64,000 nt of DNA from Schizochytrium sp. TIO01 (taxonomy: Eukaryota; Protista; Bigyra: Labyrinthulomycetes): positions 6,232,483 through 6,296,482 of the forward strand of contig SMSO01000032.1 in the NCBI GenBank assembly GCA_004764695.1, read 5' to 3'. The notes under the pieces are model-generated. The model was not told the origin of the DNA and ran no database searches. It saw only the letters and a list, made by a program, of their open reading frames with translations. Positions 1-64,000 of this stretch are shown piece by piece. Position 1 is the first letter of the stretch. Every line of letters starts with the position of its first letter. Made by a program: the position numbers and the translations under genes.

Positions 1-3000
1 TACGTCTCGCGCTTCACGTAATCGGCAAAGCCACGGTATATCATGGAATTTCACATGCTCGTTGCCGTGCCTCAGATGATGCTGATGAACAGTTCAAGTT
101 CTTACACCTCCGAAGCCCAATGGCCTTTTAAAAATGGATCTGTTCCCGAGCAACCATATCTAAAGTTGCGTCATCACACATGCACGTTCACAATGTCTCT
201 GGCATCGAGCTGATCCTGCAATTCTATCGTGCTCCTGCGTAAAACCAGCCTGCCATAAAAGCCATCAAAGTACCCAGGCGTGATCTTCTCCAGCCCTTTT
301 GAGGGGCTTTTCAAGCTCCTCAATTTATAGACAGCCACCTTGCAAGAATCCCGTCTCCAATTCTGCTATCTCGTCGCATTCTTCTGCATCAACCATATTG
401 GCCATGACCGAACCTTTGCCAAGCCACCTCTACCATCGCTAAGAGAACCACTAGCCTAAGCGCCCTTTTGTTATGACCATCTCCCAGAGCTCTAGGACCT
501 CCTACCGGCTGATAGCAGCCCCTAACAGGTAGCCGTAGTTGGCGGGAAGAGAACAATATGCCCGACATTACCCCGCTCGGGGTTCTTCTCGTCCCCGACG
601 CCGCCGGCGACGTCAGCAATCAGTGGCGGAGCTTTATAAGTCGAGGATGCGGCAGAAGGCTCTTTGGAGCTGACTTTGGCCAGGTTTGAAGCGATATTGC
701 CTCAGTTTATAGAAGTTGGATCTTGACACTCCCGCCTTTGGTCACTCAACTTGAAGGTTCAAAGTTCTTCTTAGATGCTCCCTGGAATTCAAAATTGTTT
801 TCTACCTACCTTTATTGCTACGAGTTTGCTACTACTTTATTAATCCAAGTTGGTTTTTACTTTTACTTGTTTACCTTTTTATTAATTAAAAACTATTTTT
901 TTAAATATAAATAAATAATGTTGTATAAATAATGATTTTTTTTATTTTATTTTTTATGAGCGGGAGAAAAAAGGGAGTAATGGTGATCAATATGCGAAGC
1001 TGAAAAGCTTTAGTACTTTTTATTTTCTTTCATTTCAAAATTTAAATGATCGATCATTCTTTTTTTTTTTTTTTTCTTTTTTTCTTTTTTAAATAGCCGC
1101 ATAGAGATGTTTGCACTTCGTTTCTAATTTAAATAGGGAGGAGGCTATCATAGCGAAAACATGTATGACATGGGGAATCAATGACTAAGTAAATAGGCCA
1201 TATGCCGTGAACGAGGTATTTTATTCGATTTAAAAAAAAAAACTCTTTTTTCTCTAAGTTCAGAAGGCAGAGCCATTCAGCGGCTGTGCAAGAAATGATT
1301 ATATTAACAGCTCAATATATAACACTTTGATGTTTAAGAAATTGGTCCCTGAGAGCTCGCTCCGGCTATGCCTAGGTACTCCTAGCACTGCTTTATCCTG
1401 GTCATGGTATTAGACTGACATACAATGTATGATGATAAACCACAGACTATTGGTGATTTATTTATTTTATAGAAGAAAAAGAGTAAAAATAGAGCTACAC
1501 AGACAAGTATCTTTAATAAAATTATAAAAAGAAGGCAAATATATATATATGCTGCTTCTCGTTTTCGTGACCCAGCAATTAAAACCGACTTGTATCTTCT
1601 TCATGTTCTTTGTAAACATGATGTACGTAAATATTACAAAAAATACAGGCAATGGCCCAATTCGGTCCCATGGCATTTGCTGTTCCAGTCAAATGTTTGA
1701 TCGACCACACAAAACGATTGCGAAGATCAAGCGCAAGTATGACAAAATCAAAACTGCCTATAGCTCGCTCATTCTTGAAGCTTATATTGTTAATTCAACT
1801 CGAACGTATTCAGGTATGTAGAAGAGCAGTATTATTTCGCTCCTTCCTTGAGATGCTGAAGGGTTCTCAACTACCTAGTAGTACCTACTACTACCTTTAT
1901 AATTTTCCCCCGCTTCATCTTCTTTCTTGAAATAATGTTTTTCTAAAACAGTTTTCTAAATTTAAATCTGTATATTATTTCTAAATTAGGTTAGGAGTTG
2001 TTTATGTCTAAAGAAACCAATATAATAATTTATTTCTTCATTTTAGAAAAAAATAAAATAAAAAAAAATATATATATAATCGTGGCAGAGGAAGAAGATG
2101 GGTTTTGCACCTTTTTACCTCCCTTCGAACATTCAATGAGAGTAAACTTGAGGTAACATACGGCGTCGTTGCAGAATCCCACGTACGTATGAGAGAAAGC
2201 ACACTCTCAGTCACAGGGTTCAAGTCGCAGCAAAGGCAACCATCGCTTTGATTGAGGCCGCTCCTTGCTGCTTCGCTCTGCTTCGGCTTGGCCAGGAGGC
2301 GACCGTGCTAATGCTGGTGAGTAAGAAGCGAAGTTCTCTATGCAACAGCTTAAAGAACATTAATTTTGAGAACAACAGTGCCTTGAACGAAAGTCTAGTC
2401 TGAGCAATCTACATCTGTAACGAGCTAGCTCTTAAAGAAGCTCAGCACCTTCTTTGCTAGGACTAACCTGGCGCCGGCACGTTTGCAATCAATACCTAGA
2501 ATCTGACACTCGTGCAAAGCTCTTTAAAGAGGTAACTTGTCCTTGTTCTTGAACAAATCAGGCAAGACAAAGGCCACGTGATCTGTTTTAGAATTGGGCA
2601 ATAACGGAATACAGAGAGCTAGCCACCCAGAGGTCTTGCTTGGGTTTAATCTGCTGCGTTGGAGTCTTTACAGCTGATCATTTACTTATACCTGGCATAC
2701 GACGAGAACCAATGAATGGGCGAGCTCAAGTTATCATCATTGTTTACCAGCAACCCTGTTGCATCTTTCGTAGAGTAATCTTTGCAATCAACAGTTGAAC
2801 AGTCAATTATGTCTGTCTACAAACGATTGGTCTCCTTCTGTATTTTGAAGATTGTGCGCAAAAGCATATTAGAAAGAATAAAAGAGTCTACAAGAAGACA
2901 AAATCGACGTTTCAGGCACCACGATGTCGTCGAGCGCAGTCGCTGCCACTTTCTGTTTGCCTTCTATCAATCCTTGTACTTTCGTAAAAAATCCAGTCAA

Positions 3001-4335
3001 GCCAATCTTATTAGTAGAAGCCGATCGAGACACCGCGCTTCTTTGTCCTTAACTTATGGTACTCATTCATAGAATTCATAAGTTCAAAGCTGGAATATAC
3101 GGGGTTCAAGAAAATCACGAAGTTTATCCTTCATTCGCGCCATCACATTCCTTCCACGGGTTCGACTGGCGACGGAAGGTTATCGCCGACTTGTCGTGTA
3201 TTTGTCGGGCGAAACGCGTGGCGGCCATCCATCGCTAAAACTCCATGCCGCCTAGGACCCCGCTATCTTTATGTACAAGAAACTGTTATATTACCTACAT
3301 ATGAGAAACTATAGGACCACAGAAATCGCCAGATTCCTGCAAATGCCCACAGTCTACATGGCGAATTTTTACAGATGGCAAGAGCCTAGTGCAATTGTTA
3401 TGAAAGAAAGCTCTGGCTACTGTCAGATTAAATTGGGATAGGCCTAAGTGCAAAATTAAATTACTAGGTTGTTAATTTAATTATGTTTTTTGATAATCTT
3501 GAACTTTACAAACACCGATTCCATTGAACCTCCTGGAACCTAGTGAAACACGTGCGAGACACTATCGTAGGACTTGACTAACCAAGTTTGCGCATATGAA
3601 ATGCACCCTGACTAGTTGGGGAGCAACCATTCCTTTACGTGTGTAGAAACTCAACTCACCGCAAGCAATTAATTCTCAACCTATTCGCTATAATGTCAAT
3701 ACTTTCTACATTCATTTTGACGCTCTAGTATCCTGTTATATCGAAATCCGCTGTTATGCAGCAAAAGACTAAAATGTGTAGGAGCTAATGATTGGCGCAA
3801 TCTAGAATGACTAGATGATTTTCTCTACGGTTTAAATAGCACTAGATTATGTCATATCAAGCTCTTGAATTCTCAGCCAGTTAGAATTGCATATTACGTA
3901 GTAAAAATGACATAGGGTATTTGTTTTTTTATCATTTCTCCAACCAAGCTCCCTTCTCCATGCATCCACGCTTCCTTTCCTATGGCTGTTATTAATCATA
4001 ACACATTAGTGCCAGACCAATTTAGCATACTTCTACATAGTATGCAGTAAAAGCAAATCATGATCGATAGCTTTAAGTTCTGCCGCAAATAAAAAACACA
4101 AAAAGTTACACTATAAGATATGGGCCTAAAAGACTGGTCAGCCACCTAAAATTTATAGGGTTCCAAATTGCTTCTCAGAAATTATAGCTAAATGGCCACG
4201 CTTCCTGATGTTGTGATGTAAAAAAAAACAAAAACAAAAAAACACTCTATGATAATCCTTTTGACTTACATTATGCAGCAAATTACATATCTATCTTATT
4301 GAAAGGAACTAACGTGGATATTCAAAATAACATTT

Positions 4336-7300
4336 TTACGATGAAGGTGACACTTGGCGGAGTTTGATCTTAGGATGCTTGCTCAGCTTCGGTAAATCTT
4401 CAATCAAAAACCGCTGAACATGCGGAAGGTCTGGAATAACATCCTCTGGCACGAACAATATAAGTTGCCGTGCCCGTGACATTTCAATTTTTAGAGCTCT
4501 AATAGAAGGGCCTACTACGAAGAGATAGCTCAACAAATCGAACACGAAAAACACCAAGCAAAGGATAAGTACAATTCTTTTGTACCAGGCAATTTTAGCG
4601 ATTTGTGCTGCGAACTGAACATCCGTTGCCACTTGCAACAAAACTTGTAGGTAGTCGTCTTCAAATTCGAAGGTTTCTTTGATGTTTGACTGTTCTAACA
4701 ATGCCACAATCCGAGTAGGATCTTCCCATACAGATTCGTCATAAAGGGATTCATCGCTCTCAAGATCCAAGCACATATCCAAGTAGCTTTCGATAGCACT
4801 ATGAAATCCCGTTGTTATGACGCCATTACGAAAGGTTTCACACTCCTCTTTTGTGCGTTCTGCATCAGATGGCCATGATGTGCAGCCGTTTGTTGTGTAA
4901 AAACTTAAAAGTTCGTTTGTTGTACTTGTATCTCCAATAATGCCCTTTAAACCGTACGCTGAGTTACCGTATATCATGTCCTCGTGCGCAGTTTGAAGTT
5001 CCTCAGTTGTTTTGATAATTTCCTCAAGGTTCATTACAAAATCCACCTCCTCTCCTGTGCTAGGAAGAAGCCGAGAGTTTCGAGGCATATCTGAAAATGC
5101 GCCAGTAAGACGTAATCGAAGTTCATAATGCAATTTCCTTGACTTTACCTGACGGTACGTCCCAAAAAAGGCATCGTAAGGATACGAGTTAAATTGCGTT
5201 TTCATGTGGGATACTAGCTGAATCATACCCAAAGAAAAGGACGAAGTGAAAACAAGTAACACACACATTCGCATAATACGTAGCAGTCGCTTGGGGTTCC
5301 TCCGACGCTTTATTTCTAGCTCCCCTCGAAGGCGCTCAATATGAGTTGTCATTGCACGTTTAATTACCGGAGTGTCTGCTGGAAGACGTGTTATACGAGA
5401 TGACTCCCCCATTCCAGCAATCCCACCAATCCCGACGCTTTTCTGGCGTCCGCTTGATTCAAAAAGTGACCTTTTCCGGAATGATATTGCATCGCCTTTG
5501 TTTTCTTCTGACTCATCAATACCCGCAAGGGAGGGAGACCCTCCGTCATCAGAACCCACTCCATCGTCGCTTCTACCATCTCCAACACCGTCGTTTGAGT
5601 GAATTGGCTGAATACCACCATGAATCTCAGTCATTCGTGACGAATACCGCTCTGTAAGCTCTCGAGCGGAGTTACGAGGCATTTGCAAGAACACTTTGAG
5701 AACTCCAAGCTTTGTACGCTCTACTCTCTCATCGTTGCCGAGAAGAGGGTAAAGGCTTACAACGAGCAGAAGAAAACCAAGCGCACCGAGAACGATAGCC
5801 TCAATTGTAAGTTGATGCTCGACCTTTCCCATGCTTATTCTCGCGTATTCTGTGTATTCCTCACTGGTCGTAGCAAGTCCCCATAATGGTGAGTTGGAAA
5901 CATAGTTTAAGTTTGCAACTAGTGGGAAAACTGTGCTCTCAGATACACTGAAGTCTGATAGAGGATACTCCACCGCTTTGATTGCCAAGCTAGACAACTT
6001 GAGAATAGCATCAAACAGTGTATAGTTGGTCTCTTGCAATTCATCGTTCTGTAATTCCAAATAACGAATTGAATTCTCGTCCTCGTATAACGTTTGAAGA
6101 GTCCCACCAACGTCTCCGCGTAACGCGAACATTTGAGCATCAAGATCCTTGAGCTCTGTTGCAGCTTCCGAGAGCATATCACGATAATTCTGCTCATATG
6201 TACTGTTTGTAATATTCATACGGATCAAATCAAGACTTCGAGTGCAAAAGGCAATCGTAACGAGATAGAACTTTCGAAACCCGAGTTCATGTATAAAATC
6301 TAGGTCTGTTTGAAAGTCGTCCAAAACATTTGTAGTGTGGAAGTATTGGTACAATGCCACTGCAGCGACAAAAAGTGATGTCGCGATGTAAAACTTTCTT
6401 ACACGCTCTATCGAGGGGTCATCATCAACTTTAGATTCCTTTATTAGCTCCCGACGAACCTTATGGGCCTTTGCGCGAACCGAGTCGGAGCGGTTTGAGT
6501 AAACACTACTTGCACCATCTCCCTTCCCACCTCCCGTTGGTACAGCGCTAGCGGCTAATGATCGACTCTGTAAGTCCATAGCTCGACGAAGCAATGCCTC
6601 AAGATTTGAATCTGTATCATTAGATTGGTAGTTGAGAGCTTGATCGGCCATGCCAGCATGAAGCTTTTCATCGTAACCATAATCACTTGACTCCTGGCGC
6701 TGAATTTCTATTAAGCGCTGGGAGTTAGAAACACAAACTTTTACAAAGTCCCTACCTAAACAGTGAACTCGCTCAACCACGACTTTCACCTGTGAATTAA
6801 GTATACGTTCAATGTCCTCGTCTTCAAGATCATTTTGGGCAATCAAGTCATCCGAGACCATGACCAAGCAACCAACCGATCCATCAGATGTCTCATCAAG
6901 AATTGCGTCTAGTTTAATCTTGACAGCATCAGCATGGAGTCTATGATCATTCCTATTTTGGAATTTTCGCTTTAGTCGTTTTTTCTTCCCGATCATACTG
7001 GGCTGAGAAGACAGGTCGTCGAGAGTTGGTACGCGATTCTCTTCAATAGACTTTACTGAAGCTCGACACTCAATAATAGCTTCCTCAAGAATGCTACTGT
7101 TCAAAACCAACTCCTTTAGATTACAACCTCGGTCGCCAGAAACTCCGACTGGAGAGCGCCAATATAGCAAAGAGCTTGCTGGATGTCCGCTTAACCACGA
7201 GTGCACCTGTCCTGCAAGACCAAGTACTATCATGGTTTTGGGATCTACCAAAATAAATGATGAAGCTATATTTTCGTGCAAGGTGTGAATTTCGTCACCA

Positions 7301-9465
7301 GTTGATCCTATGTCAGATTTGGGACGACGTACGGGAGTAAAAAGAGCATAAATTTCAAAGTGAAGCCCATCTGAAGCAAAAGGCTTTAGTTTCATGTTCA
7401 CTTCTAATACTTCCCCTGTTGGCGTTCGTAAAAAAGTGTGAATTTTTCTATCAAACCAGGAATCATCACCAAATTCAATAAATCTCTGGACAATGCCATC
7501 CAATCCATTTTTCACAGGATTAAAGCAAAACTCCTGGAAGTGACTCCCAAGCATTGTTTGCGAGGGAGTGTTTAAAAGTTGGCACGCCATCGGGTTTGTT
7601 GATATAATAGCCCCAGTGCCATCTTGGCCATGACGATCAACTGCGCTCATGACAATAATGCCGATCGAGTCTGAGTTAATGTCGTCAAGATTTTCCTCTG
7701 CGTCTTTGGCAGCTTTTCCACGTGTCAAGCGAGCTGCACGGTTCAGAACGGCTAAGCCATTTTGATAGTCGCTACAAACCTCGATCAAAAAGCTCCCAAA
7801 CTTCTCAAGAAATTCTGGGTTTTTTGGAGATAGATGAAGCAGCTTTAAATAAGATTCTCGAGCTCCTGATGAAAGCCGTGCAACATTGAGCGCGAGATTT
7901 CGTACTTTGTAGACATCAGGATTAGCCTGGTGAAGTTCATCCCAAAATTTGACTAGCTCAGCTGTGCATTGTTCATCTAATGCCACGGCCTCCTTCATGT
8001 ACATAGCGCTTTTAACATAGCCTAAGAGGTCCGACGAAGCAGTGAGATTTTCTTCTAGCAACCGTTTAGTTTTATAGATTGCAAAGTGAAGATCGATGTC
8101 TAGACCACGTCTTTCAGCAATGAGAATTGCTCGTCGTACAAGAGGCGTACGATCACAAAGAAAGTCGAGAAGCACGTGTGCATGAAAAACACACAAGGCA
8201 CTCGATGAAGGAAACACCGAAGCTGCATCAATATACCACTTATGAACCCGCATAGCACGGTCGTGTAGTTCATTCGGATCAGCCTTAGAGAGAACCTTAA
8301 AATGTCTATTTTTCCCTACCCCCTGAATCTCTAGCCTACATTTCAACTCGAGTTCAAAGACATTAACGCATTCTTTTGGCCCTTTGTTTACAAGGGATTG
8401 CCTGCGGTATTGTACAATCGCGTGCATCAAAGGAACAACAAGAATGAGCCCTCCATAAAGCGTTGTGGCAGATGTAAGCTCGAATCGTGTATCGTGCTCG
8501 GCACATTCACTTGTGCCGAGGTCTGCCGCATTATCCCCGTAAAACAATCGAACGTGGAGAAATGTGCACGATGCTGTCCATGCAAGAATTCCTGAGAGCA
8601 CAGCACGAACAACTCCTACATCCTGATCAAAGTAAGGCTGGTACCAACAGAATAGGTATGCCAAGACTCCTGAAAATGACATCACGAGGAAAGCCCAGCC
8701 AGTTTTTAGACCCACACTAGGGGATGGCGTTTGCACAATGGAAAAGACCAATGTGAACACAGTTTTAGCCATCAAATGTAACGTTGTGATTCGAGCATGT
8801 GGTCTTGCTGAAGGGGCTAAAGACATTGGTCTTGGATCAAACAAGGTGACTGAAACTAAAAGGGAGATAGAAATGAACACTACCAGAGCAAGCAGCGTGA
8901 TTGGTTGTAATGCTGTGCAAGTCTCTTCACTGTCGATACCTCGGCAAGTGAGAACATTTGCCATCACACCAACAAAGGGGATGAACAAAATGCCCACACA
9001 ACTTGACATCGTATGCCGAAGGACTTGAATTGTCCACAAATATTTGAAGTTTTTACTGGTCCACATGTAACCAACATAAAACAAGTTGAGAAGCTCTAGC
9101 ACCACAACAATAAGGCAAACGAACAGAACTGGAACGACAGTAAATAGTTTGGTTGCTTGGTAGCCAATTTGCATGTGAACGATTGCACGAGCTAGAGCTC
9201 GTACGGAAGAAGGATATGAGAAATCCATAATTTCTGGAGGAGGAAGTACAAATGAAAGCATTTGAAGAAAGTCAACAAACATGAAGAATAAAAAAGAAAC
9301 TCTTGAACGCGATCCTTTTTTGGACATGGCAAAAAGTACACCATTTAGACCTTCTTGCGCTTGTTTGATACCTCGATTGATGACTTCAAGAAGGTTTTCA
9401 TCTTTCAATTGGCGGCCGTCAATGTTTTCAAGCTCGTCAAAGTCTTGGCGCTTTGATTTTTTCAT
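4336..9465 (-). CDS. Multi-pass membrane PAS-domain protein, TmcB/TmcC (tiny macrocysts)-like, paralog 1
   Basis: Intronless 1709-aa ORF. It has an N-terminal block of ~8-9 hydrophobic helices (with RPHAR and WYQPYF motifs) and a helical TPR-like region (FWDELHQ...YLKLLHLSP). A PAS-like segment follows (GIIVMS...IISTNPMACQLL...MLGSHF...FLRTPTGEVLEVNMKL), then two TM-loop-TM modules and a C-terminal ILFVPEDVI motif. This is the typical architecture of the protist TmcB-like family. Confidence 0.8.
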   Translation of the reverse strand: MKKSKRQDFDELENIDGRQLKDENLLEVINRGIKQAQEGLNGVLFAMSKKGSRSRVSFLFFMFVDFLQMLSFVLPPPEIMDFSYPSSVRALARAIVHMQIGYQATKLFTVVPVLFVCLIVVVLELLNLFYVGYMWTSKNFKYLWTIQVLRHTMSSCVGILFIPFVGVMANVLTCRGIDSEETCTALQPITLLALVVFISISLLVSVTLFDPRPMSLAPSARPHARITTLHLMAKTVFTLVFSIVQTPSPSVGLKTGWAFLVMSFSGVLAYLFCWYQPYFDQDVGVVRAVLSGILAWTASCTFLHVRLFYGDNAADLGTSECAEHDTRFELTSATTLYGGLILVVPLMHAIVQYRRQSLVNKGPKECVNVFELELKCRLEIQGVGKNRHFKVLSKADPNELHDRAMRVHKWYIDAASVFPSSSALCVFHAHVLLDFLCDRTPLVRRAILIAERRGLDIDLHFAIYKTKRLLEENLTASSDLLGYVKSAMYMKEAVALDEQCTAELVKFWDELHQANPDVYKVRNLALNVARLSSGARESYLKLLHLSPKNPEFLEKFGSFLIEVCSDYQNGLAVLNRAARLTRGKAAKDAEENLDDINSDSIGIIVMSAVDRHGQDGTGAIISTNPMACQLLNTPSQTMLGSHFQEFCFNPVKNGLDGIVQRFIEFGDDSWFDRKIHTFLRTPTGEVLEVNMKLKPFASDGLHFEIYALFTPVRRPKSDIGSTGDEIHTLHENIASSFILVDPKTMIVLGLAGQVHSWLSGHPASSLLYWRSPVGVSGDRGCNLKELVLNSSILEEAIIECRASVKSIEENRVPTLDDLSSQPSMIGKKKRLKRKFQNRNDHRLHADAVKIKLDAILDETSDGSVGCLVMVSDDLIAQNDLEDEDIERILNSQVKVVVERVHCLGRDFVKVCVSNSQRLIEIQRQESSDYGYDEKLHAGMADQALNYQSNDTDSNLEALLRRAMDLQSRSLAASAVPTGGGKGDGASSVYSNRSDSVRAKAHKVRRELIKESKVDDDPSIERVRKFYIATSLFVAAVALYQYFHTTNVLDDFQTDLDFIHELGFRKFYLVTIAFCTRSLDLIRMNITNSTYEQNYRDMLSEAATELKDLDAQMFALRGDVGGTLQTLYEDENSIRYLELQNDELQETNYTLFDAILKLSSLAIKAVEYPLSDFSVSESTVFPLVANLNYVSNSPLWGLATTSEEYTEYARISMGKVEHQLTIEAIVLGALGFLLLVVSLYPLLGNDERVERTKLGVLKVFLQMPRNSARELTERYSSRMTEIHGGIQPIHSNDGVGDGRSDDGVGSDDGGSPSLAGIDESEENKGDAISFRKRSLFESSGRQKSVGIGGIAGMGESSRITRLPADTPVIKRAMTTHIERLRGELEIKRRRNPKRLLRIMRMCVLLVFTSSFSLGMIQLVSHMKTQFNSYPYDAFFGTYRQVKSRKLHYELRLRLTGAFSDMPRNSRLLPSTGEEVDFVMNLEEIIKTTEELQTAHEDMIYGNSAYGLKGIIGDTSTTNELLSFYTTNGCTSWPSDAERTKEECETFRNGVITTGFHSAIESYLDMCLDLESDESLYDESVWEDPTRIVALLEQSNIKETFEFEDDYLQVLLQVATDVQFAAQIAKIAWYKRIVLILCLVFFVFDLLSYLFVVGPSIRALKIEMSRARQLILFVPEDVIPDLPHVQRFLIEDLPKLSKHPKIKLRQVSPSS

Positions 9466-9531
9466 GTTGATCTCTCTAATAGTATGTTATGACGAACCGT
9501 GATGGTGCTATGCGATTTACAGTTCTAAAAT

Positions 9532-9576
9532 CAGGCAAAGCAGGCAAAGCAGGCAAAGCAGGCAAAGCAGGCAAAG
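9532..9576 (+). repeat. 9-bp tandem repeat (CAGGCAAAG)x5
   Basis: Five perfect copies read directly, ~70 bp upstream of the paralog 1 start codon. Confidence 0.9.
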
Positions 9577-12447
9577 CAACAGCACCAGCCGCCGCTTGGA
9601 ACGCTGCCTCCACCCCTCTGTCTATGCAATTAGTTCACCCCCTTGACAATTCTCCCCGTTGGTCGATAAAACCCACTTCTGCAGATGGAAGGCGGCGCTT
9701 GCGCTAGCTCGCTAGCTCGCAAGCGCAACAATCTTTGTAAGTTGGCGAGCGCCAAGCTTTTGCTTTACCTGATTACATACACTCTTTTCTTATATCAATA
9801 TTTTGAAAGGCGTGAGCCATTAGCCGTCGTGACGAGTATTTTCACTCCTTGGTTTTAGTCTATATTTTCTGATTGTGTACAGCCGTCCAGATACACCATA
9901 CAATTCGTCTGCAGTAAACGAATCAAATGAGCATTCAGCCTTTGAAAGAGAAGAAGGAAACAACAGAAAGCCTTTCTCAAATTGTTATCTTATGTTCTAG
10001 TTGGCTGCAAATCAAAATAAAAGAGCGGAGTCTCCGCTACCTGTATTCCGCATGTACATTCATCCTTTATCTAACACTATTAAATCTGGTTCATGGTCTG
10101 TTTCTTAACGGTACTTTACCCTTTTTCATTTTTGTCTTCATTCTGATTTTCATTTCCACTGCCCAACTTGAAGTGCCTACAAACGCTACAAAGACACGTA
10201 AGGGTATCGATTGTAGGGGAAAACAAGCAAACCATCTCCATTAAACTGCTGCAAGTGACAAATAGCGACCTCTTCACTACTAGCTTTGCTGCGAGAATTG
10301 AAGTTTCAGAATATGTTTTCAATTGAATAACACATTTTACTTATTTATTTTTTAATAACATTGAGACTAGTATAAAAGTTGTCCAGTAAAGAGTATTTAG
10401 AATGGCTAGGACATAAGAGTTTCTACTTCTATATGGATAACCAATTTGATATCTACACTGTAAGCTATGATTAATAAACTACTAGACATCAATCCTTTTA
10501 CAGATTGAAACGCTTTATTTCCCATTAGATTGAGCCTGGTCTGACCTCCTTGTTTAACAAAGTGAAACCCACCTCCGCATCCGTATCCTTGTCTCCGTCC
10601 CAACTGATCACTGATACTGCCTGCGCCAGCGCTGACCCTTTTACCATGTTCTTGGGACCGTAGCATTTGCTCTGATGTCAACTCGTCCATAAGCTTGTTA
10701 GTAATAGTTCTCTTTTATAATGTTATGTTTTATTAGTATTATTTAATTTTTAAAAATTAAAGTACTTTTATGGAGATATAATGTATTTCAAGTTATTTTG
10801 TACGAATTAATGAAAATTAAAATTTAAAACAAAAAAGAAAAAACAGGGGGCTAGTTTTAAAGCAAGAAAATAGAAATGTGCCGATAAGCTTTAAGCATTC
10901 ATGTGGAGCCGTTTAGTTAATTCGACATCGTAACCGTAACTAGTCTACGAAATAGTATCAAATCACTATACCTTACCTTGCATGTAAGTCGCTATGTATA
11001 TACACTATGAGTGAAAATTTCCTAACATGTATGCAGAGGAACTATGATAAATTACCTGGACAGAATTATTTTTTATTTTTTTAAAAATTAAAAATGCCTC
11101 ATAGCCGTTGGAACGCCATGTCACAGGAAAAACTTAAAATCGTGACTTCGGATTTAAAGAACAGATCTAAACCCTTCATCTCTACTTACCACCTTAGACA
11201 TGTGGGGAGATGTATTCACCCTCCTCAGATCATATTATGAAAGAAACCATGCCTCAGGCGACTTCGATCAAATAATATAGATTCATTACAACTTTGCAAA
11301 AGCTATTTTATACTCAAAACCTTTGATTCAAAGAGCTCAAGTTATCGAGCGAAGAAATTATCTATTCTGCCTGGAGCCTTCATGTAGTAACCGTGTTGAG
11401 GCTTGAGAAATTTATAGTGGTGTAGGTTTGTCTTGTAGTAGAGTAAGAAGCAGGAAACGAAGAAACCGTTTGGTTGCTATTAAAATGTAGAATGTATCCG
11501 TGGATCCTCTGCAGGTATGCTCGAAGAGTGCAGAGGCAATTGGGTTTTATGTAGGCTATTAATAAGAAATAATACTTGTTGGCTTTTAAAAATTATCTCT
11601 GTTAGGATTTTTAGTCTATTGAATAATTTGGAAGAAAAAAAGAACTTCCACTTTTCCTCTTATAATGGGTATCGTGATAGTATTTATGTTACCAAACATC
11701 TTGTTTTAATCTGGCATGATTGCATCTCAAATAGCTTCTATGATGTTCATACATTTAATTCTGATAACATTCGATTAGGGTTAATTTGAAACCTTTCTCT
11801 CAATGCTGGTGAGGGGGGTTGCGATGCAATTATAAGAAGAAAAAGAGTTTTTATAAAAGGGCATGCAACCATTTTTTCTTTCTGTCAAAGTTACCGTTGC
11901 AATATAGTTTTATTTTTTAAAAATATTTTTAATGCATTTATTTATATTGACAAAGTGTGCCACTAGATAACGTACACGACTCCAGACTGGACAGCATGTG
12001 AAAGGCACATAGCTTCGAACAACGGTCTTTTGTTTAGCATTAAAGGTAATGGTCAATTCACCTTCCTCGATTTGATTCCTAAAATGCGATGAGGGTGTTA
12101 ATATTGAACTCTTAAATTGCAGTATAAAACATTTGGCCAACTCAAGACGAGTTCAGGTCATCAAAGTACAAACAGGGCGAGTCTTTGCACTGCCCCTGTG
12201 GAGAGGTGCCCCCTTGTGGAGAGGTGGCTCCATTGGCGTGCTGTCAGACGTCACGCCTGGTTGCTCAGGCGCCTCTTTAACACGCAGCCCAGCCTGTGGT
12301 ACTGCAACAGGTCTTTGAAATTCACCTTCGCTGCATTTTCCATCTTGAAGCCCTTCGCTCGCTAGTGAGTGCCCTGTTTACCTTTGATCTATCAATTGAA
12401 CAACAAGACGAACTAGGTTGCTGAGACGGGTTGAGACTTTCTTCAAA

Positions 12448-15400
12448 ATGGCGGCGACGGTAATTTCTCGAGCACAGAGTCACATGAGTGGTGCTACTGG
12501 CGTAAGCGGTGGTGTTGATGCAGATATGGACCGGGCTTTTCGGCAGCTTCGGTCACAATCTGGAAGCGCTTCGAGCATTTTCATGGACCTTGAAGCTTTC
12601 ATCGAGAAAACAAAGATAGGCATGAACAATCTCCTGCACAGCATGACAAGAAACTCCAAAGAGACTTACACGGTCTTCGTAATAGGAGCAATTATTGAAG
12701 CAGGGCAACTTGCAGCACTTGCTTTACCTGACGAAAACACTTTAGATATGGGATACCCTACCCCAGTGGCAAAGTTTGCGGAGATACTTTCTTATACTCG
12801 ATTTGGGGAGCTTCTCTGGGAACATTTCAACCACTTCACTGTCGCAATTGTCATTCTATGCATTCTTTTGATTGAACTTTTAGCACTTCCTTACGTAGCG
12901 TATACATGGTCAGCAAAGGAGACGAAATCACTTCAAACCAAAGTTGTTCAGTCTCAGATGTCTATTTTTGGTGGAATCTTCTTCATCCCTGTTATTTCAT
13001 GTCTCGCTGAGGGTGCATTTTGCTCAAAATTTAGTACAGCCGAGTGTTCCTTTTTCATGCCAATCGCAATTGTTGAACTTGTCATATTCGTAGTCCTCGT
13101 TCTTCTAGTATCTGTCATGTATTTCGATTCACGTCCAAAGTCAAAGTCAATGACAGCACGCCCGCATGCGAGAATTCACGTGCTTAGCGTTTTCACCCGT
13201 GGCCTGCTTGCGCTTGTATTTACTAGCATTCAAAATGTTGGCTCATCGAATACATCTGTTCTAAAGTTCTGGTCATGTCTGTGTGCAATTATGTTAACTC
13301 TACTTTGCGCATCTTACACGTGGTATCAACCATATTTTCACCAACGAGCAAACTTCATTCGAGCCTTGAGTACTGCTGTTGCAGCATGGCTGGCAATTTG
13401 CAGCGCTGTCCATGTGCTTAAAACAGGTGGAGTAAGTGCTACTACGACTGAGGAATGCGTTTACAGTACTGATAGTACAATTACGGTTACTATCTTTGGT
13501 GGCCTGTCATTAGTTCTTCCTTTGATTTGGGTAGGGATCCATTACCGTCGTTACTCTCTACAAATGAAACCGGCCAATCAATGTTCAAATGTGTATGAGT
13601 TGGAGTTAAAAGGCCGTCTTGAAATTCAAGGTCTTGGAATTCATCATATCAGCGATTTAAATAAGGCCGATAAAGAAGAGATTCAAAATCGAGCTAGTCG
13701 GGTAAATCAATGGTATATGGATGCTGCAACCCTGTTTCCTCTTTCTGGTGCTTTGTGTATGTTTCATGCAATCTACCTTCTCTCGTTTCTACCTAATAAG
13801 ACTCCAATGGTGCGTCGCGCTATCGTGATTGGTATTAAGCGAGGCTTGAGCCCTGATTTTCACGTCATCGCATACAAGGTTAGGCGAACGCTTGAAGAGA
13901 CAATTCAAGGATCATCAGACGTACTCAGTATTGTTCGCTCAGAGGAGTTCACTGCTGAAGCTTTGAAGTACGACAAGCGGTGCTCATCTCAGCTTGTGGA
14001 GTTTTGGAGTGAACTATCAGAAAAACGTCCAGATATCAACAAGGTGCGTCGTCTGGCCTTAAAAATCGCAGTTTCCTCGTCCAGCGCGCACAAAGCATAT
14101 CTAAAACTCTTGAAGAACTCTCCAAAATCTGCACTCGTGTATGATATGATATCTTCTTTCCTCTTGGAAATCATGCATGATACTCGTCTTGCCGCCATGA
14201 TGCGCCTTAAAGGAGCTCGGATTGCTCGGGAGGTAGGTGCACGAAATAGCACAAATCTGAATGACGTCGAGTCAGATGCTCTCGGAGTAATTGTTGCTCG
14301 TGCATCAACTGAAAATCGCCACGAACTTGGGGACGTGATATTTGCCAACATTAATGCAAGCCAGATCTTGAACCAAGTGAATCAAATGATTGTTGGCCAG
14401 AAAATTGATAGTATTCTCACCACTCCCTTAGCAGAAACATTCGAGGACATTGTTGATGGGTTCTTTGAAGAAGGAAAAGACGCACCATTTGAAGACACCA
14501 TTCAAACTTTTTTGAGAACCCCAAATGGTAATGTAGTTGCTGTGAATCTCAAATTACAGCCTTACTCTCCAGATGATGTTACTTTTAACATGTATCTCAT
14601 CTTCCAGGCTGACACCTCTCACAGCGGAGAGAACTACCTTGTGGTTGACGAAACTAGTGGTATTATTCACGGAATGGGTAGTTCCTGCCATGCTGCATTT
14701 CATGGCCACCTTCTTGCAGCAAACCAACGTCAGTACAGTGGAATGAACATCCCAACTGGAAATCAACAAAGTATTGGTGAAGGTGATGAGTTACGTTTGC
14801 ACATCTCAACGATTATTCCTAACTTTGCTGCAATTGATATTAAGAGGTTTCCAGAAGGTCAACCTATCCCTGTATCGCTCGAGGAAGAAGATACTGGAGC
14901 TCACATTCTGAAGCGTTTCAGAGTATCGTTCCACCCCCCTGCGCATGCTGAGACTAGCGTTGATCAGATAACTTCCTCTGCTCATTTGTCTAAACAGTCG
15001 CGTCGACCAAGCATAGCTTCGTTAATTATCAACGACGAGGCTGAGCAGGCGGCTCGTGCTTCTATGACATCCTCAAGTCTTGATGACAGTGGCGGTGCCC
15101 ATGGCTCTGCGTCTCCTAATGGTGGTGATACCGGCTATGTTATGCGGCGCGCGGATACAGTCACTGGAACGATTCGAAGAGTGTCTTCTATGGCACAGCA
15201 AGCTACTCATGTGAAGGGCAGAGTGTGGTTCAAGCGCAAGCGTGTGCTAGGCAAAGATTTGCTTCAAGTTTTCCTGCACGACCCTGATGTTCCAGAGTTC
15301 AACACAATGGACGATCGATTGGAAGAACGCATGAGAGCCACCATTGATGGAGACGCCGGTAGCGACCTGGATTCGATGGGCAATGATAATGACTCCACTG

Positions 15401-17655
15401 CAGGAGAAAGTATCGAGCCAAAAGCTCGCACTGGCCTTGTGCGACGTACATTCACAGACAAATCAGAGCATATGCGTCGATTCATCGACGAGATGGGCTC
15501 CGAAGCTAAAATCACTGTCACCCCAAAGAGGGCAGGGTCTCGAGCAGGATCTAAGGCTGGTTCAAAGGCAGGTTCCCTAGCTTCTGGTGAGGTTCTTCGT
15601 TTGAAAGCGCAAGCTGTTCGAAAAATGCTTCAAGATAGCCAAAACGCAGCAATGGATGCTACGCTTGCAAAACTTCGCCGGATGTATCTCCGTGCTTCCG
15701 TTTTGGTATGTATTTGTGCGATCATTCAATACGTAACTAGTACTGACACTTTGCAACAGTACAAAAGTGACGTTCAATTCGTTGGCAGCATGGGCTTCCG
15801 ACGCTACTGTCTCTTACTTATCGCGTATTCAGCACATGGGCTTTCACTTATTCGACGCGGTATTCTTGACTCAAGCCTAGAAGATACGCTCCGAGGAAGT
15901 CTGAACACGGCTGCTACAAATCTGAAAACCATCGACTTCACTGTTTTCCAACGCCGAGGCAGCATTGGAGGAGATCTACAAGCAATATATGAAGACCGAG
16001 ATCTGCAGTACTATTTTATGAGAAATGGTTTTGTTTCCTATGAAAATATGAGTCTCTTCGACACAACCATGAAAATCTCAAGCCTGGCATTGCAAGCTGA
16101 GCAAGCAAACCTAACGGATTTCTATCCAGGTTCGCCACTGACCTTGCCTCTAATGGAAAATTTGGATTTCTACAACAGAAGTGCTCTATATGGTCTTGAG
16201 GCAACAACTGAGGACTTTCAAGAATATTGTCTAGAACATGCCGCAGAAGTACTGCACCAACTTTACATTGTTGCATGCGTGATGGGTGTCTTTACACTTG
16301 GGCTCGTCCTTCTAACAATTTATCCTTTAGTCGGAAATGGAGGAAAGATTGAAAAGGTCAAAGGAGAGATTCTCCAAGTTTTTTCTGATATTCCCAAAAA
16401 GACTACTCAAGATGTAGGACTTAGGTTCGTCGAGCGTCTCCGGTGCGTCCATGAAGAGGATGTCGATGCGTCCAGACTTAATGGAGAGCACCCTGCGACG
16501 CGCAGCGTTGCCTTAGATGGGGATCATGACACGCACAAGCCGCTACCAGGAGTAAGTGCCGGTGGTGGCGGAGGCGGAGGCATGTTAGGCCATCTTACAG
16601 ATGCCGCAGACAATTCAACAGGGCAAACCAGGGAGCCAAGGAAGGTTGCCAAGGTAGCTCCTGATGTTCCAGCCGACAGAAAGAGTGCACCTAAACCCAA
16701 AAAGAGTTCCGACAAAGTTGACAAGAAACCCTCTCCATGGTGCACAGTACGGAAGGTCGTCATCACCGCAAAAATGAGTACATTACTGTTTCTCTCTATC
16801 ATATACTTCTCGTCGACTGTCCTGTTGTCTGCTAAATTAGAATGGGACACGCACAGTGCTCCAGTTACAACAAACCTGGCTGGGTATCGGCGAATGAAAA
16901 TTTTGTATACCATGCATGAATTTCGGCTCTGGCTCACTGGCGCCTATGAAGGCATCGAGATTGAGACCGAGGAAAATCTTGACACAGATTACATCAGTAG
17001 TGCAGAACGAGTTCGCGAGCGCCTTTCTGACTTCAAGGAGCTCCATGACATTCTGTTGTATGGATCTACAGAGTATGGCGTGACAGGAAGTTTCCGAGAT
17101 TCAGATACTCCAGAAACACTTATGACTTTGTACACCACCAATGGATGTCTTAACTTCGTTGAGAGCGGTAATGTGACGCAAGAGGTCTGCGAGGAGTTCG
17201 ACAATGGCCTTATGATGACCGGATTGCAAAGCGCCATCACAAACTACCTTGACGCCGTTGACGAGTTGACCTTTGACACCGATATTGAGGATGCTGTATT
17301 GTCCCAAGACGACGCTACTATTCGTGATGTTTTTCTGCGGGATGATGTTCAGCGAGTAATATACCTCGAGGAGAAACTCTTGCAACCGCAGCTCAACTAT
17401 GTCGTTCAAATCAATAATGCAGCACTCGTAGCACGTGTGAAGAACGTCGAGGTGTCTATGCTGATTCTCCTTGTTGGCCTCATTGTTTTAGCTCTCTTCG
17501 CCTATGCATTCATTGTGCGGGCTATGCTTTCACGGCTTGATACAGAGGTCAAGCGTACACGTAGTCTCTTGTTGGTTATTCCAGAGGACGTCTTGGATTC
17601 CTTACGGCATATCCAGGTCTTCCTTGTAGACTCCTTCTCAAATCAAAACAAGTAA
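12448..17655 (+). CDS. Multi-pass membrane PAS-domain protein, TmcB/TmcC-like, paralog 2
   Basis: The track ORF starts at TTG 12418; the first ATG is at 12448 (aaaATGgcg). It is co-linear with paralog 1, sharing RPHARI, WYQPYF, FELELK/YELELK, YLKLL, FLRTP, YTTNGC and VPEDV/IPEDV motifs. The PAS-like segment is at ~14281-14570. Confidence 0.8.
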   Translation: MAATVISRAQSHMSGATGVSGGVDADMDRAFRQLRSQSGSASSIFMDLEAFIEKTKIGMNNLLHSMTRNSKETYTVFVIGAIIEAGQLAALALPDENTLDMGYPTPVAKFAEILSYTRFGELLWEHFNHFTVAIVILCILLIELLALPYVAYTWSAKETKSLQTKVVQSQMSIFGGIFFIPVISCLAEGAFCSKFSTAECSFFMPIAIVELVIFVVLVLLVSVMYFDSRPKSKSMTARPHARIHVLSVFTRGLLALVFTSIQNVGSSNTSVLKFWSCLCAIMLTLLCASYTWYQPYFHQRANFIRALSTAVAAWLAICSAVHVLKTGGVSATTTEECVYSTDSTITVTIFGGLSLVLPLIWVGIHYRRYSLQMKPANQCSNVYELELKGRLEIQGLGIHHISDLNKADKEEIQNRASRVNQWYMDAATLFPLSGALCMFHAIYLLSFLPNKTPMVRRAIVIGIKRGLSPDFHVIAYKVRRTLEETIQGSSDVLSIVRSEEFTAEALKYDKRCSSQLVEFWSELSEKRPDINKVRRLALKIAVSSSSAHKAYLKLLKNSPKSALVYDMISSFLLEIMHDTRLAAMMRLKGARIAREVGARNSTNLNDVESDALGVIVARASTENRHELGDVIFANINASQILNQVNQMIVGQKIDSILTTPLAETFEDIVDGFFEEGKDAPFEDTIQTFLRTPNGNVVAVNLKLQPYSPDDVTFNMYLIFQADTSHSGENYLVVDETSGIIHGMGSSCHAAFHGHLLAANQRQYSGMNIPTGNQQSIGEGDELRLHISTIIPNFAAIDIKRFPEGQPIPVSLEEEDTGAHILKRFRVSFHPPAHAETSVDQITSSAHLSKQSRRPSIASLIINDEAEQAARASMTSSSLDDSGGAHGSASPNGGDTGYVMRRADTVTGTIRRVSSMAQQATHVKGRVWFKRKRVLGKDLLQVFLHDPDVPEFNTMDDRLEERMRATIDGDAGSDLDSMGNDNDSTAGESIEPKARTGLVRRTFTDKSEHMRRFIDEMGSEAKITVTPKRAGSRAGSKAGSKAGSLASGEVLRLKAQAVRKMLQDSQNAAMDATLAKLRRMYLRASVLVCICAIIQYVTSTDTLQQYKSDVQFVGSMGFRRYCLLLIAYSAHGLSLIRRGILDSSLEDTLRGSLNTAATNLKTIDFTVFQRRGSIGGDLQAIYEDRDLQYYFMRNGFVSYENMSLFDTTMKISSLALQAEQANLTDFYPGSPLTLPLMENLDFYNRSALYGLEATTEDFQEYCLEHAAEVLHQLYIVACVMGVFTLGLVLLTIYPLVGNGGKIEKVKGEILQVFSDIPKKTTQDVGLRFVERLRCVHEEDVDASRLNGEHPATRSVALDGDHDTHKPLPGVSAGGGGGGGMLGHLTDAADNSTGQTREPRKVAKVAPDVPADRKSAPKPKKSSDKVDKKPSPWCTVRKVVITAKMSTLLFLSIIYFSSTVLLSAKLEWDTHSAPVTTNLAGYRRMKILYTMHEFRLWLTGAYEGIEIETEENLDTDYISSAERVRERLSDFKELHDILLYGSTEYGVTGSFRDSDTPETLMTLYTTNGCLNFVESGNVTQEVCEEFDNGLMMTGLQSAITNYLDAVDELTFDTDIEDAVLSQDDATIRDVFLRDDVQRVIYLEEKLLQPQLNYVVQINNAALVARVKNVEVSMLILLVGLIVLALFAYAFIVRAMLSRLDTEVKRTRSLLLVIPEDVLDSLRHIQVFLVDSFSNQNK

Positions 17656-19253
17656 AGTAAGATATTTTAGTATTTGTTCGTTTTTATCAAAATATGAATT
17701 GGTCGTCAGATCATAAAACGATAAGTCAAATGTCAGTGTTTCTGGCTCCCAATAACCACTTCAGAAAGGCGTAAGTCTTCCTCTCTGCAACACAAACTCG
17801 AATAATCAATGCAGACGACTTATAGTCCAAGCTAGAAAATTAATTAGTTGGCACAAGAGAACGGTCAAAGTGACTGACATGGTCGTAAGGGAAGTCTAGT
17901 GATACCTCCTCCTACTACAAGTAGTACTACTTTCTAGCTAGAGTTCTGTACTCTATACCATTACCACTAGTCAGAGGTATTTTTAAAAGTAAAAAATCTT
18001 CAAGCTAAAGACAATCACTCTTTATTACACTGATTATATACAATTAGTACTTAATAATAGTTACTGATAGTAGGTAGAACTTTCCTTCGATGATAGCAGA
18101 GAAGTAGTAGGAATTCCCTGCGTTCCCGCTTTACTTGAATCCATTCATTCATTCATTTATTTGTTTTATTTATTTATTGCTTGCTTGCTTGCTTGCTTGA
18201 TAGAGATGCGAATCAATTCGTTCTGACTCGTTTATGAGGAGTTGCATCATGAATGATGACGGCCTGCCTGCCTGATTGTATGCTTTAATGGTTGTATTTT
18301 GAGGTCTTGACATGAGATGGTTGTTCAGTTGTTGCTGTTTTTGTTGCTGCTGCTGTTCAAGTTGTTGGTTGCAGTCATTTCCTGCATGATTCATAATTCT
18401 TGCTTGAGCTATCAACACAACCTCCTGGAATTCCAAACCCGTGTCTCATTTCTGGCTTACTTCAAGCTCTAGTGTCTACCAACCCAGTCCTAGTTGGTGC
18501 CTTCCTTTGGAGTCGAGGTGCGCTGCGTTGTATTTGTTCTGCATTGCATTGCATTGCGTTGCATTGCATTGCATTGCATCGAATGAATCACTTACAGCAG
18601 CTATAGTTCACTTTGTCTCTCTATACTGAATAGTATACGCCACTTCCCACTATACAGTTTACTGCACACAAGTGAAGATTACTCTCTCTATATTCAAGTA
18701 TGGTTTCCCTGCATCGCTCTCCCTCTCTATCCCTGTGTCTGTTACTATTGTGCCACTGAGATGTCAAGTCTATCGCAGGTACCATCCATCAACGAAGTCA
18801 TTACCAGACCCGTGTATTTATACATTGCATGCGCTCTGTTGGTATTCCTGCCTTTCTTTTCTCAATACCTGCACATTCCATCCTTCAGGACAGAACTATC
18901 GAGTGTTCTCTTGCTGCCTTCACTGTCTGTGCATCGTGGGTTTGCTTCCCTCCCTGTCTTCGGCCCCTTTCTAGTCGCTGAGTCCTGTTGTCTGGAGGTG
19001 GTCTCTCCATCACAAATTAATTTAGAAGAGTGAATGAATGAATGATTGTTGAATAAATAAGTGAGTAATATGGACTTGTTATTATTATGAGTTGCTTAGA
19101 GAAATGGAGAAAAAGAGAGAAAGAGAGAAAGAAAGAAAGAAAGAAAGAAAAGCGGAGAAAGAGAGAAAGAAAGCACAGGCCGCGCAGATCGCTAGCAGCT
19201 CGCGCCAAGTCCACTCTCGCGCCAAGCAGCAGAAACAGCACTCGCAGATCAAG

Positions 19254-20243
19254 ATGTTCGCCATGCAGCAGCAGCAGGCGGTCGCCGCCGCCCCCGCCGA
19301 CGCCCCCGGCGGCCTCAAGGTAAGTGCTTTCTCGGCTCATCATGACGATGGAGCTCATTCATGACGAACGAATGGCAGCGCAAGGCGCCGCAGGCCACCG
19401 CCAGGAAACAGCGTAGTACAACTACAGAGCACAGGCATACCGAATCGTAAGATAGACGATGGATTACGGGACGAAGGAGACTGCCCTTGCCGAGCTCCGA
19501 ACTTCGGGACGACGCAGAAACAGGGCTCATCACGCCGCAATCTTGCAATAGTGGTTCTTTGCGCTTGAAGCCGAAGGTCTCCAAGAGCGACAAAGGTCGC
19601 CTCAATGTTTGTGATATAGATACCACTCCTCTTGACATCCTCGATTTATCTTAGCATGGACTGCGTGGCCTGTGGTGGTGTTTGTTGTTGTATTTTTGTT
19701 GTAATGAATGCGTAATAGTAGCTGGAAAAATAGCTGAAACACCTGGCTCAATTCATCATCGTGGATAAAATCAAGCACCTGTGGTTGTGGTTGTGGTCAT
19801 GATTGGAGCGAATGAGATAAAGAGGGTGGATGATGACTGACATGTTTTTACTATTTGTTGTATTGCCTATCTTGCTGGGGTGTTTGGTCTCTTAACTTTT
19901 TTTACATTTCAATTGTGATTATACTTTTGGTCATTTTCACGATGGCGTGTGCTTCTGTGGTGGCGATTGACGAATCAAATGGGGTAATGATGTACAGGGT
20001 CTTGCCAACACCGAGATTGTCAAGAGCATTCGCAGCTGGGCATGGTGGGCCTTCAAGAAGGGTGGTGACGTCACCTGGGTTCTCACCACAACCGGCATCG
20101 TTGTGATCTTCCCCCTGTACTTTCAGGTCGCTCGCGACATGGCCCTCGCCGAGGCTGAGGCCCAGCAGATTCAGCAGCTCCGTGCCCAGGGCTACAACCA
20201 GGCTCAGATCAACCAGATGATGGGCGGCCCGGTTCACCAGTAA
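19254..20243 (+). CDS. TOM22: Mitochondrial import receptor Tom22 (short, Tom9-like); join(19254..19319,19998..20243), 103 aa
   Basis: Exon 1 MFAMQQQQAVAAAPADAPGGLK ends at a canonical AAG|GTAAGT donor. Exon 2 follows TGTACAG| in phase 0: GLANTEIVKSIRSWAWWAFKKGGDVTWVLTTTGIVVIFPLYFQVARDMALAEAEAQQIQQLRAQGYNQAQINQMMGGPVHQ*. The G-x-x-x-W-x-x-TT...P-L TM signature matches Tom22, and both exons have strong C-ending codon bias. Confidence 0.85.
19320..19997 (+). other. Spliceosomal GT-AG intron (678 nt) of TOM22
   Basis: GTAAGT donor and TACAG acceptor. Removal joins two codon-biased exons in frame. Confidence 0.8.
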
Positions 20244-21419
20244 ACAATACTTTTTCTTCTCCATTCACTTTCCTCCTCCCCTCCCTGGTCTAACGCCATG
20301 GCCTTTCCTCAGTAGATTTGATGAGGCCTGGTTTTTCCTCTCAACCAGGAAACATATCATCAACATCAGCAGCAACAACAACGAAGATATGGGAAGGGTA
20401 TCATTTTAATTTTTCCTTTCTTTATCCTCAACCTCACTGAAAAAAGTCTGTAGCGAGTGCTTAGTTCGGTTTTTGATGGTAAATTTGGTTACCATCTAGT
20501 TGATTTCTGAGTTTCCTCGCAACATAACACTTCGAACCAACATTTATTCCGCTCATGATTGAGCATGGTAAATTCTGGACTACCACTATTCCTTTTATCC
20601 TTGCGTTGTCTTCTCACTTATGTCTCCTGCTCTGTTAGTATTACTCGGCCCTTCTCATGTGTTCTTTCTTCATAGAACCGGCTTACACGATTGTGATGTA
20701 GGTACAGAACCAGGCACAAAATGAAAAGGAAAGCACCGAAGTTGGCCTTAAGAAGGTAAATGTTTCTTTTTTTCTTGCTGGGTCTTATTCTTCAGAATCC
20801 CTTTCGCTCAAAGCACCCATTTACGAGCATCACAGAGGGAGAATAAAAACTTGATTTGTTAAGCAGAGCAATAAACTTGTAGAGGAGAAATGAGGTTTCC
20901 ACGTCCCGGTTTTCAATTCTTGAACGAGCCTTTTCCTGTCAGAGAATTCCAGGAGTGGTATCCTCGTGAGAACGAGAGGAAAGGCAGAGATATTGCAAAG
21001 ATGCACATCACCTTGAAACAACAAATAATGAAAACAAGATCAAAGGTGTTTGAGAAGCAAGTATTGAAGGTTGGTTTGTAATTAGGTGCATGCGAGTTTA
21101 GTAGTTTGTGTGAACAATCTTAAACTCTTATTGTTGTTGTTATTGTGTAGCACGACTGCAGAATTCAGTAATCACAAGTGTGAAATCCTTGTAGTTGCTA
21201 TGATCACTCACATCACTAATTAATCTGTTCGTTCGTTTGAGTTAAATGTGATTATATGGAGTAGATGAAGACTGAAAAGGAAAGAAATAAACAACAGACA
21301 TTGAAGCAAGTCCCCAAAGGAACGCGCTCCTGATAGCGTTGGTACTAGTGTAGATTGCTGCGTGCTCATGACATTGTAACATCGGTAGAGAGGGCTTGAC
21401 ATAAGGTTCCGCAATTTGC

Positions 21420-22481
21420 TCATAGTGCCATCTCGTCTGAAAGAGGCCCAATAGTACACCGTCCAGAGCGCAAAAATTTGATAAGCACCCGGGTTTGTGA
21501 TCCGTCCAGAAGCTTTACAATGACTTCTGAAGAGTTGATTGATTGAATTGCGCCCTGGATTTGCTCCTTGGAGATCTCCGTATAGCACACGACATCTTGG
21601 TCCTTTTCAAGAATATGCTCGTTATAGTAGAGAACACCATCCTCTACACGAACGCTCTGCTTCGCAATCTCGTCCTGTGAGAGAAACTTCTCTGCACGTG
21701 ACTTCCAATCACTTTGGATTGCGCGCAGATCGTCGTAAATATTGTCTTCTGTCATGAAAAAGTTCACGCCAAGGCTCTCCGATCCGTAGCCGCCAGGAGC
21801 GCTGACACGGGCAGGTGCAGCCTCCGAGGCTGAGTTCGCAGTTAAGATTGCGCCCTCATCAAGCTCCATACCCGTGGTCTCATCAGCGGTATCTTCTCCA
21901 TCATGGTTGCCGCCTGCTTTTTTACCACGAAGTTTCCTTGAACTTGACCGTACCTCTTCTCCATGGCCTTCACGCAATACCTCCAGTCGCTTGATGGTGT
22001 CCTCAAGCTCACCTGCAACCTTTGCCTGGGCATCCTTGTAAGAATTTGCAAATGCATCATTGGCGGCTTTCATGTCAAATGAATAGAGCGCTTCTGCCTC
22101 CCTGATTCGCAAATCTCGCATGCGCTGGGCCTCATCGATGCTTTGCAGTTTACGGTGCTGAAGCATCTTCTCCTGCTCTTTCACACGTTCGTGCGTCCCT
22201 GCACGCACTTGCTTGAGCTCTACGCGGAGATCCTCAATCTTACTTTGATAGAAGGCTTCGCTGTCCTGTGCTGCTTTATCTTCATCATCCTCCTTGCCAG
22301 ACGCGCTACCTTCGTCCTTGGACTCTTCGCTCTTGGAGCTAATGGCCTTGGTCTCGTCTTTTCCCTGCTCTTGATCTTGCTCCTTTTGCTCTTCAGGTTG
22401 CTTTTTTGATTCCTCTTCTACATTTTTCTTGCCATCTTCACCACCAGCCGTGGCATCCTTGGTGTTCTTCTCTTCCTCCAT
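21420..22481 (-). CDS. SDS3: Sds3/BRMS1-family Sin3 histone deacetylase corepressor subunit
   Basis: Acidic N-terminus, then the Sds3-like coiled coil YQSKIEDLRVELKQVRAGTH.... The C-terminus VRVEDGVLYYNEHILEKDQDV...IQSINSSEVIVKLLDGSQTRVLIKFLRSGRCTI resembles the Sds3 capped-Tudor domain. Confidence 0.8.
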   Translation of the reverse strand: MEEEKNTKDATAGGEDGKKNVEEESKKQPEEQKEQDQEQGKDETKAISSKSEESKDEGSASGKEDDEDKAAQDSEAFYQSKIEDLRVELKQVRAGTHERVKEQEKMLQHRKLQSIDEAQRMRDLRIREAEALYSFDMKAANDAFANSYKDAQAKVAGELEDTIKRLEVLREGHGEEVRSSSRKLRGKKAGGNHDGEDTADETTGMELDEGAILTANSASEAAPARVSAPGGYGSESLGVNFFMTEDNIYDDLRAIQSDWKSRAEKFLSQDEIAKQSVRVEDGVLYYNEHILEKDQDVVCYTEISKEQIQGAIQSINSSEVIVKLLDGSQTRVLIKFLRSGRCTIGPLSDEMAL

Positions 22482-24536
22482 CTTACAACCTTAGAACCTA
22501 GCAAGTCCTGCTAAGCCTACTTTACTTCTATTACACCTCCGTCACAAGAAGAGTTCGTACAATGGGCAGGCAACTATGGGCTCTATAGTTATCAGGCTCA
22601 AAACCTACTTCAAGCTGCGGAAGAGTCCTTGGATGCTGTTTGTCTCTCTCTCTCCCTCTCTGTTACAGGTGTATTTGATAAGGAACAAAGAGAAAGACAC
22701 TATTAAAGTTATATGACGATATGGCGCTCACAGAAAGCCAAACGAGAGCTGAGATGATCTTGTGCGAAGCCTGTCTCTAAATTGGCAGCTCTTTATAGAG
22801 CTCCTGGTCGAGCTATCGCCAAACGCAATCTGCGTTCGATATGACTCAGTGCTGCGGCACGGGCTGTGCTTCGACCGAGAGGTAGTCCAAACAAACGAAG
22901 TGACAGGCAGAAGGTCAGCAACTGGCGTCAGATCTGCGGATGCGAAGCCAATTGCTCCCTGGTGACACTAAAAACGTACACCTGCGACTGTCTAAAGCCA
23001 GCAGGATCTGCCACGCCTCTCACCGCCCCGATTCCCACTGCTGCCTCTCGATGCTCGCAGAAGACCCAATCCTCGGTATGGTGTCTCGCTCGCTCGCTTT
23101 CAAGCCAAAGTCTCTGTGCTTTATTCTCTGCTTACCTACTTCTACGTACTGCTATCTACGTATAACTACGCTTCTAGCCCTTGTGTTAACCTGCCATAGC
23201 TAAGTCCTATGTAGGCTTATAAGTGGCTTATATGAGAAAGGGTCTATCGTTTGCGTGCACGATAAGTTTTTCCCGCCAATGCTGCTACGTGTAGTGGGAA
23301 CTACCTACCTTCCTACTTTGCTAGCTAGACTATCATGGGCCGAGCAATCGCTCAGATTGAGCATATGCGCTCTGATCAGCCAGTCAGATGCTGGTCCTAT
23401 ATATCTTTAACTTTGGGTAAAAATCCGAGTTGCAACATTTATATATCTACAAATGTTGGCATGCTCGAGGGATAATTGTAAGCTAAAAGGAAGTTCCACA
23501 CGAACCCTTGGCGGGCGGGGGAGGCCATGACACGTTCAAGATCAGTTTTAGATAGGAACTGCGTGAAGGTTTCTTTTACATTCGTCATTGCAGAATTAAC
23601 ATCATTTGAGGTGCATGATACTTGCAGCAGAGTGATTTGCTGAAATATGCAGTGCTGACACGAATAAGGGATTCCGTTCATAGTTTGAGTGGCATTAATA
23701 ATGTAGACCATTTTAAAAGCAGGGCACTGGTATGTATTGAAAGGATAGGTTGGCAAGATTTCCAAGATTTTATTAGCGAAGATTGAGATGTAATGACAAC
23801 TTCAAATGATGGACATACATAAAAAAAAGAGACAACATGTTGAGGTACGGCTCCGCTTTTCAATAAAAAGTACTACGTAATCATTTGTCAACGTGTCGAC
23901 GTAAATAGAAGTCGAAAGTATACCAAATTCCAACTTGAGTACAGATAATCCTCATTACCATCGCAGGATCGGTCATGTACGTTTTCACCTCGAAAGTGTC
24001 TACTTCTACTATTTTGCGTAAGGCGCTTGATGTCTTTTAACGACATCCTCTGGGAAGGTACCGAGTCACTATTCTAGATAATGTTTCTATTTTTTTCAAT
24101 CCCTGATGAGCAGCTACTCATGAAAGGCCTATGCATTATGGTCCGCCATTGTTTCAATTTCTCATCGTAGTACTTCCCACCTCCATGGCTTTGAAGCCTT
24201 GGTTTCCAGCCCAATCTTGCTCTTCCTCACATTCCAGCTTTGCCACGCTCATTTCCATCGTCAACACGGTCTTCACAGCTCCCACCAAGGAGGTCTCTAT
24301 GGTCCAGTCTTGCTTCTCAGCGTGACATACTTGTTTGGACATGCTTCTGCTGGTGGCATACTTTGCACCATCGTTATTCACATCTCTCCACAATTAGGTC
24401 CAAACTGGGATCGCCTGAACTTCCCTACTTCAAGTCGTGTCTTCACGAGCCCTTCTCCTCCTCCTCACAGTCGCTTGGCCCCAACGCGTCATCATCACTC
24501 CTGACCTACTCGCACTACAACTACAATCTGCAATGC

Positions 24537-24699
24537 ATGTATGTATGTATGTATGTATGTATGTATGTATGTATGTATGTATGTATGTATGTATGTATGT
24601 ATGTATGTATGTATGTATGTATGTATGTATGTATGTATGTATGTATGTATGTATGTATGTATGTATGTATGTATGTATGTATGTATGTATGTATGTATG

Positions 24700-24730
<31 letters not shown>

Positions 24731-24740
24731 GTATGTATGT
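24537..24740 (+). repeat. (ATGT)n microsatellite, ~48 perfect units plus a short imperfect tail
   Basis: Read directly; it is the source of the MYVC/YIHT artefact ORFs. Confidence 0.97.
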
Positions 24741-27700
24741 TCCAACCTACCCGCAAAATCCAGCAAAATCCAGGTTCGCAGCTTCTCCACCTTTGCTCAA
24801 TTCTTTTCAAAGTCCCAAAATAAGCTCCAAGCTCGTCTACCTTAGTCTCAAGCTTCCGTGCACGAGTCTTTTCCAGTCGTTCCTTCACTCCCGCCATCTC
24901 CTCATTCCACGCTACCTTGAAATTCCGTCTGTCTTGCTGCCAAAGCAAAGTGCCCTATTCTTCGCTCGTCGCCCTCCTTCGTCCCAAACCTGTCCGTTAC
25001 GACCTTCTCTTGCCCCGCAGTCCAAAACCCCTCCCTCACGCAAACACTGCAACTCATCAGTGGCAGTGGGGATCGCCGGCCCCCTCACTGACCCTCGCCC
25101 CTCAAATCTGGCCAGAATCAGGTGCGGGGGGACACTAATGGCTAGTCTCAGTGTGGACTACTCCATGGTGTCCTTTGGCCCTCTCGTTCCTGCTGTGCAT
25201 CTTGGTTCCCAGAGGTGCATTGTAGACCTCTGAGTGCCTCTGGGGTAAAACTTTCTGAATGCCGCCTTGTCTGGGGACGAGTTCTTACGCGGTTTAAGAA
25301 AGAATGAGGGTATCAGGGAACTCGTTAATAATCTGTGGCTGGCGGCGGACTGCAAAAAGAAGAAGAGAAAAGAAAGAAGAAGAAGGAGAGGCCTACGAGG
25401 CCTCGGCTTGAGAAACCACGATAGAAAGCGGAGCTCTGGCTGGTCAGGGAGGCAAGAAGCCGCGAAGATAAGCTATGGAAGACAGAGCTTGGGCCAGGCC
25501 TGCAGGCCCAGAGACCGTAGCGATCGCTTGTGAAGCTGGGTGCTTCAACGTGAACTTGGCGGCTTGTGAAAGTCTGTAATCCCAGAGACGCTCGCGGGAC
25601 CGCTTAGATGCGTCTCCACTAAAATTTACCAATAGCGGAGTCTTTTATTGAAAGGACTATAACAACTTTTTCTCATCCTCTTTCTTTTAAGTGTAAAAGT
25701 AATTATTTATATAGCCTATGTCATCGATATTATTTTGGTTTAAAATATTTTGTTGTTTAATTTAAAGAGTTCTTGGGATTATTATTTCCTCCGTAGCCAT
25801 ATCCCTATATTGTTGGAATGTTTCTTCTAACGCATGTTCAGTTTTTCATCATCAAAGCTGCCTTTTTTAAAATTAAAACCAAACTAATAAAATTAACATT
25901 AATTATCGTAAACAAACAAAAAACCAAAATCAGCGCTAATCTCCATCCTCATCGACCCTGCTGCAGCCAGGATGCGGCTTCTCTTGCAGAGGGCGTCGAA
26001 GCTGAAGACTTCTAATCGACTTCCTCTGCTTCTTCTTTCCTCAAGCCTTTTCTTTCTCTCCTATCGCTGGAGACCCCAAAGAGCATGCAATCGAAGCCAA
26101 TTCATAACTCTTCGACTGACTGACTGACTGCCCTTTTCTTTTCGTTCTTTGGCGTCTCTTTCTTCTTCTTCTTCTTCCTCTTTATCGCTATCCGGTCCTA
26201 TCCTTTCTTTCTCGGTGGCGGCAGCGCTGTTCTTGGCTAATTAAGCTTTCAGGGGGAGGACTGACTTGCTGAGTGCGTGAGTGAGTGAGTGAGTGAATGA
26301 CTGCGTGGGAGGTTTTAAGACAGCGACAACGACGAAGAAGAAGAGCAGCAAAGAGAGGGAAGCGATTCCATCAAAGGTCACGAATATGGTGCTGTGTGTT
26401 GCCTGATCTGATCGTTTGTAACTCTGCTCTGCCCAGCTTGGTTTCCTTTGCGTGCTATGCTATGCAATGCTATATATGTTCTTTCTTTCTTATTATTTTG
26501 ATCGCAAAGATTTCCTATAGTGCTTAGGAATAATGCCTTTAGTTTTATTTCTTTCATACTATGTAGTAAGAAATTAAAAATAGAGACCCTCTCAAAGCAA
26601 GGCCGGGATCGCAGTTTTGCGCAAAGTGCGGAATTCTCAGCCCAACCCCCGCGAGATTGCCGCTGTTTCTGGCCTGCCGCTGTTCGATCTTTTTGCCCGC
26701 CGCATGCACGCACTCCAAGGCAACCAAAGAATCAATCATCACCAGTCCTCAACATCGCTGCTGTGTTCACCACGCAAAAAGCCCCAAGCTGGGAACCGGG
26801 CACGTATGTATTCGTTTTCGGTGCTTCAGGTGCAATTGCAATTGTGTTTCGAAAACCCGATGATATTATAGGCCTCTCTCTAATTGGCGCCCCATTTTGT
26901 ATAGACAAAGGCTTTATACGCTGTTCTCATAGGCATATCATATCACGCTCGTGAGAATTCGTCGTCCTACATTGATCTGATTTGATTGCGACTTATTACA
27001 CGCAGACTTCAGATTGTCGGCAGATTATATCAACCCTTCTCCCTGTTATGCGTGCAAGTCGAATCCTGCTTCAGGCTGGAGAACCCGGACGAAGATGACG
27101 CAGAAGAGGAGGGTGGCGCAGCTTAAACTCAAGTCGGTCGTGCTTCGCCAAAGCAACAGTCATTCTGCCCAAAACCACTCTCGTGTTTTCCTGATAAAGT
27201 CAGGGCGTTTTCATAATGTTGTAATCTAATGTGAAGAGCTTCTTCTTCACGGCTTCCAAAGTTCAAAGCAATTGAAAAGCATTGCAGATAGATCGATACA
27301 TAGATACCCCGGATCATTTCGGAGTTATTCATGCTGTGACATCATTTCAGTAATTTGTTTAGCCCAAATAAAACCAACAAATACCATAAACGACTTTCTT
27401 ATCGAAGCAGCAACAAAATCGGAAAAAGCGACTTGGAAAGAAAGAATGCCCAAAAAGACGCCTCTTGATTGCTTTTCCATTTCCATCTTTTAATCCATAT
27501 TCTCAAAACCAAAAAGAAAAGAAAAAGAAAATGAAAAAGAAAAAGAAAAAAGAAAAGAAAGATTTGAAAAAAGAAGTCAATAAACAAAAGATTAATAAAT
27601 AAATTCAGAACCTCTTCTTCTTTGGGCCATTCATCGAACAATGCACAGAAGGTCCTTGCGCAGAGGAAGCGAGGCCTCCTCCGACGCCCTGCGGACACGC

Positions 27701-30700
27701 CATGCCGCTGATCAGCTGGCGATCAGGCCCGGACCCGTCGCCGCCCCCCCTCGTCCATCGCCTCTCGCGTGTGGCGCCCGCCCTTCGAGGTTTCCTTCGC
27801 AGGCCTTCGTTCTTCTTCTTCTTTAGTAGTACTGTAATACGAGGATTCAAACCTTCGCCAATATGGCCAAACGAAGCGAGATAGGTCCATCCACCGGCAC
27901 GCCGGAGCCAAGCGCAGGCGCGGCGCCCTGGCCACGGCGGCGGGACTCCACGACGCCCCCAGCAAGCAAGAGCCGCGTCTGCGGCGCGAGCCTTCGCTCG
28001 GCCTCAGTCGATTTCCTGATCGATCGGTATCATCAAATTTCAAATTACCAGCGCCGCTCGTGGGACGCTCTGCCCGCGTCCCTAGCCTTCGTATAGCACA
28101 AAGACTAGGACTCGTGGGCGAGGAGCAGGCTGCCAAAACGAGGACGAGTTTCCGCGAACCTGGCCGACAATTGGGCCCTCGAGACCTCGCGCAGGAGGGC
28201 GCGGAGAGGGCGAGGGCGCGGAGAGGGGCCCGGAAGCACGCCTTGCCCTTCGCCAGCTCGCGCTCGCTGCGGCGGGTACCGCGGTTTGCGGCGGGGCCGA
28301 AAGTCTCGCCTGCGAGATGCAGGGATGCATGTGGGATGCCGTGCGGCTAGGTGGTCTCCGCGAGCAGCCCGTCGAAGGAAGCGAAGGATGCGGTGAGCGG
28401 TGGAGGAGGAGGGGTTCAAGGTGCGGAGCGAGGCAGTTCCAGAGCTCACCTCCAGCCTTGGCTTCAGCATCGGCGGCGTTGGGGCAAGCAAGATCTTGGA
28501 ATTCGACCCAAGAAATCGGTCCCATGGATGCGTATAAATGTAGGTACAAATCATGCGCAGGTACCTACCCACCTACAAAACTGGCTGGTGTCTGTTTATT
28601 CATTCCAAGCTGCTGTCGTGAGTCGCGATCTTCTCAAGGCCGAGCCGAGCTGAGTTGAGCTGAGCCAAGCCGAGCCGTTCCGCTCTTCGATGCTTCTCGT
28701 GATCTCCGTGGACAACCTCGAGCTGACGAAGCTGGCCTTTGGATTGGTCCATTCATCCATTCTGTTTGTTTGCTTGCTTGCTAGCTCTTCAATCGCATTG
28801 CTCTTCAATCGAAGTCTGCGGACTTGCGTTCATTCGTGCGCAGTTTCACCATATTCAATCTCGCTCGGAGTGCTTGAGTTCGCCCTACATTCTAAAGCCA
28901 AAGGCGGCGCCTGCGATGCAGTGTTTGTGTGCACGATTATGACCGTGGGCATGGCCGTCGTCATCGGAGTCTCCTTCTCTCTCTCTCAACCCACGGAGTT
29001 CTTGGGTCCCAAGAATCATTTCGAATCCCAAGAATGAATGATTCAAAAACAGCCTTTTCTTTTAAAACATGGAAGAAACTTGAAAGAAAACAAACAGGCA
29101 AACAAACAAATAAATAAATATACAAACAAAATGATAAATAAGAGAGAAAGAAAGTGCTGCAGCAGAGCTAACTAGGGCGAGTAGTAGGCCCTAGCTAGCT
29201 ACTTTGTTAATGAAAGGGTAGCAGAATTAAGGCGTAGGAATGACCGAGACAAGATCGTCTTGTGTTTCTTTGTTTACAGCTCTTGTTTGCCTGTTTACCT
29301 GTTCACCAAGCAGAGGTTTATGAACGAATGGACCCTCCATACGCGATGACGGCGAGACGAAATGAGATCAGCTCCGACGAACAGCGCATCGTTTCAGTCA
29401 AAGGCCGCGTCATGGGAGCCATAACAGCGAGAGCCGCAGGAAATTCAAGGTAGTCAGGAGGTTGGCTATTATGATCGATTGCAAATTCGTTTCGGTTCGA
29501 GTGGAAACTCAATTGTTCCTGATCGACACTTCTTTTCTCTTAAAATCACTCTATATTCTAAGACAGACGGCCGCTTAAAAAGGAGCAACAGAAACAGGTT
29601 GTGGCGGCGCTCTCGGATTTCTGTTACTCTGGCCAGGCTGCTCTTGCTGCTTCTGATGAAGTAACTCCCTCGTTGGCTCTCTTTGCACTGCCTTGGCTTT
29701 GCTGTTGCCTTGGCTTTGTACAGAGAGCGGCGGGTTTTGTATCGTGCGTGTGGCGCCGCAGCTCGACTCATGAGTGATCCTGCTAGATCGTCCTGATCGT
29801 TCAGATGCAGGCAGTGAGATCATCCATGGCTTGAAAGTCTGGGATCATGAATTCTTAGCCATCTAAGAATTACATACCAAGAGCTAGCTTGAAACAAAAG
29901 GATACGGTGGACCAGAGAAGAAGTTCTTGAAACTAGCAATAAATGCTGTAGTAGACCCACTCACTTTTATAAAACCTTGTTCGTCTGACTTTTTGCTTCT
30001 GTTTTTGCTTTCCACCCATTCACCTTCTGCCGCCGTGATTATGATAACCACGGTGTAAAACGAGATGCTGACACTATTGATAAAGCAAACTATAATTTAT
30101 ATGTATGCTAATTATGAAAATGCATGTATCAAGATGTGCGTCATGATGCCCAAAATAAATCCCTGGGCCCCTTCGAAGCCACAATTGAAGCTAGTCTGCC
30201 CGAGTGCACAGGATACATGATCTGAGTTTTGCAGCTGCTCCTGCTTCGCATCAAATCTTCGATTCGACCACGGTCATCAACAATCATGATGAGTGGAATC
30301 ATGATCCGTGGCTGGCCTCCGCCGTTCCTGGCGCAACGTTCCCAAAGCAATTGCAATCATTCCCTGTCTTGGGCTGGCCACATCTCGATGGGTCACTGTA
30401 GAAACCAGGCGCCTGTGACCTCATCGACGTCGCTGTGACGCTCCACTCACGTTCGAGGGAGAACTTCCTTTCGTACCCTCTGCAACTCTCACAGTACCCC
30501 CATTTTACATTGCGATGGGCCTCGTTTCCGCCTCTTCCTTTCCCTGCTGTCTTCTTCCTCTTATCTCCGTCTTGGAGCTCTGTTCGCTTCCATGATCATT
30601 CCAATTCATTAAAAACGCAGACTTATTTCCTAAAAAGAAAACGAAGAAGTTTGCATTTTTCATTAGTCGAGAATTCCAACACAAAGATTGTTTGTCGTCC

Positions 30701-32175
30701 TTGTTAAACGATAGGAAGGGTGGCCACGAATGATATGGCATGATATCATATCACATGACATGATATATGATATCATATCCTGAGGATGATATCCAGCGGC
30801 TGCGTGAGTATCCAAGCTCGCGTCTAATCCAAATCAACAAGAAACCAAGCAACTCTAGCTGCATGTCTGTTATTCCTCTCTCTCCGTGCAGCTCCAGAGG
30901 GAATACATTCGTCTTTTTTATATCGACGCTTCAAGCCAGGACGGCGAGGGAGAAAGAAGCTCGTTAAGCAAGCACGGCTGAAGTCAAGTTTCTTTCCTAT
31001 AGTATAGTATAGATGCTACCTATTATATACCTGGCTCGCTAGCTATGACTATCATCGGAAAATCAACGCGATCTTTTGAGTCCGCTTTGGAACACGCAAA
31101 TAGAACGAAGAGAACAGAGCCCAGGGGAAGAGGAGAGAGGGAGAGAGGGAGAGAGAGGGAGAGAGAGGGAGAGAGAGGGAGAGAGGGTGTGTACCGGACC
31201 TGTGAGGGGACGAACAGAGTGAGTCCAACGCCGCAAACTCGTTCAATAAAAACTCGAGCATACCCCCCTGCTGGTCCGACCCAATCAGTTTTCCTTCGAT
31301 GTATCTATCTATGTATCTATGTATCTGTCTCTCTTGTTTTTGGCTTCTAGTTTGACTTGGCTCTTGCTGCCTCGCCTACGAGAAAGAAGGAGGCCGTGAT
31401 ATGCAGGCTCTGGACAGGCGTCTAGAGGAGAAGGAGGCCTTCGGAGCACGGCCCGCAGCGGCCTCTTGCGGAGTACTGACTGCGTTTAAATGGTTTCTTC
31501 TTTTCTTTGGGCGTTTTTTATTCTTTCTCTTAATTTATTCTTTTCTTTTCTTTATTTTAAAGATAAAAAGTAATTCGTCATGTGTTTTCTCTTCAATTCG
31601 TTTCCCCTCCTCCTGTGTAGTGAAGAAGAAGAAGAAGAGACGGCATGTCTATTTTATTTATGTCTCATTATTATAAAATTAAAAATTGATTTTAAAAATT
31701 GATTTTAAAAGAAGAGGCTTTTCTTTTCTCTTATAATCAAGTTGGAATGCGTATCGGGTCAATAGGAAAACTAAGATACAGATTAAAGATCGCCTTGTTC
31801 AAGACCATCACAGTCTCACAATCAAACTATCACAGTAACGACAGCAAGCTTATTAGATTCCAGTGTCCTTTTCGTCAAGTAAACCACAGCAGCATCTTCG
31901 CTCACGATCATCATCACCTCTAAAAGTTCTGGCGCAGTCTTGTGCCCGTGCGGTCATGTCCACCATGCGAGTTTGTTTCTCTTGGTTGGGACTCCTCGCT
32001 TGCATCCTCGAATTTCACATCTCGGCTCCAGCCCTCGATGGTGTTTTCTCGATGACGCATCTTCGCTCAAGTCCCCGCCGGCGAGCGCCTCTATAGATAG
32101 CCTCAAGGCGTCCAGAGCAAAGCCCACCACCATTGCTACTGCTGATGACCACGAAAGAAGTTCATCTATGTATGT

Positions 32176-32176
<1 letters not shown>

Positions 32177-32269
<93 letters not shown>
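32177..32269 (+). repeat. (GCA)31 trinucleotide repeat
   Basis: Perfect run read directly; it is not embedded in a credible CDS. Confidence 0.97.
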
Positions 32270-32272
<3 letters not shown>

Positions 32273-33467
32273 CAAGTATCCATAGCTGTCTCGCGCTTGG
32301 ATTTCAGGATGAACTTCAAGACTCGACGACCGACCATGTGTTAGATTAAAGATGACCCAGGGAGATGCAAAGAGCGGCGCTCTCGAGTCTCGACTTCGAG
32401 GGGACCCTTCTGATCCGGCACTTGCCGCCTACCTACCGCTCACACACAGCCTTCGCAGAGCAGAGCGAGCTCCGTTGGCTCCATCTTCAGCCTCAGACGA
32501 CAGCGACTTGGTTTCTTCCACGCCCCGCGCTGCTGTCAACGATTGATGCTCTGTATCCGCGCTTTCCCTGTCCCTTTCAGCCTCTCCTTCACTTCACTTT
32601 TAACAATTAACGTAAGAATCGCCAAGAAAAGAGGGTTTTGAAATTTGAAATTTGAAATTCGCAAAACGTGGAGAAACAGGGATCGCAGCCGATTCGAACA
32701 GCTTGGCGGCGCGGGAGAAGCCGGCTGGCGGCCAGGAAAGCAAGGCGCGCCTGCCCGGCCTCTCGCTGTCCGTCCTCCTTCGCCCGGCTCTGCTTCGAAC
32801 GGTACGGCGATCAGCACGTACACACACATAAAACCAAAACCAGCCCTTTCAAGAGACTAAGAAGAAGTTAGCGGTATCCTGGAGCGCCATCTTTTCGCAG
32901 ACGAAGCGATCACATCCTTCGCGCTCGCGATGGGCTGCTGCGGAGAGCGCGGCAGAGCTAGCTGTAGCCCGCCCTCGGAGCCGCTCCCGGGCTGCCTCGA
33001 GGCAGAGGAGTCGCTGGAGAAGGTGCTCAAAGATCGAGGGGTCGAGGGAGTGAGGAGGGTTGAGGAACGAGTGACAAATCCTCCTCTGGTTTGTGCCGCC
33101 GCTCAGCTAGGCCCCAAATTCCGCGCAAATTTGCAGACCCGCCGCCGTCAGCCGCGCACCGCGCGAAGAGGCAGCCTGCCGAGCCTCGCCGAGCCAAGCC
33201 TAGCCGCGCCTGGCCGCGATGCCACCGCGCTTGCCATCGATCGCGGTTCTGTCGAGCGGTCCTCTTCGATCGAAGGCGCCACGAATTTCAAATCGAAATT
33301 CGCCTTTCTCTGTTTGCTCTTTCTTCTTATTAGTCCTATGCCTTTTATCAATGCTATCAATGCCATCGAAGCACAAAAGCGCCTCTCTGCGAGTGCTAGC
33401 GGCCTCTTATCCATTCGCCTAGGGGTCAGTCCCTACTGCTGATCCGCTTTCTATCTATCTTTCAAGT

Positions 33468-33498
<31 letters not shown>

Positions 33499-35396
33499 GA
33501 CTCTCGGTACCATATAAGACATGCGTACATACTAAGTAGTCCATAATATTATTCACAGTTCATACCTGTTTGGCCCTTATTTGTGCTGGGACCGACGGCC
33601 ATGGCAAAACACGATCGAATCATTTTATTTGGTTAAAAAAACAAACGAAACAACGAATCGTTCTAAAGTCTGAAAGCGGCCTTCGTATTCGCTGCCTATC
33701 ATGCGACTGATCGAAGGAAACGCTCACTCAGCTCAAGTTCAAAAAAGTACGTAGGTGCGGCGTGGTATCATTTTTTGCTCTATCGTCATCATTTCTAAAC
33801 CATTAAAAGCTAAAGAAAAAGGAGAAAAGAACAGGTAAGAAGCAAGATTTAAAAAACTAAAAAAACAAAACACAAAAACTGTTTGCTCTTACCTGAAGCC
33901 TGAACGATGCAATATTCTGCCTGCAGTGAAGACATATTCGCTCTGTCTAACTCCAGTCCCGACGATCATAATGAGGGAAGGGACACCGAAAGCGGACTCT
34001 TATGGAATTCGATAGGAGGGGATCTAATTTGGTTTATTTGTTTATTTGTATTTATATTTGTATTTGTTATTTTTATTTTTTATTTTTTTTTGTTTGGAGT
34101 TGTTTATTGTTAAGTAACCAACTGTACTCCGTCTCAGCGGAGCATGAAACTGCACAAATCCGCGCAAAGACAGATCTTCTTGAATTCCCAAGCTGCGGCG
34201 GCAACAAATATAGCGGCGACGGCGGCGGCGACGTAAGAGGCGGCTCGAAGCTGCGGAGGGGAGGAGCTCCAATGTCACGCTCGGCTTTATGCATTTATGG
34301 TCGCTCGCGGCGGCGCGAAACGAGGCGAATTCGAGGCCTTGGCCTCGAAATTCGAGGCGCCAGCTGTCCATTTCTTTCTTTCTTTCTTTCTCCTTTCTTT
34401 CTCTATTAATGAATTTTATTAAATTATTTACGGGTGGTTTTTATTTTGTAAAGATAAACACAATCAGAAAACAAACCAAAAGCATCCAAGCTCTGGAACA
34501 CAAAAAACGAAGGCGAAGACAAATCCGCTTGAGCCGATCGCATGATCATGGTAAACAAAGGGGGCGGGGCGACAGGAAGCGCACGAGGCCGCCCAGAGCA
34601 CATGTGAAAAGATCCTAGCAACGGATCGCGATTGGCGGCTTATTTGCTCATTTTGCTCCGCTGTCTGAGCCTTTTCGTTCGACGATGGTTTGGAGAGCCG
34701 CCTATTACTTCTTCGGCTTTTTGAACACATTTATTTTTCTTCTTCTTCTGTAGAACCACCAGAAACTGATAGTATTATTCATTCTTCTTTCGTTCCTAAC
34801 GTTTCAAGCTCTTTAAAAATAAAAAAAATTAAACGAAAAAAGTGCTTTATGAATGGGAATCTGTCTATGCGCCTGACTGACTGACTGACGAACTAACTAT
34901 CCAGAAATAATAAAGCGCTCATGATGGATCCAAAAGTCGAGGCGCCTCATAATACTTAGGCAGGTAGTTGAAAGTATATACTTCTACACAGCACTACCTT
35001 AATCTGTTTTTCCTGCCTCTGTTTCGTGCGAGGTAGTACAGCATCAGTTCGATAGCGGGCATATGCAGGAAACTGTACCAGTGCTGCTGCAGAGGAGGCA
35101 CATACGTAGTTAACCCACTCTTGAGGGGATTTCACTTTCGATGAATGAGTGAATAAAGGAATGAATGACGAAATACAAAAAAATGTTCCCAGCAGGGTAC
35201 CAGTGTGTTTCTGTCCCCTCTGGCCATAGCCTTCCTGCGTCTCGCACTTTTTTTCTTTTTTTTTTTTTTTCTGCTACTCCAGTCATCTTATCTTGGGAAG
35301 GTAGATAAGCAGGCAACTAACTACTTGCCAGGTTCAAAGATGAATGCACACATTACACGCATTGATAGATGCATGCGTACGAGGAAGCTCTTGTTA

Positions 35397-35721
35397 ATTC
35401 AACAATCCACATTCCACATTCCGCATTCAGTATTCAATATTCAATATTCAATATTCAATATTCAATATTGAATATTCAATATTCAATATTCAATATTCAA
35501 CATTCAACATTCAACATTCAACATTCAACATTCAACATTCCACATTCAACATTCAACATTCAACATTCAACATTCCACATTCCGCATTCCGCATTCAGTA
35601 TTCAATATTCAACATCCAATATTCAATATCTAATATTCAACATTCAACATTCAACATTCAACATTCAACATTCAACATTCAACATTCAACAGTCAACATT
35701 CAACATTCAACATTCCACATT
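35397..35721 (+). repeat. 7-bp minisatellite (ATTCAAC/ATTCAAT/ATTCCAC)n
   Basis: About 45 heptamer units with blocks of variants. Confidence 0.93.
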
Positions 35722-36259
35722 CGTGAGCCTATTCATTCAACCGTCTGTCTGCCTATCATAGCGCGCTCTTGATCGCTCTTCCTGGCCTCTGTGCGCCGAC
35801 TCCGAGGATGCGCGAGAGAAAGAAAGAAAGAAAGAAAGAACTTGAAAGAAAGAGAAAGCGAGGAGGAGAGAGGGAAAGAGAGCGTTCTCTTCGGCGGGAC
35901 GCCATAAAGCTGCGTCCCTGAGAGGCAGAGTCCCTGTTTCCTAAAAGCAGAAGTAGTAGTTTTATCAGCACTTAAAAATAAGTTTTAAAATTAAAATAAA
36001 GAACATGAATAGTATGTACGGACGTAGTAACAGGAATGTTCGAAGTTTGGGCAGAAAGGCTTAATTCGCGAACTGCGATTGAGATGGATGATGAGCGTAG
36101 GCGGGAAATGCAGAGGCGTATTGAATTCCTCGCTCATTCGAACTGCCTCAACGCATGCGTGGACAGGTGGAGGCCCTTAAGAAGGTCTCTCGAACCCATG
36201 CATGCTCTGCGATCCCGTCGGTTTGATAATTTGTTTTGTTTTGTTTTCAAGAAGCGAAT

Positions 36260-36260
<1 letters not shown>

Positions 36261-36291
<31 letters not shown>

Positions 36292-36552
36292 GATAGACAG
36301 ATAGATAGATAGATAGATAGATAGGGAGTAAATAGATAGATAGTTAGTATCTCGATACAAAGAAGGAATGCGGAAAGAAGGAAAGAATGGAAGAAATCCA
36401 CAAAGAGAAGCAGAGAAAGAGGATCTCATAGTCGTGAGAAGAGAGAAAGAAATCGATCGATGGATTGAACGAACAGACAGATAGACAGACAGACTGACTG
36501 ACTGACTGACTGATAGATGGATGGATAGACAGATAGATAGATGGATAGATAA
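36261..36552 (+). repeat. Compound (GATA)n/(GACA)n/(GACT)n microsatellite region
   Basis: Read directly; imperfect and interrupted by purine-rich sequence. Confidence 0.85.
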
Positions 36553-36942
36553 GATAATAATACGTGGACAGGGAAAGCAGAGGAACGCGGTGCTTACGCG
36601 CCATCCATCTGCTCTTAGACAGGGAGGAAGACAGGCGGAAAGAAGGAGAAGGATCCCTTTCAAAGGAGACCCTTCGACAATTCGACTTGTTCGAAGAAAG
36701 AAAGAAAGAAAGAAACTAACGAACGAACGAACGAATGAAGAAAGGAACTAACAAACAGAAACTACTAACAAAGCTTTCGAGAAATCCTTTCGATTTCATT
36801 CACTTTGGAAAAACTGGGTTTAGTCATAATTGTCATGAGAGGTAAGAAAGAAAGAGAAACAAAAATGAAGGTGCACTATAATAAGATACTGTATACATAG
36901 ATACATAGATACATAGATACGTCTTTTTCTTTCTCCTCCTTC

Positions 36943-36996
36943 AAAAACAAAAACAAAAACAAAAACAAAAACAAAAACAAAAACAAAAACAAAAAA
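36943..36996 (+). repeat. (AAAAAC)n repeat
   Basis: About 9 units read directly. Confidence 0.9.
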
Positions 36997-37425
36997 ATCT
37001 TTTATAATTTGATAATTTAAAATTTTAAAGTAGACACATGTTTTTTGTTTCAAATAATACTAACAGGTCCCTAACAAGAGTAAGTAAAAGGCACATTCAA
37101 AAGAAAGGGACTCGATAGCACTGAGCGCAAAGAGGGGTATGATGGAAAGATGAGTTTGATTGAGGGTCAGTCCTCCTCAGAGAAAGTCGAAAGCTAAAAA
37201 CGTTTTTAAAAGAAGGGCACAAGAGAGAGAGAGAGAGAGAGAAAGCGAAGAAGCATGAGAGAAAGCGAAGAGACAGAGAGAGAAGAAAGGCAGAACCCCA
37301 ACTGGGCGCGAGCAAACCCCTAACTGAGCAAACAGGTCGCTGAGTGAGAGAGCGATTGACCAGGTCCGCAGCAGGATCTTGCGAAGGAGCAGGAGCAGTA
37401 GGGGAAAGGATTGCAAAGCAAGAGG

Positions 37426-39018
37426 ATGTTTGCGGTGCGTGGAACGAAGGCAGCAGCGACCCTCGGCAAGGCGAGGCAGCCTGCGGGCGGCCTGCGCGGC
37501 GTGGTCGCGTTTGCCGATCGCTGGAATGACATCAAGGCCAAGGCACTCTTGGGCGGCGGCGAGGAGCGTATCAAGAAGCAGCACGCCAAGGGAAAGCTCA
37601 CTGCTCGCGAGCGCATTGCGCTCCTTGTTGATGCAGGATCCTTCTCCGAATACGACGCACTCAAGCTCCACCGATGCACGGACTTTGGCATGGAGAAGGA
37701 GCAGTACTACGGCGACGGTGTTGTCACCGGCCACGGCTACATCAACGGCCGCCCTGTCTTCGTCTTCTCCCAGGACTTTACCGTCTTTGGTGGATCCCTT
37801 TCTGAGACCCATGCCGAGAAGATCTGCAAGATCATGGACAAGGCCCTCAAAGTCGGCGCACCCGTCATCGGCATCAACGACTCCGGTGGTGCCCGTATCC
37901 AGGAGGGTGTTGCCTCCCTCGGTGGCTACGCTGAAGTCTTTCAGCGCAACGTTGAAGCCTCTGGTGTCATCCCGCAGATCAGTCTTATCTGCGGACCTTG
38001 CGCTGGTGGCGCCGTCTACAGTCCCGCCATCACTGACTTCACCATGATGGTACGCGACACGTCTTACTGCTTTATTACCGGCCCGGAGGTCGTCAAGACC
38101 GTCCTCAACGAGACCGTCACCCAGGAGGACCTCGGTGGCGCCAAGGCCCACATGACCAAGTCCGGTGTTGCTCACCTTGCCTACGACAACGACGTTGAGG
38201 CCATCCGCATGGCCCGCGAGCTCTTTGACTACCTTCCCTCAAGCTTCGATGCCAAGGCCCCGCGCCGCACCACTCTTGACTCACGCACTCGCGCTGACCC
38301 TACCCTCGACATGATCATTCCTGAGGACCCCAACATGCCCTACGACATGAAGATCATCATCAAGAAGATAGTTGACGAGGGCGAGTTTCTGGAGATCCAG
38401 CCCGAGTTCGCCAAAAACATCATTGTCGGTTTCGGTCGCCTTGACGGACGCACCGTCGGTGTCGTTGGTAACCAGCCTCTCGAGCTTGCCGGCTGCCTTG
38501 ACATTAACTCCTCTGTCAAGGCTGCCCGCTTCGTGCGCTTCTGTGATGCCTTCAACATCCCCCTCGTCACCTTTGTCGATGTACCCGGATTCCTTCCCGG
38601 AACCACCCAGGAGCACAACGGTATCATTCGCCACGGTGCCAAGCTTCTCTACGCCTATGCTGAGGCCACTGTGCCCAAGCTCACTGTCATCACCCGAAAG
38701 GCATATGGTGGTGCTTACGATGTGATGGCCTCCAAGCACCTCAAGTCTGACTGCAACGTCGCCTGGCCTACCGCCGAGATTGCCGTCATGGGTGCCAAGG
38801 GTGCCGTCGAGATTATCTTCCGTGGCAAGAACGTTGAGCAGGAGACTGAGAACTACAAGGAGCGCTTTGCCAACCCGCTTATCGCCGCTGCCCGTGGTTT
38901 CGTCGATGAAATTATCGTCCCCTCTACCACCCGCCAGCACCTCTGTGAAGAGCTCGAGCTCCTCGCTGACAAGAAGGAGGTCCGCCCCAAGCGTAAGCAC
39001 GGCAACATCCCTCTCTAA
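37426..39018 (+). CDS. PCCB: Propionyl-CoA carboxylase beta chain, mitochondrial precursor (carboxyltransferase)
   Basis: The track ORF starts at TTG 37411; the first ATG is at 37426. Motifs [65 protein letters not shown] and terminal KHGNIPL. The N-terminus is basic and Ala-rich like a presequence. Strong codon bias. Confidence 0.96.
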
Positions 39019-40892
39019 GCAGCATTTTGTTGTCTACGCCCCGTTTTTTTAAAATTATACTCCCCCATCCTTCTATATACCCACACAATACCATATGTCA
39101 AGACAAAAGGATTGTAAACTTCCTTGCGGCTTGGATTTCGTGCGCGTTCCTACTGCTCCTAGAAACGGTAGTTCGACACGCCCCGTTATTGTACTGCTGC
39201 TAGCTCCTCGGATGAGCGTGCTGCTGGTCACTCGGTCGTGAAACTTCTCTTTCTTTTTTCTCTTTTTTTTTTTTTTTTTTTAAACCATCCTCACACCTTA
39301 GACACCATCTATTGCCCCTTCCCTACCATTCACCAACCCGCTTGACATTGTCATGAACACTGTGCAGTCAAGTTAAGCCTCTGCTTTGGCTTGGATATTC
39401 AACATAATTTACACAATGCCTCTGTCGTCAACCATAATATTGCGTTTTGCATTTCTTTTCATTTTACCTCTATCTACTATTACTTTTACATTTTTTCGTG
39501 GTATTCATTTCTTCTGTAATTACCTTTTCTGATCTTTACACACCTACTTGCCCTTCACACAAGTGCATCGTTGCAAGTCTAATTCTTGTGTTGCGTGTTG
39601 ATCACACATCTGAAACACTGCATGTTAGCATTTGCCCCTACTTCTCGTTATCCATTTTCTTATTCAGGAGCAAGAGCAAGACAAGAGACACTGTTTTCCT
39701 TGTCCTCGAATCATTAATTCTCGTATTCACATTCGAACCAGCCGGTATGGAAACAGCCTACGCTTCCGTGTAAGCCCACCCACCTCTGGCAATCATCAAC
39801 CATAGGCTCCCTCACAGCTGGATCGAACAACACGCTCCTCATGCTTACAATCCACGACCAACCAACAACTGCACTAACCAAGCAGAGGCCGCCGACGTTC
39901 TTTCGTCTTGATCCACGGCCCTCGCGCATGAGCCGTCCACCATCGTAAACAAAACCTACATTTACTCCGCGCTCCTCCTTATAGGTACCTAATGATGACG
40001 CAAAACAATAACAACAACGTAGTCACTTAATTGATCCATATATCTATCTTTCTTTAGCTAATGCAATAGATACTAAGAAAAGATACAAGCAAGCGTCCCA
40101 CAGGATCTACCCAACTTCCGTGGTGCCCCCCTCTGCATCCAAAGAGCCTCTCTCTTCCCCGGCCTTTCTGCCCATAGGGGGGTCTTCCTACGAGTGTGGA
40201 TGTCCCTGCTTCCCGCCCTAATGAGGCCCAGGATCTTTCTCAATATTTCAAAGACGGCGCGAAGCACTACACATCCACGAGACATAGATCACTCCTGCTC
40301 TTCTTCTGCCTTCGGGCCTCGCTCTCGCAGCCGCGGCCGCCGACCCGCGAGCTGGCGGGCCTCGAGGGGGGCGGCGGCCAGGCCCGGAGCCTCAGAGCGC
40401 GGGGCGGCGGCCGCGGAGCTGAAGAATCGACGATGGTTTGTTTCAAAGCTCAAGTTCAACTTCGAGATGGTCGATGTTCTTTTCCTCTGTTCTTGTTGGT
40501 CAGATTAGGAGAACACCCTATTACTACAATCACGCACTTTCACTAGCATCACCCTGGCGTTGATATCGTGGAGGTGGCAGGGTGAAAGAATGTGCTACGT
40601 TCTTCAGTAATGGCGATTATGGGACATGAAAATGATAATTTGAAATCGCTCATTACACTACATTAGAGTAGCAGGTAGTAGGTAGTAGGTAGAAAGATAG
40701 AACAGAGTTTGGAACAGAGAATTGGCGTAGGCCACGCTTAGAGTAAACGGTAGGGGTCGCGAAGGAAGGATACGACGGAAGGGATTTGAAAGTGATTTGA
40801 ATCAGAGCCTCGAGTGAAGAAAAGCTTCGGCAAACACGAAACTATATCTATCGCGAAGGGATTCGTTCGAGTGGACCTGCAAGCCTGGCAAG

Positions 40893-42383
40893 ATGAGCCT
40901 TCTCTCCAAAGCGAGCCTCGAGGATGTCGAGCTTGAGGGCAAGCGCGTGCTCATGCGCGTGGACTTCAACGTCCCGTTTGACAAGGCGACTGGCGAGATT
41001 AGCAACGACCAGCGCATCGTCGCCGCCCTGCCGAGCATCAAGTACGCTCTGGACAAGGGTGCCAAGTCCGTCGTGCTCATGTCTCACCTCGGACGCCCTG
41101 ACGGAAGCCCCAACCCGAAGTACTCCCTCAAGCCTGTCGCATCTCGTCTCGAGAAGCTTCTCGAGCGCCCCGTGAAATTCCTTGAGGACTGCGTGGGACC
41201 CGAGGTCGAGCAGGCCTGTGCCGACCCTGAAGCTGGCTCCGTGATCCTTCTTGAGAACTTGAGATTCCACATCGAGGAGGAGGGCAAGGGCAAGGATGCC
41301 GAGGGCAACAAGGTGAAAGCCGATGCCGCCAAGGTCGAGGAGTTCCGCAGCTCACTCACCAAGCTTGGAGACATCTACGTCAACGACGCCTTTGGAACTG
41401 CTCACAGAGCTCACTCATCCATGGTTGGCGTTCAGTTGGAGCCGCGTGTCGGAGGATTCCTTGTCAAGAAGGAACTCGACTACTTTGGAGCTGCTCTTCA
41501 GAACCCGGCACGCCCGTTTGTGAGCATTCTTGGTGGCGCCAAGGTTGAGGATAAGCTTCAGCTCATCATGAACATGCTCGATATTGTCAATGTCATGGTC
41601 ATTGGAGGAGGCATGGCCTTCACCTTCAAGAAGGTCGCCGGTATGGAGATTGGAAGCAGTCTCTTTGACGAGCCTGGATCACAGCTTGTGCCCAAGATCC
41701 TTGAGAAGGCTAAGGAAAAGGGCGTCGAAATCTATCTCCCCAACGACTTCATTGCTGCTTCCAAGTTTGACAAGGATGCCGAGTTCAAGGTCGTCACTGA
41801 AGAGGAGGGCGTCCCTGAGGGATGGCTGGGCCTCGACATTGGCCCTGATTCATCCAAGCGCTTCGCCGAGGTCATCGCCAAGGCCAAGCTCATCGTCTGG
41901 AACGGACCCATGGGTGTCTTTGAGTTCCCCAACTTTGCCAAGGGAACCAAGGCCGTCATGGATGCCGTTGTTGACGTCACCAAGGCTGGCGCTACCACCA
42001 TCATTGGTGGTGGCGACACCGCCACCTGCTGCACCAAGGAGTACTTTGATACTGAGGACAAGGTCTCCCACGTCTCTACTGGTGGTGGCGCCTCTCTTGC
42101 TCTCCTCGAGGGCCAGGAGCTCCCGGGTGTCGCTGCTCTCAGCGAGAAAAAGGTACGAAACAACAACTCTGCAACCCCATCTTCGAAAAGCACCAAGGCT
42201 ACTGCCTCTGCTACTGCTGAAAAGTCTCCCACCAGCAGCGGCAGTGGCAGCAGCAGCAGCAACACCAATGATAAAAAGCAGTCTGGCATTATGCGTCACC
42301 TTGAGGAATACCCCTTGGCTGTCGCTGGAGCTGTTGCTTTGGGTCTTTTGCTTGTAACTACCGCTCTCAAGCGCAAAAACTGA
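40893..42383 (+). CDS. PGK: Phosphoglycerate kinase, long (unspliced) form with Ser-rich linker and C-terminal TM tail anchor
   Basis: Motifs [52 protein letters not shown] and STGGGASL. The canonical enzyme ends at ~aa 420 (LSEKK); the ORF continues 76 aa to ...[24 protein letters not shown]. Confidence 0.95.
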
Positions 42384-42516
42384 CGACTTTTTTTCTTCAT
42401 TTCTTTTCCCTAAAAACCTGGGGTGTACCTATACTCTCTTACTACGCTTTTTTCTCTTTTTTCCTTTGTACGCTTCTTCATCAACAAACACAAATTCACT
42501 ACATTCATTCACACAG
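42153..42516 (+). other. Putative alternatively retained GT-AG intron of PGK; spliced CDS join(40893..42152,42517..42525) = 422 aa ending SEKKAE*
   Basis: AAG|GTACGA donor sits exactly at the end of the PGK homology. A pyrimidine-rich tract precedes the CACACAG| acceptor, which is followed in phase 0 by GCT GAG TAA. Confidence 0.6.
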
Positions 42517-43619
42517 GCTGAGTAAATTGACAACGCAATCACATCATAACACATCATCTCGCTCTGGCCCATGCTAGTATTGCCTGAAATTCGGTCTTCT
42601 AGTTCACTGGGTCGCCACTATTCCTTTAAAAGACAGCAATGGGTGCGAAAGGGCTCTAGTCACATGGCGATGATAAAGTGACAACAACTTACGCCCCAAT
42701 TGCAATTGTTTATCAGACGACCTTTTGGCATAATCTTGAGGGTTTCTTTTCTTAGGGATGCGTAGAGGTAACGATTTATTTGGTATTTTTCATTTGTGAA
42801 TTTGGACTTGTAGCTTTTTTTTCTTCTTTTTTCTTAACTCCTTTCCTGATAATAAAAATTATCAAGTTAGAACTAAGTTAGACCGCTTGAGGCTTGCAAC
42901 TATCAACTTGTCTGCTCACTTCTATATCATCTAATTTCCTTACCCAACGGAAGTCGTCATGCTAACTCTGCTTTTCAATTGTATCATAACCTAATTTTAT
43001 GGACGTGACCAAAAGTTCACAACAGCTTGCACCGTGGTGAAATCTATTCGCAATTTGTTTCATCAATGACGGCCAAATTTATTCTTTACCACTTGTCGCA
43101 CGAATGCATTTGCATGATTTATGGCTCTTTCTGCTATTTTCTTTCAGATTATATTAAATTTTCAATAGCGACACGAAATCAGCTTGATCTTGACACTAAA
43201 CTTTATGTGTTGCTTATCGATGAAGGTAGAAGTCTAGAATTATTGCATGACGCTACCATTTAGAGTTTTATATCATAAATTTATTGTTCTCATAAGTACA
43301 GTAGTTTCATTATCTTCCAAAAGCATATAATGCTATTATAAACTCTCTTCAAAAGTAGAGTACCTATGAGTTATACTTTTGTCATATCTATCATGACTAG
43401 GATTATTTAGAAGTAGTGAACACAGGAACTTATGATAGTAAACCATATAAGTCAATTGAAAAAAAAAAAATGAAAAAAAAAAAGCATTGAAGATTATAAA
43501 TGCTTTCAAGGAATCTGCATTCTAAAGCCTCGTGTTGGATTTCGTCTTATATTTGCTTTCACTGCTTTCACTTTTGCTTAAGCTTGCCTTTTTTTATATG
43601 CCAGAGCTAGGCCACCCTG

Positions 43620-45360
43620 TGTTACCATTACGTGTTCTTTGCCACAGCTGAACGCTGGCATCATGGGGTCGGAGTCCGTATGAGTAAGGTAAGCAAGGTT
43701 GCCAAGAACCCAGATCCCACCTGGTCTGGGTTCAAAAGTTGCTTAACTTCATCATTAAGATGGTTCTGGTCATTCCAAACACTCTGAAATACTTGATTCA
43801 AAGGGCATATACACTGTTCAAACCAGGTATATGTACAGTGAGCGAGGAGAAGAATGTTTGGAGTATTGGTGATGTTGATGGTGGTATCGGTGGTGATATT
43901 GGTTCGACGCTTCAGAGTTGACTTATTCTTCCTCTTATTCCTCCTTGCAATCTCACTTGAATCGGGGAGGCATTGAGGCAAAGAGAATGATGTTTCCAGC
44001 TCCCGAGAAATCTTGGTCAGTGCCTAAAGGCAAACCCTGAGGCTACTATTGTTTTTCTTTGCCGAAATTAAGGATCACTGAGAATCTTTCCAGCACTGTA
44101 AAGAGACACGATGGGGTTGCTTTCATTATCAAAGAGATCCACAACAGCCGGGGCTTTACAGTGGTTGATTTCATTTACAGCTCTTGGGTCAACTCATACC
44201 GGTGCCCTGCCATCTTGTGCTTGACAATACTCGCCTTATGCCTGATACCGACTATCACGAGTGTCATCAGAGCAAACTTAAGGCTAAAACTATCCGAAAA
44301 CTTATTGGCAAGGCTCCTTGAGCTCAACATAGCAGTGGACAGTGTTTCTCTCCATAACTGCTGCAAGTTAAATGCTTGTATCTAATGTTTTCTTCTTTAG
44401 TTTTCTTCCTTTTTGATTGAATTAAATATACTTGCTTCTCCTACACACTCGCACATCAGAAAAGGGATCCAGAGCCGTGAGGAAATAGTAAAATTATAAA
44501 TTCTATCCATCTCCAATATCTTGATCCTTGTTTCTCTTGTAAGAGTCACCATTGTAGCGGTCGGCAGAACTTTGACGATTCTCTCGTTTTCATTCGTTAG
44601 AATTTCCAGTCTTCAACAAGCTCTTTTGCATGAAGACCTTCCGAGTGTGTGGGGCAAAAAGCTAGAGCCGATCCAGACTACCTTTCTGCTTCGCCGTAGT
44701 CATTATAATGAATGTTGCTACCCTCAGAATCACCCTAGCCGGCTTTCACGTTTCATGACTACCGGACGCATCTGCAAATGTAAGTGAACTCTTACGATCG
44801 TGCACAGCCGTTGCTGAAAGAAGCCATATAGAAAATGTTGACCTTGTTCCCCCCTCAGAGCTACATGTCCCTTTTTCTCCTCATCTTTGGAACTTGCATG
44901 TGATCCTCCTCTATGTTTGTCTGCTAATGATAGTGAAGCATGAGCCGAGTCTAAGTCGAGGTTCTTTGCATGGCAGCATGGCAAATTCGAGCACTGCGTC
45001 AAGTTGATATCCAGCAACCTCTGGAAAAAGAGGCCCTTTGTGGAGCAGATCGCCTGACTACCGGCAAACTTGCTCTTTTTCGTCACTTTCACATGGCAGT
45101 TGTGGCCCTTTCCAGTCGTAGGAGCTTCCGCTACTCGCTGATAGCAACTGCAGCTCCTCGCGACATTCTTGGATTCTACTCTTTAGTTCAACCGCATTTG
45201 CCAACGCCTTCTGCATTGCTTCTATCAAAACTCTCTATTCAGAATTATCCTTCTGCATTCTACTTGTATACTTCTTATGCTCTTATATGGCATCAAACGT
45301 CTGTTGGCGTCAATTGGGGGAACGAAAGTTTACTCGTTTCCTCTCTCGTCCTGTAGTGTC
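43620..45360 (-). pseudogene. Possible decayed coding relic (unidentified)
   Basis: Non-repetitive, coding-like composition with a coiled-coil-like peptide (RVLIEAMQKALANAVELKSRIQECREELQLL) between in-frame stops. No family recognised. Confidence 0.25.
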
Positions 45361-45791
45361 CCCGGACGTTCTGGGGTCAGCTCGTCTAAGTCGCTTTAAA
45401 GTAAGAAATTAGTTTTCATGGTAGTGGTCTTTAGAGTCTCTGGAGCGCACATGGAGTTGCAGAGAGCCAACAAATATTCGATTTCGACGGTGTCGATGTG
45501 GTGAAAGATCAGGGAAACTCAAACTCAGAAAAATCAGATCCGGAAAAATCAGAAAATTGCTTGAATAGATTTTGTGCGATAACACTAAAAGAATTATTTT
45601 AGTCTTGCGACCGGTGAGGATATTTCTTCCCCAGCTATAACTGTCGAGGGCCAACCAAGTGAGTTTTCTTACCGGCATGCACGTATGTCTAAGCCAGTAC
45701 CCTGCGGGCGTCAACATTCCTGTATAGCTGATTTTCCCATGGAGCAACATCAGCAAATCCAAAATAGCCAGACACAGGGAGGGACCCAGTC

Positions 45792-48741
45792 ATGGAAGTG
45801 GATCGTGTAATTGAAGGGCATCCCAAAGGCCTACAATGGTGGGTATAAAAGACAAGCACTGACGAGTGGAATCCATGTTGAATTTATAAACTGACGGGCC
45901 GAGATATCTAGGGATCGCACGCCAGAGGCGGTGGAGAGATTAAAGGCGTGCTATGACGCAGCACAACAGGTGACAATTGCGCGAAGAAGTCCAAAAGCAA
46001 AGCGTCTGCAGAAGCTCTTATACCAAAAGCTGCCGAAAATCCGTCAATTAGACGAAGAGCTTAGGTACGATCTTGCCAAGCTAGACCACTATGAAGAGGA
46101 GGTTCAATCTATAATCAGAACTTATGAAAAGTTCAATCAGCTATACCGCGAAAACAGCTCTGTTTTAGTTGAGTCAAGCCTCGAGGACAGAGATGGCGAC
46201 GAAGATGATGAAGATAATGAAGATGCCAATCAAAGCAACGTTGGCAGTGGTTGCAAAATGAAATTAGCAAACGAAGCGAAAGAGCGCATGATAGAAATAT
46301 GTGAACTACGTAGTGAGCTCACAAAAAGACTTCTTGACAGAGCAAAACCAGAGAAACAAGCTGAAAGGAATAGTCTTTGCATCCGTCTTCGACAAAAATC
46401 TAATGAAGCGAAACAAAGCTTCCCAAATGTTTCCGATGAGGTGACCTTAGCTGAGGTTGAGCACATTATTCAGGTCACTGTAGACGCTGTTACCTCTTGC
46501 GAAAAAATCAAGCAGCGACTTGGAGATAACTCCGAAGAAGCCTTGCGGGACTTATCAACATTGGCAGAAAATCTTAACAATAGCTATCCCAATACACTGT
46601 TCTGGGACTTGCGTAATCCTGATCAGATATACGGTCTTTCCGAGAAGCTTTTGATACTTCAAGAAGCCTTTCAAGCACACCTCAAAGCTTTATCCAACTC
46701 TGAAAAGCTTGAGGTTAGGTTCAAAACGATTCAAAAGATGATCAAAGCCTCGGACACAAGGGTTAATGCATTTCTTATCAATGGAATACCTGCGCGTCTC
46801 AAGCATTGGAAAAAAGTTTCAAAACATCTGAAACACATCTTTCGAGCTTTAGACTTGCACAAGGTACCAAGTCAGACATTTGCAATCGAGAGACTGCTTG
46901 CCAACTTCTGCAAAAGCAACCAGAGACGAGACATTCTTGATGTCAAACTTGCATGGTCCTTGCAGAAATTGAAGGTTGCAAAGGATCCTGAGGAACATGC
47001 TTCAATTCATGAAAAACGCTGCGCAATACAGGAAGAGCGAGATAACATTTACTTGTGTGGAATTTTTGAGATGCTACGCGAATTTCGCACAAATGCTCTC
47101 GCAGAGGCAGCCACTCAGTTCCAACATGTTCTTGTGGACGAGAGGTGGCAACGTAAAATTGGAATTACAAATGGGGCCATGTATGACTTGGGGCGTATTG
47201 ACTTGTGGCTTGAAAACACCAGAATCTCAGATTTCACTTTCGTGCGACCTCTCTCGTCGAGGTCAAACTCGCACGTGTCACTTGTAAATGATGCCGAAAA
47301 TAACCCTTTGGTGCTGAAACAATTTTTACTTACTGACGATGATTCAAGCCAACAATTTACTTACCAAGTCTCGGCACTTGCTCATCTAGCCTCCCCACAC
47401 ATCTGTAGCATACATGGACTTTTTGTGGAGAATATGCGAATTGCATGCATACTGATGCCTTTCCATCCACGAAGTGATTTGAGTGTGTGGATCCCAAACA
47501 ATATCTACGCCAAGGAAGACGTCCGCAAGCAGATTGCAGTTGGTATTTTATCGGGAGTGCAACAGCTTCACAAACATGGTCTGGTTCATTGCAATTTAAC
47601 ACCTTCGAATATTTTTCTTACGCAAAGTCTTGTCCCTGTTATTGGCGACTTTGACCATCTTCAACATATCAACGCATTCATGCACCGCTCTTTTCCTGAG
47701 ACTGACGCAAGGTATCAAGCACCAGAAGTACTCGAACGCACTTCGAGCGACCTCAACATTTCTCCTGCGATTGACATGTTTGCAATAGGGGCTATTTTAG
47801 AAGACCTTTTTCCTATTCAGAAAGGTTCTATGCAAGAACTGATAAGACAGTTAAAGCTTCAAGACCCTTGTGGCCGCTTGACTGTTGATGCTGCTATAGC
47901 ACATCCAGCATTAGATTGCTTGAACATAGATACACTCAAACCGTGTCTCATCTGTTTGGACACAGTGAGTGCGGACTTTGGTGCATCCTGTAACAACCTT
48001 GAACACTTCTTTTGTTCCCTTTGCTTATCTCAATGTATTGCTCAGGCATCTTCTCAGACTACCAATATAGCGGTAGGAGCTGACGGCAGCATGTGTTGCG
48101 CAATTCCGAATTGCAATGGGAAGTTGTCCTGCCCTGCAATCGCAGCACAAGTTCCCGAGGAAGATTTCGAGACAATAGTCCGTCTTATTAAAAGCCATGT
48201 CTTGCGTGAGCAGTTGCCAATCGTGGAGCAAGAGGTTCAACGCCGCTTACAAGAAGCCCTTGCAAGCAATGAGAATGAGCGTATAATCCTTCAGCACTAC
48301 CAATTTATTCAAAACAACATTCTTTGTATGTCTTGTCCCCGATGCAAGACAGTATTTGCTGATTTTGATGGATGTACTGCTCTCAAGTGCCTCAATCAAG
48401 CATGCCAGGGTTTTTTCTGTGCTTGGTGTTTGACTTTTGCAGGAAACACGAACGAAGATGCACATCGTCACGTTGCAACATGCCCTGCAAATCTCAACCT
48501 CAGAAGTGATGTTGAAAATGGAGATCCATTCTTCCCGCAAAATCTAGATCTTGTGAAGCGTGCTTGGGCCTTAGTACGACGAACCAGACTCATAGAATAT
48601 ACCGAAGCCCACCTTGCCTCAGACTTCGATATGCGTAAAAGTGTGTTTCAAAAGCTAGCTCCTTTCATTACCATAGAAATGGTTGGCGAAAGGTTGACAA
48701 TTCTCAACATGCGTTTCGCAGCAACCTGGCCAGCACAATAA
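45792..48741 (+). CDS. Coiled-coil + protein kinase-like (probable pseudokinase) + RING and Rcat/RING2-like zinc-finger protein; probable model join(45792..45838,45912..48741)
   Basis: The 936-aa track ORF starts at GTG 45931. An upstream ATG exon (MEVDRVIEGHPKGLQW) joins in frame via a 73-nt GTGGGT...CTGAC...CTAG intron. Kinase-like motifs: VLKQF, LHKHGLVHCNLTPSNIFL, IGDFD, YQAPEV, DMFAIG. Zinc fingers: CLIC...CNNLEHFFCSLC...CAIPNC and CPRC...DGCTALKC...CQGFFCAWC. The main ORF is confident; the 5' exon is less so. Confidence 0.8.
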
Positions 48742-49039
48742 TCAGAAAAAGACTCCAACAAATTAAAATATTTTAATACAAGAAAGCTCTTCTTTGGTGC
48801 GTGCCTGTTGGCTGTGGTCCCAGAAGTATCATTCGTCACTGTCGCTTTCACGGTTTCAGTAACGGGACTGGCAATACCAACCCCCAAGTGCGCCAGGATG
48901 ACAACTCTACACATAATTGGGCTAATCGCGTGTCTACCAAATTGGGACAGTACATGCCAAGATGCGTAGTCCGGACGGGCGAACAAGCAATTAGATTGTA
49001 GGCACCACGAATTCAGCTTTTTTTGTTCTTTCATCGAGC

Positions 49040-49350
49040 TCAGTAATGTACTGTGAGATCTGCAATTTTTGCTTCAAGCTTCTGCATGTCAACATCATAT
49101 TAGAATGCTGGATATTGGTCCGTTTGCTTAGGGGTGTTAATGGCAAATCCAAAGCCAGTGAGGTAGAGGCGAACGTGGTCGTCCACAAAAGCATCGAAAC
49201 ATAAATTCTTGCGTGTGAAGTCTTACGCATCCCCTCATGAATAAATACTTGCTTCAACGCAGCTTGTGAAATGTCTATCTCAGCAAGGCGTAAAGATTGG
49301 GTACTACTTCCATTTTTTTCCTGTTCTGCTGCCCTTGAAATGAAACCTCG
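49040..49350 (-). pseudogene. Possible frameshifted kinase-like relic
   Basis: The minus strand reads *DFTRKNLCFDAFVDDHVRLYLTGFGFA, resembling kinase subdomains VIb-VII (D-x4-N-L ... YLxDFGFA). It is broken by stops and a frameshift. Confidence 0.25.
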
Positions 49351-50489
49351 TGTTTGTCATTCTACTACCTTCCGTCCTCATTTTTTCTTTTTCTCTCTTC
49401 GCAAAGCTTAATAAAAAATAGAAAGGTGTTTAAAAAAAATTAAAGTTCAATAAAAATTTCATTAGATACATATAATTTATATCTATATATATATATATAT
49501 CCCTTTTTAGCACTTGAGTGGCCATGGTTGTAAACAACACACACACACACTTATCCAAAAATGCAATAGTACTGCTACATAACAAACAAATGCTCCGCCT
49601 GACGAACCTCTGTAGTACAAGCTGGGGCTCACAATATATAAAGAAGGACCATTGTCCTTTAAACCCACAGAGGAATGCCGTGAACTCATAATACCAAACG
49701 TTTGAGAGTGCTATTGTAGATCCTAACAACAGGAGTAAGATAACCTCTCCCAAGTTCCCATAAATCAAGATTCTTACGTCATCAATTGTGAAGGATGCCT
49801 GTCCATAATTTTACTTATCCCAATGTGTCCTTGTGAAGCTATTACGGCGTTACATCCACAAAGGAGATTGACGGCCATAGCAAACAAAACGTAATCTTCG
49901 CTGATGCTCACCTGTAAGACCCGAAGACACATAATACGGATCAGAAGAAAATATGTAGGCTTTGTTTGACGAGAAGAGCTATTTTTAGTTTGAATTTGAA
50001 AAAAAATGCATAGTTTTACGCCAAACAAATCTTCTAATAACAAACAAATGTCTAAACAAAGTTAAGAGCAGAAGACAAAATTCAAAGAAGAACTTCGCCA
50101 AGAAGCAAGCAAAACTAAAGTGGATAAGTAGTAAAGTAAATTGTAAACGTTACGTAGTAAATTATAAAGAATTAGTTGAAATGGGTAGCGTAGTAGTCCT
50201 TCGGCTATGGAACTTGGCTTGTTAAAAAGATAAATACCTGGCAAACCATAGTTCCTTCGAGTCAGATACTACCTACATGCTCTGAGAGTCGAGCGCACGT
50301 GCCAAATGTCAATGTACGCTGTACACTAGAATCAATCATGTGCAGCAGCAGCAGGCAAAAGACAGCAGCAGCAGCAGCGCGACTCAAAGAACTCGTCAGA
50401 GACGTTGGTGGAGTAACACTTTCTCAAACGCACTTGTAATTGAAGGCGCGAGGATCTCACATGAGCCGGGCAGAAGAAGAGTTTACTGC

Positions 50490-52679
50490 TTAGGCGAGGA
50501 TCTCATCCTTGACGTTGCCGAGAATGTCGTCGAAGTTGGCCTTGAGGACGTTCTGGGAGCCGTTGCCGAGGATGCGGATGATCTGGTGGTCGGTGAAGGA
50601 CATCTGGAGGAAGGCCTCGAGACCCTCCTTGAACTCAGAGCGGGAGATCTCCTCCTTGCCCTTGGAAATCTCAGCCCACATCTGGTCGTTGGAGAGGAGG
50701 CTCATGTCCTGGACGGTGCTCTGGCGAGCGAAGGCCTTGCCACCGAGACGGCGGAGGGAGAGGAGGTACTTGTCGCCGGTCTCCTTGAGGAGGGCGTTAA
50801 GCTTGACGGAGAGCTCAGGGAGGATGTCGCTGCGCTCGTAGGTGGAAACACAGTGGATCTTGTTCTTGCCGCCCTCGGTGATGCGGTCGAAGTTCTGGTG
50901 AACCTCCTCGCAGAGCTGCTTGAGGGTCTTCTCGTCACGGACGCAGATGCCGGAAAGGTCAAGGAAGCAGGTGTTGGTCTCCTTCTTGTAGCTGAAGCGG
51001 GTGGAGAAGGCGCTCATGTCACGGAAGAAGTCATCAACCATCTTCATGTCCTCATCGACGAAGATACGGGGGTCCATGATCTTGAGGGTCTCGCGGTTGA
51101 CGATGGGCTTGGGGTCCATGAAGGGAAGAATGTCCTTGTCGATGTCGATACCGGGGGCAACCTCGGTAAGCTCAACACCATCCGGGGAGAGCTCGAAGAC
51201 GGCACGCTCAGTAATGTAGGTGACGTTCTGGGCGTGGGAGAGGGCCTGGGAACCGGAGAAGGTGACCTCACGGACCGGCTGGAACATGTTGATCTTACCC
51301 TCGTTGTCAATGTTGAGCTTGCCGTCCTTGGTGGAGACCTTGAGGCCCTTCTTGGTGAAGGTACCGAGGAAGAGCACACGGTGGGTAGACTGGGTGATGT
51401 CAATGAAGCCACCAGGTCCAATGTAGCGCTCACCGAGCTTGGAGACGTTCACGTCACCAGTGGAGGCGTTGATCTCAGCGGCACCGAGGTAGCAGATGTT
51501 AAGACCACCACCGTTGTAGATATCGAACTGCTGGGAGGTGTCGATACGGGCCTCAGGGTTGTAGGCAGGGCCGAAGTTGTGGCCAGAGGCACCAAGACCA
51601 CCGAAGAGACCAGCCTCAGTGGTGAGGGTCACGTGCTTGAGGATGGACTCCTCGGCAGCGATGTTGGCGACGTACTCGGGAGCACCGATACCAAGGTTGA
51701 CCATGTCGTAGGGGCGGAGCTCCATGGCGGCACGGCGACCCATGATCTTCTTGGCAGACATGGGAAGACGGGGGACGCTGTCAAGGGGCTTCTTGATGCG
51801 GCCGTTGAGAGAGGGGTCGTATCCAGTGGTGTAGTAGCTCTGGTTGCGGTGCTCAGGGTCGGTGAGGACGATGGCATCAACGAGAGGAGAGGGGACCTTG
51901 ACGTCGGTCATGGGGAGAGTGCCGGCAGCAGCGATGCGGTCGACCTGGGCAATGACGATACCACCACTGGCGCGGGCAGCGGTGGCAAGGAGGAGAAGAT
52001 CCGGGGAGACGGACTCGTTCTCGATGGTGATGTTACCGTCAGTGTCGGCGGTGGTACCCTTGATGATGGTGACATCAATGTTGATGGGCTTGTAGCGGAG
52101 GTACTCCTGGCCGTCCATCTCCATGACCTCAACGAGGTCGTGCTTGGTGAACTCGTTGAGCTTGCCACCAGCGTGGCGGGGGTCGACGAACGTGCCGAGA
52201 CCGACCTTGGTGATGTGGCCGGGGGTGTTGCTGGCACGAGCACGGACCATGCGGGCGACGGATCCCATGGGGAAGGCGTAGGCCTCGATCTGGTTGGCGC
52301 GGATAAGCGGGTGGAGGTCGGGGGACTGACCGTAGTGGGAGGCGATGGTACGGCGAAGCATACCGGGGTGGCGGAAGTGGTTGGTACCGCGCTCACCGTG
52401 GGGGTCACCGAGGCCCATGAACATCAAGGTGAGGTCCTTGGGGTACTGGTTGGCCTGGTAGTGCTCACCGAGGGCCTTGAGGACAGTCTCGGGAAGAGCC
52501 TGGCACACGAAGCCGCTGATGAGAACGGTGTTGCCAGCGCGCACGAGGGAGGCAGCATCGCGCTTGTCGATGACCTTGCTCTGGCTCTGGTTTGTGAAAA
52601 GGCTGCGGAAGCGGCGGAACTCCTTGACGGGAGCGGCCCACTGCTTGGCCTTGTTGGTGGTGGCGAGCTTGGAAAGCAT
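50490..52679 (-). CDS. Propionate/acyl-CoA:acetate CoA-transferase (family I, Pct/YdiF type), mitochondrial precursor, with C-terminal extension
   Basis: Motifs SGFVCQALPE, NQIEAYAFPMG, TKVGLGTFVDPR, GTTADTDGNI, VNLGIGAPE, catalytic TTEAG, GPGGFIDITQ, YITERAVFEL and EVAPGID. Basic N-terminal presequence-like segment; strong codon bias. Confidence 0.9.
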   Translation of the reverse strand: MLSKLATTNKAKQWAAPVKEFRRFRSLFTNQSQSKVIDKRDAASLVRAGNTVLISGFVCQALPETVLKALGEHYQANQYPKDLTLMFMGLGDPHGERGTNHFRHPGMLRRTIASHYGQSPDLHPLIRANQIEAYAFPMGSVARMVRARASNTPGHITKVGLGTFVDPRHAGGKLNEFTKHDLVEVMEMDGQEYLRYKPINIDVTIIKGTTADTDGNITIENESVSPDLLLLATAARASGGIVIAQVDRIAAAGTLPMTDVKVPSPLVDAIVLTDPEHRNQSYYTTGYDPSLNGRIKKPLDSVPRLPMSAKKIMGRRAAMELRPYDMVNLGIGAPEYVANIAAEESILKHVTLTTEAGLFGGLGASGHNFGPAYNPEARIDTSQQFDIYNGGGLNICYLGAAEINASTGDVNVSKLGERYIGPGGFIDITQSTHRVLFLGTFTKKGLKVSTKDGKLNIDNEGKINMFQPVREVTFSGSQALSHAQNVTYITERAVFELSPDGVELTEVAPGIDIDKDILPFMDPKPIVNRETLKIMDPRIFVDEDMKMVDDFFRDMSAFSTRFSYKKETNTCFLDLSGICVRDEKTLKQLCEEVHQNFDRITEGGKNKIHCVSTYERSDILPELSVKLNALLKETGDKYLLSLRRLGGKAFARQSTVQDMSLLSNDQMWAEISKGKEEISRSEFKEGLEAFLQMSFTDHQIIRILGNGSQNVLKANFDDILGNVKDEILA

Positions 52680-55159
52680 GATGCTAATGCGATGTCTTTC
52701 TGTAAATCCACATGGTGTTTCAACAATTGTAAAAAAGCGTTGTTAGTCTCATATGGCATAATAACTTGAGTCAATGAGGATTTCTCGATACGTGCATTCC
52801 TCATCTCAGAAGCCCACGGCGTACACAGCTAGCTGCAACCTGTCTATCGACCTTTCAGGACATTGAATTGACCGCGGTTCGTCCTCCAAACAGGCCAAAG
52901 GATAGATAGACAGATAGATACCCCCAAAGTCCTTTTCTTGTCACTCCATTCACTTGCAACAACATCAACACCATAGTGCTTATTTGAAGAAGAAGCTTTG
53001 TGGGGACTTCGAAGCAGGACATACGGGTTCGTTTGGCAGCAACCAAGGCTTCAATCGGGTAGACGGGCCTCAGCGTAGTGGTTTCCAAGTGCATGTTGCA
53101 TCGAGGTTACGTACCGACGGGTTTTTCTCTCGCTCGAGTGGCGAGATTCGGGTTTGCTGCCGCAGATCTGTCTCGACGGCATTGTTCCCCGCGTTCCCGC
53201 CAAGTCTGCTAAAGTGGCACCACTTAAAGTTTTACTTTTGTCTCTCACGAACGAATAATGTGAATGTCTTGTGAGGGGGCCTTCCATTTTTTAATTTTAC
53301 TTTTAAGATTTTGAAAATTACTTCTCTAAACTAATAAGAGACGAATAAAAACGATGCGTGTATATGAATGAACATCGCTGCGTAGCTTAGAGCAGTTTCC
53401 AGGGAGGGTGCAGAGTGAGGGAGAGGTGACGGTCCGCCGATTAATCGGTCGGTCGTCTCGACTTTGGCATGTGCGTGCATGGTTTAGGTAGGTTTTCTAT
53501 TCAAAGCGGCAGCAAAGCCATTGAGCTGCTCGGAATCGAAAGAAAGTTTTAATAAAGGCAAAAAGAAAAAGATATATATTAAAAAAACAAAAACGTTTTG
53601 GGCTTTGTCTGTTTTTATTATTATTTTGCTTTTATAACTAATTTAATTTTGTTTAGTGTACCTTTGTGACTTTTAAGATGAGAGGACAAAGGAAGAAAGG
53701 AAGGCACTGAGGGGCGCAAACTCATCCATACAATAGGTAGTGAAGTGATTCATCACGAATCGCCTCTGTTTTCACGGCTTTGTCAGGTGTTGATAAGAAA
53801 CAAATAAATAGACTAAAGGCAGAGAAAAGGCATTGTGAGGGCCAAAAAACAAAGCGTGGTTTCAGCAGGTTTGCGAAGATGTTTCATCAATCAATAAATC
53901 AATCAATCAATCAATCAATCAATCATCACTTGCATTGCTGTTTTTAATAGTCACACTATTGGAGGGGGTTTTAGAGCAGCTAGATTGGCGAGTTAATAGA
54001 TATATTAGCTATTTAGGAGGATCAGCTTTTGGGTTCACGGATTGTGATGGATGATAAACTATGGATCAACGGCAGATGAAGATCGCCTTGGAAACAACTT
54101 GCTTTGCTTTATGGATGGACATCCGCTCCGATTTCGTGGAATTCGCTGTGGCTTTGGATCACAGCTGGCCGAGACTGGCGTTCGCAGTTGCGTCGCGGGT
54201 TATCCTGGTGGCGTCGTCAGTTCGTCGGTAGCTGGCTAGCTTGCTATAGCTCGCGAGACTTCTAAAACTCGGTATCTCTATTGCAGACAAAGCGGATCTT
54301 TCAGGACTAACTCAGGCCACGAAAAGGCTGCCTTTTCCGGGCTCCAGCGAAAGCCAAGAAACAAACTACACAAACTATACAAATCATCAGTCGAACCTGA
54401 GAAAGCGGGTCTTAACAACTTACCTCGAATACATATATATATTAGATACACAATCTGTATTTATGTCGAACTGCCTACCGGTACTTGCTTCCTGGCAGTG
54501 CAGGTGGTTCCTAAATTGTAGAAGGTATGCTTTATCTCTGCCAGAGCTCTAGCGTAGTAGTAGCTCGCTACAAACTTGAACGATTCGTGTCCAAGAATAA
54601 CCAACAACCTGCTCTTGGCCATCACAAACACTCCTCACTTCAAATCCAATCGCATTGCATTTTATTGAATTGCATTGGTTTGCTTTGCTTTGCACTGCAC
54701 TGGAGCGCATTACATATTATCCTAGCGCCGTGAGGACATAAACAAAAATGTTTGTACACTCCCAAATGGTTTCTTGAAAATCTCTTGTTCTCCTCCGTCT
54801 CCTCTGAACAGCAGCAAAAGTAATATTTTTCTAATTTGCAACTTGAAAAGTAAAATAAAAATAATTGAATAAAATTATAATTTGCCTTTAATTGTAACAT
54901 CGCATGCAAAGCATGGAAGGAGGAGGGGAAGCGGCTTTTGAGGGAAGAGTAACAGTCCAACGAAACTAGGCTCTTCTGCCGCCGAGTTCAGGCTTCGCGA
55001 GCGATACCGAGGAAATAGATCTATCTCAGGCAGGGCACGGGCCGCCCCGGCTCGCTGATTTCGATTTCTTGGCCGCGACCCGCAGCCTTAGTTAAGCTTG
55101 TTCTCTCATTTCTCTCTCTGTGGCTGCGGCCTTTTCACTCGTAATCGAAGAAAGAACGA

Positions 55160-55191
<32 letters not shown>

Positions 55192-57963
55192 AATTAAAAA
55201 AGAAAGAATCATGGCAACTTTGGTTTTGGAAATTGCCTTTTTCAGGTTGTTTGGCTTGTTTACGAGTGAATGAACGAACGAATGAATAACCAATGGGCAA
55301 TGAATGAAAGGCAAGCTGCCTCTTCGTTCGCACAGCAGCAAGCAAGCAAGCAAGCAAGCAAGCAACGATGCCTTGATTTCCTAGCTCGACAGGTTATCTA
55401 TCGTGTATGAGATTTACGCAACTCATCAGCAAATGAGAATAGAAAGCAAGAATCGGCAGAGGCTCTAGCTAACTAACTGACTAACTTTAGGCTCTCCTTG
55501 GATTGATCGATCGATCCATCGACATGAGAACACATCCTCAATAAGCAGCAGCAGTAACTAACTAACTAACTAACTCACTGCCTTATGGTACAGACAGACA
55601 CATATTTAATAAAGAATGAAATAGATGCGCGAGAGAACACTTACTTAGTCAGTGAGCCCATCTGAACGACTCGAGGGCTCTGCAGTAGAAACCGCCTCCC
55701 TTCGTGACTGAGTTAACAACCAACTGAGAAAGGAAACTCGAAGATCTCCACTCTCACTGCCCAGGGGATCTATATTTTCTGGTGATTTGGCCGTCCATCC
55801 ACAGCCACTTCGAGGTCGGTTTTGAGGTCAGACTAGCTTGGGTTGAGGCCCGCCCTCGAGCGCCTTTTGCCTCTTCTTCGTGGGAGGCCGTCGCTGGAGT
55901 GCACAAATAAATGCATGTATGTATCGCCAGTTATCGCCAGAAGAAACTCAGAGGATGGCGGTCCGAGAAGATAGGAGCTTAAGGACCGTGAGTGAGTCTT
56001 CTTCTGTATAGTTGCTTGTATTGTTTGTTTGTGCAGTAGTTTGTTTCATCGATTGGTTGAATTTGGCCGTAAGGCGAGGATTGCAGCACTCACTCACTCC
56101 CTCACTCAGTTGTTGTGCTCGCTCGCCTGGAGGCTGCTCCGACTTACGCGATCCTCGAGGTTCTTGGCTGCTGTGTGGTCACTACTCCTCACGATGTCGT
56201 CAACAAGGATTCATTCTTCAAGTCGGCACGCACTGAAGTTTGGAGGCGTGCAATTCTCGAGTTCGCCAGCTATTCATTACTCAGCCGGTCAGTAAGTCAC
56301 AGACATCGAACGAACAGCATTCGACGCCAACCCGATACACGGTGAAAGGGTTTGTAAGCGAATTAGTGAGTTAGTGAGTTAGTGACAGCGTGTCCACTGC
56401 TGAAGCACGTTCTTACGGGGTGAGAACGTCGTGGCCAGTACCTGGACCTGCTGCTGGCCAAGAATCTTTCGGGCCTCCTTGCTTTTAGGCAAAAGGCCGA
56501 GGCAACGTTCTGTGGTTCTGTAGTCCCTGCTTCGATATCCATCTCATGAATTTCTCCGCATCTGACTGGCATCGCAACTCTCATCGCTGTGCGTGCTCCT
56601 CCTCTTCTTCTACTTCTTCTTCACGCGTTGCACCTCCTGCTCGAATTTATCCGTGAACTCCAAGACCCCGCATCGCTCGAGCCTCCTCTCACGTCTATCG
56701 TCGTCCCAAAGACACTCGCATTTGCTCCTTCGTCTGTTCAACCGTGTCTCCTCGATTCTCGCAGTTTCGTAGTACTTTGTGCAAAAACCAAAGCTCGAGC
56801 GCCACAACAACTAGGCACAGAAAGAAATGCCAGCTCGAGCGACCTAGGCTCTGCAGCTGAATCCAGCCAGCTCCGGGCGTCGTGCGTGCATCTCTGGCCG
56901 TCGATCCAAGTCTCAACGCGCAAGACGACGACGCCTACGATCTCCTCCATCGCAGCAGCTCCCGCCGCGGCGGGGTCCGCGTCCTCCTCCAAAGCCCTCA
57001 AGTCCTTCACAAAGCCCGCCCTGAGAATTACAATTTCAATCACAATCACAATCACAATCACAATTACATTTATTCTACAAAGTTAAATTCAACGCCCAAT
57101 CGCTGCAAATACACTTCGTCAAAAGCAGCAGCAGCAGCAGCACACGCACGGACAATATGATACCGAGAGTCAAAGCTGTTCTCGTGAGCAACAGAGTTAA
57201 CAGCGGCAAAATGCAGTGCCTGCAGGAAATAAATAGCCAAGAAGTGGCCAAATCGTCGATCCTTAAAAGGCGCTGAGCATCGCTCGCGGAGTCAGCTCTC
57301 TCTCAGAGGCGTAGCTAGCTAGGCAAGAAAACCAACCACCTTTGAGACCGCAGTCACAGCATCTTGGCTGCAGCAAGCGCATCCTCGTCTCATGCATGCA
57401 TGCATGCATGCATCTATATGGTATGTGTATGTTGTTTGTGTATGTATGTATATACTAGACAAATTCGCTGATTGATCGATTGATTGATTGATTGATTAAT
57501 CCATTCCTTCGTTCGTTGACTACGTTTTATTTACTCCGAGCAAAACCATCGAACAAAGGTGTACCATTAGTGCTTCAACAGTGTCTCATCGTTGAAGAAG
57601 CCATTTCATTATGATATTTCTATATATACTTTTTTAATTTTTAATTAACAAATATATATATTTTTTTAAGATTAAAAAGAAGTACTACTAACTATTGTGC
57701 AATACAAATAGAAATCCTCAATTACGTCAGCAGCGCAGCCCTACCTGGCGCTAATTCACTCCTACCGCTCGTACGACGAAGTGGGCATTTTTCCCATCAT
57801 TCCATTCGCCAAAAACGCTAAACCGCAGAACAAAGAAAGAAAAAAAAAAGAAAAAAAAAAGGTTCTTTCGACTCTACGTTTTGCAGATCTATGAGATAGA
57901 TCGATGGATGAGCAATACGAAGGCAGCGAGCACTCGGTTTGTTGGTTTGTTCGTTTGTTTATC

Positions 57964-57966
57964 TAT

Positions 57967-58045
<79 letters not shown>

Positions 58046-58047
58046 TT
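57964..58047 (+). repeat. (TATT)21 microsatellite
   Basis: Read directly. Confidence 0.95.
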
Positions 58048-58740
58048 CGATTGTTTATTTCTTTCTTTGCCCTCACCCACTCCGCGCCGGGCCTCGGCCT
58101 GCGAGCCTGCGGACTTTAGCCGGCTTCCCTGCGATCGCCTCGCCTCGTCTGCCTTGGCCTTTTCTTTCTGCGCCAGGCCTGACTGACTGCGTGAGAAGAA
58201 GCGGAGCCTCAGCCGCAACGCCACTTTTTTTAACAGACAGACACACAATCAACAGCCAAATCGCCAAAGGACTCCCTCAATAAACCTCACTATCACTGTA
58301 AGATCAACTCATAAAAGTTGTTGAATTAATTAATTAAACTCTGATTTTAGGAAAACAAAAACTCAAACTTAAACACTTAAAAAAATAAAAAATAAAAAAT
58401 ATTTATTTATTTATACTTTTACTTTCACAAAAACAATTTCAATGAGGCTTTCATGAACTTGAGGAAGCGATCAACTGCGACTGCCGGGCCTATAGTTTAC
58501 CCTATCCCAGACCCTAAGCAACCCTACTGGCCTTTTCTGCACATTCTTGGGCAGGGACAGGGGTAATAGGTCCCGTAGGCACCGGATAGGGTGCGGTGTA
58601 GGGTAGGTCAACCGTGGGCAGAAGGGAGCATGGTTTTACAATTCACTTCTCGTTCATGCATGCGTGTAGAAATAGGACAGAGTCGATTGGAGAAGATAGC
58701 TGTTGAAGATAGAAATGCTGGGCTTAGAAATGTGCTCTTT

Positions 58741-58940
58741 CTTTCATGACTTGCATGAGCTGTGTTGTGGAGATCTCGGTCAGTCAACCAAGTCAACCAA
58801 TGAGTCGATGAGTAAATCAATCGGTGAATCAATTGACATTCTTTCATGGCTTTCATGAGCTGTGTTGTGGCATGCTCTGTCAGTCAACCAAGTCAACCAA
58901 TCTGTCGATGAATAAATAAATCGTCGAATCAATTAATCAG
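58741..58940 (+). repeat. Diverged 100-bp tandem duplication (2 copies)
   Basis: Copies start at 58741 (ctttcatgac) and 58841 (ctttcatggc). They share catgagctgtgttgtgg, gtcagtcaaccaagtcaaccaat, gtcgatga and gaatcaatt in register. Confidence 0.9.
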
Positions 58941-59920
58941 TGAATCAGTGAATCAATGAATCAATGAATCAATGAATCAATGAATCAATGGATCAATCGA
59001 TGTTCTGAGTCAGACCTTCTGCGATCTCGCGCTGCCTGCCAACGAAGCAATAACCGACCATCGATCAATCGGTTTCCAACCCAATTCCAGTGCATCAGAA
59101 CTGACTAAATTGTCCGTCCAAACGAGGCCACCCATGGATTCTGCCGGGTTCTGAGCAGCGAGTTCTCCATCGGGTTCTGCGCGCTCCGCAGAACCTCGTG
59201 GCGCCAGAAGATTAGATTAGATTGTGGGCTGCAACGATGGCTCTCGTGCAGGCACCGGAGCTTAGCGACCTTGCTTGCTTGCTGCAGCCGCTCTGCGTGC
59301 GGTTGACGGCGTGGTTTTCTGCATTCTTGCTTGCTTGCTTGCTTGCTTGTTTGTTTGCATGAATGAAGAAGAACCAGTCGCCGGTTCTGCTCCAAGGCGT
59401 CAGAAGAACTAGCTGACGCCTTGACTTCGCTCGAGCTTGCTTCGAAGATCGATCATCCCCGCCTGCCTCGACCTGCTCGCCGGCCTTGGTCACATTGGCG
59501 TGCTCGAACCCGCTCTCGAACGAGGACGACTTCCTGCGCTGACAACGGCATCCGCGAACGCGAAACTTGAGCTGAGCCCGCCGAAGAATGTATTCAGTCG
59601 AACTGGATGGAGCCCGCTCCTGCTCAGCACCTCGCCTCCAGCTGCCACCTCGCGCAGCGCCAAGCTTATCGAGCTCTGTCTCCACCACCTCGCGCTCTCG
59701 GTGCTCTTGCCGTCGACCATCGCTGCGTCGGCAAGCACGACGTCAACAGCGACCGCAAGAGCGGCGGCAAGAGCGTGTACGTTTGGCCAAATGCTCTAGC
59801 GCTACGTACAGAGAGCTGGTATCATCCCTTGAGCACGGCTCTTGATTTGTGAAACTAGTTAGTTTGACAGTTCTCGCGGACGGATTCGCGGGCGGAGATG
59901 GTTTCCTCATTCGAGGAAGC

Positions 59921-60070
59921 AAAAGCAAACAAAAGCAAACAAAAGCAAACAAAAGCAAACAAAAGCAAACAAAAGCAAACAAAAGCAAACAAAAGCAAAC
60001 AAAAGCAAACAAAAGCAAACAAAAGCAAACAAAGCAAACAAAAGCAAACAAAGCAAACAAGAGCAAACAA
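59921..60070 (+). repeat. 10-bp minisatellite (AAAAGCAAAC)n
   Basis: 11 perfect units (59921-60030) followed by degenerate units. Confidence 0.95.
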
Positions 60071-62066
60071 AAGGAAACCTCGAAGAAGTGTAATCGATAA
60101 AATATAATGTAAAAATTGTACAAAATCGCAATGAATTGCAATGCTGTGGAAAAACTAGCCGAAAGCTGCTCGAAGATAGCTCAGAGGGTACCGTTCGCAC
60201 GTCAACTCAGATGCTTAAGATCGCTTTTGAGCACGAGCTTCTTGAACGCGGAGTCAGTTTTACACGTCGAACGAATCGCTCCGGATGACGGGGTTGGCTA
60301 AGTTCAACTGAGCTCTCCCTGGTTCTTCTTGTATGTTAAGTCCAATAGCTGATATTGCACTCTTTCTTAGCCAGTTTATTATCTAACTGCTAGGCAGCCC
60401 GAAGTTCTAATAAGTAACTCTTCTAGTATATTTGGCAACGAATGGCTGGCCAAATGACTACAAGTAAATTGTTTTTCACTGCGAAAGTAAGCTTACAAAA
60501 GATGCCACCGAAAAGAACACCTTGCAAGAAACCTCAGGAGCCAGGAGCCGAACGGTCACAGTGGCCCCTTCGAGGCGACTTTCATGTCTATCGATTATGC
60601 CGCAGTGATTATAACGCCATCTTTTGCAGAGGACCAGTATCCAAGTTGGCTCTTCGGAGAGGAATGGAGACACCGAAGACGACAACTGTGAATGTAGAAA
60701 CAAATAAATAATTAAAGAAGTAAAGAACTAAATAAAGAAAGAAATAGTGCCGTTCTAAGGGGTGGTGCACCAAATAAGAGACACGCTACGGGTCCTGGCG
60801 CCGGAGAAAGAGGGAAAGAACTAATGCAGAAAGGAAAGAGAATTTAACAAATTAAATAAAGATTAATTGTAAAAAGTTTTTGCAAATACTAAGCATTGCG
60901 GGTTTTGCAGAATGCCGTACAGAAGGAGATCGATCAATCGCTACATGATCTTTGAAAAGGACTTATCTTTGGGGTTGGGTTTACGAGTTTATGAATTTAA
61001 TGCCTAGCATTTTGGACTTTTTAATGGTTTCCACGGGTGGGTATGCAGGCGTACGCAGACGGCTGGGTCAGGGGGGTTGAGAAGGAAAAAATCTTCTGCT
61101 TTGTTTTTGATGCTATTTCGTTTCGTTTCGCTCAATGTAACGCTATCGTGATATATTTTTATTTTTAATTAAAATATTAATAAAGATATACTCACCCAGG
61201 AAAACTAAAAATTGATTTATTCTCCTCGTTTTATTTTCTTCCTTTGGTTGAAGGAAGCAGCAGTGTTTCTTTAAAAACAAATGCTGAAATGACATAATAA
61301 CTAACCTGATGATGAGATGGATGTCGGTGAACTTAATCATAGAGATGCCAGATCTAACAAAGCTCTTCACATCTTCACAACGGAGAAAATAACCCCAATC
61401 GCCGCGTTCTGCACTGTCAACTCTATGTACCGCCCCATGATTTATCCCCCCTGGGAACCGGCAGTCTTCTTTCAAAGGCTTAGTGACATCATCTGGTGTC
61501 CTATCGTCTAAAGTACGAAGCCCTCAGCCAGGCCCCTCCTCTTAGCACCTCCGTAGTTAACTACTAAATTTGTTGAATTGATTATAACTTTTAAGCTTTC
61601 AGATTTAACCCCCAAAAAAACTACTCTCAAAAGAAAAGATTCTTTGCTTTTGTTTGGCGCATCCTTCAAGTACTAGGATTCAGGTACCTAATACTGTTTG
61701 CTTTGTGTCTAGACTGCGCCTAATCGACTACCTTTTAATTGGATAGATGTTTTTTTTTGTTTCCTTAAACTAATTTTTTAAAAAATAAAAAGTCATTAAA
61801 AGTGCGCGTCTTCTCATCGTTGCGCTCTCTCGACAGTGCGTGAGAAACCTACAACTCACGACGCTCTCTAGGAAGGCTGAAGCTTCCAAGACGTACTCAG
61901 TGATGGCCAGCTTCAGTAGCAAGTTGCTAGGCAGGCAGCTAGCACTTATTTATGAAAACATCACATGATAAAGTAAGGCTTACCTTACATCACAGCACAT
62001 TACATCACTTGTATTGTTTTTCTTTGTAGTTACCTGTTGTTTTACTATATTCTTTATTTGGTTGGT

Positions 62067-62123
62067 TGTTTGTTTGTTTGTTTGTTTGTTTGTTTGTTTG
62101 TTTGTTTGTTTGTTTGTTTGTTT
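62067..62123 (+). repeat. (TGTT)n microsatellite
   Basis: Read directly. Confidence 0.92.
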
Positions 62124-63870
62124 ACTTATTTGTTTGCTTGTTTGCTTGTTCGCTGCTATGTGAATGGGTGAGTGAGCGAGCGAGATAACAGAGAACCCCG
62201 GACCTAGTGAACCAGCAAGAATATACGATAGAAATCAAGACGTAGAAATCAAGAATAGAGCCAAAGAAACAGCCCACGACGTATTAACTACCTTCGGCGA
62301 GGGGCATTCTTGTTGGATTTGATGACGACTCCAACCCTCCCGACCACCCGGCTGTAGGTGCAGGATCGCTAGTTTCGTAACCAGTACAACTCAAGCTTCG
62401 CGGGCGCTTTACACCCAAATAAAGATGGCCTTTAAAAGTGAGAACGCGAACGAATCCAGTTCGATTGAACCTGCAATACTAATTATTTAAAATCAAGATT
62501 TAAAAAAAGAAGAACCTGAGCTCATGCCACATCATTCGTTAGCTTTCTTCAAGACTCGCGAGTGAGCGCTTGCTCGCTAAAGCTTTGCAGAATTAATTTT
62601 CCCTTGTTTATTTTATTGCTCAATTGTTGCTGCTGTTGCTATGCTCGGCTTTAGAACCCAGAACTCAGAACCCAGAACTCAGAACTCAGGATGCAGCCGA
62701 ACTGGGTTCTAGGTTCGCGGCTGCGGGTTCCTTCACATAGAACCTGGAACCCGGAACCCAGAATTTCTAGTTGTTTTTCCTATTTTAATTGAAATAATTT
62801 TCTGATCATAAATAACAATAATTATTATTACTACTATTATTGTTATAGTACTACTACTACTAATAATAATAATAAAAGAAGTCCGGGCTTCCTACTTTCT
62901 AGGTTCGCTGAAAGTAATAGAATTATCTCTTTAATCTATCTGCGAGTAAAGGCAAATGTCAATGCAGAGCCGAGGGATGAAGAAACAAACCGCAGCGCAG
63001 CAGCGTCTTAAAGATACCATATGCGGCGGCTTCTGCTCTGGCAGCCGATGAGGCGGTCCGAAAGAGAAGAAGATGATGATGTGGAGGACGCGTGGAATCT
63101 TTGCTTTCATTATCTTTTACATGTTTTATGTTATGTTATTTTATTTTCTTTACTTTCATCTTCGAGTTCAAAATAATTTCTCCCCTGCCGTTCTCTGCCT
63201 CCTAGCGAGGGAATAGGAGGGCTTAGCCAGCCGTGCTTTCTTAAGAGGCAAAGCGCACTTCTTCCTCGTGTAAGAGGTCGCACGTTCCATCAATCCGCGA
63301 GAAATTGCAGCTTTGGCTGAGTCAGTCAGTTTGGCTCTCGAGCTCGTCGGCAACGGCGTTGAGGACCTCCACGCCAGGCAGCAATCAATCGCCTGCCAGC
63401 CAAGAAGATTGCGAGGCTGGCAGGCATTACACTGGGTTCTCCAAGACAAGAATGAAGATCTATCTGGTGGCTGGGTTGGGTTGGATTGCTTTGCTTTGCT
63501 TTGCTTTGCTTAGCTTTGCTTAGCTTTGCTTTCTTTCTGGCTGCGAATAACGCTGCTTTTATCGATCGCAAAGGGATATCGTCGAGCGTCTTTGCAGAAT
63601 GAATGAATGATTGATTGATTGAAAGATTCGTAGATTGGGCGCCTTGGTTGATCGAGATGCCCAGGAACTGCATACAGCTAGCTAGCTGCTCCAGCGAGGG
63701 CCGTGAAGGCAGCCAGCCGCCTGCAGAACGGCAGGTGATGCGATGATGGTATTGATGATGCGCCTGAGAACAGTGAGAGAGTGCATCATATCACTCTCAT
63801 GCATGGCGCCACACAAGTGGTACTGCGAGCTCGCAGTGCAAACACTGGAAACAAACACGCACACGTATAT

Positions 63871-63978
63871 AGTTAGTTGAGTTGAGTTGAGTTGAGTTGA
63901 GTTGGTTGGTTAGTTAGTTAGTTAGTTACACTCACTCACTCTCACTCACTCACTCACTCACTCACTCACTCACTCACT
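63871..63978 (+). repeat. Compound (GTTGA)n/(TTAG)n/(CTCA)n repeat
   Basis: Read directly. Confidence 0.88.
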
Positions 63979-64000
63979 GACTTACCCTTAAAAATACACA

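Follow-up and report, generated by a model that had tools for sequence, protein, structure and literature searches.

Introduction

Phosphoglycerate kinase (PGK) is the textbook example of a soluble cytosolic marker enzyme. Proteins that are anchored by their tails follow a recognisable layout: an uncharged segment of 15 to 20 residues lies 2 to 7 residues from the C-terminus, the end is positively charged, and a flexible linker precedes the segment. Cytochrome b5 is made as a soluble and a tail-anchored isoform through alternative splicing. As at the locus described here, an alternative 3' end settles whether the C-terminal membrane helix is present; the protein family is a different one.

In fungi, peroxisomal isoforms of PGK and GAPDH are produced by differential splicing or by stop-codon read-through (Freitag et al. 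2012, reviewed in PMC3798809), and differential splicing at the 3' end decides the isoform of Aspergillus nidulans PGK (PMC3798809). Like the present locus, these systems draw from one glycolytic gene both a cytosolic enzyme and one that a C-terminal extension directs to an organelle. They differ in carrying a PTS1 end and in reaching the peroxisome lumen, whereas here, in a stramenopile lineage, the extension is a helix with a basic end and the enzyme would face the cytosol.

In stramenopiles, glycolysis takes place partly in mitochondria; its second half has been moved there by N-terminal signals on separate genes, and a mitochondrial-matrix PGK with an N-terminal presequence is described (PMC6198282, PMC5715807). 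Organism group and enzyme are the same as here, and the genome under study holds a counterpart gene (L002), but the matrix enzyme comes from a separate gene with a cleavable N-terminal import signal. A transmembrane or C-terminal anchor on PGK is mentioned in neither paper. In kinetoplastids, PGKC, the glycosomal PGKA and PGK-like proteins with transmembrane domains are distinguished, the last of which contain cyclic-nucleotide-binding domains and no longer have key catalytic residues (PMC7729029). C-terminal extensions or membrane helices alter PGK location there too. The kinetoplastid proteins are encoded by separate genes, whereas the forms described here are splice forms with a full-length, high-scoring PGK domain and a single terminal helix.

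A full-text literature search returned no published tail-anchored PGK, and no record of a soluble/tail-anchored splice pair was found for any glycolytic kinase. Isoform switching of glycolytic enzymes is already known, but a C-terminal membrane anchor on PGK is described nowhere in the literature found.

Results

Gene structure and enzyme identity

The window is a stretch of 64,000 nucleotides from Schizochytrium sp. TIO01 (assembly GCA_004764695.1, contig SMSO01000032.1); all coordinates refer to it. The PGK open reading frame occupies 40893 to 42383 (+) and translates into 496 residues. Pfam family PF00162 was matched over residues 9 to 408 and profile positions 1 to 379 of 379, with 502.6 bits against a cut-off of 27 (E 9e-151). 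Identity to eukaryotic PGKs was 61 to 78%, the top value being that for the PGK of Hondaea fermentalgiana. An AlphaFold2 model (mean pLDDT 75, pTM 0.72) predicted strands and helices alternating across residues 1 to 415, and an overall layout of PGK fold, disordered linker and terminal helix. The coding part of exon 1 (40893 to 42152, +) encodes the whole PGK, residues 1 to 420, and is common to both isoforms; the model was confident over the presumed PGK fold. The 5' untranslated leader was placed at 40841 to 40892 (+), its start being approximate and taken from the beginning of the contig in run X11, upstream of which depth was 0.

There is no in-frame ATG upstream of 40893, and the protein therefore has no N-terminal targeting extension. 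It begins directly with the PGK domain, and neither an N-terminal signal peptide nor a second transmembrane segment was present in the 496-residue form. The second PGK gene of the genome, L002, encodes a Ser/Arg/Ala-rich N-terminal extension of 30 residues, of the mitochondrial presequence type, and has no tail. The gene at 40893 is the sole PGK gene of this thraustochytrid without a mitochondrial-type presequence.

An alternative terminal intron of 364 nt (42153 to 42516, +; GTACGA...CACACAG) begins at the donor AAG|GTACGA, where PGK homology stops, and is closed by the acceptor CACACAG| at 42516. Splicing brings in the start of exon 2 (42517 to 42525, +), which reads GCT GAG TAA and closes a protein of 422 residues with Ala-Glu-stop. 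When the intron is kept, the frame stays open for 76 further codons (residues 421 to 496). These comprise a Ser/Thr/Ala-rich linker, predicted to be disordered (residues 421 to 472; 42153 to 42308, +), a predicted transmembrane helix (residues 473 to 492; 42309 to 42368, +) and a basic end, KRKN, of net charge +3, with its TGA stop at 42381 to 42383 (together 42369 to 42383, +). The remainder of the intron (42384 to 42516, +) is non-coding and holds a pyrimidine-rich tract and the acceptor; right at the stop codon of the tail, G+C drops from 0.51 to 0.35. The 3' untranslated region (42526 to 42772, +) is common to both mRNAs and ends near 42772, the contigs of runs X1 and X11 stopping at 42773 and 42772, respectively. 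An earlier note, made from the letters of the window alone, had proposed this arrangement. Its donor, acceptor, in-frame GCT GAG TAA and 422-residue product were confirmed to the base, and translation and hydropathy bore out its 76-codon frame with linker, hydrophobic helix of about 20 residues and KRKN end.

Two mRNA forms

In four runs from four studies, a 57-nt contig joined 42150 to 42515, skipping 364 bases with GT..AG ends. The same four runs each contained a 421-nt contig (42124 to 42544) that was colinear with the genome and had kept the intron. The RNA status of the runs was assigned by automatic guess, with X2 marked as probable DNA. In X11, depth in the flanks was zero and contigs were confined to 40841 to 42772; in X1, depth was zero past the contig end at 42773. 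The X11 pattern shows that the molecules carrying the intron are RNA rather than carried-over DNA. Contamination by DNA as the origin of the intron-bearing contig was thus ruled out for X11 and largely for X1. A processed retrocopy as the origin of the joined form was also rejected: the 64-Mb assembly, which holds no intronless copy, contains the exon 1 end only once, and likewise the intron with exon 2.

Depths of k-mers for the spliced and retained forms were 2122/1134, 500/493, 1265/764 and 205/77; the runs consist of assembled contigs, so these ratios are rough, and they refer to this intron alone. In the protein collection, a 422-residue form (P0002, ending SEKKAE) and 496-residue forms share one 90% cluster. 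Proteins of both lengths are also listed under a transcriptome source (MMETSP), where a complete transcript was assembled for the intron-retaining form. Both mRNA forms exist, as the earlier note had supposed, and with the junction and the kept intron both present in RNA of the same samples, intron retention gives two coding outcomes.

Properties of the tail

The segment from residue 473 to 492 had a mean Kyte-Doolittle (KD) value of 1.96 and included the highest 19-mer hydropathy in the whole protein; four residues follow it. Within residues 1 to 420 the best hydropathy window, located in the PGK fold, reached 1.65. AlphaFold2 predicted a helix over residues 474 to 495 at a pLDDT of 44 to 60, and no secondary structure over residues 419 to 466 (pLDDT 24 to 31). 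Membrane helices of this genome's own proteins, taken for calibration (n=2 comparators), gave 2.47 for Sec61-beta and 1.88 for a Fis1-like protein; the PGK helix is nearer the latter, a comparison that is not evidence on the membrane concerned.

No PTS1 tripeptide was found at the end of either isoform, the two ending in ...KRKN and ...KAE. A PTS1 signal was thereby ruled out from sequence, as was a GPI signal, which needs the N-terminal signal peptide that the protein lacks.

GC3 fell from 0.71 in the PGK part to 0.51 in the tail, in agreement with the weaker codon bias past the donor that had been noticed before. In mononucleotide shuffles of the intron, the frame was open for at least 76 codons in 2.9% of cases. 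With that fraction of shuffles equally open, the open frame by itself is weak evidence, and the case is carried by conservation and by the RNA data. The sole strain variant within the helix, 42315 T>C, is silent and keeps Leu. One allele (P0003) carries Thr>Ala in the linker.

Conservation of the tail

Tailed PGKs were found in 11 distinct clusters beyond that of this gene. Nine group with it in the tree, namely Hondaea fermentalgiana, Mucochytrium quahogii and seven further clusters; the other two belong to the Saprolegniales (Saprolegnia and Aphanomyces). Each of the 11 has an uncharged segment of 15 to 20 residues with a mean KD of 1.9 to 2.5, followed by a basic end. In each of the 12 tailed PGKs, the helix is followed by 2 to 7 residues with a net charge between +1 and +3; across this set, Pro474 is invariant and Ala478 and Ala482 are nearly so. 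Tails outside the oomycetes have an N/Y-P turn ahead of the helix, usually LE[EA]NP; the Asn-Pro conserved elsewhere before the helix is Tyr-Pro in this PGK. Neither sequence nor length of the linker is kept, the latter ranging from 15 to 56 residues in relatives. The earlier note had asked whether the open frame and the helix are conserved in related genomes; helix and basic end are conserved, and the tail, as judged from these comparisons, is not a chance ORF.

The tail was absent from the other PGKs retrieved among the best 120 full-length matches, 102 of which end fewer than 15 residues after the last PGK motif. Longer C-termini among the remaining retrieved proteins were fusions, fragments or unparsed, and had no terminal helix. 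A whole-protein scan of metagenomes returned 80 ordinary PGK loci, no close relatives among them, and none of the 80 has a tail. Searches with the tail alone (a word-indexed search with residues 418 to 496, and phmmer with the 76-residue tail against 1.84 billion representatives) returned only the protein itself or low-complexity sequence. The tail of P0021 as query likewise gave nothing beyond itself or a low-complexity match. Such blanks say nothing about distribution, given how short the tail is and how quickly its sequence drifts, and the distribution given here is accordingly that among the best 120 full-length matches.

Transcriptome clusters of the relatives each contain the tailed form only. 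The tail consequently seems to be ancestral, and the intron by which it is lost may have been added in this lineage. For the same reason the splice switch may be limited to this lineage, plus Saprolegnia by another route. On one contig of Saprolegnia diclina, PGK1 is annotated with 452 residues and a tail, and a "variant" with 413 residues and no tail. In the tree, tailed and short PGK models interleave within the Saprolegniales. The short models end in the very residues, TDA or TDV, after which the tail begins in the long ones, and their short form may arise where a donor left unspliced brings in an in-frame stop.

Discussion

We consider it likely, at a probability of roughly 0.75, that this one gene makes a soluble PGK of 422 residues when the intron is spliced and a tail-anchored PGK of 496 residues when it is kept. 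Removal of 42153 to 42516 would give the frame its Ala-Glu-stop and hence an ordinary soluble enzyme. Retention would append a flexible linker of about 52 residues, a hydrophobic helix of 20 residues and KRKN, which together form a tail-anchored layout. Once translated, the anchored form would enter an organelle membrane, its catalytic domain remaining on the cytosolic face. The anchor itself would be an old, selected feature, common to Hondaea, Mucochytrium, the seven further clusters and saprolegnian oomycete PGKs, and the intron would let this lineage split the output of one gene between free and tethered enzyme. The idea of a cytosolic and an organelle-tethered PGK from a single gene had been put forward in the earlier note. 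It has gained two mRNAs and a conserved tail; against it, only anchored forms occur in the relatives' clusters.

Those clusters also speak for the proposal that the protein is always anchored. The functional and ancestral product would then be the 496-residue protein, and a GT..AG pair present by chance would yield the spliced mRNA as a by-product that has no role of its own. The tail is clearly the conserved state, and all that splicing adds is two arbitrary residues. The k-mer depth of the spliced form, however, equals or exceeds that of the retained form in four of four runs, far beyond expected noise. Its product is moreover a canonical full-length PGK that ends where normal PGKs end, and S. 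diclina has an annotated soluble variant. We therefore hold this proposal to be improbable. We give as little credence to its converse, that only the soluble enzyme is made. On that view the RNA with the intron is pre-mRNA, unspliced or poorly spliced, from which no protein is translated, and the tail frame survives from an ancestral anchor as an intronised relic. Protists commonly retain introns, codon bias does weaken in the tail (GC3 0.51 vs 0.71), and the linker allele is nonsynonymous. A relic would nevertheless hardly be expected to keep a 76-codon frame intact when so few shuffles are open as long, to match long-diverged relatives in helix, proline and basic end while the linker drifted, or to show a lone helix variant that is synonymous. 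The retained form was also assembled as a complete transcript. Junction-dependent mRNA decay is not expected where no exon junction lies downstream of a stop codon, and since none follows the tail stop, it is not expected for the retained form.

It is very improbable that the hydrophobic C-terminus is something other than an anchor, such as an oligomerisation element, a degradation element or another signal. Ala and Gly abound in the helix, in a small-xxx-small spacing that also serves packing between helices, and the model places the helix with low confidence. Set against this is the recurrence of the tail-anchored layout in 12 of 12 tailed PGKs despite sequence drift; in addition, the PTS1 tripeptide and the N-terminal signal peptide of a GPI-anchored protein are both missing.

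If one gene does supply a soluble and a tail-anchored PGK, both mRNAs would be translated and the helix would insert into a membrane. The mitochondrial outer membrane appears the most plausible target, followed by the endoplasmic reticulum and then the peroxisome. The splice ratio may be regulated, and the purpose may be a local supply of ATP. A wider proposal, which we put forward tentatively and regard as doubtful, is that heterotrophic stramenopiles of the labyrinthulomycete type and saprolegnian oomycetes share an old, membrane-tethered PGK of the cytosolic type. This enzyme would dock one ATP-yielding reaction of cytosolic glycolysis on the mitochondrial outer membrane and pass 3-phosphoglycerate to lower glycolysis in the matrix and to the serine pathway. 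The terminal intron would set the tethered and free shares here, and a different splice arrangement would do so in Saprolegnia. Such tethering, if real, would have gone unrecognised in heterotrophic stramenopiles until now. In this genome, tethering of a wider set of glycolytic enzymes was ruled out, as the open frames of four GAPDH loci, enolase, three pyruvate kinases, iPGM and dPGM-like genes have no hydrophobic C-terminal tail.

A conserved anchored PGK of the cytosolic type would, if confirmed, add the organelle surface as a third location of glycolysis, and in one lineage, splicing out the anchor would be a new means of setting enzyme location. It would also offer a testable handle on glycolytic flux and on the handover of ATP between cytosol and organelles. 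Thraustochytrids are industrial producers of DHA and lipids, and expression elements used to engineer them come from the PGK locus. When its 3' region is reused, the alternative intron and the coding tail inside it are worth knowing about.

Gene structure and transcript forms

The intron-free reading frame of the PGK gene (40893-42383, + strand) encoded a protein of 496 aa, residues 9-408 of which matched the Pfam PGK profile across its full length (profile search, E 9e-151). Eukaryotic PGKs normally stop a few residues past the LPGVxxLS motif, as was seen in 80 metagenome loci. The window protein ran 76 codons past this end point, through a Ser/Thr/Ala-rich stretch, a 20-residue segment (42309-42368) and KRKN to the stop codon. 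An intron donor (AAG/GTACGA, 42152/42153) and an acceptor (CACACAG/, 42516) followed by GCT GAG TAA were read on the + strand. The coordinates that the earlier note had given for donor, acceptor, frame and helix were all correct when the sequence was re-read.

Contigs from four sequencing runs, each from a different study, were placed on window positions 40600-43100. A 57-nt contig joining 42150 to 42515 was present in 4/4 runs, with 364 bases skipped and GT..AG ends. The cut at this joint can be moved by 2, and the intron was therefore placed at 42153-42516. A 421-nt contig (42124-42544), colinear with the genome and thus retaining the intron, was likewise found in all four runs. The intron is real, and the two transcript forms claimed from the sequence both exist. 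Spliced/retained k-mer depths were 2122/1134, 500/493, 1265/764 and 205/77; as these are crude contig depths, they were used solely to conclude that neither form is rare. In the protein collection, the 496-aa protein shared one 90% cluster with a protein of 422 aa (P0002), which was identical to it up to ...SEKK and then ended in AE. Each was recorded under a genome source and a transcriptome source, and the exact window protein also occurred in genome-portal, run-assembly and marine transcriptome sources.

Two other origins of these molecules were considered. Contaminating DNA was ruled out for run X11, where contigs started at 40841 and ended at 42772 with zero depth in both flanks, so the intron-bearing molecules there are transcripts. 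A contig of run X1 likewise ended at 42773. A processed gene copy could supply the joined form, and was ruled out because the 3' part of exon 1 occurred only once in the 64-Mb assembly (37 contigs), as did the stretch of intron and exon 2. Contigs of X1, X2 and X4 extended far past the X11 transcript ends (40600-40840 and 42784-43100), for example a 4288-nt contig reaching 3.3 kb upstream. These may represent abutting or overlapping neighbour transcripts in a compact region, or some DNA.

Conservation of the C-terminal tail

An open frame of this length arose in 2.9% of intron shuffles, which is not compelling alone. G+C was 0.51 in the tail and 0.35 directly past its stop codon. A chance open frame was rejected on this composition step at the stop codon and on conservation among relatives, the deciding check: among the 120 top full-length matches, the hydrophobic helix and basic end recurred in 11 distinct PGK clusters other than that of the window protein. 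Named members were Mucochytrium quahogii, Aphanomyces stellatus, Saprolegnia diclina, S. parasitica and Hondaea fermentalgiana; several clusters came from transcriptome, run-assembly or metagenome sources. The PGK of the thraustochytrid H. fermentalgiana was the closest named homologue (478 aa, 78% identity, aligned along the entire query), with the C-terminus ...SEKKVRETP...FLATLEANPVATAGVVALGLALVTLALTRNN; the source genome was taken to be that of a thraustochytrid, probably Aurantiochytrium. In the shared tail design, 15-20 consecutive uncharged residues (mean Kyte-Doolittle 1.9-2.5) end 2-7 residues before the C-terminus and are followed by a net charge of +1 to +3. It was absent from 102 other retrieved proteins, whose post-motif tails were <15 residues, and no terminal helix was found in the other retrieved PGKs with long C-termini (tandem or fused PGKs, fragments, unparsed models).

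In a 12-sequence alignment of tailed PGKs, Pro474 was invariant. Non-oomycete tails had Asn-Pro before the helix, often as LE[EA]NP, with Tyr-Pro in the window PGK. The linker was free to vary in sequence and in length (15-56 residues), and carried a Thr>Ala change in one allele; 42315 T>C, the sole strain variant in the helix, was a synonymous Leu change. An AlphaFold2 model built from the same 12 sequences placed the PGK fold first, then an unstructured stretch (residues 419-466, pLDDT 24-31) and a terminal helix across residues 467-495. Both the RNA and the evolutionary evidence support the reading that one gene would yield a soluble and a predicted tail-anchored PGK.

Phylogeny of tailed PGKs

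A maximum-likelihood tree was made from the PGK domains after the tails had been trimmed. Tailed PGKs fell in three places: the window and Hondaea pair, a seven-member group with Mucochytrium, and the Saprolegniales. Tailed and short gene models were intermixed in the Saprolegniales; peronosporalean and pythialean PGKs were short only. Saprolegnian tails may be an independent gain, because the NP motif is absent and a conserved Trp-Ser stands in its place. The public S. diclina annotation lists, under consecutive accessions and on one contig, a tailed PGK1 (452 aa) and a product named "PGK1, variant" (413 aa), and short saprolegnian models end at TDA/TDV, the exact residues before the tail in long models. 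Both products were read as coming from one gene, as in the window. The polarity may be opposite there, with the stop inside the unspliced donor.

Since the other non-oomycete clusters held tailed forms only, the anchor appears to be the ancestral state; the intron that can be removed may be confined to the Aurantiochytrium/Hondaea branch. Val-Arg directly follows SEKK in both the Hondaea and window PGKs; the window codons are those of the donor (GTACGA), and their retention as Val-Arg in Hondaea is suggestive only.

Second PGK, other glycolytic genes and candidate membrane

The assembly contained one other full PGK, L002 (L002:1393-2727; G000 contig C24, about 2071094-2072428), of 444 aa and 66% identical to the window PGK. 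Its N-terminus was extended by 30 residues rich in Ser, Arg and Ala, as is typical of mitochondrial presequences, whereas its C-terminus was the normal ...LSDK; the window gene is therefore the sole PGK source without such a presequence. A short PGK-like stretch at L003 (G000 C31:3048287-3048514; profile positions 16-95, E 1.5e-8) lay within a 1775-codon open frame and may be a PGK-N-like module in a very large protein.

Under the general rules for tail-anchored proteins, the predicted PGK anchor, moderately hydrophobic and with a basic end, would more probably enter the mitochondrial outer membrane or the peroxisomal membrane than the ER. Mean Kyte-Doolittle was 1.96 for the predicted PGK helix, nearer to the 1.88 of the genome's Fis1-like protein than to the 2.47 of its Sec61-beta, two comparators that are no proof.

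No C-terminal hydrophobic tail was found in the genome's GAPDH (4 loci), enolase, pyruvate kinase (3 loci), iPGM or dPGM-like gene. The single full-length enolase match (L088, G000 C4:922070-922954, minus strand; MFAPQVVSRRAM...) and the single iPGM (L095, G000 C36:947547-948194, minus strand; MLRGFSRKSTFAAAARL...) had presequence-like N-termini, suggesting that most of lower glycolysis may take place in mitochondria in this organism; in the enolase, a second Met located 11 residues further in could start a cytosolic form. These starts agree with the mitochondrial lower glycolysis described for stramenopiles (PMC6198282, PMC5715807). They also lend appeal to a PGK docked on the surface of mitochondria, offered as a proposal only.

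Comparison with known systems

The nearest known mechanism is that of fungal PTS1 isoforms. According to a review (PMC3798809), a peroxisomal PTS1 is gained by differential splicing in Aspergillus nidulans PGK and Ustilago GAPDH, and by read-through in Ustilago PGK. Redirection of a glycolytic enzyme by alternative splicing at its C-terminus is thus known, and the window case is a further variant; whereas the fungal extension is a PTS1, the window PGK was negative in a PTS1 test and bears a predicted transmembrane anchor instead. In kinetoplastids, PGK variants that carry C-terminal extensions or transmembrane domains are encoded by genes of their own, and according to a review (PMC7729029) those with membrane segments lack key catalytic residues, whereas the window forms arise from one gene, spliced or with the intron kept. 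The stramenopile papers on mitochondrial glycolysis (PMC6198282, PMC5715807) make no mention of a PGK anchored by a transmembrane segment or by its C-terminus. In full-text literature searches of incomplete coverage, no tail-anchored PGK was found described, so that this is absence of evidence only; the tailed PGKs appear to form a conserved, previously undescribed lineage.

Other PGK variants

Among metagenome loci, eukaryote-type PGKs were fused to triosephosphate isomerase (L006), joined to a HIT-like domain with Gly/Lys-rich tails (L051, L054) or ended in a Cys-rich CGCSCSH motif (L027, L065). Marine catalogues held tandem PGK-PGK proteins or fragments (P0004, P0005 and P0007, 818-833 aa; P0018, P0020 and P0028, 544-567 aa), in which a short Ala/Gly linker (...SDKK..LAVGG..) connects the first PGK to the second PGK domain. 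In P0124 (359 aa, transcript-derived, clustering with the tailed PGK P0011), ...FSGGTK was directly joined to VSFLE, which resembles a tail start; this jump may stem from misassembly or from splicing out of a large internal stretch.
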